NCBI GenBank assembly: GCA_019057795.1 | Contig: JAHLWS010000060.1 | Location: 15,432 to 79,431 of the forward strand | Reading direction: 5' to 3' | DNA: 64,000 bases | Source: Promethearchaeota archaeon | GTDB taxonomy: Archaea; Asgardarchaeota; Lokiarchaeia; Sigyniarchaeales; SOKP01 | Part shown: piece after piece, positions 1 through 64,000 of the stretch | How positions within the stretch are numbered: position 1 is the stretch's first letter | Layout: the number at the start of each line of letters is the position of its first letter | The notes under the pieces: generated by a model | Seen by the model: only the letters and a program-made list of their open reading frames with translations | Databases searched by the model: none | Told to the model about the DNA's origin: nothing | Translations under genes and position numbers: made by a program

Positions 1-1
1 T

Positions 2-295
2 CTCTTTTCTGGTGATACATTGTTTAAAGGTGCTATATCCAATATTTACGAATCAGGGTCAATCTCAGAATACATAAACTCGCTGCAAATATTGAACACT
101 TTAAAGATAGATAGCTTCTATCCTAGCCATGGAAATTGCGTAATCGGTTTTGAATTAGTATCTCAAGAGATAGAAAATTCTATAGAAAATGCAAAAATGG
201 AACTAAACGCGTATATTAACAGGATTAAGAGTAAATCTTTAGAAAAAGCTAGACCGCCTCCTTCCCTCTATAACAGGGAAGAAGAAGATCTTTAA
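2..295 (+). CDS. Metallo-beta-lactamase fold hydrolase, C-terminal part (5' end outside window)
   Basis: Frame is open from the window start, reading LFSGDTLF...YPSHG, the MBL motifs 4 and 5. Confidence 0.75.
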   Translation, partial: LFSGDTLFKGAISNIYESGSISEYINSLQILNTLKIDSFYPSHGNCVIGFELVSQEIENSIENAKMELNAYINRIKSKSLEKARPPPSLYNREEEDL

Positions 296-300
296 TTATT

Positions 301-921
301 TTAAATAGGACTGACCTCGATTTCGACTTTTGCGCCGCAATATTGACAATTTTTCAATTTTTTATTAAAAACATCCCCACAAGTTTTACATATTTGTAGA
401 TTTCTCTTGATTATCTTTTTAACAACAAATAAAAACGCTTCTTCAACATTTTCTCCAGTTTTCGAAGAGGTACTTGTAATTTCTGTAAACCAGTCATATT
501 TTTGACAAAATTCAGTAGCATCTTTTTTAGAAACCTCCCTTACGCTTTTTAAATCGATCTTAGTAGCTATAATTTGTTTGACAATATTGGAATGCGCGTT
601 TCCATCAATAATTCTCACCCAATTATCAATATCATCTAATGATTCTTTATTTGTAGTATCAAATAAAATAAATGCTGCTGAAGCTCCATTAGCATACGCA
701 GGAAATAAGGTGCGATATTTTTCTTCGCCAGCAAAATCCCATATATTTAAATCTAAGGAAATATCCTTATGAGGCCCCTTTACAGTGATACTTTTTCTTT
801 TAAAATCAACTCCTATTGTTGCTTTCATATCTTCTTTAAAAATATTATCACATAAACGGGCAATTAAGGAAGATTTGCCAACATCTTTAGCCCCAGCAAT
901 TATGATTTTATATTTTAGCAA
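301..921 (-). CDS. Rab-like small GTPase with C-terminal zinc ribbon
   Basis: G1 GAKDVGKS, G2 TIGVDF, G3 WDFAGE, G4 TKID, G5 SSK; C-terminal CKTC...CQYC. Confidence 0.9.
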   Translation of the reverse strand: MLKYKIIIAGAKDVGKSSLIARLCDNIFKEDMKATIGVDFKRKSITVKGPHKDISLDLNIWDFAGEEKYRTLFPAYANGASAAFILFDTTNKESLDDIDNWVRIIDGNAHSNIVKQIIATKIDLKSVREVSKKDATEFCQKYDWFTEITSTSSKTGENVEEAFLFVVKKIIKRNLQICKTCGDVFNKKLKNCQYCGAKVEIEVSPI

Positions 922-1070
922 ATTAAAATCTCCTTTCTTAAACCTATATTAAATTATTAGGAAGATGTTATTAATAGATTTTTATCTTAATGAGTAGCCA
1001 TTCATAAAAAGTGATTTTTGACATTAAGAACTTTAAAACAAAATGAAAAAAAATGAACTAAATTATAATT

Positions 1071-1547
1071 TTAAATAATTTCAATTTTTTGAATTTTATC
1101 TCCCTTCTGAATGGAATCAACCATTTTCTGATCTTCGGAACCTATTATTGCTCCAATTATGGTATGTTTATTATTTAAATGTGGCGTAGGAACGTGAGTT
1201 ATGAAAAATTGGGACCCATTTGTGTTTTTTCCCGCATTTGCCATTGCTAAGATACCAGGTTTATCAAAAGTTCTCCCCGATTTAAACTCGTCAGAAAAGG
1301 GGTAAGATATGTCTTTTCCTTGAAATGGAAAAGAATTTATTCCCTTTTGTTTTGGTCCGTGCATTCCTGTACCCGTTGGACATCCTCCTTGTATCATAAA
1401 GTCTTGAATTACGCGATGAAATGTCAATCCATTGTAATAACCTCGCTTAGCTAAGTATAAAAAGCTCGCAACAGCGAGGGGAGCGTCATCGTCAAACATC
1501 AAAAGATTTATAGTTCCTTTAGTAGTAATTAATTTTATTTTAGTCAT
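1071..1547 (-). CDS. Cyclophilin-type peptidyl-prolyl cis-trans isomerase
   Basis: FHRVIQDFMIQGGCPTGTG, LAMANAGKNTNGSQFFIT, HLNNKHT. Confidence 0.95.
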   Translation of the reverse strand: MTKIKLITTKGTINLLMFDDDAPLAVASFLYLAKRGYYNGLTFHRVIQDFMIQGGCPTGTGMHGPKQKGINSFPFQGKDISYPFSDEFKSGRTFDKPGILAMANAGKNTNGSQFFITHVPTPHLNNKHTIIGAIIGSEDQKMVDSIQKGDKIQKIEII

Positions 1548-1701
1548 AATATTTGTTTTAGTGCGTTATTACTAAAAAATATTTATTAAAAAATACTATA
1601 GAAACCTCATATTAAACTATCTAAAATATAAAAACTTTAAAATTAATAGCTATAAAACACTTTTGTAATTAAACTTAAAATCATTTAGCGTCAATGCAAA
1701 A

Positions 1702-3873
1702 ATGAACGATACTTCCGATATTTCTTATTTTTTCAACCCTAAAAGCATTGCAGTTATAGGAGCCAGTGCTACGCTTGGTAAAGTAGGTTATAATGTTTTA
1801 AGAAATATCATCGAATCAAAGTATTCTGGAAAAATTTTTCCTATTAATCCAAAAACTAAAGAAATATTGGGATATAAGGCTTATAAGAGCGTTTTAGATA
1901 TACCAGAGGATATTGACATCGCATTATTTGTTATTCCTAGTAAGTTTGTTAATTCCATCGCAGAAGAATGTGGAAAGAAAGGAATAAAGGGTTTAGTTAT
2001 TATCACCGCCGGTTTTAAAGAGATCGGGGGCGAAGGAATAACTCGTGAACAAGAGCTAATTAAAGTTGCAAATAAGTATGACATGAGAATTATTGGTCCA
2101 AATTGTTTGGGATTTATAGGGACGTCTTACAATGGTTCGTTTGCAGCTAACACTCCCAAAAAGGGACACATCGCTATGATTTCTCAATCTGGTGCCTTTC
2201 TCACATCGTTTATGGACTTCTCAATGGATCAAGCTTTTGGCTTTTCTTGCAATATAAGTTTAGGAAATAAAGCAGATATGGACGAAGTTGATTTCATTGA
2301 ATATTTAGCGAATGATGATAATACATCTGTAATTTTATGCTATTTAGAAAGCATAGAAGAAGGAGAAAAGTTCCTAAGAGTTGTATCTAAAGCAGCAAGG
2401 AAAAAACCAATTGTTATATTGAAAGCTGGAGTTAGCGAAGCTGGAGCTAGGGCCGCTTCAAGTCACACTGGAGCGTTAGCAGGTTCTGACATAGCATACG
2501 ATTTGGCTTTTCACAAATGTGGCGTTTTAAGAGCAAAAACAATTTCTGATCTTTTTGATTACGGAGAAATCTTTTTATTTCAACCGATCCCTAATAAAAA
2601 CTCCTTTGCGATCATAACTAATGCAGGTGGTCCAGGAATAATAGCTACTGACGCATTTGAACGCGAAGAGCTAAGATTTGCTCAATTTACCGAACCAATA
2701 TTGCATATGTTGCGAAATAATTTACCAGCAGAAGCAGCAATATTTAATCCGGTTGATATAATTGGAGATGCTACTCCAGATAGGTATGAATTTACTATAA
2801 AAACCATTTTTGGTTTAAATAATGATAACAGCCATGAAACAGTAAAAGAAGAAGACATTACAACATATGGGGCCCTTATCATAATGAGCCCACAAGCGCA
2901 AACGCGCCCATACGATGTGGCCAAATTAGTGACCGAAATATCGTCAAAACATTTACAGAATAAGCCAATTGTATGTACCCTTTTAGGAGGAGTTTCCATG
3001 GTCGAAGCAACCAAATATTTAAAGCAACATCGTATTCCTTGCTATCCTTTCCCAGAGAGAGCTGCTCAATCCCTTAAAGCATTAGTCAAATATAACCAAT
3101 TTTTAAATAAAACTGCTCTTGATGCTATAGAAATTCCAAAGTATGATGTTCAAAAAGAAAAAGTTAAAGAGATATTTAATAACGTAAGAAACGATGAGAG
3201 AACGGTTCTTTTAAGCTACGAGACAAGCGAAGTTTTTGAATGTTACGGTATTCGTTCTCCAAAGTCAAGATTAGCAAAAACGCCCAGAGAGGCTATGTCA
3301 TACCAAAAAGAAATTGGAAATTCAGTAATGAAAATCTCAAGCCCACAAATAATGCATAAAACGGATGTTGGAGGGATAATTTTAAACATCGATACTCCTG
3401 AGAAAGCTTTTGAAGCGTTCATTCAAATAGTTGATAATGCAAAAAAGTTTGGTCCACAAAATGTTAAAATTTATGGCGTAGAAATACAAGAAATGGTAAA
3501 TTTTGAACAAGAAAAGAAAGTTAACGAGTTAATTATTGGCATGTCGCGAGATGCCCAATTTGGACCGTTGCTAATGATTGGATCTGGTGGAATTTATGCC
3601 AATTTTCTTAAAGATGTTTCCTTTGCTTTATCTTATAAGTTTACAAGGGATAACGCAGCAAAAATGCTTCAAAAAACAAAGATCTTTAGTCTTCTACAAG
3701 GAGTACGCGGTGAAAGCTCGTCAGACATCGAATCAATAATTGAAGTTCTATTACGCCTTTCACAATTAGTTAATGACTTCCCGGATATAATGGAATTAGA
3801 CATCAACCCCCTTTTAAGTTTTATTAAAGGTTATTCAGCGGTAGATCTTAAAATCACAATATCACGAGAATGA
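1702..3873 (+). CDS. Acetate--CoA ligase (ADP-forming), fused alpha/beta
   Basis: PKSIAVIGAS CoA-binding domain, GPNCLG, SHTGALAG phospho-His motif, HKTDVGG and ELDINP ATP-grasp motifs. Confidence 0.9.
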   Translation: MNDTSDISYFFNPKSIAVIGASATLGKVGYNVLRNIIESKYSGKIFPINPKTKEILGYKAYKSVLDIPEDIDIALFVIPSKFVNSIAEECGKKGIKGLVIITAGFKEIGGEGITREQELIKVANKYDMRIIGPNCLGFIGTSYNGSFAANTPKKGHIAMISQSGAFLTSFMDFSMDQAFGFSCNISLGNKADMDEVDFIEYLANDDNTSVILCYLESIEEGEKFLRVVSKAARKKPIVILKAGVSEAGARAASSHTGALAGSDIAYDLAFHKCGVLRAKTISDLFDYGEIFLFQPIPNKNSFAIITNAGGPGIIATDAFEREELRFAQFTEPILHMLRNNLPAEAAIFNPVDIIGDATPDRYEFTIKTIFGLNNDNSHETVKEEDITTYGALIIMSPQAQTRPYDVAKLVTEISSKHLQNKPIVCTLLGGVSMVEATKYLKQHRIPCYPFPERAAQSLKALVKYNQFLNKTALDAIEIPKYDVQKEKVKEIFNNVRNDERTVLLSYETSEVFECYGIRSPKSRLAKTPREAMSYQKEIGNSVMKISSPQIMHKTDVGGIILNIDTPEKAFEAFIQIVDNAKKFGPQNVKIYGVEIQEMVNFEQEKKVNELIIGMSRDAQFGPLLMIGSGGIYANFLKDVSFALSYKFTRDNAAKMLQKTKIFSLLQGVRGESSSDIESIIEVLLRLSQLVNDFPDIMELDINPLLSFIKGYSAVDLKITISRE

Positions 3874-3914
3874 AATATCAGAAAATATAAAAAATTAATA
3901 ATATATAATAAAAT

Positions 3915-5003
3915 TTGAAAAGAAAAAAGGAATCAAAGATGGTAAAATCAATATATTTATGTTCATTGCGAGAACATGTTGGAAAAAGCCTTTTATCGAT
4001 TGGAATCATGTCAAAGTTACAAGAAGATGGTAAAAAAGTAGCTTATTTTAAACCAATCGGCATTCCTAAAGGAGCTTTTTCGGATAAAGCTGATAGAGAC
4101 GTTGGATTTATTCAAAATACAATTTTTAAAACTACCTTACCTTACGATATTATTAGCCCTGTATCAATTCCAGATTGTTATTACATCGATTTAATCGATG
4201 AAACTAAAAAAGAAGACAATCTCCAAATAATTAAAAACGCGTATGCTGAGTTGAGTAAATTATACGATTACATCATTATCGAAGGAGCGCCAAGTATAAA
4301 AAAATACATCCGAGTTGGGTTGGACGATATTACAGTTGCCCAAACTCTTGGAATCGACGAATTAGTTTTTATCCAAGCAGAATCGTCCGATAAATGCATT
4401 GATAATTTGTTTTTTGCGAAGAAGTATTTTGAATTTAGAAATATGAATATAAAAGGAGTTATTTTTAACAAGATTGACTACGATTATAAAGCGCGGATTG
4501 AAGAACTAAAGGAAAATCATATTGAGCGTTATAATATTCCTATAATTGGTCTCATTGAAAAGAGTTTAGAGTTATTATCCCCACGGGTCTCAGAGCTAAT
4601 GGAAGCCATTGGTGGTGAACTTATAAATCAATCGACAATTGAAGGGTTAAATTCTATTGTAGAGACATACCTTATAATTGCAATGAATGTTCAAGCCGCT
4701 TTAAAATACATGCGCTCAGTAAAAAAAGTAGTAGTAATCACAGGTGGAGACCGTACAGATATTGTTTTAGCAGCCATTGAAGAAAATGTTTTGGCGTTAA
4801 TCTTGACAGGTTTTATACAACCAGACGCTAAAGTAATATACGCTGCAAACGAGAAAAAGATACCTATAATCTTAAGTCCATCTGACACCTACACAACAAT
4901 AAGGAACATGGAACGCGTAAGGCCCGGAATTCAAGAGGAGGAAATTAATCTTGTCTTAGAACTAGTTAAAAAGCATTTAGATTGGGACCTTTTGTTAAAA
5001 TAA
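3915..5003 (+). CDS. Phosphotransacetylase N-terminal-like (BioD-like P-loop + DRTGG domain) protein; start probably ATG near 3939
   Basis: VGKSLLSIG, YFKPIG, IIEGA, ITGGDRTD; directly follows the acetate-CoA ligase. Confidence 0.85.
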   Translation: MKRKKESKMVKSIYLCSLREHVGKSLLSIGIMSKLQEDGKKVAYFKPIGIPKGAFSDKADRDVGFIQNTIFKTTLPYDIISPVSIPDCYYIDLIDETKKEDNLQIIKNAYAELSKLYDYIIIEGAPSIKKYIRVGLDDITVAQTLGIDELVFIQAESSDKCIDNLFFAKKYFEFRNMNIKGVIFNKIDYDYKARIEELKENHIERYNIPIIGLIEKSLELLSPRVSELMEAIGGELINQSTIEGLNSIVETYLIIAMNVQAALKYMRSVKKVVVITGGDRTDIVLAAIEENVLALILTGFIQPDAKVIYAANEKKIPIILSPSDTYTTIRNMERVRPGIQEEEINLVLELVKKHLDWDLLLK

Positions 5004-5091
5004 TTGCCCGTTTAATTTTTTATTACAATAATAACTATTACATTAAACATAATACCAATAGGAAAGGAGATATCAGTTTATCTTCTCTTTT

Positions 5092-5705
5092 TTATTTTTC
5101 TTTCTTGCTTTTTGAACGAAATTCAATGTCCACTATAAGATTTGGGAGGTCATATTTTTTTAATTTATTTCTAATAGCTTCAAAACCAGAACACTGACCC
5201 CATTTAAATTGAGACTCACATTTTTTGCATGTATTATATAACCCATATGCGTGGTAAACATTTAAAAAAGTGAGGAGAGTACTAAAAACTAACAGAAAGA
5301 TTATAGAATTTGTAAAAACTGGAAAATTCAGAGAGAAAATCCCCCAAAATATCAAAGCTGAACCAAATCCGATAAATATTTTTTGAATAATTTTTATTAT
5401 TTTAATTCTTGTTGCTCCTGTAAAACTTAGAAAAAAAAAGTTGACATAAACAGAATGCCAAAAATTATTAAATAATTTGAAGGAATTGATTCGTTTAGTT
5501 TAAAAACTCCCATAATTATTATCGCTATGAACGAAGTAGGATATCCAATAAAACACCCAATGCAAAATTCATGTTTGCGAAGTTTTATTGCGTGTCCCTT
5601 GAAATTCTCGCATTCCGGGTGGTGCCTAAGAAAAAATGAACCAAAGCTTTTAATAACTAAGAAAGTTTCTAACAACTTGCTCCTTTTTTTCTCTTTACCT
5701 TTCAT
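5092..5705 (-). pseudogene. Membrane protein with Cys/His motifs (DUF2085-like), split by a frameshift in a homopolymer
   Basis: ORF 5427..5705 (HHPEC...H...FCIGC) stops just after an A9 run at 5431-5439; adding one base gives FLSFTGATRIKIIKIIQKIFIGFGSAL and joins ORF 5092..5355 (CKKC...C). Confidence 0.7.
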
Positions 5706-6161
5706 TATCTCGATAAGTAAATTTAATCGTTAGAAATTAATTACAAAAGATATGTGATACATCTTATAAAACCATGTCTTAGTTCAAAAAAAAAAATTGT
5801 TCTCATCAAATTTAGCGTGAAGTAGCAAGGTTAAAACGCTAACCTAAATCGATTGTAAAATTACTAAAAACAATCATTACTTAATAAAATTGTTGAATTT
5901 TAGTCAAAAAAAAACTTAAAAATCACATAAAAGTTATATAAATGACTTTTTTATTTATAGATGATTTATACTTTTAGTGCATACCAACATTATTTATCAA
6001 AAAAAGTTATCGATATTGATAATGCAATTTCCGTTTTCGGTCCTTCAACTTTCCGAAATGATTCCCATAATTATTGAAAATGTACGGAAAAAGTCATGAT
6101 TTAAATATGAAAAATCATATTTCTATCATAGAAACATAAAAAAAAATTGTTTTGATGAAAA

Positions 6162-6431
6162 ATGGCATTAAAAGTAAATGAAAGAAATATTGACGATGTA
6201 TTTGATGGAGAATATAAAAAAATAAGAGAATCTTTATCAGGTTTAAAAGAGATTTTTAAAATTAATCTTTTAGAGAATAATATATATTATCAATGCGCTA
6301 CCGATAATCTGGAATCCATACATGAAACTATAATCAGTCTATTAAAACATATGTACTCACCTCGAGAAGTGAGAATGAGGTTGCGAGAGATTGAATATGA
6401 CGAGCTTGAAGCCCAAGAAAGCTACATTTAA
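6162..6431 (+). CDS. Small helical hypothetical protein, paralog of 60256..60528
   Basis: Shared NID(D/E)VF...GL.E..KINL..NIY(Y/F)Q...DNLE motif. Confidence 0.75.
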   Translation: MALKVNERNIDDVFDGEYKKIRESLSGLKEIFKINLLENNIYYQCATDNLESIHETIISLLKHMYSPREVRMRLREIEYDELEAQESYI

Positions 6432-6552
6432 CAGTATTCCTTTTTTAATCGTTTATTAAAAATATTTGTGTGCTTTTCGTCAAAACTGTTACTTATTATT
6501 ACGAAATTACGAAATCTTTATTTTAATAAAATAAGTTTGTATTTTATTATTT

Positions 6553-7953
6553 CTAAATTGAATTTAATTCCCAAATATCGAGAGAATTCACTTTCACTTT
6601 TCCTCCTGTTGTAAAAAGATCAATAGCAAACGGTAAGTTGCTTTTGGAAATGATTTGACCTGTAATACATTCACGATGGTTTGCAAAAACTTCGATAATC
6701 GAATTGTCAATAAAGATATGCAAGTTCAATTTCTTACTATTATTTTCAAGAATGAAATTAACTTTATCTTTGCCAGACCATAATACATTATTTGATTGGT
6801 CATACCCGATTGATTCAGCTTGAATTATTGATTTAGAATTAAATAATTGAATTCCAAAAGACTTTGCATCAAGTAATTCAAACTCTATTGCGATTTCTAA
6901 ATGTTTACTTCGAATATTTTTTAAAATCTCCTTAGAATTTTGAGAAATCACGAGGTTGCTAAATTTATAATGCTTTTTCCTCAATTTTTCGAGCTCAGGT
7001 AATGGGGCGTATCTTAACTTGTTATCTGGACCTAAGCTCAGTATCCGTGGTAAGGACAAACAACCGTTCCATCCTTTAATGTCTGTAGCACGAATCCATG
7101 CCCATAAGATTGTTCTATTATGTGGGTCCTTCATTACATTGGTTGCGTAGAACAAACGACCGTGATCTAAAGCGTACCACTGATTTGGAGTAAAGGAATT
7201 ATTATTGTAGTCTCCTACAGCGTAGATTACTTTATTATGGGGGGATACAATAAGTATGTATTTATCCTTGATTGGAAAGAAATTTGGACATTCCCAATTC
7301 TTACCCTTCTTCCTATCTTCGATACATAATGGACCAATAAACTCCCAAGTGTAGAAGTCTGACGATTTATAAAGTAGAACTATAGGTCTTCTTGGATTAA
7401 TTAAATGTCCTCCTAAAACAGCGTACCATTCGTTACTTTCTTTCCATACAAAAGGATCCCGCCAATCTCTCACATCTAATTTCTTATGAATTTCTTGGGT
7501 CAATACTGGATTATTTTCGTATTTTTGCCAAGATACCATGTCATCTGAGCTTGTAGCAATCCATTGTTCGGCTTCAGTAGCGGGTGGTTTACTAGGTCCT
7601 ATACTAGTATACAATATTGTTGGTGTGTTGTCAATAACGATACAACTTCCGGAAAAACAGTGAGTCTCACCTTTATCTACAGAGGGAATCAATGCTATTG
7701 GTAAATGCTCCCATTGAACTAAATCTTTACTTTTGGCGTGACCCCAATGAACATTTCCCCATTGCGCTCCATAAGGGTTATGTTGATAAAAAATGTGATA
7801 TTCTCCTTTATAGTAAATGGGACCGTTTGGATCGTTCATCCAATTAGCTGGGGCGATAAAATGATATTTTGGCCTTAAAGGACAATCTTCTTCTCTTAAA
7901 CGAGCGTTCTTATACATTTCTAAATAAGGCTTTTTTTCGTTATTTTTATCCAT
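6553..7953 (-). CDS. Glycoside hydrolase family 32 (beta-fructofuranosidase/sucrose-6-phosphate hydrolase)
   Basis: WMNDPNG, WGHA, FSGS, RDP and WECP catalytic motifs; C-terminal beta-sandwich with IDNSIIEVF. Confidence 0.95.
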   Translation of the reverse strand: MDKNNEKKPYLEMYKNARLREEDCPLRPKYHFIAPANWMNDPNGPIYYKGEYHIFYQHNPYGAQWGNVHWGHAKSKDLVQWEHLPIALIPSVDKGETHCFSGSCIVIDNTPTILYTSIGPSKPPATEAEQWIATSSDDMVSWQKYENNPVLTQEIHKKLDVRDWRDPFVWKESNEWYAVLGGHLINPRRPIVLLYKSSDFYTWEFIGPLCIEDRKKGKNWECPNFFPIKDKYILIVSPHNKVIYAVGDYNNNSFTPNQWYALDHGRLFYATNVMKDPHNRTILWAWIRATDIKGWNGCLSLPRILSLGPDNKLRYAPLPELEKLRKKHYKFSNLVISQNSKEILKNIRSKHLEIAIEFELLDAKSFGIQLFNSKSIIQAESIGYDQSNNVLWSGKDKVNFILENNSKKLNLHIFIDNSIIEVFANHRECITGQIISKSNLPFAIDLFTTGGKVKVNSLDIWELNSI

Positions 7954-7965
7954 TAATAAAACTAA

Positions 7966-9150
7966 AATTTTGAAAATATTTTTAATTTTCTAAATGAATT
8001 CTTTTTCTCAGAAATATTAGGTAGGTCCATTCATGATAGCAGTGAGCTCTTAAATGATTATCTCCTGAGCAGGAGGAGAGGAAGACCAAGGACTTTCTCG
8101 GACGGAAGGAGGAAGCGCTTAGTGCCTCATCAAACCGAAGTAAACAAGTATCTCCGTAAGATTGGATTTAAGAAAGCGCAGAAGATCTTGCGCGAGTGCA
8201 TGGATGGGCAGCTTTTAGATGCTCTGGAAAGAGGCCTCATCTCAGAGAAGGTTAATGTGCTCATTGACTTCACTGAACATCCTTATTATGGAAAAAGAGA
8301 GGATACAATGATCAAAGGAACGAGTCGGGCGAAGGGCACGAAGAAGATGCGTCATTACTTAGGCTTCTCGATTCTTTCACGCAACACTCATCTTTATGTA
8401 GGACTGGAGCAAGTGGCATCAGGACAATCTAAAATACCCATCATCTTGAAATTTCTCGAACACTTACTTAATCTGGGATTCAAGTTAGGATATGTATTGA
8501 TGGATAGAGAATTCTATAGAGTTGTGTTATTAAATGGAATTAAGGCAATGAAGGGAGAGGTCATTATTCCTGCCAAAAAATACAAAAAGATCAAGCAGTT
8601 TCTTACCGATTATCTTGAGGGAACGCATGGTCGGGTGCGGAAATACACGCTTTCTAGTAAAGCGGCTGCGACATACCAATTTTCCCAACATGTTTATGTG
8701 ATAATAAAAGCAAAAAATCAATTCACTCTTCAAGGGGTCAAGCGGGACTACCAAGCTAAAAGGATATCCTTAGACGATGCTCGGAAGCGATTGTTTATAA
8801 TAATGACTACCGAAAAACCTCGAGGCAAGACAAGCTCTTGGGCGTCCCGCACGGCACTATTTTATCGAAAACGTTGGTTCATTGAAACGGGATTTTCCGA
8901 CTTAAATCGAATTAATCGCCGTTGGAAGTCGAACTACGATAATGTGCGCTACTTGGACATGTTGGTGCGGCTTCTTCTTTATAATTCTTGGAAAATGAAT
9001 AGGAAAATGATCCAAAAATCGGAAATAAAAGGGAGAAAGAAAAGAGCATGGACGCTCAATCGAAACCAGGATGCTTTAATAAGTTCTTATCTTTCTGATT
9101 TAAAAAATCAATAGTTTAATCAAGAATTTTCAGAATATTGTCGGTGTAAG
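7966..9150 (+). mobile_element. Insertion sequence remnant, IS4-like superfamily (ISH3-like); boundaries approximate, probably 5'-truncated
   Basis: Transposase ORF with locally higher GC; frame is open back to 7966 with no ATG, GTG or TTG before the GTG at 8122; no terminal inverted repeats identified. Confidence 0.6.
8122..9114 (+). CDS. DDE transposase (ISH3/IS4-like)
   Basis: IDFTEHPYYG, LMDREFY, YRKRWFIETGF (Y-x2-R-x3-E signature). Confidence 0.9.
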   Translation: MPHQTEVNKYLRKIGFKKAQKILRECMDGQLLDALERGLISEKVNVLIDFTEHPYYGKREDTMIKGTSRAKGTKKMRHYLGFSILSRNTHLYVGLEQVASGQSKIPIILKFLEHLLNLGFKLGYVLMDREFYRVVLLNGIKAMKGEVIIPAKKYKKIKQFLTDYLEGTHGRVRKYTLSSKAAATYQFSQHVYVIIKAKNQFTLQGVKRDYQAKRISLDDARKRLFIIMTTEKPRGKTSSWASRTALFYRKRWFIETGFSDLNRINRRWKSNYDNVRYLDMLVRLLLYNSWKMNRKMIQKSEIKGRKKRAWTLNRNQDALISSYLSDLKNQ

Positions 9151-9239
9151 GCATAAACAAAAAGAATAAAAAAAAAATAAATACTTAAATACTCAATATA
9201 AAAAAAAGGAGTTAATTCTATCTTAATTACCTTCAATGT

Positions 9240-9659
9240 TTAGATCAGAAGAGCCACTAATACTATACCAAGAATGATACCTAGTACGATCCCTACTAAT
9301 ATTGCGATTAAAAAAAGGACGATTTGTACAACTATAACAAAAATGATTGACTCACCAAATTCTTTTTTATAAACAATCTTAACTACAATGGCTCCAATAA
9401 TAATGGCAAGTACTAATTCGAGGAGACCAAATAGAAAACCTGCTCCAAACAAGTACTCAACTAGTAAACTAATTGGAATACCTGTTATTAGCCAAATTAT
9501 ATTGACTATGAATGCTGTTGAGAGAGAATCGTCCCATTCTTTTTTCTTGGCGTACCACCGCGTCACATATGTACCAACTATAAAGATTATAATTGCTAAA
9601 ATAATGACTGTAGTAAACGCAATAATTTCAACAAGTTGAAATAACATGTTTATCATCAA
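9240..9659 (-). CDS. Hypothetical membrane protein (about 4 TM)
   Basis: Four hydrophobic segments with an internal W/F-x-x-S repeat. Confidence 0.7.
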   Translation of the reverse strand: MMINMLFQLVEIIAFTTVIILAIIIFIVGTYVTRWYAKKKEWDDSLSTAFIVNIIWLITGIPISLLVEYLFGAGFLFGLLELVLAIIIGAIVVKIVYKKEFGESIIFVIVVQIVLFLIAILVGIVLGIILGIVLVALLI

Positions 9660-9915
9660 ATTTTTGGTAATTAAAGTATAATTTGGTCTGATTATATATA
9701 AATGTATACCTTTAATGCATTTTCCCCTAATGTATAATTAGAAGGTGACAAATTACATCTATATCTACATTTTCACCTCAGTTTGAGCAAATTCTTACCC
9801 AAGTTAATTAATATTTAGTAAAGTAGATAGTCGGTTTCTAAGTAATTATCGCTTAATATTCTACGCTCAACTACTCATAGATTTTATATATAAATGATTG
9901 TTGATTTTCTAAAAT

Positions 9916-11364
9916 ATGAGAATTTTCTTAGTAATTTTTGATACTTTAAGAAAAGACCACACGGGACGGACTTATGGAAACGATTGGATAAAAACTCCGA
10001 ATTTTGACTCGTTTTGCAAGGATAGTATTGTATATGATAAGGCCTATCCTGAATCGCTAGCTACTATTCCGGTTCGTAGAGCGATACACACGGGCATTAG
10101 AACGTTTCCATTTAATCATAAGCGGCCCAAATTACGCACAGACGATATCGTTCATTTAAACGGCTGGGACCCTATACCTCCACATCACAGGCATTTATCC
10201 GAATATTTAAACAGCGAGGCTTTTCTAACGTCTTTTATCACGAGTACATATCATCAATTTAAACCAAACATGAATTTTCATTTAGGTTATGACCAATGGA
10301 ATTGGATAAGAGGTCATGAAGACGACAAATATAGAGCTAGAATAAGGAACGGTAAAACAGAAATGAAACGATTACTTAAATTGCATATCGTAAAAAAAAA
10401 CGCTATAATAAAATTACTGCAAAAAAGAATATTAAAAGCGTATTTCTCTAATGTTCAAGAGCGAAGGTCAGAAGAAGATTACTTCCCAGCTAAAACCTTT
10501 AAAAAAGCAATTGAATTCGTTAAAGACACCTTAGATTTTAAAAAAGTTTTTTGTCTTATTGATGAGTTCGATCCTCACGAACCGTGGGATCCTCCGCAAA
10601 AATATCTTGATTTGTATTTAGAAAAAGGCTATACAGGAAAAAGAATTATAACCCCTGCTTATATGGAAAGTGTTGATTATCTTTCCAAAGAAGAGTTAAA
10701 CTTCATGAGGGCTAGTTATGCTGGAGAAGTTTCTCTATGCGATAATTGGTTCGGTTATTTCGTTAACGAGTTAAAGGAGTTAGAAATTTACGACGATTCA
10801 TTGATAATCTTTATTAGTGATCATGGGCATAGTATAGGCGAACACAATGCTACGGGAAAACTGCCCATGTTTATGTATCCTGAATTAGTAGACCTTCCTT
10901 TTATGATTAAACCACCAGGAGGAATTAATGGTCCAAAAAAAATTAGGAAACCTTACGTGTATAATTTCGACATATTACCAACCATTTTTGGGTTTTTAAA
11001 TAAAGATAAACCTAAAGAATTTGAAGGCATAGATTTATCGATTTTTGTTGATGAGGAAGATCAGAATTTAGATGGTCGGAGTTATATCACATGTGGATTC
11101 GATGTGTGTACATTATACAAGGACGATAATTACGCTTTAATTACCTCAAATAACAGAAAACATCAAAAATTATATGATTTGAGGAATGATCCTGAATGGA
11201 ATATGAACATTGCTAACGAAAATCCAGAAATATGTAATGATGCTTTTAATAAAATTAAACTCGATGCAAAAGGCGATCTTCCACTTGTTAGTAGATTTGA
11301 ATTCGAGAGTTTAAAAGATTGGTATCTTCAAAAAAGCACGTTCTCTCATAAAAGTCAAAACTAA
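9916..11364 (+). CDS. Sulfatase-like / alkaline phosphatase superfamily hydrolase
   Basis: DTLRKDH, TIPVRRAIHTG at the sulfatase signature position, DPHEPWDPP, SDHG. Confidence 0.9.
   Translation: MRIFLVIFDTLRKDHTGRTYGNDWIKTPNFDSFCKDSIVYDKAYPESLATIPVRRAIHTGIRTFPFNHKRPKLRTDDIVHLNGWDPIPPHHRHLSEYLNSEAFLTSFITSTYHQFKPNMNFHLGYDQWNWIRGHEDDKYRARIRNGKTEMKRLLKLHIVKKNAIIKLLQKRILKAYFSNVQERRSEEDYFPAKTFKKAIEFVKDTLDFKKVFCLIDEFDPHEPWDPPQKYLDLYLEKGYTGKRIITPAYMESVDYLSKEELNFMRASYAGEVSLCDNWFGYFVNELKELEIYDDSLIIFISDHGHSIGEHNATGKLPMFMYPELVDLPFMIKPPGGINGPKKIRKPYVYNFDILPTIFGFLNKDKPKEFEGIDLSIFVDEEDQNLDGRSYITCGFDVCTLYKDDNYALITSNNRKHQKLYDLRNDPEWNMNIANENPEICNDAFNKIKLDAKGDLPLVSRFEFESLKDWYLQKSTFSHKSQN
11062..11353 (+). 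repeat. About 290 bp direct repeat, copy 1 (3' end of sulfatase gene)
   Basis: Highly similar to 12340..12631, starting cagaatttagatgg in both. Confidence 0.9.
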
Positions 11365-11441
11365 CCTTTTTATTTTCCTAAATAATTTTTTTTATTATAC
11401 ACCGGCTCCTTGTGCAAAGTCTATTAAAACTGATCGATCTT

Positions 11442-12059
11442 TCAAATTTTTATATATTCTCCTAAGTCTTTTCTAAATTTTCCATAAAATATACCATATA
11501 CAAAATTTGAAATTCCCCCCAGAGCAATATCAATAAACAGTAATATTAAAATTAGATTTTGATTGCCAATTGTAAAAATAGGTGATATTATCAATAGAAC
11601 TACAAATAAACTTAAAGTGCAGATTGCCTCAGATAAAAGCCAAACTCTAAGAATTTTTCCGTTGTATTTATTAATAATGGCTATGATGAGTTTTATAGCT
11701 CCTAAAATCATAACATAAAATATAACTACTATAGTTATCGTATTAATATCGTTAAAAATGTTAATAACCCGAAGCATTGCCAGTAAAAACCATAGAACGC
11801 CATAGAACATTATGAGTGCACCTGTTAATTCTTCAAATTTGCCAACTTTTGTTTTACAGTAATAGCTAAAATACCCATTATTATAAACAGAAAAAGCTTG
11901 AATCATAAACATCCCTAAAAAAACTGCTAGTTTAATATTAATACTGAGAACTTCGGAAGGACTAGATAACGCAATAAATCCAATAGATATTGTGATTATT
12001 CCAATAAAAAAGGGTGTAGATTTTTTATATTTTTTTTTTTTTCTTTTTTCTTCATTCAT
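11442..12059 (-). CDS. Hypothetical polytopic membrane protein
   Basis: About 6 hydrophobic segments, basic N-terminus. Confidence 0.65.
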   Translation of the reverse strand: MNEEKRKKKKYKKSTPFFIGIITISIGFIALSSPSEVLSINIKLAVFLGMFMIQAFSVYNNGYFSYYCKTKVGKFEELTGALIMFYGVLWFLLAMLRVINIFNDINTITIVVIFYVMILGAIKLIIAIINKYNGKILRVWLLSEAICTLSLFVVLLIISPIFTIGNQNLILILLFIDIALGGISNFVYGIFYGKFRKDLGEYIKI

Positions 12060-12339
12060 TAGACTTTGTCCTAAATTTTATTAATATTTTAATCCTATTT
12101 AATTATTTAAAATAGTTTCTTGTTTTATTTATACTTATCAACGAGGACTAATTCTTTTAAATTATATTATAATTATTTAAAATCAGAATTAAATGTAATC
12201 GAATAATTATTGAAGTAAATTTAATAATCTATATAGGTTTTGGAACGACCTTTCCATTATCTACAACGAAAGGATTAGTTTTTACTACAATATTTTTGAA
12301 CCATTTTTCGACAAAAGAAGGTTTTCTTAAATTAGAAGG

Positions 12340-12636
12340 CAGAATTTAGATGGCCAGAGTTATATCACATGTGGATTTGATGTGTGTACATTATACAAGG
12401 ACGATAATTACGCGTTAATTACTTCAAATAACAGAAAATATCAAAAATTATACGATTTGAGGAACAATCCTGAATGGAATATGAACATTGCTAACGAAAA
12501 TCCAGAAACATGCGATGATGCTTTTGAAAAAATAAAACTCGATGCAAAAGGCTATCTTCCACTGGTAAGCAGGTTTGAATTCGAGAGCTTAAAAGATTGG
12601 TATCTTCAAAAAAGCACATTTTCTGATAAAGGTTAA
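12340..12636 (+). pseudogene. Duplicated 3' fragment of the sulfatase gene (repeat copy 2)
   Basis: Translation nearly identical to the last ~95 aa of 9916..11364; no N-terminal catalytic part. Confidence 0.9.
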
Positions 12637-12709
12637 TTTCTTACAATTTCGTTACCATCAAAAACTATGTAAAAATATTGAAATATCCTCTTAGATTTAA
12701 AAGAATGTA

Positions 12710-13966
12710 ATGATTAAAAAAGGATTTTTTACTAAACTTGACGAGCAATTTTCTTTACGGATATCTACAGGCAGCAACGAAGAATTTATTAAAATTCTGG
12801 AGCTTAATATTGCAGTTCACGGAGAAGAGATTAAAGAATACATTGAAAGAATATACAAAGAACATCCTAAAAAGAAAGATATACTATGGTTTTATATTGA
12901 AGATAATAGTACGGGTCAAATTATATCTTCGCTTACTTTATTGCCGCTTGAATGGCAGTTTGAAGAAAAATTATTATCCATTTGTGAGATGGGTTTTGTA
13001 GGTACTTTAAAAGAATATCGTGGAAAGGGATTAATTGATAAATTGAATGAATTCTACGAACGAGTTATGATGGAGAGGGGCTATCTTTTATCCTGTCTCA
13101 GAGGAATTCCTTACTATTATAGACGATTTGGGTACGAATTCGTATTATCTTTAGACGAAAGATTCTCACTTTCGCCAAATCAAATTCCATCTATGGAGTT
13201 AAGTCACATAGATATTAGGAAAGCTTCGCGTAAAGATATAGGTTATATCCAAAATCAATATAATTCAAATAGTAATAACTTCTTAATCTCTAACAATTTC
13301 GATACAGAGAGCTTTTACTTCAAATTTATGAACGATTCCTTCAATAATAACAAATTATCGGCATATATTATCGAAGAAAACGGAAAACCAGAAGGTTATT
13401 TCTTAATTGGCATGTCTTTCGACAACGAAGTAAATACTATCATTACTTCACAGTTATCCCATCCTCAGATGATAAAAATCTTGCAACATCTAAATGAACT
13501 CTCTAAAAATGAAAAGGATTTGATTCTGAATGTCGCCGAATTTTCTGAATTCGGGAAATATCTTTTTTCTATGGGAAAATTACAATCAAATTATGGTTGG
13601 CAGATAAAAATACCTGATCTAAAGCGGTTTTTTGAATCGATCAAGGTTGTACTTGAAAATAGAGTTGAAAAATCAAAATTTAATAATTTATCTAAAACGG
13701 TAATAATCAGCAACTATAAGCAATCAATCGAGTTAATGTTTAATAAAGGTAAAATTGAAGCTATCAAGATCGAGAGTGGTTATCCTGATGCAGAGAAATG
13801 TGATGTCCGAATACCAGGAGCATTGTTATTAAAATTACTTCTTGGCGATAGAACTGTAGACGAAATAAATCATATTGTTAAAGATGCGAGAATAAATCCC
13901 TCATCAAAAAAATTAATTGAAATACTCTTTCCAAAAGTTAATTCGATTCCAGATACGTATTATTGA
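12710..13966 (+). CDS. GNAT family N-acetyltransferase (Eis-like)
   Basis: VGTLKEYRGKGL acetyl-CoA motif, GIPYYYRRFGYE, SCP2-like C-terminus. Confidence 0.85.
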   Translation: MIKKGFFTKLDEQFSLRISTGSNEEFIKILELNIAVHGEEIKEYIERIYKEHPKKKDILWFYIEDNSTGQIISSLTLLPLEWQFEEKLLSICEMGFVGTLKEYRGKGLIDKLNEFYERVMMERGYLLSCLRGIPYYYRRFGYEFVLSLDERFSLSPNQIPSMELSHIDIRKASRKDIGYIQNQYNSNSNNFLISNNFDTESFYFKFMNDSFNNNKLSAYIIEENGKPEGYFLIGMSFDNEVNTIITSQLSHPQMIKILQHLNELSKNEKDLILNVAEFSEFGKYLFSMGKLQSNYGWQIKIPDLKRFFESIKVVLENRVEKSKFNNLSKTVIISNYKQSIELMFNKGKIEAIKIESGYPDAEKCDVRIPGALLLKLLLGDRTVDEINHIVKDARINPSSKKLIEILFPKVNSIPDTYY

Positions 13967-14046
13967 GAATTTAAATAATTAAGAAAAATAAAAAAAAAAG
14001 TTGTTATAATTTTACTTATAATAAATTAAAGAGAATACTATTACTA

Positions 14047-14541
14047 TTATTTGTCTGGAGCCTTTCTACCTAACCATTTTTCGTAAAACATGTCGATATC
14101 TGGCAAGAAATTGAATATGGTCGGATACCCTGGTGGTACAGATTCTGTATCAAGTAACGCCAAGCAACCTGGGCAAAAGTACTCTCTAAGCTCCTCCCAC
14201 TCAGGATCGCTCGTCATATATTTTGGATACAGTTCTTCTAATGCTTCATATGTATCTCTTACTCGTACTCTACACTTGGTTTTCCAATTTTCTCGATAAT
14301 CTCCAAATTCAAAGCCACAGTCGCATTTGACAATCCTATTTCCGTCCTTTGAGACAATGTAGAGATGTTCGTGAAGTGGAAGTAAAATTTTCTCTGCCCA
14401 AGGTACTTTCTCTTGCAATATCTCTAAAATCGCATCGAATCTATTTGGATCTTTTCTACCGCTAATTATAGGTTTAAGTTCGTTCCACGTTAAATCTCCG
14501 TTAATCATTCTTGCTAATGTCTTTTTATCTTCGTTTACCAT
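14047..14541 (-). CDS. acxC: Acetone carboxylase gamma subunit
   Basis: KDPNRF, HEHLYIV, KCDCG..FGDYRENWK, REYFCPGC, PPGYP, PDID.FY..WLG; four Zn-ligand cysteines. Confidence 0.9.
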   Translation of the reverse strand: MVNEDKKTLARMINGDLTWNELKPIISGRKDPNRFDAILEILQEKVPWAEKILLPLHEHLYIVSKDGNRIVKCDCGFEFGDYRENWKTKCRVRVRDTYEALEELYPKYMTSDPEWEELREYFCPGCLALLDTESVPPGYPTIFNFLPDIDMFYEKWLGRKAPDK

Positions 14542-16758
14542 TTATTTCACCTCCATTTGAAAATCTTCAGGAAGTTTCCAAAACTCCTTGAATTCTCGAG
14601 CCCAGTTAGTAGATAATGCGATACTTTCTGAATACATTCTAGTTGCCGCTTCACCCAGCTTTTTTTCAGTTATCTTTTTTCTCTCTATCTCCCAATATTC
14701 TCCGAATGGCAGAGATTTTTCCCTTCTTTCATTTTTTAACTCCTGTTGACGTGCTTTTGTAGCACTTTCGTCTAATTTCCATTCCTCTTTCACTTCGTCG
14801 TATTCCGCTACAACACCATACACGTTATAAACTATATCTTTAGTATATATTCCGTCGTTTAAATCTTGCTCAACTCGTTCTGGCTTCCTTTCTAATGGAT
14901 CTCCATATCCTGGACCTCCACTCATAGCGAAATGGACAAGGTCGTAATTCTCTAAAATTATAGGGTATATCGAACAATAAGGTTTTCTTGTTATGTCTGC
15001 CTTTAAGTATTTCTCGAATTGTCCATTTCTAGGGTCTGGATCTCCTAACGGGTAATCCGCTTGCTGTTGAATAATTTCTTTCATATTTGTATTTTTCGCG
15101 TAAAGTCGATAACCCGTACCGTGAGGATAACCTCCATGCATCCCACCACTTCCATGAAAGCATAAACCTTCTTTGGCTCCAAAAAAGTCTACTTCTCTTG
15201 AATACGCTATCATAGCTATTCCCTCGTAATTCGCGCCACCTCTATACTTCCCGTGCCCAGGACTATTAGGTTTTACTCTCCTCGCTAGATAAGGAATGCC
15301 TCCTTGAAACAATTCCCAGGTTTCTACATCTCCAAGATCAGCTTCTGGATTCCACATCGCATATCCCCAGTTTAATCCGTCTCTTACAGCACTAGCGCCT
15401 AAACCTTGACCACTGATTTCGAAGGTCGAAAGAGACCATCTTTCCCCTTTTAAAGGGCCCGAAGAATAAAAACCACCACCCTGAATTGCATCCCCCGTAA
15501 ATCCGTAACCTGGTACTACTTCTTCTCTAAATCCCCGAGAAAATAATCCATAAGAAATACTTTTCATCATCCCTGTATACGCAGGGATCAGATTACCCCA
15601 GGGGCTCTGGTATGAAAGATATGGATCACCTGGATTGCACCAAGTTCCTAATGGATATTCCTTCTCAACAGCAAAATAGGCTCCATCGTTTACTTTGTCT
15701 CCATATATTAATATCTGGGTTAATAAAACCCATTGACCGCCCTCCATTGCTCCTTTACCGCAATTCATTGGATTTGGTCCGGAACCACTTGCTCCGTCAA
15801 ATGTAAGAGAAATTCCCCCTTCCTCACCAATAACGATTTCAATTGGCATATTGCTTATTTTATCAATTTTAGCTCTTGGTTGCCACGCTTCGTTTTTAAA
15901 AGCGATGTCAAAAAACGACGCTGCCCTATACCTTCCCGGAATTAAACGTTCTTTTACTCTCTCTAAAACTATTAGCCTTCCTTCTTCTATTGCTTCTCTC
16001 ATAAATCGTTTGTAGTAATCAATCCCTTCTGTCTTTATAAAATCTAAGACAGCGTCTCGAATCATTAAATTGCCAGCCATTCTACATTTTTCGTCTAATT
16101 CCCAATACATGGGTGTCCTTACGGCTCTTTTAGCGTTAATCATATGGTCTTTCCAAATTTTGTCATTAGAACCTATTTTTCTACAAGTGTAATAAATTCC
16201 GTCGTCAAAACGTTGAATTGCAGAAACTAAATCGTGTCCTGGGGTAATACCGCCAGCATCTATTTGATGAGTTACTCCACCGGCCCAACCTATTAATTCG
16301 TTCTCCCAATAAATAGGGATAAGCGTCTGAACATCTGTCGTATGAACGTTCCCACAATTGGGATCGTTGTTTAAAAATATATCTCCAAGATTAATACCGG
16401 GATCATCCTCGTAATCTTCTCTAATCATAAACTTTATCGCTTCGCTCATCGTGTGAACGTGTACTAATATACCTGTTGAAACTACTATGGAATCTCCCTC
16501 CGGCGTATATAATGCAAAGCACAATTCACCTATCTCTTTGACAATTGGTGAAGCAGCTACATGTAAAGCCGTTTCCCTTGCAGATACTAAAGCACCCCTT
16601 AAACTAGCATAAGATCGTTCGTATCTAAAAGGATCTTTTTCTTTTAGGCTTAACTTCTCTATTCCATAGTATCGTTTTGTTTTCTCAATGAGTTCTTCGC
16701 TTTCGTTCAGCATTTCTTTAAGAGATTTTCCATTCCATCCTAAAGGATTTTTTGACAT
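14542..16758 (-). CDS. acxB: Acetone carboxylase alpha subunit (hydantoinase B/oxoprolinase family)
   Basis: ASPIVKEIGELCFALY, STGILVHVHTM, HTTD, GGVTH metal-ligand motifs, GGPGYGDPLER. Confidence 0.88.
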   Translation of the reverse strand: MSKNPLGWNGKSLKEMLNESEELIEKTKRYYGIEKLSLKEKDPFRYERSYASLRGALVSARETALHVAASPIVKEIGELCFALYTPEGDSIVVSTGILVHVHTMSEAIKFMIREDYEDDPGINLGDIFLNNDPNCGNVHTTDVQTLIPIYWENELIGWAGGVTHQIDAGGITPGHDLVSAIQRFDDGIYYTCRKIGSNDKIWKDHMINAKRAVRTPMYWELDEKCRMAGNLMIRDAVLDFIKTEGIDYYKRFMREAIEEGRLIVLERVKERLIPGRYRAASFFDIAFKNEAWQPRAKIDKISNMPIEIVIGEEGGISLTFDGASGSGPNPMNCGKGAMEGGQWVLLTQILIYGDKVNDGAYFAVEKEYPLGTWCNPGDPYLSYQSPWGNLIPAYTGMMKSISYGLFSRGFREEVVPGYGFTGDAIQGGGFYSSGPLKGERWSLSTFEISGQGLGASAVRDGLNWGYAMWNPEADLGDVETWELFQGGIPYLARRVKPNSPGHGKYRGGANYEGIAMIAYSREVDFFGAKEGLCFHGSGGMHGGYPHGTGYRLYAKNTNMKEIIQQQADYPLGDPDPRNGQFEKYLKADITRKPYCSIYPIILENYDLVHFAMSGGPGYGDPLERKPERVEQDLNDGIYTKDIVYNVYGVVAEYDEVKEEWKLDESATKARQQELKNERREKSLPFGEYWEIERKKITEKKLGEAATRMYSESIALSTNWAREFKEFWKLPEDFQMEVK

Positions 16759-18902
16759 TATTTTTTAGACACCTCCATGTGAAATATTCTATGCTTATCA
16801 AGTTTTACTCGGAAACCTGGAGGAACTACTAAGGTTGTTGCTGGGGCTTCAATAACTGCAGGACCGTCAATTTGATTACCTGATTTAAGTAATTCCATTT
16901 CCCAAAGATTTGCTTCGTGCCACTCTTTTCCCCAAAAAATATCTCGCCTTCCTTTGGAAGCTTCATCGTCAGGTCTTTCACTTTTTAATTCGTGATCAGG
17001 AAGTATTGGTTTTGGTACAGGCACTATCCCCGTTGCTATAGCTTTTGTAATATGATAGCCTAGATGTGGACTTTTTGTTCCTCTTCGATATATTTGTTCA
17101 AAAAGATCATCGTATCTTTTAGCTATTTCTTTTAAATCTTTTAAGTCAATAACATCGGAAGGCGATTCTACTTCTAAATCGTCAAACATTCCAAAATATT
17201 GTATTCGAAGAGTTGGCTTGAATTCCATTTCGTTAGGGTCTCTTCCTTCTTTTTCGAATTCTTTTGCGATTCTTTTCTTCAATTCTCCCCATGTTGCATT
17301 CAACATCATAGTTACTGCTTGATCTAAACGTCCATCTGGAGTAACTACCAAGTCTACTGATTTTTCGTAACGATAGGAATGGTCTGCGCAAGCACATCCG
17401 AAAGCTGAAAAAGCAGGTGCCCACTCTGGTATTAGAATATCTTGGAATCGTAAATCTTTAGCATATCCTGCTACATGAAGCGGACCTGCACCTCCAAAAG
17501 ACATTAAAGTATAATTTTCTGGTCTGAAGCCAAGACCTTGAATCATGCCCAAAAGATGGTTTTTCATATTGATTTCGATCAAATCTAAAGCACCTCTAGC
17601 TGTCACGTAAGGGTCTGCATTTAGAGGTTCTGCAAGTTGGTTTTCTATATATTTTAAAGCACGCTCCTTATTCAAAGGGATTTTACCGCCTAAAAAGTAA
17701 TCTGGATTAAAGTATCCTAAAATTATGCTGCAGTCCGTCATTGTTACTGTCTCAACTCCAGAGGTTTCGTTACAAACTCCGATTAGATATCCCGCACTTT
17801 CAGGACCAAATTCTAATCTGCCCGAAATATTATTATAGCGAACATACATGCCTGTTCCAGCAGCAATTGAATCTAAAGCAATCATAGGGATGTTTAAGAT
17901 AAACCTTCCCAAACTCGATTCCCATTTTGTAGGTACGTATCTTTCCATGAGAAGCCCAACGTCAAAACTCGTTCCTCCGACATCAGAAGAAACCAAATTT
18001 TTTATTCCGTATTCTTTAGCTATAAATTTTGTACCAATCATACCGCCTACAGGACCTGAAACCATAGTTGGGATGAGTGATTTATGGTACGGAGAAATTG
18101 TACCTCCGTAAGAGGTCATAATTCTGAGTGGAGCTGGTACTCCTTTTTCTTTTAAACTTTCAGCAATTTTAATTAATTGAGTTCTAGAAGGCTCTGCTGC
18201 GTATTGTTCAATAATTAACGAGTTCAATCTTGGAGTTTCTCCTCGAACTGGATTGTGCTCGCAAGATAAAATTACAGGGATATCAATTCCTCTTTTCTTC
18301 ATTAATTTTTTAGCAGACCGACCTACAGCTTTTTCATGACGAGGGTTCATATACGAACACAATAAGCAGACGCAGATACTATCGACTTTCATATCAAGTA
18401 ATTTTTCAACTGCTTCAGTTACATCCTTCTTATAAAGAGGTATTAGTTCTTCCCCCCAAAAATTAATCCTTCCCCGAACTCCTTTAATTTGCTTTCTCGG
18501 GACAAGTGGTTCAGGATGCTCGTGTTCCCGAGCATGTAAGCGACCTGCATAGTCAAGCCAAATCCAGCATTGCAGGGCCCTTCCTAACCTGTGTAGGTCT
18601 TCAAAACCAGCATTAACAATTACTCCTATATTACTATTACCTTCTCGTTCTAAGAGTCGATTAAGCATAGCTGTGCCAGAATAAACCAGAGCATCAACTG
18701 TACCACTAGAAGATTCCAGCGTGGAGTTCCATTGAGATAATGAATCTGTAATTGAGTTCAAAATACCTTCCGATTCATTTTGTGGGGTTGTTTGAGCTTT
18801 CCCAACCTTAAATCTTCCGTGTTCATCAATAATAAAGGAATCAGTCATCGTTCCTCCTGTATCAAGAGCAATAGCTTTTAAATTCTTATTTTGAGTATTC
18901 AT
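16758..18902 (-). CDS. acxA: Acetone carboxylase beta subunit (hydantoinase A family, ATP-binding)
   Basis: DTGGTMTD, GKAQTTP, YSGTAMLN, SGPVGG, DVGGTSFDVG, GGAGPLH; stop overlaps the acxB start. Confidence 0.88.
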   Translation of the reverse strand: MNTQNKNLKAIALDTGGTMTDSFIIDEHGRFKVGKAQTTPQNESEGILNSITDSLSQWNSTLESSSGTVDALVYSGTAMLNRLLEREGNSNIGVIVNAGFEDLHRLGRALQCWIWLDYAGRLHAREHEHPEPLVPRKQIKGVRGRINFWGEELIPLYKKDVTEAVEKLLDMKVDSICVCLLCSYMNPRHEKAVGRSAKKLMKKRGIDIPVILSCEHNPVRGETPRLNSLIIEQYAAEPSRTQLIKIAESLKEKGVPAPLRIMTSYGGTISPYHKSLIPTMVSGPVGGMIGTKFIAKEYGIKNLVSSDVGGTSFDVGLLMERYVPTKWESSLGRFILNIPMIALDSIAAGTGMYVRYNNISGRLEFGPESAGYLIGVCNETSGVETVTMTDCSIILGYFNPDYFLGGKIPLNKERALKYIENQLAEPLNADPYVTARGALDLIEINMKNHLLGMIQGLGFRPENYTLMSFGGAGPLHVAGYAKDLRFQDILIPEWAPAFSAFGCACADHSYRYEKSVDLVVTPDGRLDQAVTMMLNATWGELKKRIAKEFEKEGRDPNEMEFKPTLRIQYFGMFDDLEVESPSDVIDLKDLKEIAKRYDDLFEQIYRRGTKSPHLGYHITKAIATGIVPVPKPILPDHELKSERPDDEASKGRRDIFWGKEWHEANLWEMELLKSGNQIDGPAVIEAPATTLVVPPGFRVKLDKHRIFHMEVSKK

Positions 18903-19179
18903 TTTTGATATATTTCTCCCTTTTTTTTTTTTAATTATATTTGATGTTATACAACATTTATTTTCTTCTAGAATTTATAAAATTATTTATAATGCAAAAT
19001 CAAAATGGTTATTATTCAATTAGAATAACATTTTAAATTTATCAATAATGAAGGAATAAGTCATCAACCAAAGTTTTAAAATATAATATTTATTTCATAA
19101 TTCTTTTCTTTGAAGTTAATAAAACTTATTACAAAATTTTCTCTAATACTCTTTAAATAAATTAGATTTTTTTAAAATT

Positions 19180-20169
19180 TTGATTGAAACGGTAGAAAGT
19201 TCTGATAAATTAAAGGGAAGGTTCCTTAGTATCGATGTGTTCAGAGGTTTAGCCGTAGTTCTAATGGTTATCGTCAATACTTTAGCGATTTACGAGAATG
19301 TGCCAGCTTGGAGCAAACACGCTGGAGATTTTGGTTTAACATACGTAGATTTAATTGCTCCTTTTTTCGTTTTTATGCTAGCGCTTAATATGAATATTTC
19401 TTACCAAAAACGCAAGGAAAAATTTGGTAGAAAAAAAGCTATGCTAAGATATATTCGCAGGTTTTTTATTTTCATTGGAATTGGCTTTTTTTTAACTCTG
19501 TATATCGGACCTGATGGGTTTTATTTTCGGTGGGGCACATTTCAAGTTCTAGGGATGTCAGGATTGTTATTATTACCTTTAATCGAACTAAAACCCTTTT
19601 TAAAATTATCGTTTGCTGTTATAATTATGATCCTCCATCAACTTATTCTATTTACGCCTTTAAGTTTAATAATTTATGAATCGATCGAGGGAGGAATCTT
19701 AGGAGCACTTTCTTGGGGCTCAATGATGGTATTTTCTTCCTTTTTAGCAGAAGCTTTAATCAATGGTAAAGATAAAGTTAAAAGTTATTTCTTATTTGGT
19801 GGTTTAATTTGCGTTGTACTTGGCTTCGGTTTTGGTTTTATTTTGGGAATAAGTAGGGCTTATATCTCATTGCCCTATATTATAGTCAGTGTAGGAATTT
19901 CTTCCTTAATTTATTATCTATTGTATTATATTTTCGAAGTTTGGGCGAATAATCACGAATTTGTGAAAAAAGAAAAGTTTTTTAGCGTTGTTGGAAAAAA
20001 TGCGTTCATGTTATATCTAATCCATGTCGTTATTGTTTATAGTATATATCAGATTATTCCATTGAACATCTCTAGCGTAATAATTTTCTCAATAAGCTTT
20101 GTTAACGTTGCTATTATTTGGTTAATTGCGTTTTTGATGAATAGAGTCGAAATGTTTATTGTTGTTTAA
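19180..20169 (+). CDS. HGSNAT/NagX-like membrane acyltransferase (DUF5009/DUF1624-like)
   Basis: RFLSIDVFRGL, H...GLTYVDLIAPFFVF, multiple TM segments. Confidence 0.8.
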   Translation: MIETVESSDKLKGRFLSIDVFRGLAVVLMVIVNTLAIYENVPAWSKHAGDFGLTYVDLIAPFFVFMLALNMNISYQKRKEKFGRKKAMLRYIRRFFIFIGIGFFLTLYIGPDGFYFRWGTFQVLGMSGLLLLPLIELKPFLKLSFAVIIMILHQLILFTPLSLIIYESIEGGILGALSWGSMMVFSSFLAEALINGKDKVKSYFLFGGLICVVLGFGFGFILGISRAYISLPYIIVSVGISSLIYYLLYYIFEVWANNHEFVKKEKFFSVVGKNAFMLYLIHVVIVYSIYQIIPLNISSVIIFSISFVNVAIIWLIAFLMNRVEMFIVV

Positions 20170-20211
20170 TTTTAAAGTAATTATTACTTATTAATAGTAG
20201 AACGCTCCAAG

Positions 20212-21399
20212 TTAAAAATATTCTTTTAATCGAAACCACCTATACGATCTAATCCCCTGCGTTACTTCATTTAATTTTTCTCTCATCAATTTTAATAATA
20301 AATGCGTGGGATAGTACTTTAATAGAGCATTAACTTGATTAAAAATAACCCATCTTAATTTCAGCGTGTATTGAAACTCCGAATAAAGATATTTAGTTAA
20401 TAAATGTAAATAGAATGTGGTAGATTTTTTTACATTTTGTAAATTTTTTAAAATTGCGTAAGAGGCGAATTCAGCGGTTTTTTGTGAGTAATAGATTCCC
20501 TCACCCCAAAACGGGTCAGCAATACCCGCTGCATCACCTATTAAAATTACTTTATTTTTATAAATAGGAGTGACCTTGAAATTTCCATAGGGGATTGGGT
20601 GCCCATATATTTCGGAAACAACTTCTGGATTTATACCCAACGCAGATATGAAATTGTGCAACGCCTTTTTGAAAAAGCCTTTATTTTTTCTAATGAGACC
20701 TCCAACGCCAAGAATTACTTTATCTTTATTTGGAAACAACCAATTATATCCATATTTTAAAAACCCAAACGAAATCATAGGATAATTAAAAAGGTCTTTA
20801 TCTAAATCCTTTCTGTCAATAAAACACTCAAGTCCTGTAGCTAAATTATAATTCCATTGTTCTTTTCTAATTATTCGATTACGGATAAATTCTTGCTTTA
20901 CTATACTATTAGCTCCATCAGCGCCTATGATAAAATTTGATTTAAATTTATCACCTTTCGATAAACTTACTTCACAAGCGTCTAGATTTACCTTATCTAC
21001 TTTATCTCCTTCGATTACATCTACACCTGCTTCTTTCGCCTTGTTCAAAAGGAAATTGTCATATACTACTCTATCCACTAAGTAAAAAGGAAACTGGGAA
21101 CTATTACTTGACATAATCCTTTCTACTTTATAATTAATTTCAAAACGATCCGTAACATAATTTATAATATGCTTATCCAGAAGTGATTCCACCGTCTCGC
21201 CGAACACTCTCTTTAAAAGCTTAAAGGTTTTAAAGGTAAGGATGCCTCCACATAGTTTTTGTCGAGGAAATATATCTTTATCGATTATCTGTACATTGAG
21301 TCCGAGTCTCTTTAACAAATAACCCGCAGTAGATCCACCTGGACCTCCACCAACTATGGTAACATCGTAATCAACACTTTGTTGAGATATTTTATTCAC
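20212..21399 (-). CDS. Geranylgeranyl reductase family FAD-dependent oxidoreductase
   Basis: GGGPGG, FPRQKLCGG, GADGANS, YNWLFP, GDAAG..DPFWGEGI. Confidence 0.9.
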   Translation of the reverse strand: MNKISQQSVDYDVTIVGGGPGGSTAGYLLKRLGLNVQIIDKDIFPRQKLCGGILTFKTFKLLKRVFGETVESLLDKHIINYVTDRFEINYKVERIMSSNSSQFPFYLVDRVVYDNFLLNKAKEAGVDVIEGDKVDKVNLDACEVSLSKGDKFKSNFIIGADGANSIVKQEFIRNRIIRKEQWNYNLATGLECFIDRKDLDKDLFNYPMISFGFLKYGYNWLFPNKDKVILGVGGLIRKNKGFFKKALHNFISALGINPEVVSEIYGHPIPYGNFKVTPIYKNKVILIGDAAGIADPFWGEGIYYSQKTAEFASYAILKNLQNVKKSTTFYLHLLTKYLYSEFQYTLKLRWVIFNQVNALLKYYPTHLLLKLMREKLNEVTQGIRSYRWFRLKEYF

Positions 21400-21646
21400 C
21401 TAATTTATTTGAAATGACTTCTATTCTTTATCCTATAAAAATAAAAATATGATCAATAGTTAACATGTTTTTTTATTTATAGTTTTAAGTTTTAATTTAA
21501 AGTAAATTAATTTAAAGATAAATTTAGGCATTGTATATTTTCATAGATAAAGCTTAAAAACTAAAATTACATATAAAATCATTGTAAGAAGTTCAATTGA
21601 AACGATATTTTTAGCAATAATATTGAACTACTAAATTAATGAGATC

Positions 21647-21955
21647 ATGAGTATGTTAGAAAAACAGTTTCTACTATTTAAAATAGACGAAGAAAATGAA
21701 GATTTCGAGGCAATAGAAATTGAAGTTAGCCCCACACATGCTCTATTAGACTCAAATTATATTTACATAATTGTGGTTCCAATAGATAAGGAGATTATGA
21801 TTTGGCATGGCAGCAATGCAACTATAAGAATGAAGTTTATAGCAACTCAAAAAGCACCAACAATACGAGACAAATACGGAGTCGATTTTAAAATTTCAGC
21901 TGTAGAACAAGGAGAGGAATCTTCTGGATTCAAAGAAATAGTAGGTTTAGAATGA
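21647..21955 (+). CDS. Single-domain gelsolin-like protein (Asgard eukaryotic signature protein)
   Basis: LLDSNYIYII...IMIWHGSNAT...VEQGEESSGF matches the gelsolin repeat pattern (W-x-G and E-G-x-E-x-x-x-F). Confidence 0.8.
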   Translation: MSMLEKQFLLFKIDEENEDFEAIEIEVSPTHALLDSNYIYIIVVPIDKEIMIWHGSNATIRMKFIATQKAPTIRDKYGVDFKISAVEQGEESSGFKEIVGLE

Positions 21956-22245
21956 AGTTAATTGAAGTTTCTATAATAATTATTAATACTAAATTAAAAG
22001 TTTAAGCCATAATATGTAGATGTAATTCTAAATATTATTAATGTATGTCAAAACTTTCGTGAAATTAATCTTTCACGAATAATACTTTTTTTAAGTTTAT
22101 TTGTGTATCCAATTTTTTTTTAATAAAAATTTAAATACAAGTTTTTTCGCCATATATTTAATGCTTAAATGACATTCTTACCCTTTTGAAAAAGCTTAAA
22201 GAACATTTTGATAAGAAAGACCTAAATAGTTAAAATAAATATAAA

Positions 22246-23127
22246 GTGAGGAATATCGTAAATAAAACGAAAGCTTCAAAAAGAAGATTTAAAAAAGCAG
22301 AAGATATAATAAAAAAAGAAATAGAAAAGTCAAAGAATTACCTTAATATTGCTGGTGTGATTATTTTAGCTCTTGATACAGAAGGTAATATTATGTTACT
22401 AAATAAAAAAGGTCATAGAATACTTCAATACAACGAAGGAGAATTAATAGGAAGAAATTGGTTTAAAACATGCCTTCCTAAACGATATAGAGAAAATACT
22501 TATGAAACTTTCAATAAATTAATACAAGGCCAACTTGAACTCACAGAGTTTTACGAAAACCCCATATTGACCAAAAATGGAGATGAAAGAATAATTGCTT
22601 GGCATAACTCTTTATTATTTGACAGTAATGGAAATGTAATTGGAACATTAAGTTCAGGAGAAGACATCACCGAGCGCAAAAGAGCAGAGGAAAATTTAAA
22701 AGATTCTGAAGAAAAATATCGATATTTATTTGATAGCGCCCAAGTTGGGTTATATTGGTCAAAAATTAGTGATGGTAACTTTTTAGAATGTAATGATACT
22801 TTTGCCAAATTATTTGGATATGATACGCGAGAGGAATTTTTAGCAAATTATAATGCTATTGAGCATTACCTTGATCCAAATGCGCGGAGTGAACTATTAG
22901 AAGAAATCCGTGACAATAAAGAAATTAAGAATTATGAAATACATGTCACCAAAAGAGATGGTACTCCAATTTGGGTGAGTATATCTGCTCGAATGTTTGA
23001 AAATGAAAACCGTATTGAAGGTGCTGCTATTGATATCACCGAACGCAAGATAGCAGAGAGGGAACTGCAACTTGAGCGAGATAACTTCATAAATATTTTA
23101 AATTCAACGAGGGAAAAGGGAGTATAA
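22246..23127 (+). pseudogene. PAS-PAS sensor protein, C-terminally truncated (no output domain)
   Basis: Two PAS/PAC domains (GEDITERK, AIDITERK); ends at the start of a third PAS linker. Confidence 0.7.
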
Positions 23128-23296
23128 CTAAGGTTTCTGGAATAAGTCCTCCTTCTCCTGAAAGAACAGTAATTGTTTTAATTCCTATATAAAGTCTATC
23201 AGATTGGGGTATATCTCCTAATAAAACTACAGGATTAGGACCAACCTCCTCGTTCATCTCAGTGTATAAAATTCCATTAATTAGTTCTGTCTCCAT
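23087..23296 (-). pseudogene. Truncated N-terminal longin/uDENN-like domain, paralog of the 60757 N-terminus
   Basis: LINGILYTEMNEEVGPNP...IGIKTITVLSGE..IPETLVILPFPSLNLK aligns to LINAIVYTEIHDALGPNP...IGIKTVTILTGD..TPESLFIIPFPSLRLK. Confidence 0.8.
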
Positions 23297-23449
23297 TTTA
23301 GCGTGATATTAAAGTGATTATTATCAATTAATTTTTACTTGATTTCTTAATATAGTTATGATTGAAAAATATAAATATTAACGGTTTTCAATTTTAATAT
23401 TGATAGAGTTATGAGTTAATAACTTTTTTTAATGAGCAATTCAAAAAAG

Positions 23450-23550
23450 TGGGAAAGGAGGGAATTGAACCCCCGATCGCTCAGTTCCGAACCGAGATTT
23501 ACGCTGAGATCAAAGGATCTCAGAATCATACCAAGCTAGACCACCTTCCC
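23450..23550 (-). tRNA. tRNA-Pro(CGG) with 27-nt non-canonical intron at position 25/26 (23498..23524)
   Basis: Acceptor stem GGGAAGG/CTTTCCC, anticodon arm CTCGG-TTCGGAA-CTGAG, T arm GGGGG-TTCAATT-CCCTC; bulge-helix-bulge with central helix TATG/CGTA and bulges ATT/AAT. Confidence 0.92.
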
Positions 23551-23636
23551 AGCGCCAATCTTAGCTATAATTGAAATTGAGGATTAATTAGGTAATAATA
23601 ATGAAAAAGAATTATAATTAAGGTATCCTAATGTTA

Positions 23637-23918
23637 TTAATCTTTAATATTTTCAAGCAAGGAAATTATCCGGTATATTGTTGTACGACTATGAAAGGGA
23701 ATATTAGCATCTTGTGCTAAATCATTAATCATATACATAACATTACTTGCAAGAACCGCAGGTGTATCGTCATCTCGTTGTAATTCGTCAATTCCTTTTT
23801 GAGCGACACGTTTTATATTTCTCGGTACGCCTCGGTCGTTAATCATTCCATTTAAAAGAAACTCAACATTTTTAAAAGTTTCAAGTATATCTTCAGTAAA
23901 TTCCTTTCCTCTTGGCAA
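23637..23918 (-). CDS. UPF0147 family protein
   Basis: DRGVPRNIKR...DANIPFHSRT, the archaeal UPF0147 pattern. Confidence 0.85.
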   Translation of the reverse strand: MPRGKEFTEDILETFKNVEFLLNGMINDRGVPRNIKRVAQKGIDELQRDDDTPAVLASNVMYMINDLAQDANIPFHSRTTIYRIISLLENIKD

Positions 23919-24061
23919 AATAACTCACCAATTTTTTTATTTTAAGCGTAAATTTAATTAGAAAAACTCAGATACTTAACTTTTTTAAATATTAATTGAA
24001 ATTTAATTTTTTTGATTTTAAGAAATAGTTTAAATAAATGTTTTAAATTATTATTCAAAGA

Positions 24062-26971
24062 TCAAAATATTCCAAATTCTCGTATTTTTTTCGTAAGTTT
24101 TGGGAATAACTCTTCTAGCTCTTCGATTTGTTTGTTGAATTTGTTGTATAGTTGATTAAAAGTTTTAATTTCACCTAGATTAAGTTCTTTAATAAAATCA
24201 TATGAAATTTCAGATACCTCTTTAAAAGTATTATCAAATTTTTCGGTGATTTCTTTTAATTCCTTATCAATTGCTTTTCTTTGTTTTCGCAACATATTTC
24301 TTAATTTTCCCCGGGGAGTTCTAATCTTTTCAATTAGGACATCACATTTATCTAAAAATTGATATGTTTTCGCTCTGCTTTCTTCAGATAATTTCGCTTC
24401 AATTATTTCAGTTCTCCAAGTATTAATTCTCCCACGCGCATATGTATCAAAATTTAAAGAAATGGAATCAATCCCTTCGCGTACTAAAAATCTGAGAAAT
24501 TCTGGGTCATCGCTTGGAGCCTGCCCACATATTCCCACCTTTTTATTTCTTTCGTGAGCAATTTTAATAAGATGGCTAATTGCTCTCCTTATTGCTTCAC
24601 TGTTAGTAATATAGTTAAATTGTTTTGCAATAGGAATTAATTTTTGATTATCTCTACCCGCACCATATATTAATTGGGTCAAATCGTTTGAGCCTATAGA
24701 AAAACCATCGAAATAATCACAGAATATGTCCGCAAGAAAAATATTTGAAGGGATCTCTGCCATACAGTATAGTTGCAATCCATCTTTTCCTCTAACCAAA
24801 TCTTCGTTTTCCATTATTTGTTGAATGTGTTGCGCCTCTTCAGGCGTCCTACAGAATGGAATCATCGGAATAATATTTGTTAAACCCCATTCTCGAGCTT
24901 TGGCGATTGCACGTAGTTCTAATATAAAAGCATTTTGGAAATCATTGGATACATAACGAGAAGCACCTCGAAAGCCTAGCATAGGATTATTTTCATCGCT
25001 TTCGTAAATCCAACCCCCAAGAAGGTTCCTATACTCGTTTGTTTTAAAATCAGAGAGTCTTACTACACACGGGGCAATGCTCCCGTCTCTTAATTTTTTC
25101 CAAACCCCCGCAGCTATAGTTGCAATACCTTCCGCTAATTTTTCTACATAAAAGTCTTCTTTGTCGGAATAACCAATAGTTGATTCTCTTATTTTATCTA
25201 TCGTTTGTTTTAATTTTCTAATTTCTTGATTGAAGGGATCTTTACGATGTAAATCGCTTTTCTTAATGTTTTCAATCCTTTTTCTTTGTTCCAATAAGAC
25301 ATCATATCTCATTACTAAAGCGTCAAAATCTATTAACGCATTTGGGTGAATTTGAATCTCGTCGTTAATTATAAATTCTAACCTTGCTAAACCGGTGCCA
25401 TCAGGATACTTTCCGGAAGATAAAGCACCCTTAGGAATTCCTAAGTTAACTAAAACTTGGGTTTTTGTGCTTGGAAGTTGTGCGAATTCGATCGTATCGA
25501 AATCGTATTCTACTTCTTTAAGCCAGATTCGAGGTTCTCCTTCGCTGCAATCGATGGTAACGCTTTCGAGACCATCACGTTGTTTTTCTTTAATAATTTC
25601 GACGATATTATCTGCTCCTACTATCGATGCGATATTTAATTCTCTGGAGACGATCGCTGCGTGACATGTCGGGCCACCTCGTTCAGTTATCACGCCTCCT
25701 AAGTTTTGCATATACGATGTCCAATCAGGGTTAGTCTCTTCGGTGATTAAAATATCTCCTTCTTCTAGTAAATGAGCGTTGTTAATTGTTTCGATTACTT
25801 TGACTTTACCATAACCAATTCGACGTCCTATTGCAGTTCCTGAATTTTCAACCAAATAACCGTCTTCAGTTAATTTTTTAGGATTTTCTAATAAATAAAA
25901 GATTTCCTCAGTATCTCCTTTTTGTGAGTGGACCGTTTCAGGCCGTGCTTGAACGATGTAAATCTTGCCATTATTTCCTAAAGCCCATTCTATATCCATT
26001 GGTTGGTTGTAATGACTTCTAATTTTGATGGCATATCTTGCTAAAATTTTGACTTGCTCTTCATTTAAACAATATTGTTTTTGTCTTTCTAATTCAACAG
26101 GGAGGGTCATTGTACCGCCTTTCTGTTTGTCAAAAATCATTATTTGTTCCTTTTTTACTAAATCCTTACTAATTATCGGTAAATTTGGATCGTGTTTAAA
26201 GACAATGAACTCATCTCCTTTTTCTATTCCTTGAACGATAAGTTCTCCAAGCCCCCAAGTGCCTCTAATAGTTATTACGTTAGGGTTTCCCGAATCGGGG
26301 TCTTCTGTAAACATAACGCCCGATGTTTTTACTCCTTCCAACCCTCCAGCAATCTCTTGCACGCCAACGCTAAGTTTAACGGAAAAGTGGTCAAAACCAG
26401 CTCTCTCTCGATACATAGTTGCTCTTGTCGTAAAAACGGAAGCCATATCTTTAAGTACATATTCTAAAATTTGATTTTCTCCCGAAATATTGAGGTGCGT
26501 ATCTTGTTGACCCGCAAACGAGGCATCAGGTAAATCCTCTGCTGTCGCTGAGCTTCTAATGGCAAAGGTGCTTTCACCTCCAATTCGCTCGATCAATTTA
26601 TGGTAAGCTTCTATTATCTCATCAGCTAAACTATCTGGAATTTTAGCTTGTTCTATTACATACCGGATGTTGGCACAAAATTTATCGACTTTTTGAATGG
26701 ATTTGATATCTTCTTTTTTAAGCTCTTTAGAAATCTTGTTGATATCCCGCTTAATATATTCTTTTAGAGTTATCTCCTCGTCTTTAATTCTAAAATAATT
26801 AGTTTCTAGAATGTAATCGTAAGCTTTAGCGGTGACGGCAAAACCAAGCGGAACTGGAATACCAAACGATAAAAGTTCTCCTAAGGACGCGTTTTTTCCA
26901 CCGACAATATCTACGTCATTTTTTCTTATATCATCAAAAAATTTAATGTATCGAAAATCATATTCAGTCAT
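24062..26971 (-). CDS. ppsA: Phosphoenolpyruvate synthase (pyruvate, water dikinase) with C-terminal helical extension
   Basis: VGGKNASLGE, RSSATAEDLPDASFAGQQDT, GGPTCHAAIVSRE phospho-His motif, DGFSIGSNDLTQL, GICGQAPSD. Confidence 0.95.
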   Translation of the reverse strand: MTEYDFRYIKFFDDIRKNDVDIVGGKNASLGELLSFGIPVPLGFAVTAKAYDYILETNYFRIKDEEITLKEYIKRDINKISKELKKEDIKSIQKVDKFCANIRYVIEQAKIPDSLADEIIEAYHKLIERIGGESTFAIRSSATAEDLPDASFAGQQDTHLNISGENQILEYVLKDMASVFTTRATMYRERAGFDHFSVKLSVGVQEIAGGLEGVKTSGVMFTEDPDSGNPNVITIRGTWGLGELIVQGIEKGDEFIVFKHDPNLPIISKDLVKKEQIMIFDKQKGGTMTLPVELERQKQYCLNEEQVKILARYAIKIRSHYNQPMDIEWALGNNGKIYIVQARPETVHSQKGDTEEIFYLLENPKKLTEDGYLVENSGTAIGRRIGYGKVKVIETINNAHLLEEGDILITEETNPDWTSYMQNLGGVITERGGPTCHAAIVSRELNIASIVGADNIVEIIKEKQRDGLESVTIDCSEGEPRIWLKEVEYDFDTIEFAQLPSTKTQVLVNLGIPKGALSSGKYPDGTGLARLEFIINDEIQIHPNALIDFDALVMRYDVLLEQRKRIENIKKSDLHRKDPFNQEIRKLKQTIDKIRESTIGYSDKEDFYVEKLAEGIATIAAGVWKKLRDGSIAPCVVRLSDFKTNEYRNLLGGWIYESDENNPMLGFRGASRYVSNDFQNAFILELRAIAKAREWGLTNIIPMIPFCRTPEEAQHIQQIMENEDLVRGKDGLQLYCMAEIPSNIFLADIFCDYFDGFSIGSNDLTQLIYGAGRDNQKLIPIAKQFNYITNSEAIRRAISHLIKIAHERNKKVGICGQAPSDDPEFLRFLVREGIDSISLNFDTYARGRINTWRTEIIEAKLSEESRAKTYQFLDKCDVLIEKIRTPRGKLRNMLRKQRKAIDKELKEITEKFDNTFKEVSEISYDFIKELNLGEIKTFNQLYNKFNKQIEELEELFPKLTKKIREFGIF

Positions 26972-27129
26972 AGCTAACTTATATTAGGTTAATTCTTATA
27001 TTAATTTATTTTAAGTTTTTGATGCTTAATAAAATTATAAATAAATTGTACTAGTTAAAAAGGCTGTTTTTTATTTTAAAAAGTAAAATTAGTATGGCAT
27101 ACCATAAAAGTATGGTATTTCATAATTAA

Positions 27130-27648
27130 CTAATTTAATTCTTTTTTAAAAATTTTAAAATCTGGTTTTGAATATAAACAAAAAACAACTTCCTCAATTT
27201 GAGTTTCTCCAGATAAGTATTCTTTCGCAGTAGAAATCATTATTTTAGCACATTTCTCTATAGGATACCCAAAAATACCCGTGGATATCGCTGGAAACGC
27301 GATGTTTCTTAATTCGTGCTCATCCATCAATTTAAGGCTATTTATTATGGTATTCTTCAATTTTTCATCTTCATTGCCCTCACCCATACGCGGCCCAATA
27401 GCATGAATAACATGTTTAGCTTTTAAGTTTCCCCCGGTCGTTATAACTGCCCCACCTACGAAATGTCCTCCGATTTTGTTGCATTCTTCTTGAATTAAAG
27501 GCCCTCCTTTACGTCTTATGGCTCCAGCGACTCCGCCTCCCATAATTAATTGGGCGTTTGCAGCGTTCACGATAACATCAGTGTTTAATTCTGTAATATC
27601 TCCTTGAACTAACTTTATTTTAGAATTGCTAATAGTAATTTCATTCAT
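27130..27648 (-). CDS. Macro domain protein (O-acetyl-ADP-ribose deacetylase/MacroD-like)
   Basis: GDIT, IVNAAN, GGGVAGAI, HAIGP, FPAISTGIFGYP. Confidence 0.95.
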   Translation of the reverse strand: MNEITISNSKIKLVQGDITELNTDVIVNAANAQLIMGGGVAGAIRRKGGPLIQEECNKIGGHFVGGAVITTGGNLKAKHVIHAIGPRMGEGNEDEKLKNTIINSLKLMDEHELRNIAFPAISTGIFGYPIEKCAKIMISTAKEYLSGETQIEEVVFCLYSKPDFKIFKKELN

Positions 27649-27693
27649 AATCTCTTATTTCAAATTGCTAATTTGATAATAAAAACAAAAGAA

Positions 27694-28434
27694 TTAATCA
27701 GGTTGAGGTTCTTTCTCCTTTTTTAGAATTTCATCGAGTTTTGCTCGATCCTCGTCGCTCATTTTGCTCATTGCTTCCATGTTTTGCCGCATTAAGTCCA
27801 TCATAACTTTTTGTGAAATTATCTGGCTCAATACAGGTAAAGATATTCTCATTCGAGTTAGCTCGTAAAACATATGTTTTGCCGTTTCCCTCATCTCCTT
27901 TAGATCTTCTTTACTCATACCTTCTTCTCCAATACCAGGGCAATCTACATCAACGACCGTAAAGTTCTTTCCGTCAAATTCTAACGGATATGTTCTGCAA
28001 CTCAAAGGACGGTTATCGTAGACTAAACATTGTTTTTGGTCTTTATTGTATAACGGGCATTTTTCCTCTAATAAATCTTCGATCGGGACGTTTCCAAAGG
28101 GGTCTCTCGGAGTTTTTTCTTCTCCTTCTTTCGGAGAAGGTGGTAAAGGTTTAAAGATCAAATCTATTCCGCCATCTGGTTTGTGATATATGTCTAAATA
28201 TGGTAAGAAATTAGCAACTACTCCATTTTTAGCCCATAGTTCAATATCCCAAAATGTTATTGGTATTGGTCCACGAGTTAAACAACAATTATCACACCGG
28301 GTGCATTTAAAAGTAAATTTTGCTTTGGTTTCTTCAGTTGCGATTTTTTCAGTTGTTTCTTCTTTTTCTTGCTCCTTTTCAGCAATTACTTCATTTTCAT
28401 CGATATTTTCTTTTTTTTCATTACTTTCTTCCAA
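27694..28434 (-). CDS. YkgJ family cysteine-cluster protein
   Basis: CTRCDNCC, CPLY...C.VYDNRPLSCRTYP, CPG. Confidence 0.85.
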   Translation of the reverse strand: MEESNEKKENIDENEVIAEKEQEKEETTEKIATEETKAKFTFKCTRCDNCCLTRGPIPITFWDIELWAKNGVVANFLPYLDIYHKPDGGIDLIFKPLPPSPKEGEEKTPRDPFGNVPIEDLLEEKCPLYNKDQKQCLVYDNRPLSCRTYPLEFDGKNFTVVDVDCPGIGEEGMSKEDLKEMRETAKHMFYELTRMRISLPVLSQIISQKVMMDLMRQNMEAMSKMSDEDRAKLDEILKKEKEPQPD

Positions 28435-28790
28435 TTTAAATCTCCCTTTTTTTTTTTAAATTTAGTTTTTTATAATTACTCAACAATAAAAATAAAGCCT
28501 TGAAAAAAAATTCTATCATTTTTTTTTATTTTTTTTGAAATATCCCCAATCATCCAATTTTCAAGCCTATATTGAAAATAAAGCTCAAAATCTCGTAAAA
28601 ATGATTAGAGAATGTCTTTAGTATGTATTATATTTAAATAGATTTCTTAACGATTATGTAAGCTTATTTAAAGCGCGAATATAAAGAAATTAACAAATAA
28701 TCTTAAATATAATTGACATTTAAATTTTGTAATAAGTCTTTTTAGAACTAATCAATTATATGTATTAATCATTTTTAGATTCGGGTTGCT

Positions 28791-29870
28791 ATGAAAACTT
28801 TTTTTCACAATAAATATGTTATATGGTTGCTATTTTCAATAATTCTGATTTTAGGCTTCTTTTTTGGTTTATTAATACCAATTATTAAGCCTGAAGTTAA
28901 TAGCGTCATGTTATTAGTTCTAACTCTTGCACTGTTTTTATTTCAATCCCTTTTCATTTTAAAATTTATTAGCGCCGGTTTTGAAAACCGAAGAAAAATT
29001 GGAGTTTTATTACTACATTTTTTTAACTTATTATTTTCAGTAGTTATAGGGCTTTCGATTTCTTTAATGGAATCTACTTCAAAATATAATTTTGGCTTAG
29101 TTATGATACCTTTACTTGTAGTCTTAAGCTATATTATAACTGACAAATATGATAAAACCGGTAAAGAAGTTAGATACGAACAAGAATTAGAAGAAGGAAC
29201 GAAGTCAAATAAGCCCGTTATAGAGTTTGAAAACAAAAAGTATATATTTTCAATTAATTCGCTCGTAATTTTAGCTTTTGGAACTCCAATATTGGCTTAT
29301 CTAATATATTTGTTTTTTGACACGGAACCCCAGTATTGGTTGCATGAAATCGTAGTTAAGCAAACAATATATCTTCTTAATTTATTTTTTGATATGGGAG
29401 TAAGTGCTAATTATTCGCCAACAGGTACACACCATTGGAGCTTTGATTTCGTAGGTGGCAATATTAATGGTGATCCGTTAGGTAGTATTTCTTTTGAAAC
29501 CTTTTGCACAGGAGTGCAGGCAATTTGTGTTTTTGCAGGGATCATTATATGTACTCCCCATTCTCAAGATAGAGAAACTAATAAAGATATTATCTGGAGA
29601 AAAACAAAATCGTTAATAATTTCGTCGTTGATCTTTTATGTGGTAAATATTATTCGCATGTTAATTCAGTTAGAGTTATATTATCTCGGATATCCCTGGG
29701 ATAGCATTCACGTTTCAATTAGCGCTGCAAGTTCTTTTGTCGCAGCTATCATTATTCTCTTATTACACAAGTGGATCCCTGAACTCATTATATCTATCAT
29801 ATATATTGGCACTTTACTTAGTAAGAGATTTAAACTCTTGAAAGAACCTAAAAAAGATAAAAATAATTAA
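28791..29870 (+). CDS. Archaeosortase/exosortase family intramembrane transpeptidase with extra N-terminal TM domain
   Basis: FETFCTG (catalytic Cys), VVNIIRM (Arg), DSIH (His), multiple TM segments. Confidence 0.8.
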   Translation: MKTFFHNKYVIWLLFSIILILGFFFGLLIPIIKPEVNSVMLLVLTLALFLFQSLFILKFISAGFENRRKIGVLLLHFFNLLFSVVIGLSISLMESTSKYNFGLVMIPLLVVLSYIITDKYDKTGKEVRYEQELEEGTKSNKPVIEFENKKYIFSINSLVILAFGTPILAYLIYLFFDTEPQYWLHEIVVKQTIYLLNLFFDMGVSANYSPTGTHHWSFDFVGGNINGDPLGSISFETFCTGVQAICVFAGIIICTPHSQDRETNKDIIWRKTKSLIISSLIFYVVNIIRMLIQLELYYLGYPWDSIHVSISAASSFVAAIIILLLHKWIPELIISIIYIGTLLSKRFKLLKEPKKDKNN

Positions 29871-29901
29871 AATATAACATTAGTTCAATAAATAATCTGT
29901 A

Positions 29902-30813
29902 ATGTTTATTATGCTAAATTTTGAAAAAGAACAAAAAATTATTGAAATTGGAACGACTCGAATCGGAGGACAGCCAGGCGAAAACCCTGTTGTAATGATT
30001 GCCACCGTTTTTTACGCCAATCACGCTGCTTTGTTGGACGAGAAAAAAGGTGAAATCGATAAGAAGCTTGTCGAACAAGAGTTGAACGAATTTTCCGAAA
30101 TTATCGAAGAAACGGGAATGCAAGGGATAGTAGATGTAGTTGGGGGCTATCCAGATGCTTTATTAAAAGAATGTGAATATGTCGCTGATGTCGTTGATTA
30201 CCCTTTCTTAGTTGACGGATTAAACGACGCTTCGCGCATTCCGACAATGGAGGGACTTAAAGAAATTGGTTTATTGGATAGAGCTATTTTAAACAGTATC
30301 GACGACGCTACAAGCGAAGAGAGTTTAAATAAATTAAAAGAAATTGGAGTAAAGCACGCGGTTTTATTAACTTTTGGAAACAGATACATATTTCCTCAGG
30401 CAAAATTAGATTTTCTTAAGAACGAATTAATAGCAAAGGCTCAAAGAGCTAACATTGAAAACATCATGATTGATACCGCAGTGTTAGACTTACCTTCGAT
30501 TGCGATTAATGTTGAGACAACAAGGTTAGTAAAAACTGAATTAGGATTACCCGTAGGATTCGCTCCCGCAAACGCAATTTATGGGTGGAACTTCGTTAAA
30601 AAATACGGCGATTCGGCTAGATGTGGTGGTATTGCGTCATTAATGGCATATTGCGTTAACGCTGGAAGCGATTTTGTGTTATTTGGTCCGGTCAAGTTTG
30701 CTAAGTGTATTATTCCCGCCATGTCTCTCATTTCAGGAATTAATTCGTATTATCGAAAAAGAATTCTACGGAAAAAGATTTCAGATCGGACCCCATTGAA
30801 ACACATATTTTAA
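29902..30813 (+). CDS. mtrH: MtrH/MtgA-family pterin-binding methyltransferase (stand-alone)
   Basis: FEKEQ...IGGQPGENP, PFLVD, LNSI, IDTAVLD, GLPVG.AP.NA, DFVLFGP. Confidence 0.85.
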   Translation: MFIMLNFEKEQKIIEIGTTRIGGQPGENPVVMIATVFYANHAALLDEKKGEIDKKLVEQELNEFSEIIEETGMQGIVDVVGGYPDALLKECEYVADVVDYPFLVDGLNDASRIPTMEGLKEIGLLDRAILNSIDDATSEESLNKLKEIGVKHAVLLTFGNRYIFPQAKLDFLKNELIAKAQRANIENIMIDTAVLDLPSIAINVETTRLVKTELGLPVGFAPANAIYGWNFVKKYGDSARCGGIASLMAYCVNAGSDFVLFGPVKFAKCIIPAMSLISGINSYYRKRILRKKISDRTPLKHIF

Positions 30814-30916
30814 GAGATTTATTATTTTTGTAAATTGAAAGAATTACCTTTTTTTCTTTAGTATTTTAAATAAAAATAAGCCTATTTATTGTAAAAAGAA
30901 GTTCTACGAAATCAGA

Positions 30917-31201
30917 ATGAAAACATTTGAAGAATTAACCGATTTAGAGAGATCTATTTTACTAATTTGGGGAAAGGAATTAAATTTTAGTACAACAACC
31001 CATCGTCAAATAGAAAAGATAAACAAAAGAATAGATGCTATTCTGCCTGAAATTATCCATAAAGATAAAAAAAGAATAAATAAAACACTAATAAATAGTG
31101 GATTTATTGTCAAGCATCCTACAGGAAGGAGTAAAACATATCAATTAAGTCCTTACGGGTTAAGATGTTGTAATATTGTAAAGCGTGAAAATGATATTTA
31201 A
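30917..31201 (+). CDS. Small winged-helix-like hypothetical protein
   Basis: LINSGFIVKH...TYQLSPYG wing pattern. Confidence 0.6.
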   Translation: MKTFEELTDLERSILLIWGKELNFSTTTHRQIEKINKRIDAILPEIIHKDKKRINKTLINSGFIVKHPTGRSKTYQLSPYGLRCCNIVKRENDI

Positions 31202-31376
31202 TGAGGAGATTAATATTTTAAATACGAATAACACCATACAAAATATTTTTTATCGGATAACATTTAAATATAAATTTTATTATATTTATAGATTGAGAAT
31301 CAAATATATATATATTATAAATATCAGAAATTATTTGAAATGTTCATTTAATTTAGGTTTGGAGGAAAATTAAAAA

Positions 31377-31658
31377 ATGGATATGCTAAAATTAGCAAAT
31401 CAAGTGAGGAGGAAAAAGGCTCAAGATAATAAATGGTTTCTATATGAGTTTATCGATAAAACACCTGGTTTAACAGTTTACGAGATGAGCAAAAAACTCA
31501 ACTGGACTATTGGAAAATTAAATTATTACGTACAGAAACTAGTAAAAGATGGAATGATTTATAACTCTGATGAAGTGGTTAATGGTAGAAATCAGAAAAG
31601 ATACACTGGAAAAACTGTGAAAGAATTTATTAACTGGGATGAATTTAACAAAAAATAA
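31377..31658 (+). CDS. Winged helix-turn-helix DNA-binding protein
   Basis: PGLTVYEMSKKLNWTIGKLNYYVQKLVKDGMI; GGAGG upstream. Confidence 0.8.
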   Translation: MDMLKLANQVRRKKAQDNKWFLYEFIDKTPGLTVYEMSKKLNWTIGKLNYYVQKLVKDGMIYNSDEVVNGRNQKRYTGKTVKEFINWDEFNKK

Positions 31659-31677
31659 ACTTTTATTACTTTAAATT

Positions 31678-33201
31678 TTAAGAGATATACCTTATTAGTA
31701 AATCTTGTGTACGGTCAAGAAAATCTTGAATGTTTTGGTTAATTTTCTCTTTTGTGCTCTCGTTGTCTAATAAGAAAAGAATGAACATATCGTAATGTAA
31801 AACCTTAATTTTCTTAAACAAAATAACTGAGTTTGAAACTTTAAATACCACTTCGCCCTTCTCTGCAGCTTTATATTTTGAAAATATTTTAAACAACATG
31901 GCAAATTGTGGAGCTACAACCTCAAATATGTTTAATAAATCCTCAGATTTTTGCATTTTTGTGATTTTCATTGCCTCAGGAGTATAAAATTCAGCCAATA
32001 CTAATCCATCGTTGCTTAACAAGAGCGCCAAACACGCGTTAGTTTTTGACGAAAATATATGAAGGTTATGTTCGATCAAGTCTCTGTTTGGACTTAATTT
32101 GGCTATACCTGAAGAAAAAGCTCTTAAAATAGTAAAGATTTGAAATACACTTGTTATGTAAATTTCAGGACTTTTGTCTAAAGAGATTTTAGCTAACTTA
32201 TTTTTTATTACTTTTAAATAATTTTTAATTTCTTTAGAATCAATTATGTCGGGGTCTCCTTTCGATAAAATGTAGATAATTGGAGTTGCCTGTTCTAGTT
32301 GAGCTAATGCTTTTTTTATATTTTTAAGATATTCAAAACTTTCTTCAAATCGGGCTTTATTTTTTATATCAATGAAATAGAAAAGCAAATCTGCTTCGAA
32401 TAAATAGATCTGGGCTTTATTAAGATATTTTTCGTGGTATGCTTTTTGACCACCTAAGTCCCACAGAAAAATTGTAGCCCCTAGTGCTTCTATTGAACTT
32501 ACATCTGCCCCCCTCGTAGGTTTTAATCCAATCAATTTTGAAAATTTTCTATCTATTGAAAGCAAAAAGCTCGTCTTCCCACTATCGTCAAGGCCCGCGA
32601 ATAAAATTTTCATTTTTCTTTGCGATGTAATAGGCGTTACTGGAGTTTTTTCAATTGTGATTATTTTTTTTAAAAGGCTCTTAAAATAACGTTTTACTTG
32701 CTCTTGTGGTTGGAACTCTTCAGCAATTATTTTATCAAACTGGTTAAAGAAATCGATAACAATATTTTTTAATCGATTGATGTTGTTATACAAGAATCCT
32801 CTTTGATTCTCGTCTACTAATATGCAGAAAGCAGTTGCCAAAGGAGCTTCATCAAATTTTACTTCAACAAAATGAAAAAATGTAAGTGCTGTTAAATGAA
32901 AATCTGGAAATGGGATAACTCCAAAGTATTGGTATTGCTTTAGCAAAGCGGAGTCTTTATTAAATAACGTCCCGTCCCCGAGGAGAAGGCTTAAGGTTTT
33001 AATTGAGATTTGCGTATAATCTCTTAAAGACATTTTAAGCCCTTTTCCAACTAATTTTTCTTTATTTTCAACTCCCAAAGCTTTCTCCTTAATTGGTTTA
33101 GGGAACATATAAATTGGTTGAGGACCTAATTTGTCGTAGGCGCAAAACACTAGTCCTTTGACCAAAGAAAACTCAATTAAATCATCCATTACATAGAACA
33201 T
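31678..33201 (-). CDS. Longin/uDENN-like + Rag/Arf-like GTPase + Roadblock-like fusion protein
   Basis: N-terminal FCAYDKLGPQP; GLDDSGKT, PTRG, WDLGGQ, SKGD, TSVF; C-terminal ALLLSNDGLVLA; paralog of 45335..46747. Confidence 0.85.
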   Translation of the reverse strand: MFYVMDDLIEFSLVKGLVFCAYDKLGPQPIYMFPKPIKEKALGVENKEKLVGKGLKMSLRDYTQISIKTLSLLLGDGTLFNKDSALLKQYQYFGVIPFPDFHLTALTFFHFVEVKFDEAPLATAFCILVDENQRGFLYNNINRLKNIVIDFFNQFDKIIAEEFQPQEQVKRYFKSLLKKIITIEKTPVTPITSQRKMKILFAGLDDSGKTSFLLSIDRKFSKLIGLKPTRGADVSSIEALGATIFLWDLGGQKAYHEKYLNKAQIYLFEADLLFYFIDIKNKARFEESFEYLKNIKKALAQLEQATPIIYILSKGDPDIIDSKEIKNYLKVIKNKLAKISLDKSPEIYITSVFQIFTILRAFSSGIAKLSPNRDLIEHNLHIFSSKTNACLALLLSNDGLVLAEFYTPEAMKITKMQKSEDLLNIFEVVAPQFAMLFKIFSKYKAAEKGEVVFKVSNSVILFKKIKVLHYDMFILFLLDNESTKEKINQNIQDFLDRTQDLLIRYIS

Positions 33202-33278
33202 TCTGGAATATTATTTTTTAATAATAAAGGTAGGAAAGTTAATTATTTAATAATAATAGATTTTTTACTAGAACACTA

Positions 33279-34226
33279 ATGTTAAAAAAAATTGCTGAAT
33301 GTATTAAGAATAATAGCAACATAATTGAAAAAAAAAGCATTGATCCAGTAGTTCAATTCATAAATTTAAATTCTTTTAAAAGTTCTCGTATTTTTTCAGA
33401 CATAGGGGAAGATTCTGCCGCAATTAAGAACGATAATGGGTTGTACACATTAGTAACAACGGATCGGATTAAAACTACTTTTATAGAGAAGTTTCCATTT
33501 GGCGCTGGCTTTAGTTCCATCTTGGTTGGAGTAGATGATATTTATGCGTGTGGAGGGACGCCATTAGCGGCAAGCTTGATAATCTCCTTTAAAGAACAAA
33601 AGATTGGGCAAAAAATTATTGAAGGTGTGTGCGCTGGCTCGAAAAAATTTAATGTTCCTATAATTCGGGGTCACACGAATATGAAAAAGCATTACGAACT
33701 AAGTACAGCATTAATTGGTGAAATCAAAAAAGAAGATTATATATCTGCAAAAAATGCACAACCAAACGATAATGTCATTTTAGCTGTAGACTTTGAAGGT
33801 CGAATCGGGAGAGCAAGCAATTTACATTGGGATACAACTACGTTTAAGGATTCTGAAATAGTTTTGAATAAAAGAAAATCTATGAATGTTATTGGTCAAG
33901 AACATCTTGCCAATTCGTCAAAGGATATATCTAACGGAGGCGTGTTTGGAACTATTTTACAACTAATTCAATATTCTGAAGTTGGCGCGGAAATAAATAT
34001 TGAAAAGATTGTTATTCCTCCAAAATTAATAGAGAAGGGGTATGATTTGGAGACTTACATTAAAATGTTTTTAACCACTTCATATATTTTAACCGCTCCT
34101 GATGAAAAGTCTCAACAAATAATCAAAATTTTTAAAGACCATAATGTGTCCGCAAATTTGATTGGAAAAATTACTAAAAAAGCGGGATTAAAAATAAATA
34201 ATGGTAAAGAATCTTTAGATGTTTAA
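33279..34226 (+). CDS. AIR synthase-related (PurM/ThiL-like) ATP-binding protein
   Basis: GEDSAAI, DDIYACGGTP, GHT, KDISNGG. Confidence 0.85.
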   Translation: MLKKIAECIKNNSNIIEKKSIDPVVQFINLNSFKSSRIFSDIGEDSAAIKNDNGLYTLVTTDRIKTTFIEKFPFGAGFSSILVGVDDIYACGGTPLAASLIISFKEQKIGQKIIEGVCAGSKKFNVPIIRGHTNMKKHYELSTALIGEIKKEDYISAKNAQPNDNVILAVDFEGRIGRASNLHWDTTTFKDSEIVLNKRKSMNVIGQEHLANSSKDISNGGVFGTILQLIQYSEVGAEINIEKIVIPPKLIEKGYDLETYIKMFLTTSYILTAPDEKSQQIIKIFKDHNVSANLIGKITKKAGLKINNGKESLDV

Positions 34227-34299
34227 TCTAATCGATAAGAAGTAAGCTACGAGAAGCGCTATATATCCCACATTAAACGATAATTCTCGTTATTAACCT

Positions 34300-34497
34300 T
34301 TATTTAAGATTTGACAGGCTAAAAATCTGTTTCGGAATAAAGGTATTACATCTCGGACATTGATAAATCTCTTTTATATCTTTAGGTATATGAGGAACTT
34401 GTTCCATGATATGTCCACAAGTGGGACAGTAAATTGAAGAATTCTTTCGATGTGGGGCTATAAAAATACTTGGTTTTAATCTATGTTTTGTTTCCAT
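34300..34497 (-). CDS. Small zinc-ribbon protein
   Basis: CPTCG...YQCPRC. Confidence 0.6.
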   Translation of the reverse strand: METKHRLKPSIFIAPHRKNSSIYCPTCGHIMEQVPHIPKDIKEIYQCPRCNTFIPKQIFSLSNLK

Positions 34498-34691
34498 ATA
34501 ATATTATTATGATTTCGAACATTTAAGTTTTTACTTTCGATCATCAAGTGATCATTATGCAAAGTCTGATGATCAATAAGCTCATTTTGAAAATAAATAA
34601 TTTATTGGATACTTATCTTTCTAAAAAAATAAAAAAATAAAAATAGTCGAGCAATATAAGGAATTATAAAAAAAAAATATATTGAAATACA

Positions 34692-35252
34692 ATGAGTTTT
34701 AACTTCAAAAATAGAATTAAGGCAACTGTTTCTGTAATTGGTACTAGCCAAATCGATTCAAAAACGGAGGAATTAGCTATTGAATTAGGAAGATTGCTCG
34801 CTATAAACAATTTTGCTGTTGCGTGCGGAGGGCTATCTGGAGTTATGGAAGCTGTTTGCAAAGGAGCGAAACAAGAAGGGGGCTTCACGATAGGAATAAT
34901 TCCTTTTAAAGATAAACATTTAGCAAATAAATATGTTGATGTTGTTATTCCAGTTCCGTTTTCTCAAGCGCGAAATATAGTTGTGGTGCTTAGTGGCGAC
35001 GCAGTAGTCGCGATAGGTGGGAAAGCTGGCACCTTATCAGAAATATGTTTCGCTTGGATATACGAGAAACCAATCGTCGCGCTAACTGGCGTAGTAGAAG
35101 GTTGGTCCTCTAAAATGGCAGGTAAAAAAATCGACGATAGAAGAAGTGATACGATATACGGAGCAAAAACAGCTCAAGAAGCGGTTGAGAAATTAAACCA
35201 ACTTTTTGAAAATGGGCCTAATACTAAGTACGGCATGCCAAATGAGTTTTAA
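34692..35252 (+). CDS. LOG/TIGR00725-like nucleotide-binding protein
   Basis: CGGLSGVMEAVCKGAK, IGIIP, ARN, GGKAGTLSE. Confidence 0.9.
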   Translation: MSFNFKNRIKATVSVIGTSQIDSKTEELAIELGRLLAINNFAVACGGLSGVMEAVCKGAKQEGGFTIGIIPFKDKHLANKYVDVVIPVPFSQARNIVVVLSGDAVVAIGGKAGTLSEICFAWIYEKPIVALTGVVEGWSSKMAGKKIDDRRSDTIYGAKTAQEAVEKLNQLFENGPNTKYGMPNEF

Positions 35253-35297
35253 AAAAGTTAAGCTCGTGAATAAAATATTTGATAAGATATTTTTGAT

Positions 35298-35564
35298 GTG
35301 TTAAGAATGGTAAAAATTAGTGGAGGAGATGGTTTTTCTTTTAAAGAAGCTATAAAAATCTCAGATTGCAGTAATATCGAAGGCGTGGAACAGGAATACA
35401 TTGAAGTTCGAAAAAGGTTCGGTAATTATCAATTAATTAGGCAGAGTTTACAAGACAAAAGTGGAAGAATGTACGATGTATTGGAATTGAAATTGGAAGA
35501 TGGTCGCGAAATTACTTTCTATTTCGATATTACAGACTTTTTCGGAAAGGGGTTTGAATTTTAA
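35298..35564 (+). CDS. Hypothetical protein (start possibly ATG 35307)
   Basis: Protein-like ORF: SGGDG.S...AI, GVEQEY, YFDITDFFG. Confidence 0.7.
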   Translation: MLRMVKISGGDGFSFKEAIKISDCSNIEGVEQEYIEVRKRFGNYQLIRQSLQDKSGRMYDVLELKLEDGREITFYFDITDFFGKGFEF

Positions 35565-35650
35565 TATAAAGCAAAAAAATTATTACCATATTTTTAGAAT
35601 ATCCCTTATTAGTCATAATCTTTATATGATTCATAAATTAAATATTAAGT

Positions 35651-36475
35651 ATGAGATCAAATCAGATTATGAAGAAATATTCCCTAACGTTCTTTTTCAT
35701 AATATCCTACTTAATAATGATTATTCCTGTTATTATTAGAGTGTTCGCTCCTCAAGTTATACCGATAGCACTTTTCTGGATTTTGACTATTTGGAGTCCT
35801 ACATTTTCTGCTATTATCGTGTCCGGATTAATCGGTGGTTGGGCAGAGATCAAAAAGCTATTTGGAGGTTTTTTAAGATGGAAAGTAGGAATTAAATGGT
35901 ATATTGCTGGTTTTTTTCTTATGGTTGGTCCGCTGATTTTTAGTGGATTTTATATTCTATTTGGAGGTTCAGTGCCAGGACCAGTTCCAGGATTAACAAT
36001 ACCAATAATTCTTTCTAATTTGCTTTTCACTTTGGTTTCGGGCCCCTTAAGTGAAGAGGCAGGTTGGCGTGGATTTGCTTTACCAAAACTTCAATCAAAA
36101 TTTAATGCAGTTTCCTCAAGCTTAATTCTAGGAGTTATATGGGCATGTTGGCACATTCCACTATACTTTATCGAAGATCGGATCCCATTCTACATTTTTA
36201 TATTCCTTGTGTTAGTCATTTCGTTTTTAATGACTTGGGGGTATAACAATACGAAAGGGAGTCTAATAATCACGATTATCTTCCACTTTAGCTTTAATTT
36301 TAACGGAGCATTTATTACAGGATTATTTGGATTATTGCCTACGATGATATTCTATATAGGTGGAGGTGTTATGATCGGAATATATTTAATAGCGGTTGTA
36401 GTTTATGCTGGTCCCGAAAAACTTTCCCGCAAACCGGATTCAGAAATGCCTTATATCAAATTTAAAGAGGAATAA
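35651..36475 (+). CDS. CPBP family intramembrane metalloprotease (CAAX protease/Abi)
   Basis: EEAGWRG, WACWH, FHFSFN motifs; multiple TM segments. Confidence 0.92.
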   Translation: MRSNQIMKKYSLTFFFIISYLIMIIPVIIRVFAPQVIPIALFWILTIWSPTFSAIIVSGLIGGWAEIKKLFGGFLRWKVGIKWYIAGFFLMVGPLIFSGFYILFGGSVPGPVPGLTIPIILSNLLFTLVSGPLSEEAGWRGFALPKLQSKFNAVSSSLILGVIWACWHIPLYFIEDRIPFYIFIFLVLVISFLMTWGYNNTKGSLIITIIFHFSFNFNGAFITGLFGLLPTMIFYIGGGVMIGIYLIAVVVYAGPEKLSRKPDSEMPYIKFKEE

Positions 36476-36670
36476 AGTATAAACTAGTTTCAAAGCTTAT
36501 GAACCCTCAATTCCTCTACTATAACCGGTTTAGTTTAATGAAATAAATAGTTGAAATTTAGCAACATAATCGAAATATCGCTTTTCATTTTTAAAAAATG
36601 CTAAAGATTTTAATATTTAAGTTAAGGATAATTTTATAAGAATGTTTGATATCTTATAGAATATAAGAAT

Positions 36671-37660
36671 ATGGTTGTGAGATTTCAATTGACAATTCAA
36701 TATTTATCAAAAGATAAAAAAGTTAAAAAGGAAGCTATAGCGTCACCTAGTAAAATTTTATTTACGGGTCTCGATAACGCAGGCAAAACAACAATTATTT
36801 ATGCAATACAGAGGGAATTTTCGAAAATCGCGTTTCTAAAGCCAACAAGAGGTGCCCAAAGAAGGATTTTTGAATTTCTAGGTCGAGAAATAGCTGAATG
36901 GGACCTTGGAGGTCAATTTAGCTATAGAATAGCTTATTTAAAGAATCCAGGAAAGTATTTCGATGACACTGAGATTGCAGTTTATGTAATAGATGTTCAA
37001 AATCACGCAAGAATGCCCGAGGCTATCAGTTATTTTAAAGACGTAGTAGAGCAATTTAAAAAGCTGGAAATAGAGCCGAGCATCTATGTGTTTTTCCATA
37101 AATACGATCCTGCGTTAAGACGAAACGCTTTAAACGAAATGAAGGCCCTTGAAATAGAATTAAAAGAAAAAATAAAAAGTGTGGTAGATTATAAGAAAAT
37201 CTTTTATTACAATACTTCAATCTACGATTTACCCACTATCATTAAAGCCATGTCTGAAATTCTTTTAAATATATACCCTAAATCGGAATTAATTGAAAAA
37301 ACAATCGTAGAATTTGGCAAAAAGACTTATTCTGAAGGTGTTGTTTTACTAGACGACAATAGTCTTATCGTAGGTAGTTATTACAAAGACGAGGAAACAA
37401 AGAATCTCCTCAGCGCTTCAACTCCCTATTTTTTAACCCTTAACGATAGCTTTGTTTTTACTAAAGCTCAACCAAGCCGCGAAGAAGAGGAAAATCACAT
37501 GATTGTGCAAAGATATGGAAAGAATTTCATCTTCAAGCAGCTTTCTTTAAAAGACGACTCTACTCCGTATTATTTACTTATGCTTAAACAAGATCCAAAT
37601 ATTAACAAAGAGGATTTTGATTGTTTTTCTAATTTATTAACAGAGATCCTATATAGTTAA
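36671..37660 (+). CDS. Rag/Gtr-like (Arf-related) small GTPase with C-terminal Roadblock-like domain
   Basis: GLDNAGKT, PTRG, WDLGGQ, HKYD, TSIYD (Rag-type G4/G5); C-terminal GVVLLDDNSLIVG. Confidence 0.85.
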   Translation: MVVRFQLTIQYLSKDKKVKKEAIASPSKILFTGLDNAGKTTIIYAIQREFSKIAFLKPTRGAQRRIFEFLGREIAEWDLGGQFSYRIAYLKNPGKYFDDTEIAVYVIDVQNHARMPEAISYFKDVVEQFKKLEIEPSIYVFFHKYDPALRRNALNEMKALEIELKEKIKSVVDYKKIFYYNTSIYDLPTIIKAMSEILLNIYPKSELIEKTIVEFGKKTYSEGVVLLDDNSLIVGSYYKDEETKNLLSASTPYFLTLNDSFVFTKAQPSREEEENHMIVQRYGKNFIFKQLSLKDDSTPYYLLMLKQDPNINKEDFDCFSNLLTEILYS

Positions 37661-37790
37661 CTCCTTTTATTTTTAATTTGCTTTAGCTAACATTAATAAA
37701 ATTGAATTTTTATACTTATAATTAGATAAAAACTTTATATATATGCGATAAAATTTCTGATTTTAAAAACTGATAAAAGAGATAATCCCA

Positions 37791-38807
37791 ATGATCATTT
37801 GTTCTAATTGTGGTGCGACCAATAACGAGGAGAGCGGTCATATTTGTAGAAAATGCGGCGCTCTGCTCCCAACTTCCCACAGAACTCCAAGAATTAGACT
37901 TGCTCATAGTAAAAAGGATAAAAAAGAAGTAAAACCTCAGAAAAGAACTCCTGATGAGAAAAAAGTTTCTAAACCTAAACTAGATCATTTAGACTTACAA
38001 GAGATCCCAAAACCCGAAAAATTAAACGAAGTTGAGGATGTTCTTATTGAAACCCAAACCTCCTTCGAATACGAAGATGTCGAAGAGTTCGTAGAAAGCG
38101 AACTGGAAGATGATGAAGAAGATACAGACGCTTTAAAAGAAATTACGCCTCAACCTTATAAAGGATCAATTATTGCGGATAAAGGAGTTTTCGGACCATC
38201 CCGACAAGTTAGGAGACGTGCTGATACAAAATCACGGGTCGCTTCAAAAACAACCGTATCCCCATCTGAAAAGGAGTCTGTGCTTTTAAAGCAAAAGCAA
38301 CTAGAAGAAGATATGTCAAAGGTATTGTCATTTTTATCTAAAAAAATAACAGTTAAGCCGTTAGAATCTATAAAAAAACAAAAACAAGGTATTCAAGAGA
38401 AACCAGAAAAAAAAATACCTCCTTCCAGCATGAACGAAATTTTAAAGGATTTATTGAAGCTGGACCTACATATTGAAGCCTCCGCAATTATTAAAGGTGA
38501 TGGTACGATTCTCGCTTCAGCAATTTCATCAAGAATTTCAGAAACTTTATTTGCAACAATTGGTCAGAATTTATCCATGATTGGAGATGATATTATCAAG
38601 GGCTTAAGCGCTGGAACCTTGTTGAACATTTCCATAAGGGGAACTGATGGAGTTTTAGACCTCGCGCCCATTGGTTCAAAAAAATCATTTGGAGATGACA
38701 TGATTTTAATAATTCTTTCACATCCTCGCGTTAAATCAGGAATAATATATTTTGCTGTTAGTATCGTGAAAAAACAAGTAAAACAATATTTAGGATTATT
38801 AAAATAG
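37791..38807 (+). CDS. Zinc ribbon + disordered/acidic linker + Roadblock/LC7 domain protein
   Basis: CSNCG...CRKCG; C-terminal IEASAIIKGDGTILASA...GTLLNISIRGTDG, MglB/Roadblock pattern. Confidence 0.8.
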   Translation: MIICSNCGATNNEESGHICRKCGALLPTSHRTPRIRLAHSKKDKKEVKPQKRTPDEKKVSKPKLDHLDLQEIPKPEKLNEVEDVLIETQTSFEYEDVEEFVESELEDDEEDTDALKEITPQPYKGSIIADKGVFGPSRQVRRRADTKSRVASKTTVSPSEKESVLLKQKQLEEDMSKVLSFLSKKITVKPLESIKKQKQGIQEKPEKKIPPSSMNEILKDLLKLDLHIEASAIIKGDGTILASAISSRISETLFATIGQNLSMIGDDIIKGLSAGTLLNISIRGTDGVLDLAPIGSKKSFGDDMILIILSHPRVKSGIIYFAVSIVKKQVKQYLGLLK

Positions 38808-38830
38808 ATATACACTATCCTAATCTTATC

Positions 38831-39628
38831 TTATACTAACTGTTTTTGAACGATAACTCTATTAACTTCGATAGTTTTAAAATATTGTAAATTGATTCTT
38901 AATTCTTGCAAAAACGAATTAAAATTATCTATTCCTACTAATGGAACGTAATTTTCGTTAATTCTGATCCAATTTGATTCTAACGTAACCATAACGGGAA
39001 TTAAGATAAATGGTAACCTTTTTCGAAAGTTAAATTTCATTCCTAATAGGTTCTGTATTAATTTTGATAGAATTTCAGGATTCTTTTTCAAAGCTATTAC
39101 TCTTTGATATTGCAAATTTGCCGCTTTATTCATTGCACTGTAAGAATCTTTGCGTTTCCACTGCTTAGCATCTATTACCAATATATAACTTTGATAAATG
39201 CCAATTACATCGATCTCATATCTTTTTTGAGATGTTTCATATTTGAGCTCAGATTTATCTGAAAACCTAAAATTTTTGGTTGTTTTATAATTGTTTTGAG
39301 ATAAAATCTCTTTGATTAAAGCTTCAAAACCGTCGCTGTTTAATAGATATGACAATTGATTAATGTCTAACTCTAAAAAATGAAGGCATCTCGTAATAAA
39401 CACGATTTTATTTACTACTATGTAATGAACATAGTTTCCTTTCTGAATTGAGATAAAATCAAACTTATCTAAGAAATCGCGGAGTTCAAAATCGCTAAAA
39501 TTTTTGAAAAATTCAATTTCTGATATCTCAAACCATATTTCGGTTACAGCTGAATCCGTGTCTTTTAATAAGTTGTAAATCTCTAAGAAAAAACTCTTTA
39601 TCGACGGCGAAGAATAAACCCTAGACAT
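38831..39628 (-). CDS. PD-(D/E)xK restriction endonuclease-like (NERD/Mrr-like) protein
   Basis: FEALI...EIDVIG...VIDAKQW. Confidence 0.75.
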   Translation of the reverse strand: MSRVYSSPSIKSFFLEIYNLLKDTDSAVTEIWFEISEIEFFKNFSDFELRDFLDKFDFISIQKGNYVHYIVVNKIVFITRCLHFLELDINQLSYLLNSDGFEALIKEILSQNNYKTTKNFRFSDKSELKYETSQKRYEIDVIGIYQSYILVIDAKQWKRKDSYSAMNKAANLQYQRVIALKKNPEILSKLIQNLLGMKFNFRKRLPFILIPVMVTLESNWIRINENYVPLVGIDNFNSFLQELRINLQYFKTIEVNRVIVQKQLV

Positions 39629-39670
39629 AATGTAAGTTAAGTTGATGCTTTTAATAAAGAAAGGAGAGTA

Positions 39671-39683
39671 ATGATATAATGAT
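39671..39683 (+). repeat. 13-bp direct repeat ATGATATAATGAT, copy 1 (left boundary of surface-protein array)
   Basis: Identical copies at 42576 and 44248; similarity with the unit 2 flank begins here. Confidence 0.85.
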
Positions 39684-39747
39684 TAATAAAAAAGGTTAAG
39701 TACTAAGTATTTTAAAAAAATAAAACAAAAAGGGAAAAAAATAGAAT

Positions 39748-40989
39748 TTAAGATTTCTTTAGTTTTTTACTTACAAGGATTGTAACGACGGAAAGAATGC
39801 CAATTAGAACGAATAGATTATATCCCGGGATTTTAAACTCAGGTCCATCGTCCCAAATCGGGAAATTGTCTTGAGAACTTGCCGTACCTGTAATATCATA
39901 TGAAGTATCTCCTATACCGTCATCGTTAGCATCAACCCCAGGATAATCTGACCAATAATTACCTATTGTTCCATTATCCCATTGGTTATTATTCCCATTA
40001 TCTTCAGCATTAGCGTCAAGATTATTAATAAATGTATTATTAAATATTAGATTATCATGGCCACCAGCATGTATCAAAATTCCAGCTGTATTGTTAAATA
40101 TTGTGTTTCCCGATATCGTGTTATTATTACCATAAAATAATTCTATCCCCACTTCTCCGTTGGAATTTACATTGTTTCCCGAAATGGTATTATTATTAAA
40201 GTCTCCTAAATACATTCCCATTCTTGAGTTCCCTGTAATGTTGTTAAGGGATAGAATATTATTATTACCACTTAATTCAATGCCATATAGTCCAGTTCCA
40301 TAGCCACCATTGTTGCATGCGGTGTTTCTTGAAACATTGTTATTATCACCACCAATACTTATACCCACAACTTTGTTATAACTCGCGATGTTTTCTGAAA
40401 TGATGCTATAATTTCCCCCTAAACCCATTCCACTATTATTGTTATGATTTGCTGTGTTTTTGACAAAGGTGTTATTATCACCAATCATACTCATACCCGT
40501 ATCGCTGTTATAACTTACGGTGTTTTCCGAAATGATGCAATTATTACAATCTTCTACCTGTATACCATAGTCGTTATAACTTGCATTATTTCCCGTAACG
40601 ATGTTGTTATCACATGAATATATGTCTATTCCAATAAATGAATTATAAACCGTACAATTTTCAACCTTGAAATATACGCTTGAAAATTGAATCCAGATGC
40701 CAGTTCCCGAGCCTCCACCATCTATCACCAAGTCTTCTATGACATAAGGATCGGAATAGGTACCAGAGCCTGTGCATATTCCCGCAGTCACGGCATCAGT
40801 CCAATTATTGTAGATATGAATTTTTCCCGATACTTTAGAGATTTTCAAATTTTCGTCGTTAAAGTTAATGACATTGCTGAAATCCGACTCTTTATTAACC
40901 GCAGTAAAAATAGGATTACTGTTAATTATGAGTAAGGATGCGAAAACGATTCCAATCGTAACACAAATTATTTTATTTTTTCTTATCAT
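39748..40989 (-). CDS. NosD/right-handed beta-helix cell-surface protein with IPGY-TM-basic C-terminal sorting signal
   Basis: N-terminal hydrophobic signal, GSGTYSDPYVIED, Asn-rich PbH1 repeats, GNYWSDY..D..DDGIGD, IPGYNLFVLIGIL...KKLKKS. Confidence 0.88.
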   Translation of the reverse strand: MIRKNKIICVTIGIVFASLLIINSNPIFTAVNKESDFSNVINFNDENLKISKVSGKIHIYNNWTDAVTAGICTGSGTYSDPYVIEDLVIDGGGSGTGIWIQFSSVYFKVENCTVYNSFIGIDIYSCDNNIVTGNNASYNDYGIQVEDCNNCIISENTVSYNSDTGMSMIGDNNTFVKNTANHNNNSGMGLGGNYSIISENIASYNKVVGISIGGDNNNVSRNTACNNGGYGTGLYGIELSGNNNILSLNNITGNSRMGMYLGDFNNNTISGNNVNSNGEVGIELFYGNNNTISGNTIFNNTAGILIHAGGHDNLIFNNTFINNLDANAEDNGNNNQWDNGTIGNYWSDYPGVDANDDGIGDTSYDITGTASSQDNFPIWDDGPEFKIPGYNLFVLIGILSVVTILVSKKLKKS

Positions 40990-41024
40990 TTTATTTCACC
41001 TAAAATTTTTGTTATTTAATCATT

Positions 41025-42344
41025 TCAATAAGATTTCTTTATTTTCTTACTTAAAACGATTGCTACAATGGGTAGGATGCCAAGAAGAACGTATAGATTA
41101 TATCCCGGGATTTTAAACTCAGGTCCATCGTCCCAAATCGGGAAATTGTCTTGAGAACTTGCCGCACCTGTAATATCATATGGAGTATCTCCTATACCGT
41201 CATCGTTAGCATCAACTCCAGGATAATCTGACCAATAATTTCCTAATGTACTACTATTCCAATTGTTATTATTCCCATTATCTTCAGCATTAGCGTCAAT
41301 ATTATTAATAAACGTATTATTAAACACTAGATTATCAGAACAACCAGCGGATATCAATACTCCCGTGCCCGTGTTATCAATTATTTGATTTCCTTCAATA
41401 ATATTTAGTCCACTCTGTCCATCAAGGAGAAAACCATAGTTGTTATATTTTACGAAATTTCTGGTAATGTTATTGGATAATGCGTTAGGGCCCGAATCGG
41501 AATTCCATAAATGTATACCATATCCCGAATTATTCACGACGTAATTTCCTGAAATTGTGTTGTTTGGTGTTCTCACAGAGATACCTTGGCTATTATAACT
41601 ACAATTATTAGATAATACTAAGTTATTTGTACTGCTGGCTTGCATGTGTATTCCAAGCCATCCATTGAAACTAACAGTATTATTAACAATTTCATTATAA
41701 GAACTATTAGGGTCTAAACTAATTCCCTTATTCCCATTATTATTGACAGTATTTTCCATAATGTAATTATTACTACTCTCCATTAGATTCATGCCACATT
41801 CTGTATTACTATTAATAATATTCCCTTGAATGGTATTATTCTCACAAATTCCATCAAAAGTTATTCCTTCCCCATTAAATGAGCAATTGTTATTAATTAA
41901 TTGTCCATTCTTTGTGTTGCTTAATAGAATACCGAACATATCCCGGATACTTCCCGAATCGTAGAGGGTACAATTTTTAATCATAAAGTACACATTGGAA
42001 TTTTCAATTACGATGCAACTATCCGAACCGCCATCTATTACGAAATCCTCTATGACATAAGGGGAAGAATATGTACCATCACCGGTACATTTACCCGCCG
42101 CCTTAGTAGCAATCCAATTAAAACTTGGATTATCATCATCAATATAAATTGGTCCCGATATTTTTGAGAGTTTCAAATTTTGGTTGTCGAAATTTTCTGA
42201 ATATTTATCGTTTATTCCCGCATTAAAACTGAGATAATTGGAAATTGTAGGTGATAAAGCGAATATGATTCCCAGCGTGATTAAAATCAGTATTATTGAT
42301 TTTGCACTTGATTTCATTTGAATTACTTTTCTTCGCATTTTCAT
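41025..42344 (-). CDS. NosD/beta-helix cell-surface protein with IPGY sorting tail, paralog 2
   Basis: Same architecture; C-terminal DNA nearly identical to the neighbouring paralogs. Confidence 0.88.
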   Translation of the reverse strand: MKMRRKVIQMKSSAKSIILILITLGIIFALSPTISNYLSFNAGINDKYSENFDNQNLKLSKISGPIYIDDDNPSFNWIATKAAGKCTGDGTYSSPYVIEDFVIDGGSDSCIVIENSNVYFMIKNCTLYDSGSIRDMFGILLSNTKNGQLINNNCSFNGEGITFDGICENNTIQGNIINSNTECGMNLMESSNNYIMENTVNNNGNKGISLDPNSSYNEIVNNTVSFNGWLGIHMQASSTNNLVLSNNCSYNSQGISVRTPNNTISGNYVVNNSGYGIHLWNSDSGPNALSNNITRNFVKYNNYGFLLDGQSGLNIIEGNQIIDNTGTGVLISAGCSDNLVFNNTFINNIDANAEDNGNNNNWNSSTLGNYWSDYPGVDANDDGIGDTPYDITGAASSQDNFPIWDDGPEFKIPGYNLYVLLGILPIVAIVLSKKIKKSY

Positions 42345-42588
42345 TTACCTTCTTTTTTTATCAAATTTCATTATCAATTATAATTATATTTATTGATAAC
42401 GATCAAATTTCTATTGTTGATTATGGAATATAAAGATTATGCTGAAATTAACCAGTAAATTTTTACTTTTACCGGTAAAGTAGGTAATAATTAGGTTAAT
42501 ATCCTTTATATACATTTTAGTCTATTAGGGAACAAATCAATTAATATTTTTGCCAATTAGGTTTAGTGGGTAATCATGATATAATGAT
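42324..42588. repeat. About 265 bp duplicated upstream/promoter region, copy 1, ending in 13-bp repeat copy 2 (42576..42588)
   Basis: Near-identical to 43996..44260. Confidence 0.9.
42468..42479. promoter_or_regulatory. Palindrome TTTACCGGTAAA, putative regulator site
   Basis: Perfect 12-bp palindrome, also at 44140..44151, upstream of the beta-helix genes. Confidence 0.4.
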
Positions 42589-42651
42589 TAATAAAAAAGG
42601 TTAAGTACTAAGTATTTTTGAAAAATAAAACAAAAAGGAAAAAAATTATTT

Positions 42652-44016
42652 TTAATATTTCTTCAGTTTTTTACTTAAAGTGATTGATACAACTGATAGA
42701 ATGCCAAGTAGAACGAATAGATTATATCCCGGGATTTTAAATTCAGCTCCATCGTCCCAAATCGGGAAATTGTCTTGAGAACCTGCAGAACCATTAATAG
42801 TATATGGAGTATCTCCTATACCGTCATCGTTAGCATCAACCCCAGGATAATCTGACCAATAATTACCTATTGTTCCATTATCCCATTGGTTATTTGTTCC
42901 TTCATCATAACCATTATTAACTAAATTCCCTTCAATCGTGTTACTGAATATAATATTATTTTTGCTGTCAGGTCCTAATTGAATTCCAGATTCGTCATTA
43001 AAGCCTATAGTGTTTCCTGAAATAAAATTATTACTGCTTGTTATTATAATCCCGTTTCCATTATTAGTTATAATATTATCTAAAAAGGTTTGATTGTCAT
43101 GGTATACTTCTATTCCGATAGCGGAACTATCATTAACGTAATTGGCTATCACTGTGTTATTATGACTTTGCTCAACAAAACATATTCCCCATGTATTATT
43201 GTTAACAAAATTTTTTGAAATCCAATTATTATTACTGCTCCCATGGAAACCTATCCCATCGCCACTAGAGTGCTTAACGGTATTATTAAAAATTATTGTA
43301 TAATTTGTATTACCTAGACCAATTCCGCCACCATTATTTAACATTATATTTCCTGAAACAATATTATTATCTGTCTCTAATAAACTGATCCCCACTTCCC
43401 CGTTGTGATTTGCAGTGTTTCCCGAAATAGTATTATTATAGCTATTAGCTATAATTAGCCCATTATCAATGCTCTTGCTTATGATGTTTCCAGAGATGGT
43501 GTTATTATCACTAGATTCTAAGTATATACCAATATAGTTGTCATGAATAATATTGTCAATTAATTGCCCATTATCAACATCTATTGCAAGTTTGATTCCT
43601 GTATCATCCCAATTATTTCCTGAATTGTAAAGAGTACAATTTTCAATATTGAAATACACATCGGAATTTTGTATCCAGATACAACTTCCCGAGCCTCCGC
43701 CATCTATTACCAAATCTTCAATAACATAAGGATCGGAAAATGTGCCTGAACCTGTACACCATGAATAAATACTCTCTGTAGCAGACCAATTATTGTCAAT
43801 GTGAATCTTTCCCGAAACTGCTGAGAGTTTCAAATTTTCGGTATCTAAATTAATATCATCGCTATATTCTGCCCTTTTGCTGCTATTGCCCGTAATAAAA
43901 CTAAGATTAGTGGTAATTACAGGTGAGAAAGCGAACATGATTCCTAACACGATTAAAATCAATATTATTGATTTTGCCTTTGATTTCATTTTAACTACTT
44001 TTCTTCGCATTTTCAT
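42652..44016 (-). CDS. NosD/beta-helix cell-surface protein with IPGY sorting tail, paralog 3
   Basis: Same architecture, ends IPGYNLFVLLGILSVVSITLSKKLKKY. Confidence 0.88.
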   Translation of the reverse strand: MKMRRKVVKMKSKAKSIILILIVLGIMFAFSPVITTNLSFITGNSSKRAEYSDDINLDTENLKLSAVSGKIHIDNNWSATESIYSWCTGSGTFSDPYVIEDLVIDGGGSGSCIWIQNSDVYFNIENCTLYNSGNNWDDTGIKLAIDVDNGQLIDNIIHDNYIGIYLESSDNNTISGNIISKSIDNGLIIANSYNNTISGNTANHNGEVGISLLETDNNIVSGNIMLNNGGGIGLGNTNYTIIFNNTVKHSSGDGIGFHGSSNNNWISKNFVNNNTWGICFVEQSHNNTVIANYVNDSSAIGIEVYHDNQTFLDNIITNNGNGIIITSSNNFISGNTIGFNDESGIQLGPDSKNNIIFSNTIEGNLVNNGYDEGTNNQWDNGTIGNYWSDYPGVDANDDGIGDTPYTINGSAGSQDNFPIWDDGAEFKIPGYNLFVLLGILSVVSITLSKKLKKY

Positions 44017-44260
44017 TTACCTTCTTTTTTTATCAAATTTCATTATCAATTATAATTATATTTATTGATAACGATCAAATTTCTATTGTTGATTATGGAA
44101 TATAAAGATTATTCTGAAATTAACCAGTAAATTTTTACTTTTACCGGTAAAGTAGGTAATAATTAGGTTAATTTCATTTATATTCGTTTCAACCTATTAG
44201 GGAACAAATCAATTAATATTTTTGCCAATTAGGTTTAACGGGTAATCATGATATAATGAT
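43996..44260. repeat. About 265 bp duplicated upstream region, copy 2, ending in 13-bp repeat copy 3 (44248..44260)
   Basis: Near-identical to 42324..42588; similarity stops right after ATGATATAATGAT. Confidence 0.9.
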
Positions 44261-44352
44261 CAAAGCGTCGTGTTGTAAAGAAAGTGGTATAAAATGGGAT
44301 AAATTAAACATAAGTTTTAAAGAACAATTTGATTGATTAATATGTATAAAAA

Positions 44353-44589
44353 ATGAAAAATTTAGATAAATGGTTTTTATTAAGTTGGAAGAAAGTAGCA
44401 ATAATTATTATAGCTTGGATTGCTTCTGTTGTTCTACATAATCTTGTTTATGCCATCTTTTCTGATTATTTTAATGCGACGATCGGTGGAGACGAGCCTT
44501 TTTTCTTTTTGATTGCTATATTTGTAATTCCAACTTATATAGTAGTTTCAATTATCTATACAATAATAAATAAATTAAAAACTCCATAG
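44353..44589 (+). CDS. Small 2-TM membrane protein
   Basis: Two hydrophobic helices flanking LHNLVYA...EPFFF. Confidence 0.7.
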   Translation: MKNLDKWFLLSWKKVAIIIIAWIASVVLHNLVYAIFSDYFNATIGGDEPFFFLIAIFVIPTYIVVSIIYTIINKLKTP

Positions 44590-44611
44590 ATACCATCCAA
44601 TAATCTCTATA

Positions 44612-45037
44612 TTATTCAGAAATGTTTGAATTCTCGATTAACTTTTTAACTTCATTGAATTCCTCAATAACCCAAGTATAAATAAATTCTTTTAATTCAG
44701 CAATATTGTCGCTTTCAGATATTTTATCCTTTAAATCATTGTAAGGAAATCCAATTCTCGTATTCTGTAGGCGGGCAATTTCAAATCCAAACTTCAATAA
44801 AGAATAACTAACAAGCTCTCTTATGAGGGGTGCTGTTAGTATTTTAAGATTTGATGAGGTTACAAAACGAAAAACATCAAGAGTTACTTTTTCAGCGTCT
44901 TGTTCTGAAAGCTCGGTTTCTTTTCGTAATGAATTATATATACGGATAGGTTCAAATCTTTTTTTTTTAATTACTCCGGATTCTTTATCCTTGTATAACA
45001 CTTCAGGTAAGGAATGAACGATTTTATTTTCAAACAT
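44612..45037 (-). CDS. Stand-alone ATP-cone domain protein (resembles the archaeal NrdD N-terminus)
   Basis: FEPIRIYNSLRKETEL...AEKV...LTAPLIRELV..LL..G.E.AR...TRIG.P. Confidence 0.75.
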   Translation of the reverse strand: MFENKIVHSLPEVLYKDKESGVIKKKRFEPIRIYNSLRKETELSEQDAEKVTLDVFRFVTSSNLKILTAPLIRELVSYSLLKFGFEIARLQNTRIGFPYNDLKDKISESDNIAELKEFIYTWVIEEFNEVKKLIENSNISE

Positions 45038-45334
45038 AATAAAAAGTTAATTGTCTAAATAATAATTATTAAAAGAAAGTAATTATTTTAAAAAATTTTT
45101 ATTTATCTTTTATTAAATCTTGTTAAAAACATTTTTTTTTATTTAAGGGTCTCGTCTTTATAGAATATAAGGTATGTTATAGAAAAATTATTTTTAATCT
45201 TGAAAATATTGATATATTAGAATTGATTTAGAAGAATTAAGAAAAATAAATATTTATCTTTTGATTTAATAATAGCCTTACTTTGCCTAATATCTTTTAA
45301 ATCTTGATGATAATCGAAAAAACTTCAAATAATT

Positions 45335-46747
45335 ATGTCGAAACCAAAAACAGAGATCATAAAGTCAATTGTTTTAAGTGTGTTTGACGACGATGGTCCA
45401 ACTCCAAAAATATATTGGCCAAGTAATATGGACGAATCTTCGCGATTATTAATTGCAATGAAAACGATTAGCTTACTTATGGGCGATTCAATATATCAAA
45501 ATAGTACATCTACAGAAGAAGTAAACTATTTTGGAATATTACCCTTTCCTGATTTAAAGTTTAATGGATTAACTTACTTTTTTCTAATTTATGATCCAAA
45601 AGCAAGAGGAAATGCTAAAGCGGCTACAATAACTGTGTTAATAAACGAGGAAGATAGGGTTTTTTTCTACGAAAATATGAAATATTTAAGAGTAATTATC
45701 GATAGTGCCGCCTCAAAAGTTCAATTAACAAAATCTTTAGAAGAAAATGAAGTTATCATAAATGAATTAAGAGAAGAATTGTTAGAATTTACAAGTGAAA
45801 TAAAAGACCCATTTTCTTTAAAACGACAAATCAAAATTTTATTTACCGGTTTAGACAAGGCAGGTAAAACGGTTTTTCTTCTGGCGGTTCAAAAGCGATA
45901 TTCTGAGATTATTAAAGCGTTACCGACCAAAGGAGTAGCAAGAACGGAAGAAAAGATATTTGAAGAACAAAACTCGACTATATCAATTTGGGATCTAGGT
46001 GGGCAAAAGCAATATCGCGAAAAGTTTCTCGAACAACGCAAGATTTACTTATATAACGTAGATTTACTCTTTTACATTATAGACATTCAAGATTCCGAAA
46101 GGATTGCAGAAGCAATAGAATTATTTAAAAAAGTAACAGATTCTCTACTAGAGTTAGACGAATTTCCTCCGATCGTTGTATGTCTAAATAAATACGACCC
46201 TGATATACAGAAGTCAAAAGAAATTAAAAATAATCTAAAAACTTTAAACGAAGAAATTAGTAAGATTTCTGGAGGGTTTTTCGTTAAAATTTTTGAAACC
46301 TCGATTTTTGACCATTGGTCTTTGATATCTGCTTACTCTTACGGACTTTCACAACTCAGTCCAAATAGAGAGTTGTTCGAAAACCAATTGAAACATTTCG
46401 CTAAGAAAATAAATTCTGATGCAATACTTCTGCTCAATGAAAACGGAATAATTTTGTCAAACTTTTCTAAAACAGGCATTTCCGAAAAGGTTTTTGAAAT
46501 TTCGGCGCCGCATTTCCAGACGCTCTACAAAACATTTAAGGAATTTAAGTTACTAAAACAAGATTTCTTAATTTCTTCAGGAATAACAAACCAATCTAAA
46601 AAAATAATATTTAAAAAGATCCCCGTTGAAAAATACAATCTATATTTGTTACTCTTTATGGAAAAGGATTTAAATCTAGAAAAAATCGATAAGAATTTAC
46701 CAAAATTCTCTAAAAATCTTAAGGATTTAATTCACACCTATATTTAA
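45335..46747 (+). CDS. Longin/uDENN-like (DPKARG motif) + Rag/Arf-like GTPase + Roadblock-like fusion protein
   Basis: SVFDDDGPTP, IYDPKARG; GLDKAGKT, PTKG, WDLGGQ, NKYD, TSIFD; C-terminal AILLLNENGIILS. Confidence 0.87.
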   Translation: MSKPKTEIIKSIVLSVFDDDGPTPKIYWPSNMDESSRLLIAMKTISLLMGDSIYQNSTSTEEVNYFGILPFPDLKFNGLTYFFLIYDPKARGNAKAATITVLINEEDRVFFYENMKYLRVIIDSAASKVQLTKSLEENEVIINELREELLEFTSEIKDPFSLKRQIKILFTGLDKAGKTVFLLAVQKRYSEIIKALPTKGVARTEEKIFEEQNSTISIWDLGGQKQYREKFLEQRKIYLYNVDLLFYIIDIQDSERIAEAIELFKKVTDSLLELDEFPPIVVCLNKYDPDIQKSKEIKNNLKTLNEEISKISGGFFVKIFETSIFDHWSLISAYSYGLSQLSPNRELFENQLKHFAKKINSDAILLLNENGIILSNFSKTGISEKVFEISAPHFQTLYKTFKEFKLLKQDFLISSGITNQSKKIIFKKIPVEKYNLYLLLFMEKDLNLEKIDKNLPKFSKNLKDLIHTYI

Positions 46748-46766
46748 GAGCTTAATAAAAAAAAAA

Positions 46767-47981
46767 TTAATAGGTAAGATATTCTTTTCTCTTTTTTTTG
46801 CTTGATCTAATTAAAAAAACTATCCCGATTATTACAATCCCTAATATAGAGCTAATTATTATAATAATGAGAAGATCTGGGGAATTAAAATTTGTCTCTA
46901 ATACAGTTATTTTTACATCGTAATTAAAAGTGTAAGCGTCGTGGTCGTATGCTACTGGTGACGGAATGTGTGGGAACTCTGAAATGTAATCATATCCCGG
47001 TGATGCCCCCGGCATAAAAAACCAAGCGCCGATATTTAAATTTAACCTTAGATAATCGCTTTTTTTGTAGTAGTTTGGGTTTTGTGGTTCGCAAGCAATC
47101 CATCCAATTTCGGGAATATAATATTCGACCCAAGCGTGACCTAAAAGGGTTGAAGTTCCATTTGAACTAGCTTGAAAATTAAAGACTTGTCCGACTGTCG
47201 GTTGAAGATTTGAATCTGCTGATATCAAATATCCGGTTACTTTTCTGGCGGGAATCCCTTGAATTCTCAACAAAGTAATCATTAAAGTAGAATACTCGCT
47301 ACAATCACCTAATTTATTGTCATACGCCCAAGATGCGCCTTTCTCTAAAGCGGGAAGACTTTCAGAGTAAGTAAGATAATCCGAAACCCAGCTGCTAATT
47401 TTTTGAGCCTTTTCGAGCGGATTATCACTAGGATCAACGATACTATTTGACGCAGCAATTAGATCGGGGTCGTCTCGCTCGTAATATTCTTCCGTATTGT
47501 TACAATATAAATCAAACATTTCGTCAGAAGTATTATAAGTTCCGATGTCTGAATCAAAAATAGAGCCAAATGTTACCTCGCTAAGTTTTATCTTATATTT
47601 TTGACTTAAAATAATAGTATCAGAAGTAACGCTACTTAGAGTAGCGTTAAATAAATCGTAAGTGTTATTGAATTTATCTAGCGAACCCATAATTAGAGAA
47701 TCGGTTCCCGTTATTGAATTGTATAACAGGTTAGATTCTTGATATGGGGGACAATATTGGGTAACCGTCGAATTCGGTTGTCGATCGTTTAATCGTGCGA
47801 CTTTAAAATAATAAGTCTGCGGAGATATTCGAGTATGTGTAAAGGTGTAGTTAAGTTCTACTTGATATGTAACGCTTTTACTAACTTCATAATTAGAGAT
47901 GCCTTCAGCTGAAGCAATTGACATTAAGTTCATTGGAAAAAGAAAGATTAACAATAAAAATGCTATTTTATGAGTTTTCAT
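46767..47981 (-). CDS. Secreted, C-terminally membrane-anchored transglutaminase-like protein
   Basis: Signal peptide, GDCSEYS, HAWVEYY, GWIACEP; C-terminal TM followed by a basic tail. Confidence 0.88.
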   Translation of the reverse strand: MKTHKIAFLLLIFLFPMNLMSIASAEGISNYEVSKSVTYQVELNYTFTHTRISPQTYYFKVARLNDRQPNSTVTQYCPPYQESNLLYNSITGTDSLIMGSLDKFNNTYDLFNATLSSVTSDTIILSQKYKIKLSEVTFGSIFDSDIGTYNTSDEMFDLYCNNTEEYYERDDPDLIAASNSIVDPSDNPLEKAQKISSWVSDYLTYSESLPALEKGASWAYDNKLGDCSEYSTLMITLLRIQGIPARKVTGYLISADSNLQPTVGQVFNFQASSNGTSTLLGHAWVEYYIPEIGWIACEPQNPNYYKKSDYLRLNLNIGAWFFMPGASPGYDYISEFPHIPSPVAYDHDAYTFNYDVKITVLETNFNSPDLLIIIIISSILGIVIIGIVFLIRSSKKKRKEYLTY

Positions 47982-48151
47982 ATCTATTTACCTTTTTAAT
48001 TTATTCTTAAAAATTCTTATAAAGAGTATAAAATTATCTATTTTTATTTTTACTGATATTCTTACTAAAGAAATAGATTATTAAGAAAGGATTTTTACTA
48101 CTTTAGTATATTTTTTAAAAAAATTTGTTAATCTGTTAAGGGGAAAATACT

Positions 48152-48793
48152 ATTATCTATAAGATTTTTTTAATTGATTCCGACAATGGGATCTCAATAC
48201 TAGAAGCTACGTTTAAAGAACTAAAAAAAGATAAAATACCTAACGGTGTCATACCGGGTTTCTTCAAAGAAATAAACGATATTATTGATGTAATCCAAGC
48301 TGCTATGGTTAAGGGAAAAAATGGAAACGAAATTATTAGAATTGTCGAATCTGAAAACTCTACCATTATTATTATTTATCATCCCCTTTCAAGAATCCTA
48401 TTTTGTTCAATTTCTGACGCAGATGATGATATAGATAAATTAATTGAAGTAAATAAAAAAATCACTAACAGATTTTGGAAAAAACACCAATCAGATATAA
48501 AAATCTTTAGAACAACTTCAGAAAAATCTAGATTTCAAACGATTATTGCTGATATCGAAAATTTGACCCGTGGAGGAACGATAGCAGAGGTTTTTCCAAA
48601 ATTGCTTGTCGTAAAAAATGTTATGGAAAAGATTTTGGCAATGGGAATGATTAGCGAATATGATTTTCAAGTTGCTTTAAAATGCACTGGTAATGCCTCA
48701 CCGCTAAGAATCGCGAGGGATTTAGGTAAAACGCGGAACATTGTTAACGAAGTTTTAAAAAGATTAGAGCAATTAGACATAATTAAACTTTAA
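48152..48793 (+). CDS. Longin-like + winged-helix protein; probable true start upstream of the 48305 ATG (ATT at 48152)
   Basis: Frame open from 48140 reading IIYKIFLIDSDNGISILE...GFFKEIN (longin beta1-beta2-alpha1); C-terminal SPLRIARDLGKTRNIVNEVLKRLEQLDII wHTH. Confidence 0.65.
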   Translation: MIYKIFLIDSDNGISILEATFKELKKDKIPNGVIPGFFKEINDIIDVIQAAMVKGKNGNEIIRIVESENSTIIIIYHPLSRILFCSISDADDDIDKLIEVNKKITNRFWKKHQSDIKIFRTTSEKSRFQTIIADIENLTRGGTIAEVFPKLLVVKNVMEKILAMGMISEYDFQVALKCTGNASPLRIARDLGKTRNIVNEVLKRLEQLDIIKL

Positions 48794-48948
48794 AAAGTAT
48801 TTTTCTATAGAATTTCTTTATAGTTAAAAGTGTAATGTACTTGGAGTTATCACTAAATAATAAGTTAAACCACACTCAAATAGAAAAAAATAAAAGGTTT
48901 CTATTTTTATCTAAATTACTTTATTATCAATTTAGTGGTACTTAGATC

Positions 48949-49569
48949 ATGGAAAGTAATAAAAATATAATGGCAGTAGTAATTTCTCCCGCAAAAGACG
49001 CTCATAAACGCGAAGCTAAAGGGTTTTCCTTGTCAGAAATAAAAGAAGCTGGAAAAACACCTGAATTATTAAGAGCTTTAAATGTAAATGTTGATTATTT
49101 TAGGAAATCTAAGCACGAGCTTAACGTTGAACAGCTAAAAAAATTAAAACCAGTTAGCAAGAAAGTTAAAAAGAAGAAGCCTTATGTGTTCAAAGAAAAG
49201 AAAAGAACGCCTTTCAAACTAAAAGTAGAAAAAGTGAGAAAAAAGCCAGCTAAAGTAGAAAAAACCGAACAAAAACCTAAGATCACTAAAAAAGCACCTC
49301 CTCCAAAGAAAGAAATAGAAGAAGTAGAACTAAAACCCGCAAAGAAAGAGAAGAAAGAGAAAAAAGAAAAGTTAAAATCTGAAAAGACAAAATTGACCTC
49401 TTTAACAGGTTTGGGGCCTGCTGCTGCTAAAAAACTAGAGGAACTTGGAGTAAGTTGTGTTGAAGAACTCATTAAAGAAAATCCAGGAGAACTAGCACCC
49501 TTAATCAAAGGAGTTTCCGAAGAAAGATTAAGTAAATGGTGCGACGAAGGAAAAGAAATGCTGAAATAA
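48949..49569 (+). CDS. rpl13e: Ribosomal protein eL13-like with Lys-rich linker and C-terminal helix-hairpin-helix domain
   Basis: REAKGFSLSEIKEAG...VDYFRKSKHELNVEQLK (archaeal L13e pattern); LTGLGPAAAKKLEELGV HhH. Confidence 0.75.
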   Translation: MESNKNIMAVVISPAKDAHKREAKGFSLSEIKEAGKTPELLRALNVNVDYFRKSKHELNVEQLKKLKPVSKKVKKKKPYVFKEKKRTPFKLKVEKVRKKPAKVEKTEQKPKITKKAPPPKKEIEEVELKPAKKEKKEKKEKLKSEKTKLTSLTGLGPAAAKKLEELGVSCVEELIKENPGELAPLIKGVSEERLSKWCDEGKEMLK

Positions 49570-49762
49570 CGCTAAAAACAATAAATTTCTATGTCTTCAC
49601 CTTTTTAAATGCATAAATTTTAATTAATTTTTTTATGCAATTTTCTTAAATGTTTATTCAATAGGGAAAATAAAAATTTTTATTTACCAAAACTATTTAG
49701 ATGGTATATCAAATTATTTTATAACAAATTACAGAAATTATCTATAACCTGGTGACGAATGA

Positions 49763-50257
49763 ATGGAATACAATTATTACAGCTATGAGAAGCTTGAAGG
49801 TAAAATCCTAGTTCCTAAGTTGCCTATTTGGTTTAGAGAAGTAGAATTTAATGGAGATAAAAACGAAGGAAATTTAACATTCCACTCTCAAAACGATTAC
49901 GACGAGATTTATGGTTCTAATGCTAAAATGGAAATTCTTTGGGAAAAAAAAGAAAGAGATGGATTCTACTACGCCAAGGAAGTGCAGCAGTCAATAGAGT
50001 TATTTAATGCGATTGGATTTGTGATTACCTCTAAAGAAAATACATGGTTAAGGAGTCACGAATTTACTTTTTGGTACGGGCAGCGTACTAAAATGATGAG
50101 AAAGAGATATTACCAAGAAAAATGCATTCACGGAATCTTCTATTGCGATATAACAGAACGATTAATTAATTTACATACAAATATTATTGATAAATTTTAT
50201 GATAATTTCAAACCGTTCGTTATTAAATCATATAACACGTTTATTTGCCACGAATAA
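49763..50257 (+). CDS. Hypothetical protein
   Basis: 164-aa ORF with GGTGA upstream; HE, H..FYC and CH motifs suggest metal binding. Confidence 0.7.
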   Translation: MEYNYYSYEKLEGKILVPKLPIWFREVEFNGDKNEGNLTFHSQNDYDEIYGSNAKMEILWEKKERDGFYYAKEVQQSIELFNAIGFVITSKENTWLRSHEFTFWYGQRTKMMRKRYYQEKCIHGIFYCDITERLINLHTNIIDKFYDNFKPFVIKSYNTFICHE

Positions 50258-50277
50258 ATCTGGAATTTCATATACTT

Positions 50278-51024
50278 TTATTTAATTACTTTTTGAGCTA
50301 GTACGAAGAAGTTATCCTTCTTATTTGGACCACCCATCCTTTTAAATTCTAGGATGGTATATTCGTTTAACAATTTCTTTATTTCTTTTTTAGAGAAAAA
50401 GTGATAAAATCGTTTGTAGGTTTTTTTTTCAGCGGATAAAGTCCAAGGGACGAATTTATCTCCGTATTCATTCAATCCAAGTTTAATTTGAATTTTTCTA
50501 TATTTTGGATTAAATAGCCTTTTTATCTTATCCTTTATAAAATAACTTCTATAATTTTTTTGATACTTTCGCCAAACTGTAAACAAAAAATATCCCTTAT
50601 TTCTTAACAAATAGTATAATTGCGAAATTGCGTAATTAAGTTGAGTTTTGTCTTTAATATGATGTATAGTAGCGATTGAAAAAATGTTTTGAATAACATT
50701 AGGTCGTATTGGTAAAAATAAGATATCGCTTAGTATTAATTGGATGAAATTAGTACTATTTTTAGTAAGATTATTGTCAGACTTTATATTATCTCTAGCA
50801 ATCTTTAAAAATTCGAAAGAATTATCAACTCCAATTAATTTATTATTAGGTTGTATGAACACGCTAAAATTTCTACCATTTGCACATCCTAAGTCAATAT
50901 TATAGCCTGTAAAAGAAATTTCTTTTTCTTTTATCTCCTCTACAAATGTTTCTAAATCTTTCCAAGGTTTACTTCTCTTTTTGTGGTAATCTTTTGCTAG
51001 AAAGTTGTATAAGTCCTTTTCCAT
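50278..51024 (-). CDS. Class I SAM-dependent methyltransferase (Trm9/ALKBH8-like)
   Basis: R.KPW, IDLGCANGRN, GVDNS, SIATIHHI, RFYHFF. Confidence 0.85.
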   Translation of the reverse strand: MEKDLYNFLAKDYHKKRSKPWKDLETFVEEIKEKEISFTGYNIDLGCANGRNFSVFIQPNNKLIGVDNSFEFLKIARDNIKSDNNLTKNSTNFIQLILSDILFLPIRPNVIQNIFSIATIHHIKDKTQLNYAISQLYYLLRNKGYFLFTVWRKYQKNYRSYFIKDKIKRLFNPKYRKIQIKLGLNEYGDKFVPWTLSAEKKTYKRFYHFFSKKEIKKLLNEYTILEFKRMGGPNKKDNFFVLAQKVIK

Positions 51025-51238
51025 CGATTAAATTATTACTAATTTTTAATTTAAAAAATTTTATTAATTGTTTTAGCTTTGGTTTTTTTCAAATTCTAAA
51101 TAAAAATAATATAAAAAAATAAAAATTATCCAATTAAATAATTAAACATTAAATAATTAAAACAATAAGATAATATTTGCTTTCTAGACATGAATTTCAA
51201 TTTAAACTAACGAGCAATAGCAACTAAGCGGTTAAAAG

Positions 51239-52822
51239 ATGGATGATATTGTAAAAATTTTAGAAAAGTTTATTGATCAAATGAAAGACGAAATCTATGA
51301 ATCGTATGAGAAATGCTCGTCATACATTAATGATCTCATAATTTCAAAAAAAATTAATATTATGTTAGACATCAATACTGAACCAGAAGAAGTTATAAGA
51401 AAAACTATAATAACGATTATAAATGCTACAAATTCCGCGTTAACATCTATAGGCGTTTCTACAGATAAACTTTCATATGATAACGAACTATTTCGAGAAA
51501 GTTTTGAAGAAAATAGAAATATGTATTCTAATTATAATTCCTTTTTACAATTAGGTTTAAAAGATTACATTACTAGGCATCTATTGGCTATTTTCATCGA
51601 ATATTTGACTAACATTGATAAAATTAAAATGGAAAACCTAGATCTTTTCGATTTATTACCTCGTGAATTTCTTAATAAATTGAACCAGTTCAAAAATGAA
51701 ATTCAGATATCGGAAGATGCTAAAAACCGTTTTAAACTTTTCATTAACGAAATATGGAAGTACTTCGATTCGTCAAACTTAACTTTTATATTAACTAGTT
51801 TCGAAATGAAAGAGTCTATGGACGCGACATCTGAAGCGGATATATTGAAAATGCTACAAGAAGCTCGTATGGATAACATTAAAGCTTTAAAACAACCTGT
51901 AAATCGAATTCAAGACCAAAACCAACTTAATACAGGAAAAGAACAATCTTTTTTAGATTATTTTGTAACCTTCCCTAAATTAAGTCAATTTATTGTTGAA
52001 AAAATTGGAATCGATATAAACCAATTAAGTGAGATTTTAAAATCTTCCCAAGAACTTTTAGATTTGGAAAATCTGTTTTATACCATTAGTATTTTTAAAA
52101 TGCTAGGAGTAGATATTCCTCTTGAAGCTAATGATATTATAAATATTGTAAGTGAATTTGTTAGTGGAAGAGTTTTTAGTACAGGAAAGTATCATATCCC
52201 AAACCCAGTTAGTATATTTTATGGGCTGTCTATTCTAACTGAAATAGATTTACTGAATAATTCTGATATAATTGACTTATTAGACATTGAGATGTTTCTC
52301 GAACGAGAAATCTCGAAATTCATGCCTGAAAAGTTGACACTAAATTTTTTTACTGTTTTAGGTTTAAGATTGTTAGAAAATAACGGAGGGATTATAACTG
52401 ACAAAAGTTATTTGATTAAACCGTTAGTAAATCTTGATCTATTTAATTTAGACGAATTTAAACCATCTTCAGATATGTTTTTCTATTTAGCACTATTGAG
52501 ATTATTAGATTCTAGGGTAGATTTTAGTAATTTGAAAGTTTTATATTTAGACGAACTAAAACAAAGGATGCTACCTAATGGTTCCATTAATGGCAGCATT
52601 ACTGAATCAGCTAGAACGTTATTAATTTTTAGAATGTTAAACTCAAACGACACGGAGTTAAATCCTATTTCCAATTTATTAAATTTCTTAAATCAAAATT
52701 TAAGAGTATTTAAAAATACGCTCGGCACTAATTATTTTAATTGGAAAACTGATAAATTAGCGTTTAAAATTGAGCTTCGTATGCTTTTTTGGGCAATAAT
52801 TGCACTCTCGCAATATATTTAA
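51239..52822 (+). CDS. Hypothetical all-alpha protein; C-terminal half possibly an alpha/alpha-barrel
   Basis: 527-aa ORF with repeated FY.L..L..L helices and PNGS. Confidence 0.65.
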   Translation: MDDIVKILEKFIDQMKDEIYESYEKCSSYINDLIISKKINIMLDINTEPEEVIRKTIITIINATNSALTSIGVSTDKLSYDNELFRESFEENRNMYSNYNSFLQLGLKDYITRHLLAIFIEYLTNIDKIKMENLDLFDLLPREFLNKLNQFKNEIQISEDAKNRFKLFINEIWKYFDSSNLTFILTSFEMKESMDATSEADILKMLQEARMDNIKALKQPVNRIQDQNQLNTGKEQSFLDYFVTFPKLSQFIVEKIGIDINQLSEILKSSQELLDLENLFYTISIFKMLGVDIPLEANDIINIVSEFVSGRVFSTGKYHIPNPVSIFYGLSILTEIDLLNNSDIIDLLDIEMFLEREISKFMPEKLTLNFFTVLGLRLLENNGGIITDKSYLIKPLVNLDLFNLDEFKPSSDMFFYLALLRLLDSRVDFSNLKVLYLDELKQRMLPNGSINGSITESARTLLIFRMLNSNDTELNPISNLLNFLNQNLRVFKNTLGTNYFNWKTDKLAFKIELRMLFWAIIALSQYI

Positions 52823-52848
52823 AAATATAACATGTAGATTAGATTTCG

Positions 52849-53472
52849 TTACTCTAAATTAAAAATTGTTAATATAAAATTTCTAACTGAAGGAGATATT
52901 TTATTCTCTTTTACTCCCTTATTCCATTTTTTAATTAGAATATTATTTTTGGTTAAATCTTGGATGACCTTTTGACCTATTTGAATCCAGTTGCCAATAT
53001 CAATAAATGGAGCGCTTTCTCTTATTCCTTGACAATATTTAAGCCCTTTTTCGGTGTAGAATATTTCTATCTCGCTTTTTTTTGGATTTTCTTTATCCAA
53101 ATCAATTAAGAGTTTGAAAGTAAATGGAAATGTCCTACAAAAGTTAGGTCTGAAATCGTAAATTGAGCACCTATTTTTTGTCTCATCGTAAAAGTAACAT
53201 TGACCATTTCTTTTTTTAAGTCCTACAAACGCTAAACCTCGTTCCGTTTCAATAGGTGGAACAACCATCCTACTAATTTCCTTTGTGGTAGGTTTTTTAT
53301 CAAAAATATAGAACCCTAAAATTTCAATTATTTCGTCTAAATTTAAGTTTAAACCATTTTTGATGCGAATAATATCTGAATAAGTGGTATTAACTAAAGT
53401 ATCTAAATCAGTACAACATTTACCACAATGTACGCATTCAAATCTTAACCTTAAATCATTTGTAATATTCAT
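52849..53472 (-). CDS. YkgJ family cysteine-cluster protein
   Basis: CVHCGKCC, CYFY...CSIYDFRPNFCRTFPF, CQG. Confidence 0.85.
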   Translation of the reverse strand: MNITNDLRLRFECVHCGKCCTDLDTLVNTTYSDIIRIKNGLNLNLDEIIEILGFYIFDKKPTTKEISRMVVPPIETERGLAFVGLKKRNGQCYFYDETKNRCSIYDFRPNFCRTFPFTFKLLIDLDKENPKKSEIEIFYTEKGLKYCQGIRESAPFIDIGNWIQIGQKVIQDLTKNNILIKKWNKGVKENKISPSVRNFILTIFNLE

Positions 53473-53507
53473 AATTAATTAAAAAAAAAATAAATAAAAA
53501 ATAGCTA

Positions 53508-56500
53508 TTAATTTATTGTGTTGACGGTAGGTATAATAACTTGCTTCTTTATCAATCCTTCAATGCCATCTATAACAATATCTCTATTTTTTTCGTGTAT
53601 AATTTGAAATATATTCTCCAAGAAAAATTCTCTTTTACTTTTAGCAATCGAATAGAGAACATTTAAAATACGAGTTTCCATCGAATTTAATTCATCCTCC
53701 TTTCTTAGTTTAGCGATAAATTTTGCGTTATTTATCGTAAATGTTTCTTTAAAGCATAATTCTACATATTTATTGATAATTGGGGGGAACATGACTTCAA
53801 ATTCGTGGATAGCACCATCCCAATTTTCTATTTGTTCTGAAAGTTCCAACATTGCTCCTAAAGACAAATCAGAAATCACTTTTTTCAATCGGTCAGAAGC
53901 TCTTTCGGTAAGTATAAAAATGATACGTAAATCTTGGCGGTCACAGATCAAACAATAAAAATATTTAAAATCCAGTTCTAAGATTGTTCGACTGCCATCT
54001 TCTTCGTCAGATTCGACTAAATCCCCATCTTTTCCTCTTTTTCCTGCCATTTCTTCTCCAACTGTTATTATGGCTTGAATAAAACCAGAAAAAAGTTCCT
54101 TCTTATGCTTTTCTAGAATAGAATAGCTTTTAGAATAGAGTGGAATCCCGCTATATCTATGAATCGCAACGATTGCTTGAATATTTTGTAAATCCTTAAA
54201 TCTTTGAGTTCTGGTTAATAATTCTGCTTCTCTTTTCCTTCTCCTTGGCAAAATCACATACGATCTCAAGCTAAGTACGCCTAAAGCACTAATAATTAGA
54301 GCTGAAATTATAATAATAATCCAAATCAGAAAAATAGGGAATTGTGGCTCACCTATAACTAAGAGAAATGAAGATTGCGTGGTTTTATATACTGTTCCCT
54401 CTTTTGAAATGACGAGATTGAATATGAAATTACCTTGTAAGTTTTCAGGCAATTCTACTGTGAGCTGATATGTACCGGGAATTATTTCTTCTAATTCTCC
54501 AACTCCATATCTCCATTCGTATAAAACAGTCGCGTTTTCGATAGGCTGATTAGTTTTAAGATCTAGCAATTCTATTTGAAGTACTAAAGATCCTCCTATT
54601 TCTGCCTTTATGGTTGGATTTGAATCTTCATGCCCAACTATATCAACATCAAATTCAATTCGCTCTATCAATATTTCAAAGCCAAATGTTTGGGTCCTAT
54701 AATTCGGATGTTCAAACTTCAAATAAATAAAATTGATTCCAGATGAGAAATATTCTGGCAGACCTTCAATCGATGAGTTATACCAATTATTTATGTATTC
54801 TGTTAAATCCATTTCATAAGATTCGCTAATCCAAGTAAAATTTCCTCCCGAAATATAATTTTTATCTATGATTGACATCGCTTTGGCAGAAACATTAATT
54901 ATGTCAAAAAAAGTAACTTCATGCAGAGTATTTTCCTGAATATTAACCGAATTAATAAAAACTGAAAGATCCACTGATTGTTCTATAATTTGAAATTGGT
55001 ATCCATAATATTGTGGTTCATAACCAGTTGCTGAAAAACTAAAGTTTAGTTGGAATATTCCGATATTATCAGTGAATAACGTACTAAATTCAATGTCATA
55101 AATCCCATTACCAAGATTTTCAATCAAATAATATGAGGGATTACTTATACTAATATTAACCGTTGCACCATCAATTCCCTCGTCATCTAAAAGCGAATAA
55201 TATTTAAATTTTATTGTACTATTTGCGTGCAACTCTATATTATAATCAGACTGAAGTCGTTGCACGCTAGTTTCCTCTCCAAGGTTAATTTTCAAAGTCA
55301 AATTATAATCTAAGAAACCTACTTTTGAAGATTCAATTAAAATCTCATAAAAACCATTTGATCCTAAATCTGATGTATCTAAAATGGTCTCATAAATTCC
55401 TAAACTAGCTTCTTCAAAATATACCGTTCCGGAGGTCCAATTATATGAAATTATTGCATTTAAAATGGGATTGTTATTTTCAGAATCTGTTAAATTTACT
55501 TGTACTGGTATAACATCCCCAATAAACGCGTCAGTTATTGAATCAGAAATTGCATCATTAGGTTTAATAAGTGAGAATGAACTCTCATGTATAACTAAAA
55601 AACTTGAGTTTAATCCTCCCAGAGCCGTCCCATTAGACCAGAATAGTGTATAATCGTATTGTCCTCCGGTTGTATTTAACGCATCAAAATATAATTCAGA
55701 AAAGAACACACTTCCATTTGACAACGGCGTTTGTGTTTCAGTAAACCACATAACTCCCTCTGGATCATAAATAGTTAAATTAACTTCTGTAGAACCAAGA
55801 TTGAAGGGAACTTCATTACTATGATTAACTTGAGTTTTGATTATTGTCGATTCTCCTGTAGTAAATGATGTATGAGTCCATTCTCCTTGTTTTAAAAGTT
55901 TTGTATTTGATTGATTCAGGTAATTTGGAGAGGTAGCTTTAAATGACCACCAACCTGGGAAAAGCGCATTTGTCTTGTTGATTTTTAAAAATGAATCACC
56001 TACACTCCCGTTTTCAAAAGGACGAGAAAGAAGGGTTGGGTCTAGGGCATAGATAAACTCCCAATTCAGAGGTTTATTTATTAAAAATTCAAAATCCGAA
56101 TACTGAGAAGGCATATAGAAATTATGATAGAATTCCCAATATATTGTGCCATTTTCTAGAATATAATAATTCAAACCTTCATTATTTAGTTGGTCTATTT
56201 TAGATGTAGTCTCTCGATATCCAAAAATAGAAGTATTTAGATTAAAACTTAAGGATGGAGATGTTGTCGTGAATTCGATAGATATGGGATTCAAGACCCA
56301 AAGATTATTTAATGATAAACTTGATCTTCCCCAGCTCGAATCATCAATAGGATAATTGCCATCAATTGTTAAGTTGATTCCATCTTGATTTGAATTTGCT
56401 AAAGTAGTTAGTACCAAAGAGACATTATCAAACCAAAATCTCTGTTGGAATAAATCTTCAAAACCTGAATAAGTAATAGATGCACCACTCATTATTCCAA

Positions 56501-57713
56501 TTGAGATATTAAATTTTTGATTCATTTGAATGTTTTGAAAGATACTAGATGTATTACTCCAAAGTGCCATATATATTTTACCCGTGTTATGCCAGATTCC
56601 TCTTCCTCCGTCTGTGATATCTCTCAATCCCTTATTATAGACTATTTGATTATCTATTGCACAATATATATAAAATTCATTAGATGCTATAGCAGATTCC
56701 GCATAGTAATCAAAACTTATGTATCCATCAATTACTTCGCCTCTAGGAATAGTAATGTTTTGATATGATTCAACGTAATCGTTTCCATAATAGGCAGCAA
56801 ACCTCATGCTATCAAAATAATCCGGATCTCTAGATATATTAGCTAATAGTGATAATTGTATCGCATTATTATCACTTATATTTCCTGGGAAATAATTATT
56901 AAAAAGACCATTATTGTTATAGCCCCAAGAAGATTCAAATAGAGAGTAACTTGTTGAACTTGAATTATAAAATTCATAATAATCAATATCATAACCATAA
57001 TACTGAATAGTACCATCTGAATCTATAGATAATTTCAAAGTATCAGCATTAATCCATGGTGTATAAAAATCAGTTTCCACTCCAGTAAATATATATTTTA
57101 AAGTATTAGTATCATCATGGATAAATAAATAATCCCAATCAGTCTCAATTTCGATGCGTGAAAAATGTAAACGCATTGCTTTAGCACCAGATTCACTAAT
57201 CGTACTATGAATTGTTGTGCGACTTAAATCCGCACTATAATTATGTGTGGGAGGTGGAGGAGGGTCTATATTACTCACCACAGGTGATAAATCTATTCTA
57301 TAAGGCGCCCCAATATCAAAATAATCTGCATCACTTACCCATTCTCTAGTATCGTGTATGTCTTGAATTGTAAAATTTATTTCTGATGACTTCCAATCGT
57401 GAACATCATCTAGAAAATAAGTTAAATTAACTTCTTCTTTATTGGTTAAAGATACTTGTTGATCGTATTTATATAAATTGCCATAATCAGTTATATTTAA
57501 AGAATTTTCATTTCCTTCAAATAAAACTGGAGAATCATCAGCAAGTAAGGGTGTTTGGGAGAAATTATCAAAGTCTCTGTCAATTTCTGTAATATTATTG
57601 GAATTTAGAATGAGAAAACTACTCGAGAGAAAAATTAATAATATAATCATTAGTTCAATCTTTCTAAGAATTGAATATTTTCTTGTATATGAATTATGAG
57701 AAATAATTTTCAT
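53508..57713 (-). CDS. Large single-pass surface protein: CUB-like and Ig-like ectodomain, TM, cytoplasmic longin-like and wHTH-like tail
   Basis: N-terminal hydrophobic signal; MRLHFSRIEIETDWDYLFI...SDGTIQYYGY (CUB); GIYE/GIYD/GTYQ beta-sandwich repeats; TM followed by PRRRKRE; IQAIVAIHRYSGIPLY...LFSGFIQAI. Confidence 0.8.
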   Translation of the reverse strand: MKIISHNSYTRKYSILRKIELMIILLIFLSSSFLILNSNNITEIDRDFDNFSQTPLLADDSPVLFEGNENSLNITDYGNLYKYDQQVSLTNKEEVNLTYFLDDVHDWKSSEINFTIQDIHDTREWVSDADYFDIGAPYRIDLSPVVSNIDPPPPPTHNYSADLSRTTIHSTISESGAKAMRLHFSRIEIETDWDYLFIHDDTNTLKYIFTGVETDFYTPWINADTLKLSIDSDGTIQYYGYDIDYYEFYNSSSTSYSLFESSWGYNNNGLFNNYFPGNISDNNAIQLSLLANISRDPDYFDSMRFAAYYGNDYVESYQNITIPRGEVIDGYISFDYYAESAIASNEFYIYCAIDNQIVYNKGLRDITDGGRGIWHNTGKIYMALWSNTSSIFQNIQMNQKFNISIGIMSGASITYSGFEDLFQQRFWFDNVSLVLTTLANSNQDGINLTIDGNYPIDDSSWGRSSLSLNNLWVLNPISIEFTTTSPSLSFNLNTSIFGYRETTSKIDQLNNEGLNYYILENGTIYWEFYHNFYMPSQYSDFEFLINKPLNWEFIYALDPTLLSRPFENGSVGDSFLKINKTNALFPGWWSFKATSPNYLNQSNTKLLKQGEWTHTSFTTGESTIIKTQVNHSNEVPFNLGSTEVNLTIYDPEGVMWFTETQTPLSNGSVFFSELYFDALNTTGGQYDYTLFWSNGTALGGLNSSFLVIHESSFSLIKPNDAISDSITDAFIGDVIPVQVNLTDSENNNPILNAIISYNWTSGTVYFEEASLGIYETILDTSDLGSNGFYEILIESSKVGFLDYNLTLKINLGEETSVQRLQSDYNIELHANSTIKFKYYSLLDDEGIDGATVNISISNPSYYLIENLGNGIYDIEFSTLFTDNIGIFQLNFSFSATGYEPQYYGYQFQIIEQSVDLSVFINSVNIQENTLHEVTFFDIINVSAKAMSIIDKNYISGGNFTWISESYEMDLTEYINNWYNSSIEGLPEYFSSGINFIYLKFEHPNYRTQTFGFEILIERIEFDVDIVGHEDSNPTIKAEIGGSLVLQIELLDLKTNQPIENATVLYEWRYGVGELEEIIPGTYQLTVELPENLQGNFIFNLVISKEGTVYKTTQSSFLLVIGEPQFPIFLIWIIIIISALIISALGVLSLRSYVILPRRRKREAELLTRTQRFKDLQNIQAIVAIHRYSGIPLYSKSYSILEKHKKELFSGFIQAIITVGEEMAGKRGKDGDLVESDEEDGSRTILELDFKYFYCLICDRQDLRIIFILTERASDRLKKVISDLSLGAMLELSEQIENWDGAIHEFEVMFPPIINKYVELCFKETFTINNAKFIAKLRKEDELNSMETRILNVLYSIAKSKREFFLENIFQIIHEKNRDIVIDGIEGLIKKQVIIPTVNTIN

Positions 57714-57875
57714 AAAATCCCCTGTTGTTAATTAAAACAATTATAAAAACTAAAATTAATAAATTTAAGTTTTAAGCTAGACAAAAGTGTTAAAGAATAG
57801 ATGTATTTTTTAACAAGCTTCAACCTAAAATATAACGATAGGAATGCTAAATTAAACAACTATTCTATCCTATAC

Positions 57876-58229
57876 TTAGTTAGGAAGATCATTGATGAAT
57901 TCTGATTTTAGTATATTAACATAAGAGAGTTTATCTTCATTTGTTAATGAGTTTACTTTAATTCCCTTTTTAGTATAGTTATCTGGAGGTATTTGATCTA
58001 TAAGAGAGATAATAAGAATAATAGCATTTTTTACAAATTCTTTTTTTCTCGTTCGTTTCAACACTTTCATTAATTCAATAAACGATTTATCTCTCCAAAG
58101 TTCTGCTGTTTCCCTGTTTGTATTTTGATTTTGAAAGAAATCAATAATACTTAGATAATAATCAAGTTCATAATTATCGCTATTATTTGATATGTTCATT
58201 GTTGATACGTTTATTATTGATATGTTCAT
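57876..58229 (-). CDS. Hypothetical protein
   Basis: 117-aa ORF; duplicated MNIS start, so the second Met may be the true start. Confidence 0.6.
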   Translation of the reverse strand: MNISIINVSTMNISNNSDNYELDYYLSIIDFFQNQNTNRETAELWRDKSFIELMKVLKRTRKKEFVKNAIILIISLIDQIPPDNYTKKGIKVNSLTNEDKLSYVNILKSEFINDLPN

Positions 58230-58483
58230 TATTTTTAAACCGTTTTCTTAATTATATAACCTTAGAATTTGTTTTTAAATTAGATGAGAATCTTAGTTTT
58301 TTGTTGCTATGTTTCGTACATTTTCTTTTATTTAGTATCATTAATCTTCCTTATTTGGAAATTAAATCCCAATGTGCTCAAGTAAAAAATGCGTACTGGT
58401 ACTTTATTTTCTTTTGTAATACTTAGATATCATTTAGCACGAAAGGATTTTGTAATAAAGAATAAATTTTAAGGTTTCTTCCG

Positions 58484-59482
58484 CTATAAATTTTCCAATT
58501 CCGGAGGGACATAACCATATGTGTCTAAGAATCTTTTTCTTACATCTTTAATGTTATAAGTTTGCGTTTGGGCGCCACTAGTCTCAACAACAAAAGAACT
58601 TACTATCGAGCCTAATCGACAAGAGTCTAAAAGGGTCATATCTAATATTAATCCCGTTAAAACTCCAGCCCGGTAACCGTCTCCGGCGCCTGTTGTATCG
58701 ATAATCTTTTCAGCCTTAGCAATTGGAATTTCTACGCGGAATATTTTATCCGATTTGCTTTTATAGATAAGTTCGGAACCTTCTGAACCTTTAGTTTTAA
58801 TAATAGTTTTGACAAGCTTAAGAAGTTCGTTTTCATTTAAATCTGTTTTAACCATTACTTGATTTATTTCATAAGTATTCCCAATCAAAATTTCTGATTT
58901 TTTTAAAATATCTAATAAGATATTCTTAGGAAATAATGGAGTTATTTGACCCGGGTCGAATATCATTGGTATTTTTAATTCTTCTAGTTGTTCGGAAAAA
59001 TTCGTCATAGCTTCAATACCTTGGGTCGAGTTTATTGCGTATACATATTGTTCAGGATTTTGAATTTTTTTTCGTAAATCGATATTTTTACTCTCATCTA
59101 AAGCGCCTCCGTGAAATATTATCATCTGATTAGCCTTGATATCGTTTACAATATAACAAGCCGCTGTAAAAAGTTTTTCGCGAACATCTACATTAAGTTC
59201 GATGTTTTTAAACTTTGTTATATGGTTTTTATAGCCTAAGCTTTCAAAATCCTTCCCAACTGAACCTAATAATGAAACCTTAGAAATGTTAAGTAATCCA
59301 AGGTTAAAAGCAATATTACCTGCAGTACCACCGTAATGTTGAATACGGCTGTTAGCAGTAACCGTGCTCTGGTATTCTTCTTTTTCGTGATCAATAGAAA
59401 CTGCGTTGACAAAATTCTCTTCAAAAGTCATAATATAATCAAAAGCTAAAGAACCCAGAACAATGATTTTATCTCGTTTCAT
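58484..59482 (-). CDS. PfkB family carbohydrate/nucleoside kinase
   Basis: GSLAFD, GGTAGNIA, FDPGQ, DTTGAGDGYRAG. Confidence 0.93.
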   Translation of the reverse strand: MKRDKIIVLGSLAFDYIMTFEENFVNAVSIDHEKEEYQSTVTANSRIQHYGGTAGNIAFNLGLLNISKVSLLGSVGKDFESLGYKNHITKFKNIELNVDVREKLFTAACYIVNDIKANQMIIFHGGALDESKNIDLRKKIQNPEQYVYAINSTQGIEAMTNFSEQLEELKIPMIFDPGQITPLFPKNILLDILKKSEILIGNTYEINQVMVKTDLNENELLKLVKTIIKTKGSEGSELIYKSKSDKIFRVEIPIAKAEKIIDTTGAGDGYRAGVLTGLILDMTLLDSCRLGSIVSSFVVETSGAQTQTYNIKDVRKRFLDTYGYVPPELENL

Positions 59483-59620
59483 AAAGAAATAAACCTTTTA
59501 GTATAATTTAGCAAAACTATATTATTATAATCCTTAACATGTATTAAATATTTTATAAATTAAAGAACCTATCAAATCAAAGAGTTTTACTTTTAAAGTA
59601 TTTTCAATTCTAAGGTATAT

Positions 59621-60247
59621 ATGAAAGACCTAATAAAGTCAATTGAATCCTTAAAAAATAGCGATATATCAAATGTCATAGATACTCGCATTAAGCAATT
59701 TATTTCTGTTAAAAAGAAAGGAATTTCTGAAATATTTAAAGAACTATGTTTTTGCATAATGACAGCTAATTGTGGGGCAGAGAAATGTATCGAAGTAAAC
59801 GATCAAATAGATAAAGGATTCTTGAATCTGTCGAAAGAAGAATTAGTTAACAAATTTAAAGAATTTGGTTATCGCTTTCCAAATATTAGAGCAAAGTATA
59901 TTGTGGACGCTCGAAACTATATCTCCGAGTTAGAAAGCATAATAAATTCTAATTTAGATGAAATTAAATTAAGAGAATGGGTTGTAAAAAACGTTAAAGG
60001 TTTAGGATATAAAGAAGCGAGTCATTTTTTACGAAACATAGGTTATAAAAACTTAGCAATAATTGACTTCCATATCGTTGATCTTTTAGTGAAATACGAT
60101 TTAATAGATAAACCTAAATCTATGACCAAAAAGAAATATTTAGAAATTGAGAATGTTCTCAAACAAATTGGAAGAGAATTACATCTGGATATGGCCAAGT
60201 TAGATCTATATTTATGGTATAAAGAAACAGGAAAAGTGCTAAAATAA
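59621..60247 (+). CDS. ogg: 8-oxoguanine DNA glycosylase/AP lyase (archaeal Ogg2 type)
   Basis: ELCFCIMTAN, YRFPNIRA, VKGLGYKEASHFLRNIG, IIDFH, C-terminal TGKVLK. Confidence 0.93.
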   Translation: MKDLIKSIESLKNSDISNVIDTRIKQFISVKKKGISEIFKELCFCIMTANCGAEKCIEVNDQIDKGFLNLSKEELVNKFKEFGYRFPNIRAKYIVDARNYISELESIINSNLDEIKLREWVVKNVKGLGYKEASHFLRNIGYKNLAIIDFHIVDLLVKYDLIDKPKSMTKKKYLEIENVLKQIGRELHLDMAKLDLYLWYKETGKVLK

Positions 60248-60255
60248 ACTTCAAA

Positions 60256-60528
60256 TTACTCTATTAAATTATCTAAAGGTAAATCTAAATCTATTTCAGC
60301 GTTCTTCAGCATCTTCATAAATTCAATGGTTCCAAGCTCATTTATCATTAATTCCAGCAAATTCTGGTATAGAGCTTCCAAATTATCTTGTCCAATTTGA
60401 AAATAGATGTTCTCTTGAGATAGATTAATCTTTAAAACTTCATAAAGCCCTTGAATGCATTCCTTAATATTTTCAAAATTAGTTATTGCTTGTTTCGTCG
60501 ATTCGAATACTTCATCTATATTTTCCAT
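60256..60528 (-). CDS. Small helical hypothetical protein, paralog of 6162..6431
   Basis: Shared motifs with the 6162 protein; GAGGT upstream. Confidence 0.75.
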   Translation of the reverse strand: MENIDEVFESTKQAITNFENIKECIQGLYEVLKINLSQENIYFQIGQDNLEALYQNLLELMINELGTIEFMKMLKNAEIDLDLPLDNLIE

Positions 60529-60756
60529 TTTTTATCCTTACCTCTAATATGGGATAAAAATTTTACATTTAAAAATTTCGGGATATTTAAAGAATTGTGT
60601 GATCAAGCAACAAACCAACTAAAATTATAAATTTTTTATTAAAACTTTAAAACTCAAATATAAATAGATTTAATTTTTTTACTTATTTAATTCACAAAGA
60701 ATTGACTTTTTGAATAAACATCAACTTTTATCGTAATTAATCAACTCTAAACACTT

Positions 60757-61812
60757 ATGAATGTGCAAAAGGGATTAATAAACGCAATTGTTTACACAGA
60801 GATACACGACGCGTTAGGACCAAATCCTATTTATTGGTATCCTTCTAGTTTACCAGAAAACATTAGAATGCTAATTGGAATTAAAACAGTTACAATCCTT
60901 ACAGGAGATCAAGGAATCACACCAGAATCTCTCTTTATTATCCCATTTCCATCTTTAAGGTTAAAAGGGTTAATAAGATATATTGAAAGGGAAGATGAAA
61001 CCCGAAGAGGGGGGTACGCTAGGTCAGCTATTACTTTCTTGTTTAAAGAAGAGGACGATGTTATTTTCTATAAATATATGGTTTACATTAAAGCCCCTTT
61101 CAACGAAGCAGCGAGAAAAATTATAGAATTAGAAAACCAACAGGCTGATAGTGAAAGAATTTTTGAAGAGATAAAATTATTAGGAGATAGCATTAGTAAG
61201 CTACTCGAAGATTATAGAAGTAAAGAGATTTCTCCACTCTCTAGTGAAGAATTTCCCGAACATAGAGATAAAAAAATAGAAAAAGTTAAGTTTAAACTCA
61301 AATTAGTTGTTGTAGGAGACCCTGGGGTAGGAAAAACATCAACAATTCTACGATTTTCCGATAATGCATTTCTTAGAACTTACATTCCTACCATGGGAGT
61401 TAATATCACGGAGAAAAGCTTTCGCGTTAAAAAAGACGTCCTTGAAGTGATATTATGGGATATAGCAGGGCAATCAAAATTCCAAACGATGAGAAGACAC
61501 TTTTATCAAGGCTCAGAAGCTATTATACTTATTTTTGATTTAACAAATCCATTAACTTTTAGAAGTATAAAGAATTGGTACGATGATGTAATAAAGAATA
61601 TGGATAAGCAGCCTAAAATGATAGGTTATATTTTTGGAAACAAAAGCGATTTGGTAGACGAAAGAAAAGTTCAAGAAAGCGAAGGGTTAGCATTAGCTAA
61701 AGAGTTAAATCTGGAATACATAGAAACCAGCGCTTTGACAGGAAATAACATTGAAAACGCTTTTTATAAAATAGCAGAAGCAGTAATTGATACGCATTTA
61801 GAAGAAACTTAA
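60757..61812 (+). CDS. Longin/uDENN-like + Rab-like GTPase fusion
   Basis: YTEIHDALGPNP, DETRRGG; GDPGVGKT, PTMGV, WDIAGQ, NKSD, TSA. Confidence 0.88.
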   Translation: MNVQKGLINAIVYTEIHDALGPNPIYWYPSSLPENIRMLIGIKTVTILTGDQGITPESLFIIPFPSLRLKGLIRYIEREDETRRGGYARSAITFLFKEEDDVIFYKYMVYIKAPFNEAARKIIELENQQADSERIFEEIKLLGDSISKLLEDYRSKEISPLSSEEFPEHRDKKIEKVKFKLKLVVVGDPGVGKTSTILRFSDNAFLRTYIPTMGVNITEKSFRVKKDVLEVILWDIAGQSKFQTMRRHFYQGSEAIILIFDLTNPLTFRSIKNWYDDVIKNMDKQPKMIGYIFGNKSDLVDERKVQESEGLALAKELNLEYIETSALTGNNIENAFYKIAEAVIDTHLEET

Positions 61813-61823
61813 AGGTAATAAAT

Positions 61824-62399
61824 ATGAATATTGAAGAAGCGATATATAAAAGAAGAACTATAAGAAGATTTAAACAAGATCCAATATCAATTGAAACCCT
61901 AAAAAAATTAATAGATTTTGCTCGAGTTGCTCCAATGGCCCGAAATGTTCAAGGTCTCGAGTTTGTTATAGTTGAAAATAGTGAAACAAGAAAAAAATTA
62001 TTTAAATTAATTAAATTTGCCGGTTCTTTACCTGAAGACCAGCGAACTCCAGAATCCGGAAGGGAACCTACAGCGTACATAATAGTACTTGTTAATACAG
62101 AAATTAAACCCTCATTTTTTGATTTTGATGTTGGAGCAGCGGTAGAAAATATATTATTAGGTGCAGTTAAATATGGAATAGGGAGTTGTTGGATGGCTAA
62201 CATTAAAGTCAGAAAAATTAAAACCTTATTTGAGGTTCCAGATCAATATCAAGTTAAACACGTAATCAGCTTAGGATACCCTGATGAAGAATCATTCATG
62301 GAACCTTATGAAGATTCATATAAATATTGGAAAAATCCCGATGGTACTATGCATGTCCCAAAAAGAGATTTAGATGATATAATTTTCAAAATATATTAA
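61824..62399 (+). CDS. Nitroreductase family protein
   Basis: RRTIRRF, AP.A.N.Q, DVGAAVENILL.A...GIGSCW, LGYP. Confidence 0.92.
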   Translation: MNIEEAIYKRRTIRRFKQDPISIETLKKLIDFARVAPMARNVQGLEFVIVENSETRKKLFKLIKFAGSLPEDQRTPESGREPTAYIIVLVNTEIKPSFFDFDVGAAVENILLGAVKYGIGSCWMANIKVRKIKTLFEVPDQYQVKHVISLGYPDEESFMEPYEDSYKYWKNPDGTMHVPKRDLDDIIFKIY

Positions 62400-62514
62400 A
62401 TAGAGAGAAAAAAGTAAGAAATAAGGAGTCATAGCTAACTTAGAAAAATCTTTTAATAATATCAACAAAATTAAACGTAATTATTTTAAGCTCCTTTATT
62501 GATACTTTGCTGCT

Positions 62515-63093
62515 CTAGAGTTGTTTTTTCTTATATTTATTATGTAATTCAGTAATTATAGCGTGAAATGCTGGAGTGACTCCTTTACCTGTTTTTGCAG
62601 ATGTTCTATAGTATCCAAGAAATTTTCTTTTATTTACTAATTTCAAAATATTTGCCTTATCTAAACTCTCTTCATCAACCAAATCAACCTTATTTCCAAA
62701 CACTATTATAGGAATATCTCCACAATACTGTTTGATATCATTGTGCCAATTAGTAATATGTTTAAAGCTTTCTCTACCAAGCTCATTTTCTTCAAGAGAA
62801 TATACAATAATAGCTGCTCTACTATCTTTAAAAAACGATGGTCGTAAGAAATGGAACTCATCCTGGCCAGCTATATCCCAGAAGAACAACGTGATTTCAT
62901 CTTTATCTATTATATCATTATATTTTGAAAATTGTGCTCCTATGGTTTTGATGTAATCTTCTTTAAAAGAGCCCTTTGTGAATTTTTTAATTAGAGAAGT
63001 CTTACCTACCGCGCCATCGCCGATAATCGTAATTTTAAAAACATATCTAACTTTCGTATCTTTCATTGAATTTACCTTTATAGTTTGAATCAA
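62515..63093 (-). CDS. Rab-like small GTPase
   Basis: GDGAVGKT, TIGAQF, WDIAGQ, NKVD, TSAKTG; basic C-terminus with no Cys. Confidence 0.92.
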   Translation of the reverse strand: MIQTIKVNSMKDTKVRYVFKITIIGDGAVGKTSLIKKFTKGSFKEDYIKTIGAQFSKYNDIIDKDEITLFFWDIAGQDEFHFLRPSFFKDSRAAIIVYSLEENELGRESFKHITNWHNDIKQYCGDIPIIVFGNKVDLVDEESLDKANILKLVNKRKFLGYYRTSAKTGKGVTPAFHAIITELHNKYKKKQL

Positions 63094-63287
63094 ATTCTAT
63101 ACTAATGAAACATAAGCATTTTTTTTTATATAAAATTTTCTTTATATTTTATTTATTAGATAAGTTTTATTTTATTGGAATAATTTACGGAGAAAAATAG
63201 GAAATAAAATGTGTTTTTTACATATGAATTTATAAAAAAAGCTAAATAAATTAAAATAAAAATAAAAGAAATTAAAGAGGGTTCAAA

Positions 63288-63893
63288 ATGGAAACAAAAA
63301 CAGAACAAAAAATGGAAATATTATTCGGGTTTTTTGGCACCTTAATAGCTAGTATCTTAATAATATTAGCAGCCTCTATTACTCCAGGTTATACTCCATT
63401 GGAAGACACGGTTAGTTCATTAGGTTATGGAACAGCAAAATCATTGTTTAGTATCGGTTTTGTCATCGCGGGTTCTTTAAGTATTCCTTTTTATCTCTAT
63501 CTGCAAAGGGAATTGATAAATATTAATGAAAAAATTAGAAAATTAGCTACAGGAGTGTCAATATTCTCCAGTGTTAGTATTGCCTTAGTTGGAATAATCC
63601 CAGATGAAACTTATATAGATGCTTTTTTAGCGTTTCATTCATTCGTAGCATATATTAGTTTTACTGGAACTTGTCTCTATATTGGTCTATATAGTTTTTT
63701 AATGTACAAGGGTCCCACAGCAACATCATATGCAGGCCCCATATTTAAAAGATATCTTGCTTATTTTGGTTTTTTCATTGATATTTGTTTCATTCTTCTT
63801 GTAATAACTGTAGCTCCGTTAATAGAATGGATTGTAACAATTTCAATAATAATATGGATTTTAAAAGACTGTTCGATTTTTATTTGGTTATAA
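63288..63893 (+). CDS. DUF998-like membrane protein
   Basis: PGYTPLEDTVSSLG, LVGIIP, H..VA, EW; about 5 TM segments. Confidence 0.75.
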   Translation: METKTEQKMEILFGFFGTLIASILIILAASITPGYTPLEDTVSSLGYGTAKSLFSIGFVIAGSLSIPFYLYLQRELININEKIRKLATGVSIFSSVSIALVGIIPDETYIDAFLAFHSFVAYISFTGTCLYIGLYSFLMYKGPTATSYAGPIFKRYLAYFGFFIDICFILLVITVAPLIEWIVTISIIIWILKDCSIFIWL

Positions 63894-64000
63894 AATATTT
63901 TATTCCATATTAATAAATCGATTCCAATTAGAGAAAATATCAATTTGTTATTAGTCTAAGGCAATCCTTTTTATTATTTTACCCTTTTTTTCAAATGGGA

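Follow-up and report, generated by a model that had tools for sequence, protein, structure and literature searches.

We have found in a 64,000-nucleotide window (the whole stretch of Promethearchaeota DNA that was analysed) a gene whose product, P1 (P0001), is very probably an intact Rag-family GTPase joined to a longin domain without an arginine finger. It belongs to a single, faster-evolving arginine-less (Arg-) clade that is kept near-universally in its family, in synteny with an arginine-bearing (Arg+) sister gene coding for P2 (P0002). Since P1 is conserved beside this sister gene, the two proteins may form an uneven pair.

Domain layout, GTPase motifs and the former arginine loop

P1 and P2 were 33% identical over their full length in BLASTP (E 1e-87, far above chance), and had in common the motifs KT.SLL.GD, YFG..PFPD, LSPNR and FE..AP.F. 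Both matched Pfam Gtr1_RagA (PF04670, cut-off 22), P1 with 76.1 bits over residues 198-421 and P2 with 91 bits, and AlphaFold2 models of the full-length proteins had a pLDDT of 79.7 for P1 and 76.5 for P2. In fold searches with the P1 model, residues 11-189 matched the dimeric Lokiarchaeial longin 8yqg (8yqg_B; Z 16.8, rmsd 2.5 A, 145 residues aligned) and residues 196-503 matched LokiRagO 8yl2 (Z 27.0), human RagC 6nzd_G (Z 24.0), Gtr2 (Z 22.7) and Gtr1 (Z 22.1), placing longin, GTPase and roadblock in that order (L-G-R) on a single chain; the P2 model gave the same picture. The match lists of these whole-model searches were filled by GTPases, which hides the rank of FLCN-type longins. Thus both the common three-domain layout and the shared motifs put forward in the original prediction were borne out. 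The roadblock domain is the usual dimerisation module of Rag GTPases. The P1 longin carries a variable insertion of about 20 residues (approximately 36-58) between strand 2 and helix 1, with pLDDT below 50 at residues 43-52, and its GP motif is invariant (A1 and A4).

Table 1. Features of the P1-P2 region (positions in the window)
Feature	Positions	Strand	Basis or remark
P1 (P0001), 507-aa longin-Rag GTPase-roadblock protein, Arg-less paralogue	31678..33201	-	stop codon 31678-31680
P1 longin domain, residues 11-189	32635..33171	-	fold match and hhalign
P1 GP motif G26-P27, turn between strands 1 and 2	33121..33126	-	alignment
P1 loop E113-P120 (EVKFDEAP), strands 4-5, at the site of the P2 Arg finger	32842..32865	-	
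P1 Rag-type G domain, residues 196-372	32086..32616	-	G1 GLDDSGKT, G2 PT, G3 WDLGGQ, G5 TSVF
P1 G4 SKGD (S313-D316)	32254..32265	-	
P1 C-terminal roadblock domain, residues 373-507	31681..32085	-	LokiRagO/RagC/Gtr match reaching residue 503
AIR-synthase-related gene, methanogenesis-marker-2-like (sub-threshold)	33279..34226	+	
TIGR00725/SLOG gene	34692..35252	+	
G-R Rag-like GTPase, LokiRagO type, without longin	36671..37660	+	Gtr1_RagA 89.7 bits; 8yl2 E 2.7e-90; 20/20 syntenic loci
338-aa protein: N-terminal CxxC zinc ribbon, charged linker, probable C-terminal roadblock	37791..38807	+	Zn_ribbon_3 E 1.5e-3; Robl_LC7 E 0.041 (weak)
P2 (P0002), 470-aa Arg+ L-G-R paralogue	45335..46747	+	R91 codon 45605-45607; invariant D87-x-x-A-R91-G92 loop

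The G domain is the best-conserved domain of P1, with a mean identity of 0.66 within family f1, and its motifs G1 to G5 were intact in sequence and conserved in 19 orthologues. It was previously suggested that G4 is degenerate, reading SKGD rather than NKxD. The letters are as described, P2 having NKYD at this position, but the term degenerate was not supported, since SK[G/V/A]D is fixed in 19 of 19 family f1 orthologues with G1, G2 and the Gln of G3 intact, the Lys and Asp are kept, and bona fide Rags do not read NKxD either. HKxD is found in LokiRagO, which was solved with GTP, in LokiRagM and in human RagA; the first G4 residue varies between N, S, T and H across the whole family, and K314 and D316 are near-invariant in the superfamily. 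Judged from its sequence, P1 is a working Rag-family GTPase and not a decayed one.

The loop that carries the arginine in P2 (IYDPKARGNAKA) reads VEVKFDEAPLA in P1. In a profile-profile alignment (hhalign, probability 99.9%, E 2.6e-33) D117 of P1 was aligned with R91 of P2, and E118 with G92. R91-G92 is invariant in 18 Arg+ longins, whereas neither Arg nor Lys was found at the two aligned positions in any of the 19 family f1 orthologues of P1, 14 of which have Glu at the position of E118; the P1 loop retains a conserved Glu and Pro. Pfam Folliculin (PF11704) matched across the loop in 17 of the 18 Arg+ longins (best E 1.8e-5, all below the gathering score) and in none of 12 P1-type longins at E <= 1. 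The lack of an arginine noted in the original prediction was therefore confirmed, and it extends to the whole clade. Of the attributes of a catalytic GAP longin, P1 has the longin fold and the GP motif, which has been described for GAP-type longins (PMC12290439), and lacks the Arg finger and the Folliculin similarity. As modelled and aligned here, the P1 longin is one that has kept a folliculin/SMCR8-type fold and the GP motif and has lost the catalytic arginine, with the acidic pair D117-E118 in its place. A profile of the 18 Arg+ longins had the Lokiarchaeial longin 8yqg as its sole match (E 1e-3), with FLCN, SMCR8 and NPRL2 unmatched, and a phmmer search of the P2 longin (residues 1-160) against PDB sequences returned nothing at E <= 10. 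The likening of P2 R91 to the eukaryotic finger rests on the sub-threshold Folliculin matches, on its position in the strand 4-5 loop and on PMC12290439, and not on a residue-level alignment with FLCN.

Origin, retention and gene neighbourhood of the Arg- clade

All Arg-less L-G-R proteins fell into one clade (bootstrap/SH-aLRT 100/100, present in 200 of 200 bootstrap trees) in a tree from which the Arg-loop columns had been removed; to judge from this tree, the clade arose once, from Arg-bearing L-G-R proteins. P1 has evolved 1.6-1.9 times faster than P2, with a tree length of 7.97 compared with 4.92 for the whole protein and of 10.5 compared with 5.6 for the longin domain, which, together with the conservation of its G domain, is what one would expect if P1 were a non-catalytic partner whose switch still works. 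About 95 of 103 family genomes have an open, full-length P1 frame, and the homologues of P1 formed 345 clusters, the best 120 of which show 59% identity or more. The genome codes for no L-G-R protein besides P1 and P2. A second family of longin GTPases in the same genome, the longin-Rab fusions, likewise has one Arg+ and one Arg- copy; the Arg+ longin-Rab protein is encoded at 60757, and the genome has further Arg+ longins besides P2.

P1 and P2 were found together in at least 86 of 103 family f1 genomes. Raw absence counts were rejected as evidence against their co-occurrence, since several absences are contig ends or N gaps: three genomes (G095, G102 and G009) break off at gaps or contig ends, and a fourth (G093) is a scaffold with runs of N. 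In a further genome, which is 99% complete (G030), P1 has been cleanly deleted and P2 and the whole block are kept, showing that P2 does not need P1. The two genes were divergently arranged, 4-19 kb apart, in 20 of 20 loci compared, including loci of family f2. They flank a conserved block, and in the window they lie 12 kb apart with unrelated genes between them. As the flanks of this block are also syntenic, the linkage may reflect no more than a conserved gene order. P1 and P2 belong to different transcription units and are not co-transcribed; the AIR-synthase-related gene always diverges from P1 across approximately 80-95 bp, and the zinc-ribbon-roadblock gene is conserved within the block in family f1 and missing from the family f2 loci. 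In three RNA runs 6-13% of the sampled words were present.

The original prediction was to be given up if the Arg+ and Arg- subfamilies did not co-occur; when this was examined, the two were found to co-occur and to be linked. Its further suggestion, that the pair prefigures both eukaryotic heterodimers, was weakened. P2-like proteins at E <= 1e-45 occurred in none of 131 sampled genomes from 25 other Asgard families and, in the samples searched, were confined to families f1 and f2 of one order, G030 lacks P1, and a third Rag, in the same block, is an equally good candidate partner. The restricted distribution of P1 warns against taking it for the direct forerunner of the eukaryotic complexes.

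Possible partners of P1

It is proposed that P1 may serve as the non-catalytic half of a dimer held together by the longin and roadblock domains, and that its most likely partner would be P2, the only other protein of this architecture in the genome. In such a complex one arginine finger would serve two G domains and would give unequal rates of hydrolysis in the two GTPases, which, like RagA and RagC, could be in opposite nucleotide states. We regard this mechanism as plausible, albeit tentatively and with much that speaks against it. It is favoured by the architecture, the intact GTPase motifs and the clade-wide loss of Arg with conserved Glu and Pro, by the Folliculin-like signal of the Arg+ and not the Arg- longins and the single origin of the latter, as well as by the co-occurrence of the two genes, their conserved divergent arrangement, their standing as the sole two L-G-R proteins and their rate covariation (rho 0.43, rank 4 of 15 pairs in FastTree trees). 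Furthermore, 8yqg, the closest solved longin, is a dimer, C9orf72 offers a precedent (PMC12290439), and the genome holds a second Arg+/Arg- longin-GTPase pair. Nonetheless, the genes are not co-transcribed, G030 does without P1, the covariation of P1 with the G-R Rag is no weaker than that with P2, the LokiRagO crystal is a homotetramer, and AF2 gave homodimers in the work of Tran et al.; between two near-universal genes, moreover, co-occurrence says little about contact.

Several of these points would also fit P1 as an independent switch, a reading that we consider doubtful. P1 would then form a homodimer through its roadblock and longin domains and act as a slow Rag-like GTPase with a long-lived GTP state, making no stable complex with P2 and receiving any GAP arginine only transiently, in trans, from P2, from the longin-Rab protein at 60757 or from another GAP. 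Homodimers are typical of the AF2 models of MK-D1 longin-containing GTPases (Tran et al. 2024, PMC10933270), LokiRagO is a homo-oligomer and the 8yqg longin a homodimer, and the separate transcription of P1 and P2, the presence of P2 without P1 in G030, the conservation of the P1 G domain by itself and the other Arg+ longins in the genome are all in keeping with such a switch. What it leaves unexplained is the retention of an Arg- lineage beside an Arg+ one across the order and the conserved Glu and Pro of the former Arg loop, and it sits poorly with the GP motif still present in the P1 longin, which in eukaryotes marks the longins of catalytic pockets (PMC12290439).

Less likely again, and in our opinion improbable, is that the partner of P1 is the G-R Rag (36671) and/or the zinc-ribbon-roadblock protein (37791), the block coding for a Rag/Ragulator-like assembly of four roadblock-bearing proteins in which P1 and P2 are alternative or joint subunits. 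The four genes share a single block in family f1, as do three of them in family f2; the short intergenic region is common to P1 and the gene string with the G-R Rag; and in eukaryotes the roadblock dimers of the Rags are stacked on those of Ragulator (PMC10933270). The strongest rate covariation was that of P1 with the G-R Rag (rho 0.52; P2 with the G-R Rag 0.44), but covariation between paralogues may come from shared constraints and not from contact. The roadblock call in the 37791 protein is a weak match, in a gene that family f2 loci lack, the LokiRagO crystal is homo-oligomeric, and unrelated genes also lie in the block. It is very improbable that P1 is a duplicate in decay, a pseudo-GTPase lacking any function of its own: its 1.6 times faster evolution, its loss of the Arg and of the Folliculin-like signal, its outright loss in G030 and the loss of G3 in a sister clade (P0256, P0264, P0266, P0272 and P0275) are outweighed by the full-length frames, the many closely similar homologues, the intact G1-G5 with a fixed SK[G/V/A]D and the conserved G domain.

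The pairing of P1 with P2 lends itself to a broader and more speculative suggestion, which we think rather unlikely to hold as a whole: that paired Arg+ and Arg- longin-GTPase paralogues might serve as asymmetric switches in this Lokiarchaeial order, P1 and P2 being joined through longin and roadblock domains with one finger and opposite nucleotide states, and that the same arrangement recurs in the longin-Rab fusions, as a general design rule that came about independently of, or before, the eukaryotic complexes. If true, a single pair of genes, those of P1 and P2, would be analogous to RagA/RagC and FLCN/FNIP or SMCR8/C9orf72 taken together.

Comparison with Rag GTPases and GAP longins

Eukaryotic Rag signalling has two asymmetries, a Rag heterodimer with opposite nucleotide states and GAPs made of a catalytic and a non-catalytic longin. 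Here a prokaryote has two linked genes, one coding for a GTPase with a catalytic-type longin and the other for a sister GTPase with an arginine-less longin. If the two products pair, two recombinant proteins and one point mutant could suffice to test how this asymmetry arose; otherwise P1 still represents a conserved subfamily of Rag-like GTPases without a built-in GAP residue.

L-G-R Rag-like GTPases of Lokiarchaeia have been described before (Klinger et al. 2016, as cited in PMC4917890; Tran et al. 2024, PMC10933270, in which the MK-D1 protein is named LGR), with the same three-domain order as P1, a G domain of Rag/Arf-like type and a roadblock tail for which dimerisation is predicted. The models in these papers are of homodimers only, and no line is drawn there between Arg+ and Arg- clades. 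What is new here is an Arg-less L-G-R clade of single origin that is linked to an Arg+ copy. The Arg+ clade of P2 shares the domains and the GP motif with P1; the D-x-x-A-R-G loop and the Folliculin-like signal belong to P2 only, whereas P1 has D-E in the loop, the longin insertion and S instead of N in G4. Like P1, RagA/RagC, Gtr1/Gtr2, LokiRagO (8yl2) and LokiRagM (8zla, 9m28) have a G domain followed by a C-terminal roadblock and a G4 other than NKxD, and P1 differs from them in its additional N-terminal longin and in a G4 that begins with S and not H. A literature search found no paper for 8YL2 or "LokiRag".

Among the eukaryotic GAPs, C9orf72 (beside SMCR8), FNIP (beside FLCN) and NPRL3 (beside NPRL2) resemble P1 in being Arg-less longins that stand next to a paralogous Arg-bearing longin; P1 itself lacks the Arg in its longin and co-occurs with an Arg-bearing paralogue, as would be looked for in a non-catalytic partner. 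C9orf72 has, like P1, kept the GP motif, and in the CSW complex (C9orf72-SMCR8-WDR41) this Arg-less, GP-bearing longin helps to form the catalytic pocket with SMCR8 (PMC12290439). Unlike C9orf72, FNIP and NPRL3, P1 is without a DENN domain and carries a GTPase and a roadblock on the same chain, and no homology to a particular eukaryotic partner is claimed.

Domain layout and GTPase motifs

P1 and P2, the arginine-less and the arginine-bearing longin-GTPase-roadblock (L-G-R) paralogues, are the only two L-G-R proteins in the window's genome. They align end to end at 33% identity (E 1e-87), carry all of the shared motifs listed in the original prediction and match Pfam Gtr1_RagA with 76 and 91 bits, respectively (cut-off 22). 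AlphaFold2 models were built from alignments of 66 rows (P1) and 54 rows (P2) and had a mean pLDDT of 79.7 and 76.5. In fold searches P1 residues 11-189 resembled 8yqg, a longin of Lokiarchaeia that forms a dimer (145 residues aligned, Z 16.8, rmsd 2.5 A). Residues 196-503 resembled Rag proteins, namely LokiRagO from Lokiarchaeia (8yl2, Z 27.0), human RagC (Z 24.0), Gtr2 (Z 22.7) and Gtr1 (Z 22.1), and the same outcome was obtained with the P2 model. Together the Pfam matches, models and fold searches show that the three-domain layout proposed for both proteins is real.

The G4 motif of P1 had been described as degenerate, a label that does not hold, as it reads SK[G/V/A]D in all 19 orthologues from f1, the family of the window's genome. 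G4 begins with N, S, T or H across the L-G-R superfamily, in which its K and D are nearly invariant, and the solved Rags LokiRagO (crystallised with GTP), LokiRagM and human RagA read HKxD. The same 19 orthologues keep G1 (GLDxSGK[T/S]), the G2 Thr, G5 and the G3 Gln (DLGGQ, but DLSGQ in two), and by its sequence P1 is a working GTPase.

Features of the window and of related loci (positions are those of the window unless a locus is named)
Feature	Position	Strand	Length	Remark
P1	31678..33201	-	507 aa	
P2	45335..46747	+	470 aa	
P1/AIR-synthase-related intergenic region	33202..33278		77 bp	
G-R Rag	36671			
Zinc-ribbon protein	37791..38807	+	338 aa	N-terminal CxxC...CxxC, long charged linker
NERD-like gene	38831			
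Beta-helix (NosD-like) gene trio	39748..44016			
ORF before P2	44612..45037	-	141 aa	
Longin-Rab/Ras fusion, Arg+	60757..61812	+	351 aa	GP motif and Arg loop ETRRGGYARSAITF
Longin-Rab/Ras fusion, Arg-	L041 220..1275 (G000:C55:24519-25574)		351 aa	Neither GP motif nor Arg loop (DKPK; STKIGSFSKSAITF)
Probable longin remnant	23087..23296	-	69 aa	N-terminal half of longin-Rab-type longin, GP motif present
Convergent ORF	22246..23127		293 aa	
P1 deletion in G030	L039 14461..17037 (G030:C51)			Between AIR-synthase-like gene and MtrH; gap holds just a 66-aa ORF

The arginine loop and its history

Arg+ longins were represented by 18 sequences, namely P2 and orthologues of it that are at least 42% identical, representatives of seven distant clusters and one longin-Rab fusion, in which G21, P22, K43, G50, P70, F71, D87, R91, G92 and Y112 were invariant. 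In a profile-profile alignment with the P1-type longins (probability 99.9%, E 2.6e-33), P1 D117 and E118 fell opposite R91 and G92. None of the 19 f1 orthologues has Arg or Lys at these two positions, confirming that the P1 loop lacks the arginine; the second is Glu in 14 of them, with a Pro two residues further on. The loop has changed its charge and did not merely drift.

When 1.8 billion cluster representatives were searched exhaustively, about 27 full-length L-G-R representatives emerged, which comprise a single Arg+ group and several groups without the arginine, including one that has lost G3 as well. Homologues of P1 formed 345 clusters (90% identity) at E <= 1e-5, the best 120 being at least 59% identical, and those of P2 formed 599, the best 120 at least 73% identical. 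A maximum-likelihood tree of 48 sequences, with the Arg-loop columns taken out and the very long P0275 omitted, placed all 26 Arg- proteins in one clade (support 100/100; 200 of 200 bootstrap trees), and a quick tree agreed with it. The arginine was therefore lost a single time. The Arg+ proteins make up the rest of the tree and the G-R Rags (Rag-like GTPase and roadblock, no longin) attach among them; Arg+ would be the older state if the root lies on or near these Rags. On a fixed topology the evolutionary rate of P1 was 1.6 times that of P2 (tree lengths 7.97 and 4.92), and the rate of its longin was 1.9 times that of the P2 longin (10.5 and 5.6).

With two longin-Rab/Ras fusions, one with the Arg loop and one without it, the genome has another longin-GTPase family that likewise exists as an Arg+ and an Arg- copy. 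Similar frames of about 350 aa occur throughout f1, commonly two or three to a genome and commonly on the contig that bears the P1-P2 block. The 69-aa ORF, whose longin is cut short by a stop and which is overlapped by the convergent ORF, is probably a truncated remnant.

Co-occurrence and the conserved block

A sample of 121 genomes of the class was searched, and f1 is represented by 103 genomes, including the window's own. A P1 orthologue was present in 95 and a P2 orthologue in 90 of the 103; 86 had both, as predicted for co-occurring Arg+ and Arg- subfamilies, nine P1 only, four P2 only and four neither. Five discordant genomes were inspected: in three (G095, G102, G009) the missing gene fell at a contig end or N gap, and G093 has a scaffold with N runs. 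The fifth, G030 (99% complete), retains the whole block with P2 and has truly lost P1 by a natural deletion. A P2 orthologue (42-45% identity) and an Arg- L-G-R protein (33-39%) also occur in families f2 and f3, and f4-f6 gave weaker matches only. When 161 genomes sampled across the phylum were searched for P2-like proteins (E <= 1e-45), 27 of 28 f1 genomes and two of two f2 genomes gave matches, and the 131 genomes from 25 other families gave none; weaker Arg+ longin profile matches, in frames of other lengths, occurred in six other families.

Twenty loci with P1 and P2 on the same contig were retrieved, and all shared one block: P1, AIR-synthase-related, TIGR00725/SLOG, G-R Rag, zinc-ribbon protein (f1 loci only), NERD-like, ATP-cone-like and P2. 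P1 and P2 always point apart, 4-19 kb from each other, and P1 lies head-to-head with the AIR-synthase-related gene over about 80-95 bp in every locus, f2 included; this intergenic region may be a shared promoter region. In f2 loci the P1 position is held by a gene of a sister Arg- clade (loop RKRFIP). The G-R Rag is a LokiRagO-type protein (8yl2, E 2.7e-90). The adjoining downstream zinc-ribbon gene, kept in f1 and not in f2, probably encodes a roadblock domain, as suggested by a weak C-terminal Roadblock/LC7 match (E 0.041), and the remaining genes of the block show no evident connection with GTPases. Because the flanks (MtrH and a gene like that at 28791) are syntenic too, the linkage of P1 and P2 may reflect gene order left by local duplication and not joint function.

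The NERD-like gene is directly followed by the ATP-cone-like gene in the 20 loci from relatives, and the three beta-helix surface-protein genes inside the block, present in the window's genome only, are a lineage-specific insertion. The ORF before P2 is short here (141 aa) and in the closest relatives (141-160 aa), and matches no more than part of a 589-618-aa protein that occupies its place in relatives further away (L020-L027, L031); it is either a truncated or a domain-only form.

Possible partners and known systems

P1 is a conserved Rag-type GTPase with a roadblock tail and a longin that has the GP motif and lacks the arginine. Like Rags and the solved Lokiarchaeial longin, it would dimerise through its longin and roadblock domains. 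In a heterodimer with P2, R91 would be the sole finger for two G domains, leading to unequal hydrolysis; we put this pairing forward tentatively, and the original interpretation of the two proteins is to that extent partly supported. It is somewhat less likely that P1 is instead an independent homodimeric switch, on which GAP action would be in trans only. That P1 pairs with another roadblock protein of the block is less likely again. Residual branch rates of six block proteins (one topology, 21 loci, 39 branches) covaried among the three Rag-family proteins, with rho 0.52 for P1 and G-R, 0.44 for P2 and G-R and 0.43 for P1 and P2, which rank 1, 3 and 4 of 15 pairs. Weakly, given the small sample, related taxa and constraints common to paralogues, this suggests a module of three proteins no less than a P1:P2 pair. 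Finally, a decaying duplicate is highly improbable, as the G motifs are intact and mean identity within P1 is highest in the G domain (0.66; roadblock 0.56, longin 0.51). P1 offers a clear experimental test.

Fusions of longin-GTPase and roadblock-GTPase in Lokiarchaeum were reported in 2016, as cited in PMC4917890, and the L-G-R layout with AF2 homodimers was described for MK-D1 (PMC10933270). New here are the one Arg+ group set against an Arg- clade of single origin, the fixed SK[G/V/A]D with an intact switch in the P1 family, the conserved block including a LokiRagO-type Rag, and a P2-like distribution that, in the samples searched, did not extend beyond one order. Pfam Folliculin matched over the Arg loop in 17 of 18 Arg+ longins, at best with E 1.8e-5 and always below the gathering score, and in none of 12 P1-type longins. 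We infer that R91 is equivalent to the eukaryotic arginine finger. In the P2 model R91 lies in the hairpin loop joining strands 76-86 and 94-104 and the GP motif at the turn of strands 1 and 2, a placement that agrees with the arrangement described for FLCN, SMCR8, NPRL2 and the "FLCN/SMCR8-type" Asgard longins (PMC12290439).

What the first reader, a model, noticed from the sequence alone, without database searches (positions are those of the whole stretch)
45335..46747. Rag-like GTPase fused to an FLCN/SMCR8-type longin domain that retains the GAP arginine finger
Seen: the N-terminal domain reads IVLSVFDDDGPTP...TYFFLIYDPKARG (Arg91, codon 45605-45607). A GTPase with Rag-type TSIFD and a Roadblock-like C-terminus follow. 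Established: the eukaryotic Rag/Arf GAPs FLCN, SMCR8 and NPRL2 have N-terminal longin (uDENN) domains starting F-x-x-x-x-G-P and use a longin-loop arginine finger. From memory, not aligned here, these loops read DSLARG in FLCN and DLEARG in SMCR8. Rag GTPases are GTPase+Roadblock. Inference: one polypeptide joins a Rag-like GTPase to its cognate GAP module, a possible fused ancestor of the mTORC1 nutrient-sensing switch. Longin/DENN domains are known in Asgard genomes, but I am not aware of this Arg-finger fusion being characterised.
Basis: partly seen in the sequence, partly recalled or inferred. Interest (0 to 1): 0.88.

Follow-up and report, generated by a model that had tools for sequence, protein, structure and literature searches.

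The report
Rag-like GTPase with folliculin-type longin
A Lokiarchaeial gene joins, in one protein, a Rag-like GTPase switch and a domain of the kind that human folliculin, SMCR8 and NPRL2 use to switch such GTPases off, with the key arginine conserved. The layout and the motif were each published separately, so this is a testable pairing rather than a new kind of system.

Summary
The ORF at 45335-46747 (+) is real: 470 aa, built as longin, helical linker, Rag-like GTPase, roadblock.

- **Longin domain.** It folds confidently (pLDDT 92.6). Its best eukaryotic structural matches are the longin-GAP subunits Lst4, C9orf72, FLCN, GATOR1 and SMCR8.
- **Motifs.** A family profile aligns G21-P22 with SMCR8 G68-P69 and Arg91 with the SMCR8 catalytic R147, at a marginal E of 0.06. 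Arg91 is kept in 120 of 121 close orthologs and in 71 of 95 family representatives.
- **GTPase part.** It matches LokiRagO (8yl2), RagA/C and Gtr1/2.

No tool could place Arg91 at a nucleotide: the longin/GTPase-roadblock complex test gave weak support only. The orthogroup was found in one order only, so "fused ancestor of the mTORC1 switch" is not supported.

Added here: a syntenic paralog (31678-33201, minus strand) keeps GP but lacks the arginine. This asymmetry maps to a single split in a tree built from the GTPase-roadblock part alone. A LokiRagO ortholog lies between the two genes in all eight genomes compared.

Both pieces are already published: the layout by Tran 2024 and Liu 2021, the GP/Arg motif in Asgard longins in Traffic 2025. 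This scan reached the same reading on orthologs in other genomes.

The parts
45335..46747 (+). Whole gene: 470-aa longin - linker - Rag-like GTPase - roadblock protein (P0001), stop codon included
   Evidence: 120 full-length homologs at 73-96% identity
45335..45727 (+). Longin domain, residues 1-131. Strands 9-18, 21-28, 65-71, 76-86, 94-104; helices 34-48 and 105-131
45395..45400 (+). GP motif (G21-P22) at the start of strand 2
   Evidence: G in 89/95 and P in 88/95 family representatives. Aligned to SMCR8 G68-P69
45605..45607 (+). Arg91 (AGA), candidate arginine finger in the strand 4 - strand 5 loop (D-P-K-A-R-G, residues 87-92)
   Evidence: Invariant in the 65-sequence Arg+ alignment and aligned to SMCR8 R147. 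ARG in 118/121 close orthologs
45737..45796 (+). Helical linker, residues 135-154
45812..46354 (+). Rag-like small GTPase domain, residues 160-340. G1 GLDKAGKT 172-179; switch I T198; switch II WDLGGQ 219-224; G4 NKYD 285-288; G5 TSIFD 322-326
   Evidence: Pfam Gtr1_RagA E 1e-25 and Arf E 1.7e-20. 8yl2 E 2.2e-37 and RagA E 1.5e-13. Motif positions
46367..46744 (+). Roadblock (Rag C-terminal-type) domain, residues 345-470
   Evidence: Secondary structure. RagA/Gtr1 alignments run to residues 406-416. Foldseek matches of 300-320 columns to 8yl2, RagA/C and Gtr1/2
31678..33201 (-). Paralog P0122 (507 aa), same three-domain layout. GP is kept, but the loop is one residue shorter and has no Arg (K-F-D-E-A-P). 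G4 is SKGD
   Evidence: Syntenic with the Arg+ gene in 8 genomes
36671..37660 (+). GTPase-roadblock protein without longin (329 aa), ortholog of crystallised LokiRagO. Lies between the two longin-bearing paralogs
   Evidence: 8yl2 E 2.7e-90. Pfam Gtr1_RagA E 2.5e-25. Conserved position
60757..61812 (+). Same longin type (GP, E-T-R-R-G-G) fused to a Rab/Ras-like GTPase, with no roadblock (P0123, 351 aa)

Best explanation
The gene encodes a self-contained small-GTPase switch of a Lokiarchaeial (Promethearchaeota) archaeon. It has an N-terminal longin domain of the folliculin/SMCR8/NPRL2 'GAP-longin' class, a helical linker, a Rag-like GTPase with intact G1-G5 motifs and catalytic Gln224, and a roadblock domain of the type through which Rag GTPases dimerise.

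Shown: the domain identities, the conservation of GP and Arg91, and the alignment of Arg91 to the SMCR8 catalytic arginine.

Inferred: the protein dimerises through its roadblock and/or longin domains, with itself or with its syntenic Arg-less paralog (31678-33201). Arg91, next to the GP hairpin, is then inserted into a GTPase nucleotide pocket of the assembly to speed up GTP hydrolysis. That pocket could be its own, the partner's, or that of the neighbouring LokiRagO-type protein. This would make the longin a built-in off-switch.

The fusion is best read as a lineage-specific 'Rosetta stone'. It links Asgard GAP-type longins to Rag-like GTPases. It is not the ancestor of the eukaryotic Rag-FLCN/GATOR1 system.
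For: **Fold.**
- The AF2 N-domain model has pLDDT 92.6 and beta-beta-alpha-beta-beta-beta-alpha topology, with GP at the start of strand 2 and R91 in the 87-93 loop.
- Foldseek gives the same set.

**Sequence.**
- Pfam Folliculin is the only family hit by many members: 24/95, best E 1.1e-6.
- The Arg+ profile's only non-family PDB hit is SMCR8 (E 0.061), with GP on G68-P69 and the invariant R on R147.

**Conservation.**
- R91 is kept in 71/95 representatives and xRG in 120/121 orthologs.
- The Arg is lost only together with a one-residue loop deletion, in a paralog lineage that keeps GP.
- A tree built from the GTPase-roadblock part alone separates Arg+ from Arg- proteins at one branch, support 100/97.

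**GTPase.**
- Gtr1_RagA E 1e-25. LokiRagO E 2.2e-37 and RagA E 1.5e-13.
- The first 41 Foldseek hits of the full model are all Rag-family chains.
- G1-G5 and Gln224 are intact, and there is no intrinsic arginine in the P-loop.

**Linkage to GTPases.**
- 52/95 family representatives carry a small-GTPase domain.
- The Arg+ gene, the Arg- gene and a LokiRagO ortholog keep the same order in 8 genomes of 4 genera.

**Complex test (longin vs GTPase-roadblock, with GTP and Mg).**
- Weak support: ipSAE 0.59, best control 0.00.
- In calibration, 58 of 80 solved complexes and 2 of 110 mismatched pairs reached the mark. At 0.60 or under, only 7 of the 80 solved complexes did so, and so did both passing mismatches.
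- The three runs agree in at least 75% of contacts, and the partner's pLDDT is at least 82.
- Like complexes are solved (8DHB, 7T3B, 7MGE), so the pass may reflect likeness to those.
Against: - No measurement or model places Arg91 at a nucleotide. The full-length monomer has pTM 0.56 and a low-confidence switch I.
- The SMCR8 alignment is marginal (E 0.061), and no residue-level alignment to FLCN R164 or NPRL2 R78 was obtained.
- P0001 itself scores below Pfam Folliculin's gathering cut-off (18.9-20 bits against 23.3).
- The closest solved relative, 8yqg, lacks the Arg. The fold therefore does not require it, and members without it exist.
- Two divergent Arg+ representatives (P0134, P0137) have a degenerate switch II but keep ARG. 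This argues against a purely cis action.
- The conserved gene order could reflect relatedness within one family rather than function.
Confidence: 0.55

Rival explanations
1. The longin domain is a dimerisation or platform module, GEF-like or effector-binding as in most longin and roadblock proteins. The conserved Arg-Gly loop then serves a non-catalytic role such as partner binding, phosphate or lipid contact, or loop structure. GTP hydrolysis would rely on Gln224 alone or on an unrelated factor.
For: The solved family member 8yqg is a longin dimer without the Arg. 24 of 95 representatives lack the Arg yet keep the domain and mostly GP. Longin and roadblock platforms act mainly as GEFs (PMC10933270, introduction). 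No geometry puts Arg91 near a nucleotide.
Against: The Arg, the GP hairpin and the fold all match the one longin class that acts as a GAP (PMC12290439). A structural residue would not be lost cleanly in one paralog lineage while staying nearly invariant in its sister.
Confidence: 0.25
2. Arg91 is a true GAP finger, but its substrate is a separate GTPase rather than a longin-bearing paralog. The leading candidate is the longin-less LokiRagO-type protein encoded between the two paralogs (36671-37660). Other Arf- or Rab-like GTPases of the cell are also possible. The fused GTPase would then regulate or localise the GAP.
For: The LokiRagO ortholog keeps its place between the Arg- and Arg+ genes in all 8 genomes compared. 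P0134 and P0137 keep ARG although their own switch II is degenerate. Eukaryotic longin GAPs act in trans on separate Rag or Arf proteins (PMC12290439).
Against: Not tested directly. The only complex test run shows weak support for contact with the protein's own GTPase-roadblock part. More than half of the family is covalently fused to a GTPase, which favours an intramolecular or intradimer target.
Confidence: 0.17
3. The resemblance is convergent or by chance: an ordinary archaeal longin-GTPase fusion whose Arg-Gly loop merely looks like the FLCN/SMCR8 motif.
For: Sequence links to eukaryotic proteins are weak (SMCR8 E 0.061; Pfam Folliculin below its cut-off).
Against: Four lines agree: the fold ranking, two motifs aligned in register, Pfam Folliculin hits in 24 members, and near-invariance.
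Confidence: 0.03

Closest known systems
Longin-GTPase-roadblock Rag-like GTPases of Ca. Prometheoarchaeum syntrophicum MK-D1 (Tran et al. 2024, PMC10933270). [quoted passage not shown]
   Same: Same three-domain layout, same phylum, and a Rag-like GTPase that is also close to Arf. AF2-based dimers through roadblock domains are proposed there.
   Different: Those papers do not discuss an arginine finger or a GP motif in the fused longin. They also do not mention the Arg+/Arg- paralog pair or its conserved neighbourhood.
Asgard 'FLCN/SMCR8-type' longins with GP motif and arginine finger (Traffic 2025, PMC12290439)
   Same: The GP motif before or at strand 2, and an arginine in the same arrangement as in FLCN, NPRL2 and SMCR8.
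   Different: That paper leaves open which GTPases are the partners. Here the longin is covalently joined to a Rag-like GTPase (or to a Rab-like one at 60757-61812). Its sequence supplement is not held, so I could not check whether any of its 15 proteins is such a fusion.
Eukaryotic longin-GAP heterodimers: SMCR8-C9orf72 (Arf GAP; 6LT0, 7MGE), FLCN-FNIP2 (RagC/D GAP; 6NZD, 6ULG, 8DHB), NPRL2-NPRL3 in GATOR1 (RagA/B GAP; 7T3B)
   Same: The longin fold, the GP hairpin and the loop arginine, aligned to SMCR8 R147. One Arg-bearing and one Arg-less paralog occur together. Both archaeal paralogs keep GP, as do SMCR8 and C9orf72.
   Different: There is no DENN domain and none of the other subunits. 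The GAP-type longin is on the same chain as a GTPase. GAP activity is untested. Sequence similarity is marginal.
LokiRagO (PDB 8YL2) and LokiRagM (8ZLA/9M28), crystallised Rag-like GTPases of Lokiarchaeota
   Same: The GTPase-roadblock part of P0001 matches 8yl2 at E 2.2e-37 with 31% identity in the structural alignment.
   Different: LokiRagO has no N-terminal longin domain. Its true ortholog in this window is the 36671-37660 gene (E 2.7e-90). No paper on these entries was found in the library.
Longin domain of a Lokiarchaeota Roadblock-Longin protein (PDB 8YQG)
   Different: It has E-P-E where this family has A-R-G, and it follows a roadblock domain instead of preceding a GTPase.

Membership tests
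FLCN/SMCR8/NPRL2-class 'GAP longin' domain | Longin fold (beta-beta-alpha-beta-beta-beta-alpha) | tested here: met
FLCN/SMCR8/NPRL2-class 'GAP longin' domain | Structurally closer to the GAP-complex longins than to SNARE, TRAPP, adaptor or SRP longins | tested here: met
   Lst4 12.5, C9orf72 12.4, 6nzd_H 12.3, 6ulg_N 11.1, 8fw5_C 11.0 and SMCR8 10.4, against VAMP7 9.3, TRAPP 9.2 and others at 9 or less. The margin at the lower end is about 1 Z unit, so it is modest. Foldseek gives the same order.
FLCN/SMCR8/NPRL2-class 'GAP longin' domain | GP motif at the strand 1 - strand 2 hairpin | tested here: met
   G21-P22 at the start of strand 2. Kept in 89 and 88 of 95 representatives. Aligned to SMCR8 G68-P69, the positions named in PMC12290439.
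FLCN/SMCR8/NPRL2-class 'GAP longin' domain | Loop arginine equivalent to SMCR8 R147, FLCN R164 and NPRL2 R78 | tested here: met
   The invariant Arg of the Arg+ profile aligns to SMCR8 R147 (E 0.061, marginal). Equivalence to FLCN R164 and NPRL2 R78 was not obtained at residue level. No structural superposition of side chains is possible with these tools.
FLCN/SMCR8/NPRL2-class 'GAP longin' domain | Sequence-profile match to Pfam Folliculin (PF11704) | tested here: inconclusive
   P0001 scores 18.9-20 bits, below the 23.3 cut-off. However, 24/95 family members hit it at E 0.1 or better (best 1.1e-6), and no other family is hit by more than 3.
FLCN/SMCR8/NPRL2-class 'GAP longin' domain | GTPase-activating activity that depends on the arginine | not testable with these tools
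   Needs a GTP hydrolysis assay of wild type against R91A.
Folliculin or SMCR8 proteins proper (longin + DENN) | C-terminal DENN domain after the longin | tested here: not met
   The longin is followed by a GTPase and a roadblock domain, with no DENN hit. It is therefore a relative at the domain level, not an FLCN or SMCR8 ortholog.
Rag/Gtr GTPase family | Small GTPase domain followed by a C-terminal roadblock domain | tested here: met
   Pfam Gtr1_RagA 167-376, E 1e-25. RagA/Gtr1 alignments run to residues 406-416. Foldseek gives 300-320 aligned columns to 8yl2, RagA/C and Gtr1/2.
Rag/Gtr GTPase family | Rag-type motifs (HKxD in G4; Rag P-loop) | tested here: not met
   G4 is NKYD and G1 is the Arf-like GLDKAGKT. 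G5 TSIFD is Rag-like. 'Rag-like' is justified; RagA/C orthology is not.
Rag/Gtr GTPase family | Dimerisation through the roadblock domains | not tested
Asgard longin-GTPase-roadblock Rag-like GTPases (Tran et al. 2024) | Longin, then Rag-like GTPase, then roadblock, on one chain in a Lokiarchaeial genome | tested here: met
   Homologs are named Lokiarchaeota or Promethearchaeota by their sources. Orthologs occur in 26 of 27 other genomes of the same order.

The most novel reading that the evidence does not exclude
The Arg-bearing protein (45335-46747) and its Arg-less, GP-retaining paralog (31678-33201) form an obligate heterodimer. That dimer would combine two things on two chains: a Rag-type GTPase heterodimer joined by roadblocks, and an asymmetric SMCR8-C9orf72 or FLCN-FNIP-type longin GAP pair. 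The single arginine of one chain would fire hydrolysis on the other chain's GTPase. This would be a prokaryotic, all-in-one prototype of the asymmetric Rag cycle, possibly working with the LokiRagO-type protein encoded between them.
Probability: 0.3. Interest if true: 0.8.

Novelty: new member of a known kind. Interest (0 to 1): 0.55.

Why it matters
Eukaryotic nutrient sensing depends on longin-domain GAPs (FLCN-FNIP, GATOR1, and for Arf the C9orf72-SMCR8 complex) acting on Rag and Arf GTPases. Where that pairing came from is an open question. The 2025 survey of these GAPs (PMC12290439) found the GP and Arg motifs in Asgard longins and explicitly asked which archaeal GTPases they act on.

This gene family offers a candidate answer by domain fusion: the GAP-type longin is covalently tied to a Rag-like GTPase, and in a sister family to a Rab-like one.

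It also offers a very simple experimental system. One soluble 470-aa protein, one point mutant (R91A) and one natural Arg-less paralog would test whether arginine-finger catalysis by longin domains predates eukaryotes.

It is not evidence for an archaeal mTORC1 pathway.

Tried and rejected
**Searches that gave nothing useful**
- phmmer of residues 1-160 against PDB sequences found nothing at E up to 10.
- The profile of the longin-Rab subfamily (A8) gave only 8yqg and spurious Toc33-like hits, with no FLCN or NPRL2.
- The profile of the roadblock-longin and other Arg+ members (A9) gave SMCR8 only over the GP half, at E 0.96. A residue-level check against FLCN R164 and NPRL2 R78 therefore failed.
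- The Atlas feature search gave only archaeal clusters, one with Pfam NPR2 on 19% of members. That is a lead only.

**Structure and complex limits**
- The full-length AF2 monomer has pTM 0.56 and pLDDT 74.5, so domain packing is not confident. Model coordinates cannot be read, so no Arg91-to-nucleotide distance could be measured.
- Only one complex job was available, so the P0001-P0122 heterodimer, the P0001 homodimer and longin versus the LokiRagO-type neighbour were not tested.

**Literature**
- Paper searches for '8YL2', 'LokiRag' and 'Roadblock-Longin' found no paper on the PDB entries.
- The sequence supplement of PMC12290439 is not held.

**Other dead ends**
- Neighbourhoods of the two degenerate-GTPase representatives (P0134, P0137) were uninformative: a contig end and a 1.9-kb contig.
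- The sigma-70 promoter and terminator scan does not apply to an archaeon and showed no enrichment.

**Readings rejected**
- FLCN or SMCR8 ortholog: rejected because there is no DENN domain.
- Fused ancestor of the eukaryotic Rag-GAP switch: rejected because the orthogroup was found in one order only and the GTPase has Arf-like G1 and G4 motifs.
Full report
**Observation**

The ORF at 45335-46747 (+) is open for 470 codons.
- The quoted strings are there. Arg91 is the AGA codon at 45605-45607, and TSIFD is at residues 322-326.
- The protein has about 120 listed full-length homologs at 73-96% identity. Their sources name them Lokiarchaeota or Promethearchaeota.
- It is a real, conserved gene.

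**C-terminal two thirds**

- Pfam gives Gtr1_RagA (residues 167-376, E 1e-25) ahead of Arf (E 1.7e-20).
- Against PDB sequences the best matches are 8yl2 (E 2.2e-37) and 8zla. Human RagA and yeast Gtr1 follow, with alignments that run through the GTPase into residues 406-416.
- The fold searches identify 8yl2 as 'LokiRagO, homotetrameric RagA-like small GTPase from Asgard Lokiarchaeota' and 8zla/9m28 as 'LokiRagM'.
- The full-length AF2 model (pLDDT 74.5) shows a Ras-like fold at 160-340 and a roadblock-type element order (alpha-beta-beta-alpha-beta-beta-beta-alpha) at 345-470.
- Its first 41 Foldseek hits are all Rag-family chains aligned over 300-320 columns.
- The G motifs are intact: GLDKAGKT 172-179, T198, WDLGGQ 219-224 with the catalytic Gln, NKYD 285-288 and TSIFD 322-326.
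- G1 and G4 are Arf-like rather than Rag-like. 'Rag-like' is the right word, as Tran et al. also concluded for this class (PMC10933270).

**N-terminal domain**

Residues 1-160 alone find nothing in the PDB by phmmer. An exhaustive search of 1.84 billion representatives does find a family of 114.

Structure:
- With a 95-sequence alignment, AF2 gives pLDDT 92.6 and pTM 0.88. The topology is beta-beta-alpha-beta-beta-beta-alpha plus two helices.
- G21-P22 opens strand 2, and Arg91 sits in the loop 87-93 between strands 4 and 5.
- The family profile hits the solved 'Longin domain' 8yqg at E 1e-20.

Sequence:
- Pfam Folliculin is matched by 24 of 95 members (best E 1.1e-6). No other family is matched by more than three.
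- P0001 itself is below the curated cut-off.
- A profile of the 65 Arg-bearing cores has exactly one non-family hit in the PDB, human SMCR8 (E 0.061).
- In that alignment GP falls on G68-P69 and the invariant arginine on R147 within Y-D-L-E-A-R-G. These are the residues that PMC12290439 names as the GP motif and the catalytic arginine finger.
- I could not obtain the equivalent alignment to FLCN or NPRL2.

**Conservation**

- In the 95 representatives, G21 is kept in 89, P22 in 88, R91 in 71 and G92 in 69.
- Among 121 close orthologs, 118 read ARG and 120 read xRG.
- The arginine is therefore under strong constraint, but it is not required for the fold. 8yqg has E-P-E at that spot, and a whole paralog lineage lacks it.

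The same genome holds four proteins with this domain. Two are longin - Rag-like GTPase - roadblock proteins:
- this gene, which is Arg+;
- 31678-33201 on the minus strand (507 aa), where GP is kept, the loop is one residue shorter and reads K-F-D-E-A-P, and G4 is SKGD.

Two are longin - Rab-like proteins:
- 60757-61812, which has GP and R-R-G-G;
- one on another contig (locus L004), which has neither.

Distribution across 151 Asgard genomes:
- The Arg+ orthogroup was found in 24 of 25 other genomes of the same family and 2 of 2 of a second family of the same order. It was found nowhere else at E 1e-30 or better.
- The Arg- paralog is in at least 23 of these 27 genomes.
- In 16 of them it lies on the same contig, 5.8-19.6 kb away.

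In eight genomes of four genera the gene order is the same:
1. MtrH
2. the Arg- gene (minus strand)
3. an AIR-synthase-like gene
4. a SLOG/LOG-like gene
5. a longin-less GTPase-roadblock gene
6. a zinc-ribbon protein with a weak roadblock signal
7. a NERD protein
8. a small protein with a weak ATP-cone signal
9. the Arg+ gene
10. in six of the eight genomes, a transglutaminase-like protein

Further points:
- The middle GTPase is the ortholog of crystallised LokiRagO (E 2.7e-90).
- All seven syntenic orthologs of the Arg- gene also lack the arginine and keep GP.
- A maximum-likelihood tree built only from the GTPase-roadblock part separates Arg- from Arg+ proteins at a single branch (100/97). 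One ancient event therefore fixed the asymmetry. The groups were defined on the longin and the tree on the rest of the protein.
- Of the 95 family representatives, 52 carry a small-GTPase domain (Arf 52, Gtr1_RagA 37, Ras 35).
- The longin profile itself occurs in 67 of 151 Asgard genomes, in 11 of 27 families, often inside very large open frames.

**Mechanism**

Shown: a GAP-class longin with its two hallmark motifs is fused to an intact Rag-like GTPase. That GTPase has a catalytic glutamine and no arginine of its own.

Inferred: Arg91 completes a GTPase active site.

Cis or trans cannot be decided here.
- The monomer model does not pack its domains confidently (pTM 0.56).
- The one complex job set longin (33-row alignment) against GTPase-roadblock, with GTP and Mg riding along. 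It gave weak support: ipSAE 0.59, best control 0.00.
- In calibration, 58 of 80 solved complexes and 2 of 110 mismatched pairs reached the mark. At 0.60 or under, only 7 of the 80 solved complexes did, as did both mismatches that passed.
- The runs agree in at least 75% of contacts, the partner's pLDDT is at least 82, and no contacts were reported.
- Similar complexes are solved (8DHB, 7T3B, 7MGE), so this may be likeness.
- Two divergent Arg+ representatives have lost DxxGQ but keep ARG. This is a small hint towards action on another chain.

The Arg+/Arg- pair with GP in both copies resembles SMCR8-C9orf72. The roadblock-bearing paralog pair resembles RagA-RagC. A heterodimer that unites both ideas is the most interesting reading left open, at about 0.3.

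**Comparison with what is known**

- The three-domain layout is described for MK-D1 (PMC10933270). Longin-Rag fusions are mentioned by Liu et al. (bioRxiv 10.1101/2020.10.19.343400).
- In the searchable library, no other paper that discusses Asgard longins with an arginine finger was found. The explicit link between the Arg-finger longin and a fused Rag-like GTPase therefore seems unstated.
- Earlier follow-ups of this scan reached the same reading on orthologs in other genomes.
- The protein is not an FLCN or SMCR8 ortholog, because it has no DENN domain. Its narrow distribution and Arf-like motifs argue for a lineage-specific fusion, not an ancestor of the mTORC1 switch.

**Verdict**

- It is a new member of a known kind.
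- Its main value is as a clean experimental handle: R91A, the natural Arg-less paralog, and the crystallisable neighbour.

Noticed in passing
window 23087-23296 (-): A 69-aa ORF that is the N-terminal half of a longin of the longin-Rab type. GP is present, and it ends just before the Arg loop. It is cut off by a stop and overlapped by a PAS-domain ORF on the other strand (22246-23127). It looks like a gene remnant. The A3 profile hit it at E 3.7e-15 with one TGA inside.
   Followed up: partly
window 35651-36475 (+): An Rce1-like type II CAAX prenyl endopeptidase gene (Pfam E 9.7e-16) lies directly upstream of the LokiRagO-type GTPase gene. No ORF matching it was found in any of the seven other genomes whose syntenic block was compared.
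   Followed up: partly
window 39748-44016 (-): Three tandem NosD/right-handed beta-helix surface proteins (413, 439 and 454 aa) are inserted into the otherwise conserved block between the NERD gene and the small ATP-cone-like gene. This explains the larger spacing of the two paralogs in this genome.
   Followed up: partly
window 37791-38807 (+): A 338-aa protein with an N-terminal zinc ribbon (E 0.0015) and a weak Roadblock/LC7 signal at residues 216-296 (E 0.041). It lies directly downstream of the LokiRagO-type gene in all eight genomes compared, at only 31-61% identity. It is a candidate partner of that GTPase.
   Followed up: partly
window 60757-61812 (+) and locus L004 1498-2553 (+): A second Arg+/Arg- pair of the same longin type, this time fused to Rab/Ras-like GTPases. 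The window copy has GP and R-R-G-G. The copy on contig C55 has K-P and K-I-G. One or two such genes often share a contig with the Rag-like cluster in related genomes.
   Followed up: partly
other Asgard genomes, e.g. G102:C1:24651-25019, G119:C49:18775-19131: In other families of the phylum the same longin profile lies inside open frames of about 1,100-3,700 aa. These are giant proteins carrying a folliculin-type longin.
   Followed up: no
proteins P0134 and P0137 (loci L012, L013): Divergent longin-GTPase-roadblock representatives whose switch II has lost DxxGQ, and whose P-loop is altered in P0134. They still keep the A/V-R-G loop on the longin. They may be pseudo-GTPases that retain the candidate finger.
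   Followed up: partly
window 48305-48793 (+): A 162-aa protein with a weak C-terminal winged-helix signal (TrmB E 0.0048) and an unassigned N-terminal domain, two genes downstream of the gene studied.
   Followed up: no

Follow-up and report, generated by a model that had tools for sequence, protein, structure and literature searches.

A gene encoding a longin domain and a Rab-like GTPase

We analyzed a 64,000-nucleotide stretch (the window) of contig JAHLWS010000060.1 from a Promethearchaeota archaeon, concentrating on the open reading frame at 60757–61812 of the forward strand. Exactly as originally predicted, this frame encodes a 351-aa protein, here denoted P0001, with an ATG start and without interruption. 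P0001 is a two-domain signaling protein, in which a longin domain of the FLCN/NPRL2/SMCR8 type is tethered through a helix and an ∼20-residue linker to a complete Rab-like GTPase. The features of the locus are as follows:

60757–61812, + strand: coding sequence of the longin and Rab-like GTPase protein P0001 (ORF listing, translation, 1498 homologs)
60781–61137, + strand: longin domain core, residues 9–127 (AF2, VIA-align, PDB profile match)
60817–60822, + strand: Gly21-Pro22, the GP motif, which follows strand 1 and opens strand 2 (codons checked)
61006–61008, + strand: codon of Arg84, which lies in the strand 4–5 loop (residues 80–86) and is a candidate arginine finger (conservation, alignment)
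61150–61290, + strand: long helix (132–157) and flexible linker (158–178) (AF2)
61291–61806, + strand: Rab-like small GTPase domain, residues 179–350 (Pfam Ras, PDB Rab matches, codons checked)
61824–62399, + strand: nitroreductase-family gene, 12 bp downstream of the P0001 gene (Pfam Nitroreductase, 1.6e-25)

The segments singled out in the original prediction fall at residues 10–29 (AIVYTEIHDALGPNPIYWYP), 79–86 (EDETRRGG), 187–194 (GDPGVGKT), 234–239 (WDIAGQ), and 295–298 (NKSD). The assignment of the second domain as Rab-like, made at that time from its motifs, is borne out by Pfam Ras (4e-47; 160 bits, vs. 60 bits for Arf and, within the G domain alone, 24 bits for Gtr1_RagA) and by a PDB search in which all 60 matches listed belong to the Rab family (Rab, Sec4, Ypt1), including Rab8A/Rab10 at 1e-33 and a Thorarchaeota Rab at 4.6e-30. 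The G motifs are complete: the P-loop GDPGVGKT (61315–61338), Thr212, the switch II segment DIAGQ (61459–61473), the G4 motif NKSD (61639–61650), and the G5 motif TSA (61726–61734). Nine positions are invariant in the family (K182, G187, G192, K193, D235, G238, N295, K296, D298), and the catalytic switch II Gln239 is nearly so. Compared by eye, WDIAGQ.KF, FYQGSEA, and LIFDLTN partially resemble the RabF1–F5 motifs. P0001, which ends in DTHLEET, has no cysteine anywhere and thus no C-terminal cysteine prenylation motif, and for this reason we describe the domain as Rab-like and not as a canonical eukaryotic Rab. The protein terminates directly after the last G-domain helix (332–350 in the AF2 model), and there is no roadblock domain C-terminal to the G domain, again in line with the prediction.

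Pfam and AF2 agree on a layout of longin and linker followed by a Ras-family GTPase, with no DENN or d-DENN module. The long helix at 132–157, at the end of which E157 is nearly invariant across the family, leads into a stretch of lower confidence (mean pLDDT of 52–75 over residues 151–180 of the full-length model). Because the full-length model (pLDDT 89.6) has a pTM of 0.63 and a low-confidence linker, the placement of the longin relative to the G domain is not predicted.

Structural kinship of the longin domain

Modeled on its own, the N-terminal domain (AF2 pLDDT 93.5, pTM 0.88) has longin topology, in the order strand-strand-helix-strand-strand-strand-helix-helix and without the N-terminal helix (strands 10–17, 21–28, 60–64, 69–79, and 87–97; helices 34–50, 98–106, and 108–127). 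The closest solved structure is 8yqg (VIA-align Z 18.3–18.4, rmsd 1.9–2.2 Å over 140–144 residues), which a profile of the family also found in the PDB under the name "Longin domain" (E 1.5e-13). After 8yqg, the eukaryotic GAP longins (Lst4/FNIP, FLCN, C9orf72/SMCR8, NPRL2/3) outrank those of TRAPP, DENN, and SNARE proteins: Z was 14.6–14.8 for Lst4, 12.7 for FLCN-complex chains, 11–12.2 for C9orf72/SMCR8 entries, and 10.2–11.8 for GATOR1 chains, vs. 9.4–9.9 for TRAPP, 9.3–9.5 for DENND1, and 8–9 for SNARE/AP. Rag roadblock domains are also among the structural neighbors (Z about 8).

A resemblance between the N terminus of P0001 and the start of NPRL2 had been noted in the original prediction, and the modeled structure supports it. 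The best eukaryotic Foldseek matches of the predicted domain are GATOR1 chains of ∼360–370 residues (9o5a_H at 2.7e-5, 9o5d_D, 9v0j_A, 7t3b_B), a length consistent with NPRL2, and GATOR1 and SEA-complex chains span E-values of 2.7e-5 to 1e-3. The nearest eukaryotic clusters in the ESM Atlas are C9orf72 (TM 0.74), SMCR8 (0.69), and FLCN/SMCR8-type uDENN (0.69).

By sequence, residues 1–175 of P0001 have no Pfam match, reaching the thresholds of neither longin nor Folliculin, and PDB searches with single N-domain sequences did not find FLCN or NPRL2 chains. The profile search of the PDB returned a weak match to SMCR8 (E 1.3). Pfam Folliculin (PF11704) matches 24 of 106 family N-domains at E-values up to 1 (best 1e-6); the relative P0223, at 24.5 bits, exceeds the cut-off of 23.3, and P0002, a paralog described below, has an E-value of 0.0014. 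A literature search on 8yqg (an unpublished structure), LokiRag, and Roadblock-Longin found nothing relevant.

One longin type with two GTPase classes

Related longins lie elsewhere in the window:

45335–46747, + strand: paralog P0002, with a longin (GP, Arg91), a Rag-like GTPase, and a C-terminal roadblock-like region
31678–33201, − strand: second paralog with a longin, a Rag-like GTPase, and a C-terminal domain (longin profile 5.7e-13; Gtr1_RagA 3.6e-21)
23087–23296, − strand: 69-aa truncated N-terminal half of a longin, GP present (profile match 9e-19)

The N-terminal regions of P0001 and P0002 are homologous, as had been proposed (34% identity over 141 aa, BLASTP E 8e-23). The alignment sets G21-P22 on G21-P22 and places EDETRRGG opposite DPKARG, the expected position, with R84 on R91. 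A comparison of the G domains gives 27% over 97 aa (E 1e-4), far less similarity than between the longins, and the two fall into separate Pfam families, that of P0002 being Gtr1_RagA (1e-25); the best match to the G and C-terminal part of P0002 is the Lokiarchaeal RagA-like 8yl2 (1.6e-37), and it also matches human RagA (9e-14). From these differing degrees of similarity and the different Pfam families, we conclude that one longin type has been joined to two GTPase classes, Rab-like and Rag-like, in one genome, as the original prediction had inferred.

In a tree of the family, the Rag-fused longins form one clade (99% support). The 31678–33201 paralog retains GP and has no arginine in the equivalent loop. 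The truncated copy is 48% identical to residues 4–77 of P0001, with one TGA within the match. The second paralog of the Rab-like family in this genome, on contig C55, has neither GP nor Arg, reading KP and KIGS at these sites. The genome carries about 61 Rab/Ras-like ORFs, including a free-standing, convergent one at 62515–63093.

We considered a pairing of Arg-plus and Arg-minus members, like that of NPRL2/NPRL3, as a rule for the Rab-like family and rejected it: Arg-less members are scattered on the tree. At 14 loci of relatives where the genes are paired or in tandem, Arg is present in almost every copy, and two copies have Lys. The window's two Rag-like paralogs may still form such a pair.

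A conserved GP motif and a candidate arginine finger

The prediction had put forward R83/R84 as conserved, and AF2 places both in the strand 4–5 loop. Arg84 stands, as 71 of the 83 family members (86%) share it and 70 have the G at the following position; Arg83 does not, with an arginine in just 32 of the 83. G21 and P22 are kept in 74 and 73 of these members, respectively. GP and Arg84 tend to go together: in a set of 178 members of the family, both are present in 161, neither in 11, and a single one in six, so that joint loss accounts for 11 of the 17 members missing either. The pair was lost at least 5–9 separate times across the family tree, the C55 paralog being one case, while the G motifs stayed intact, indicating that the arginine is not needed for the G domain to be retained.

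Residues 6–154 of the model map onto residues 5–144 of NPRL2-length chains (VIA-align), and given these aligned ranges, Arg84 would fall near NPRL2 Arg78. Judged from its loop position and these ranges in the model, Arg84 is a candidate equivalent of the arginine finger of FLCN (R164), NPRL2 (R78), and SMCR8 (R147). The weak SMCR8 profile match covers SMCR8 residues 58–79, a region that contains the G68-P69 of PMC12290439, a correspondence of ranges and not of single residues.

Pro189 occupies the position of Ras Gly12 in the P-loop, and a proline at this position is shared by the closest free-standing paralogs (the nearest two lie on contig C59). A seemingly strong raw association between Arg84 and Pro189 (Pro in 155 of 164 Arg-bearing vs. 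six of 14 Arg-less members) was discarded, as phylogenetically independent pairs were too few to reach significance (median p of 1).

Spread of the family and its gene neighbor

All 1498 homologs of P0001 have Ras/Arf/Roc Pfam domains, and hundreds of them, from many sources, are full-length at 340–360 aa. The longin profile matched every one of the 121 class genomes sampled, in most cases within ∼350-aa frames, and the longin-GTPase family appears to be universal in the class of the source organism. Across a sample of 151 genomes of the phylum, strong ∼350-aa matches were confined to the window's own order. Most often the longin is fused to a G domain (62 out of 106 representative N-domains); elsewhere, the same longin type is combined with a TIR, a TrmB-type wHTH, or a receiver domain, or no second domain is detected. 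Two giant proteins from the representative search, P0161 and P0205, are spurious matches to repeat proteins (SprB repeats and a repetitive eukaryote-like sequence).

Relatives often carry two adjacent paralogous longin-GTPase genes. The nitroreductase adjoins longin-GTPase genes at 10 of 14 relatives' loci (tblastn), starting 5–27 bp beyond the longin-GTPase stop where start and stop were readable. One RNA-library contig, from an ∼92% identical relative, covers 60778–62085; the RNA evidence consists of contigs of such ∼92%-identical relatives in two metatranscriptome libraries and records presence in a library, not proof of transcription. The nitroreductase gene is a conserved neighbor and is probably co-transcribed with the P0001 gene.

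A putative built-in GTPase regulator

That longin and GTPase are fused argues strongly, if circumstantially, that the two function as a pair. On balance, and with moderate confidence, we favor a reading of P0001 in which the longin, built into the protein, regulates a small GTPase and most likely does so as a GAP module. Weighing against this reading are the repeated losses of GP and Arg84 in members whose G motifs are intact, and the lack of the arginine in 8yqg. As in FLCN-FNIP, NPRL2-NPRL3, and SMCR8-C9orf72, our models for this mechanism, longins would form pairs, and Arg84, adjoining the GP motif, would enter the nucleotide pocket of its own G domain, of the G domain of its partner in the dimer, or of one on a close paralog. 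There it would complement Gln239 and speed up GTP hydrolysis, making the protein a self-timed switch. A complex prediction of the longin (residues 1–160) with the G domain (176–351), GTP, and Mg scored 0.00 (mark 0.32), a result that weighs neither way on binding. What our analysis adds is that, judging from the fusions of P0001 and P0002, these longins are likely to have clients among Rab-like as well as Rag-like GTPases; the fusions also name concrete pairs that can be assayed.

The longin could instead be a mere platform for dimerization or scaffolding, like the roadblock C-terminal domains of Rag proteins or MglB-type platforms, holding two Rab-like G domains together or docking partners, with Arg84 and GP serving folding or partner binding and not catalysis. 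We judge this rather unlikely. The nearest solved structure, 8yqg, is titled a dimeric longin and is without the arginine, the adjacent paralogous genes of relatives suggest hetero-pairs, Arg-less members keep intact G motifs, and the Rag roadblock domains are structural neighbors; but the 86%–89% conservation of GP and Arg84, and the fact that they are usually lost together, fit one functional site better than a need of the fold, and the motif pair is confined to GAP-type longins per PMC12290439. A GAP that works in trans on other GTPases (free Rab-like paralogs or Rag-like proteins), with the fused G domain as a targeting or regulatory switch in a GTPase cascade, strikes us as unlikely. The dominance of G-domain fusions and their stability throughout the class make a client in cis, or a homotypic one, the simpler fit, even though eukaryotic longin GAPs work in trans, the genome offers many Rab/Ras-like proteins, the convergent, free-standing one at 62515–63093 among them, and longins that occur with a TIR, a TrmB-type wHTH, or a receiver domain, or with none detected, indicate that a fused G domain is not required.

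It is very unlikely, in our view, that the longin is a GEF module for its fused Rab-like domain in the manner of the DENN, Mon1-Ccz1, and TRAPP longins. Such longins are indeed among the neighbors (DENND1 uDENN, TRAPP, and Mon1-Ccz1, at Z 8–9.6), and eukaryotic longins acting on Rabs are typically GEFs (PMC3747258). The GAP-type longins, however, score clearly higher (Z 10–15), DENN and d-DENN modules are absent, and the GP and Arg motifs are reported to be absent from TRAPP, DENND, and other non-GAP longins (PMC12290439). As for the fusion being an artifact, through mis-assembly or two genes read as one, the chance seems negligible given the single unbroken frame, the hundreds of full-length homologs of 340–360 aa from many sources, the matches in every one of the sampled class genomes, and the contigs of relatives, from both DNA and RNA libraries, that cross the domain junction.

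Eukaryotic longin GAPs (GATOR1, folliculin, C9orf72-SMCR8) act in nutrient signaling at lysosomes and are disease genes. Returning to the GAP reading, a tentative extension of it, which we consider possible but doubtful, is that the fusions are living relics of an early stage in the history of longin GAPs. At that stage, an Arg-finger longin would have been covalently linked to the GTPase that is its client and would have acted in cis or inside a dimer, and the lineage would have served Rab-like and Rag-like GTPases before the eukaryotic split into trans complexes (GATOR1, FLCN-FNIP, C9orf72-SMCR8). If this were true, the commonest client of GAP-type longins in the class would be Rab-like, not Rag or Arf, and the conserved nitroreductase neighbor might tie the switch to redox state. 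The GP/Arg longin is fused to a Rab-like GTPase in an apparently class-wide family and to a Rag-like GTPase in sister proteins of the same genome, so that Rab-like proteins seem worth considering, next to Rag and Arf, as clients of Asgard longins.

Relation to known systems

The architecture and the motifs of P0001 have each been described before, separately, and the protein is not a new kind of system. For the architecture, WP_147663426.1 of MK-D1 (Prometheoarchaeum syntrophicum) was labeled "LG" and placed in the Rab clade in Supplementary Fig. 5 of Tran et al. 2024 (PMC10933270). Like P0001, it has the longin-then-GTPase layout, and its printed G segments (WY.DV, GNKCDL, LA.ELN, YLETSA) fit our family consensus; it is tabulated in that paper, which does not analyze longin subtype, GP, arginine, or the spread of the family. 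Lokiarchaeal proteins with longin, Rag-like, and roadblock parts are termed "LGR" in the same work (Tran et al. 2024). P0002 is of this type: its longin is homologous to that of P0001, with GP and Arg aligned, whereas it has a Gtr1/RagA-type G domain and a roadblock-like C terminus, unlike P0001, which stops after a G domain of the Ras/Rab type. Fusions of longins to Arf-like GTPases were reported by Klinger et al. 2016, as cited in PMC4917890. The structure 8yqg, the longin of a Lokiarchaeota Roadblock-Longin protein, has GP like P0001 but differs from our family in having Pro/Glu in place of Arg-Gly and a roadblock domain, not a GTPase, as its partner.

For the motifs, GP and the arginine finger mark FLCN, NPRL2, and SMCR8, with GP also in C9orf72, and GP is absent from the non-GAP longins FNIP2, NPRL3, adaptins, TRAPP subunits, and DENND proteins (PMC12290439, Traffic 2025). 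Both motifs were found there in Asgard "FLCN/SMCR8-type" longins, which share with P0001 the same motif pair and the same proposed kinship to eukaryotic GAP longins. GTPase fusions go unmentioned in that paper, which leaves the client open and suggests ArfR or Rag, whereas the longins of the P0001 family are fused, most commonly to a Rab-like partner. GATOR1 (NPRL2-NPRL3), FLCN-FNIP, and C9orf72-SMCR8 resemble P0001 in the longin fold and the GP before strand 2 and have a conserved loop arginine, of which Arg84 is the candidate counterpart; they differ in having DENN-type C-terminal modules and in acting in trans, as heterodimers, on Rag/Arf at lysosomes. P0001, by comparison, carries its longin and a Rab-like GTPase in one polypeptide, with no DENN module, and its GAP role is a prediction.

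A longin domain tethered to a Rab-like GTPase

We showed that a single protein (P0001) joins a GAP-type longin fold, with a conserved Gly21-Pro22 (GP) motif and a conserved candidate arginine finger, Arg84, to a complete Rab-like G domain that has Gln239; its gene lies in a window of 28%–35% G+C:

60757–61812 (+): longin plus Rab-like GTPase ORF, ATG start, 351 codons

Close homologues bear source names of Lokiarchaeota, Promethearchaeota, or Hodarchaeota GTP-binding proteins. Pfam matched the C-terminal half alone (Ras, 4e-47, residues 182–343; weaker matches to Roc and Arf), and in a PDB sequence search all of the best 60 matches listed were Rab-family GTPases, including Rab8A and Rab10 (1e-33) and a Thorarchaeota Rab (4.6e-30). 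The chain stops at the last G-domain helix and therefore lacks a roadblock domain, in agreement with the original prediction of a Rab-like GTPase without Roadblock. The strings quoted in that prediction were located at residues 10–29 (AIVYTEIHDALGPNPIYWYP), 79–86 (EDETRRGG), 187–194 (GDPGVGKT), 234–239 (WDIAGQ), and 295–298 (NKSD). There is no cysteine in the whole 351-aa sequence, so prenylation is impossible. The P-loop residue at the Ras Gly12 position is Pro189 (window 61321–61323). Proline occupies this site in 161 of the family's 178 members and in both of the nearest free-standing paralogues (contig C59 of the same genome), but rarely in the genome's other GTPases. Pro189 and Arg84 were associated in the raw counts, but not significantly once phylogeny was taken into account.

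Predicted fold of the longin domain

A full-length AlphaFold2 model built from an alignment of 83 full-length family sequences had a pLDDT of 89.6 and a pTM of 0.63, with both domains confident, a weak linker (approximately residues 158–178), and inter-domain geometry that was not predicted. The N-domain alone, modeled from a 106-sequence alignment (pLDDT 93.5, pTM 0.88), comprised E10–17, E21–28, H34–50, E60–64, E69–79, E87–97, H98–106, H108–127, and H132–158. This predicted element order is that of a longin without the roadblock N-terminal helix. The GP motif sits at the start of the second strand, and Arg84 was placed in the hairpin loop between E69–79 and E87–97.

The structure searches were mutually consistent. 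The top Foldseek match in PDB was 8yqg, "longin domain from a Lokiarchaeota Roadblock-Longin protein" (6e-7), followed by chains of GATOR1 entries of ∼360–370 residues (9o5a_H at 2.7e-5, 9o5d_D, 9v0j_A, 7t3b_B), whose length fits NPRL2, the chains not being named in the output. The yeast SEA complex, FLCN-FNIP2, Lst4, and C9orf72-SMCR8 came next. VIA-align, a structure comparison independent of Foldseek, gave Z scores of 18.3 for 8yqg, 14.6 for Lst4, 12.7 for a FLCN-complex chain, 11–12.2 for C9orf72-SMCR8 entries, 11.3 for a GATOR1 chain, and 10.6 for a SEA-complex chain, with lower scores for TRAPP (9.9), DENND1A (9.3), and SNARE or adaptor longins (∼8–9); a second run returned the identical order of longin neighbors. 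The nearest eukaryotic clusters in the ESM Atlas were C9orf72 (TM 0.74), SMCR8 (0.69), and "UDENN FLCN/SMCR8-type" (0.69). At the sequence level, the N-domain profile matched 8yqg (1.5e-13) and, weakly, SMCR8 residues 58–79, and Pfam Folliculin matched 24 of 106 N-domain members (best 1e-6). Four Lokiarchaeal PDB entries (8yqg, 8yl2, 8zla, 9m28), covering Roadblock-Longin and the RagA-like "LokiRagO" and "LokiRagM," were released in 2025–2026; we found no paper on them in the literature searched, and they are apparently unpublished.

One longin type on two GTPase classes

Three further longins of this type lie in the window, out of seven that the longin profile identified in this genome:

45335–46747 (+): Rag-like longin paralogue, Arg-bearing
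31678–33201 (−): 507-aa paralogue with longin, Rag-like, and C-terminal domains; GP kept, loop without arginine
23087–23296 (−): 69-aa truncated copy of the longin first half, GP included

The N-terminal domain of P0001 (residues 1–175) is homologous to that of the 45335 protein (residues 1–165), as had been proposed (BLASTP: 34% identity over 141 residues, E 8e-23). The alignment pairs G21-P22 with G21-P22 and R84 with R91, the arginine of DPKARG, so that EDETRRGG does occupy the place of that motif. The 45335 protein (470 aa) matched Pfam Gtr1_RagA (1e-25), and its G and C-terminal parts best matched the Lokiarchaeal RagA-like 8yl2 (1.6e-37; human RagA, 9e-14). The two G domains share just 27% identity over 97 residues (E 1e-4); this genome therefore does join one longin type to two classes of GTPase, as claimed.

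By analogy with NPRL3 and NPRL2, the 31678–33201 protein might partner the Arg-bearing 45335 protein without itself being catalytic. Probably a gene remnant, the 69-aa ORF overlaps the 3′ end of an opposite-strand PAS-domain gene (22246–23127). In a second Rab-like fusion, on contig C55, KP replaces GP and KIGS replaces RRGG, with the G motifs intact. With a single copy of this kind and the degenerate C55 copy, this genome differs from relatives' loci (L005–L018), which mostly hold two or three longin plus Rab-like paralogues, adjacent or 2.6–4.3 kb apart, with the arginine kept in nearly all copies. Linkage is loose but recurrent: five contigs of related genomes (G025:C95, G031:C248, G011:C37, G028:C35, G023:C91) carry Rab-fused genes and both Rag-fused paralogues within ∼20–35 kb, as in the window.

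Distribution and neighborhood

A full HMMER search with residues 1–135 matched 145 of 1.84 billion cluster representatives. Most had a length of 340–360 aa and a Rab-like G domain (in the longin alignment, 62 of 106 N-domains); Rag-like G domains occurred in nine, usually with a C-terminal domain, and many others were contig-truncated fragments. Other partners were a TIR after the GTPase (P0136), a TrmB-type wHTH (P0243), and an N-terminal receiver domain, the last assigned by eye. We also noted a 386-aa longin protein with a helical tail matching no known domain; contigs C62 and C53 of genome G000 belong to this set of variant forms. The profile matched in all 121 genomes sampled from the class (1–12 copies each) and in 68 of 151 sampled from the phylum, among which strong ∼350-aa matches were limited to the window's own order. 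In the longin-domain tree, Rag-fused sequences formed a single clade (99% SH-aLRT), nested with receiver-longin, other forms, and six of the Rab-fused sequences; all other Rab-fused longins fell in the second clade (79 rows, 99% support). Each fusion therefore looks old and vertically inherited.

Two genes follow the longin-GTPase:

61824–62399 (+): nitroreductase-family gene, start 12 bp past the longin-GTPase stop
62515–63093 (−): free-standing 192-aa Rab-like GTPase (Pfam Ras, 2.1e-41)

Among 14 loci taken from relatives in two genera, tblastn placed the nitroreductase beside longin-GTPase genes in 10 (L006–L013, L016, L017), at 5–27 bp where both stop and start could be read. The pair has the look of a conserved operon, and nothing obvious ties it to GTPase signaling. 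The free-standing GTPase is convergent to it, 116 bp past the nitroreductase stop. Metagenomes from sediment and cold seeps contain near-identical DNA. In a metatranscriptome library, one contig (∼92% identical) spans 60778–62085 and thus bridges the longin-GTPase and nitroreductase genes; this hints only weakly that a relative transcribes them.

Is the longin a built-in GAP?

The original prediction depended on conservation of R83/R84. In the 83-member alignment R84 held up (71/83), along with G21 (74/83), P22 (73/83), and G85 (70/83), whereas R83 did not (32/83). GP and arginine were both present in 161 of 178 full-length members, both absent in 11, and found singly in six. A tree built without the GP and Arg columns placed at least five arginine losses on well-supported branches (nine on the best tree). 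Arg and GP have been lost repeatedly while the G domain stayed, which shows that some paralogues, at least, can do without the arginine. In VIA-align, model residues 6–154 correspond to residues 5–144 of NPRL2-length chains, which puts Arg84 near NPRL2 Arg78. Going by these aligned ranges, the two may be equivalent.

As happens in 8yqg and in all eukaryotic longin GAPs, the P0001 longin would pair with a second longin; the paired longin would then offer Arg84 to the nucleotide pocket of a G domain, and may thereby serve as the built-in GAP of the fusion protein. That the domain is a platform only, with no catalytic part, seems unlikely to us given a GP-arginine pair kept by most members, even if some paralogues manage without it. 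A GAP acting in trans we regard as rather more doubtful, and a GEF role as very improbable for a fold of GAP type. The favored reading is of a tethered GAP, and judging from the fusions, Rab-like and Rag-like GTPases are both likely longin clients.

Comparison with known longin proteins

A 2025 paper (PMC12290439) had already described the GP and arginine motifs of Asgard longins: The GP motif adjoins the arginine finger, both are present in "FLCN/SMCR8-type" Asgard longins, and the partner is given as ArfR or Rag GTPases, not decided between, with no fusions mentioned. To this we add that the Rab-fused longin shares the same GAP type, that the Rab fusion is the commonest longin architecture in a class with the profile in every genome sampled, and that GP and Arg are conserved and disappear together. 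For Lokiarchaeum, longins fused to Arf-like GTPases are credited to Klinger et al. (2016) where PMC4917890 cites that work. Longin-GTPase and longin-GTPase-roadblock forms were tabulated in MK-D1 by Tran et al. (2024; PMC10933270), and the printed segments of the MK-D1 longin-GTPase protein in their Rab clade fit the P0001 family.
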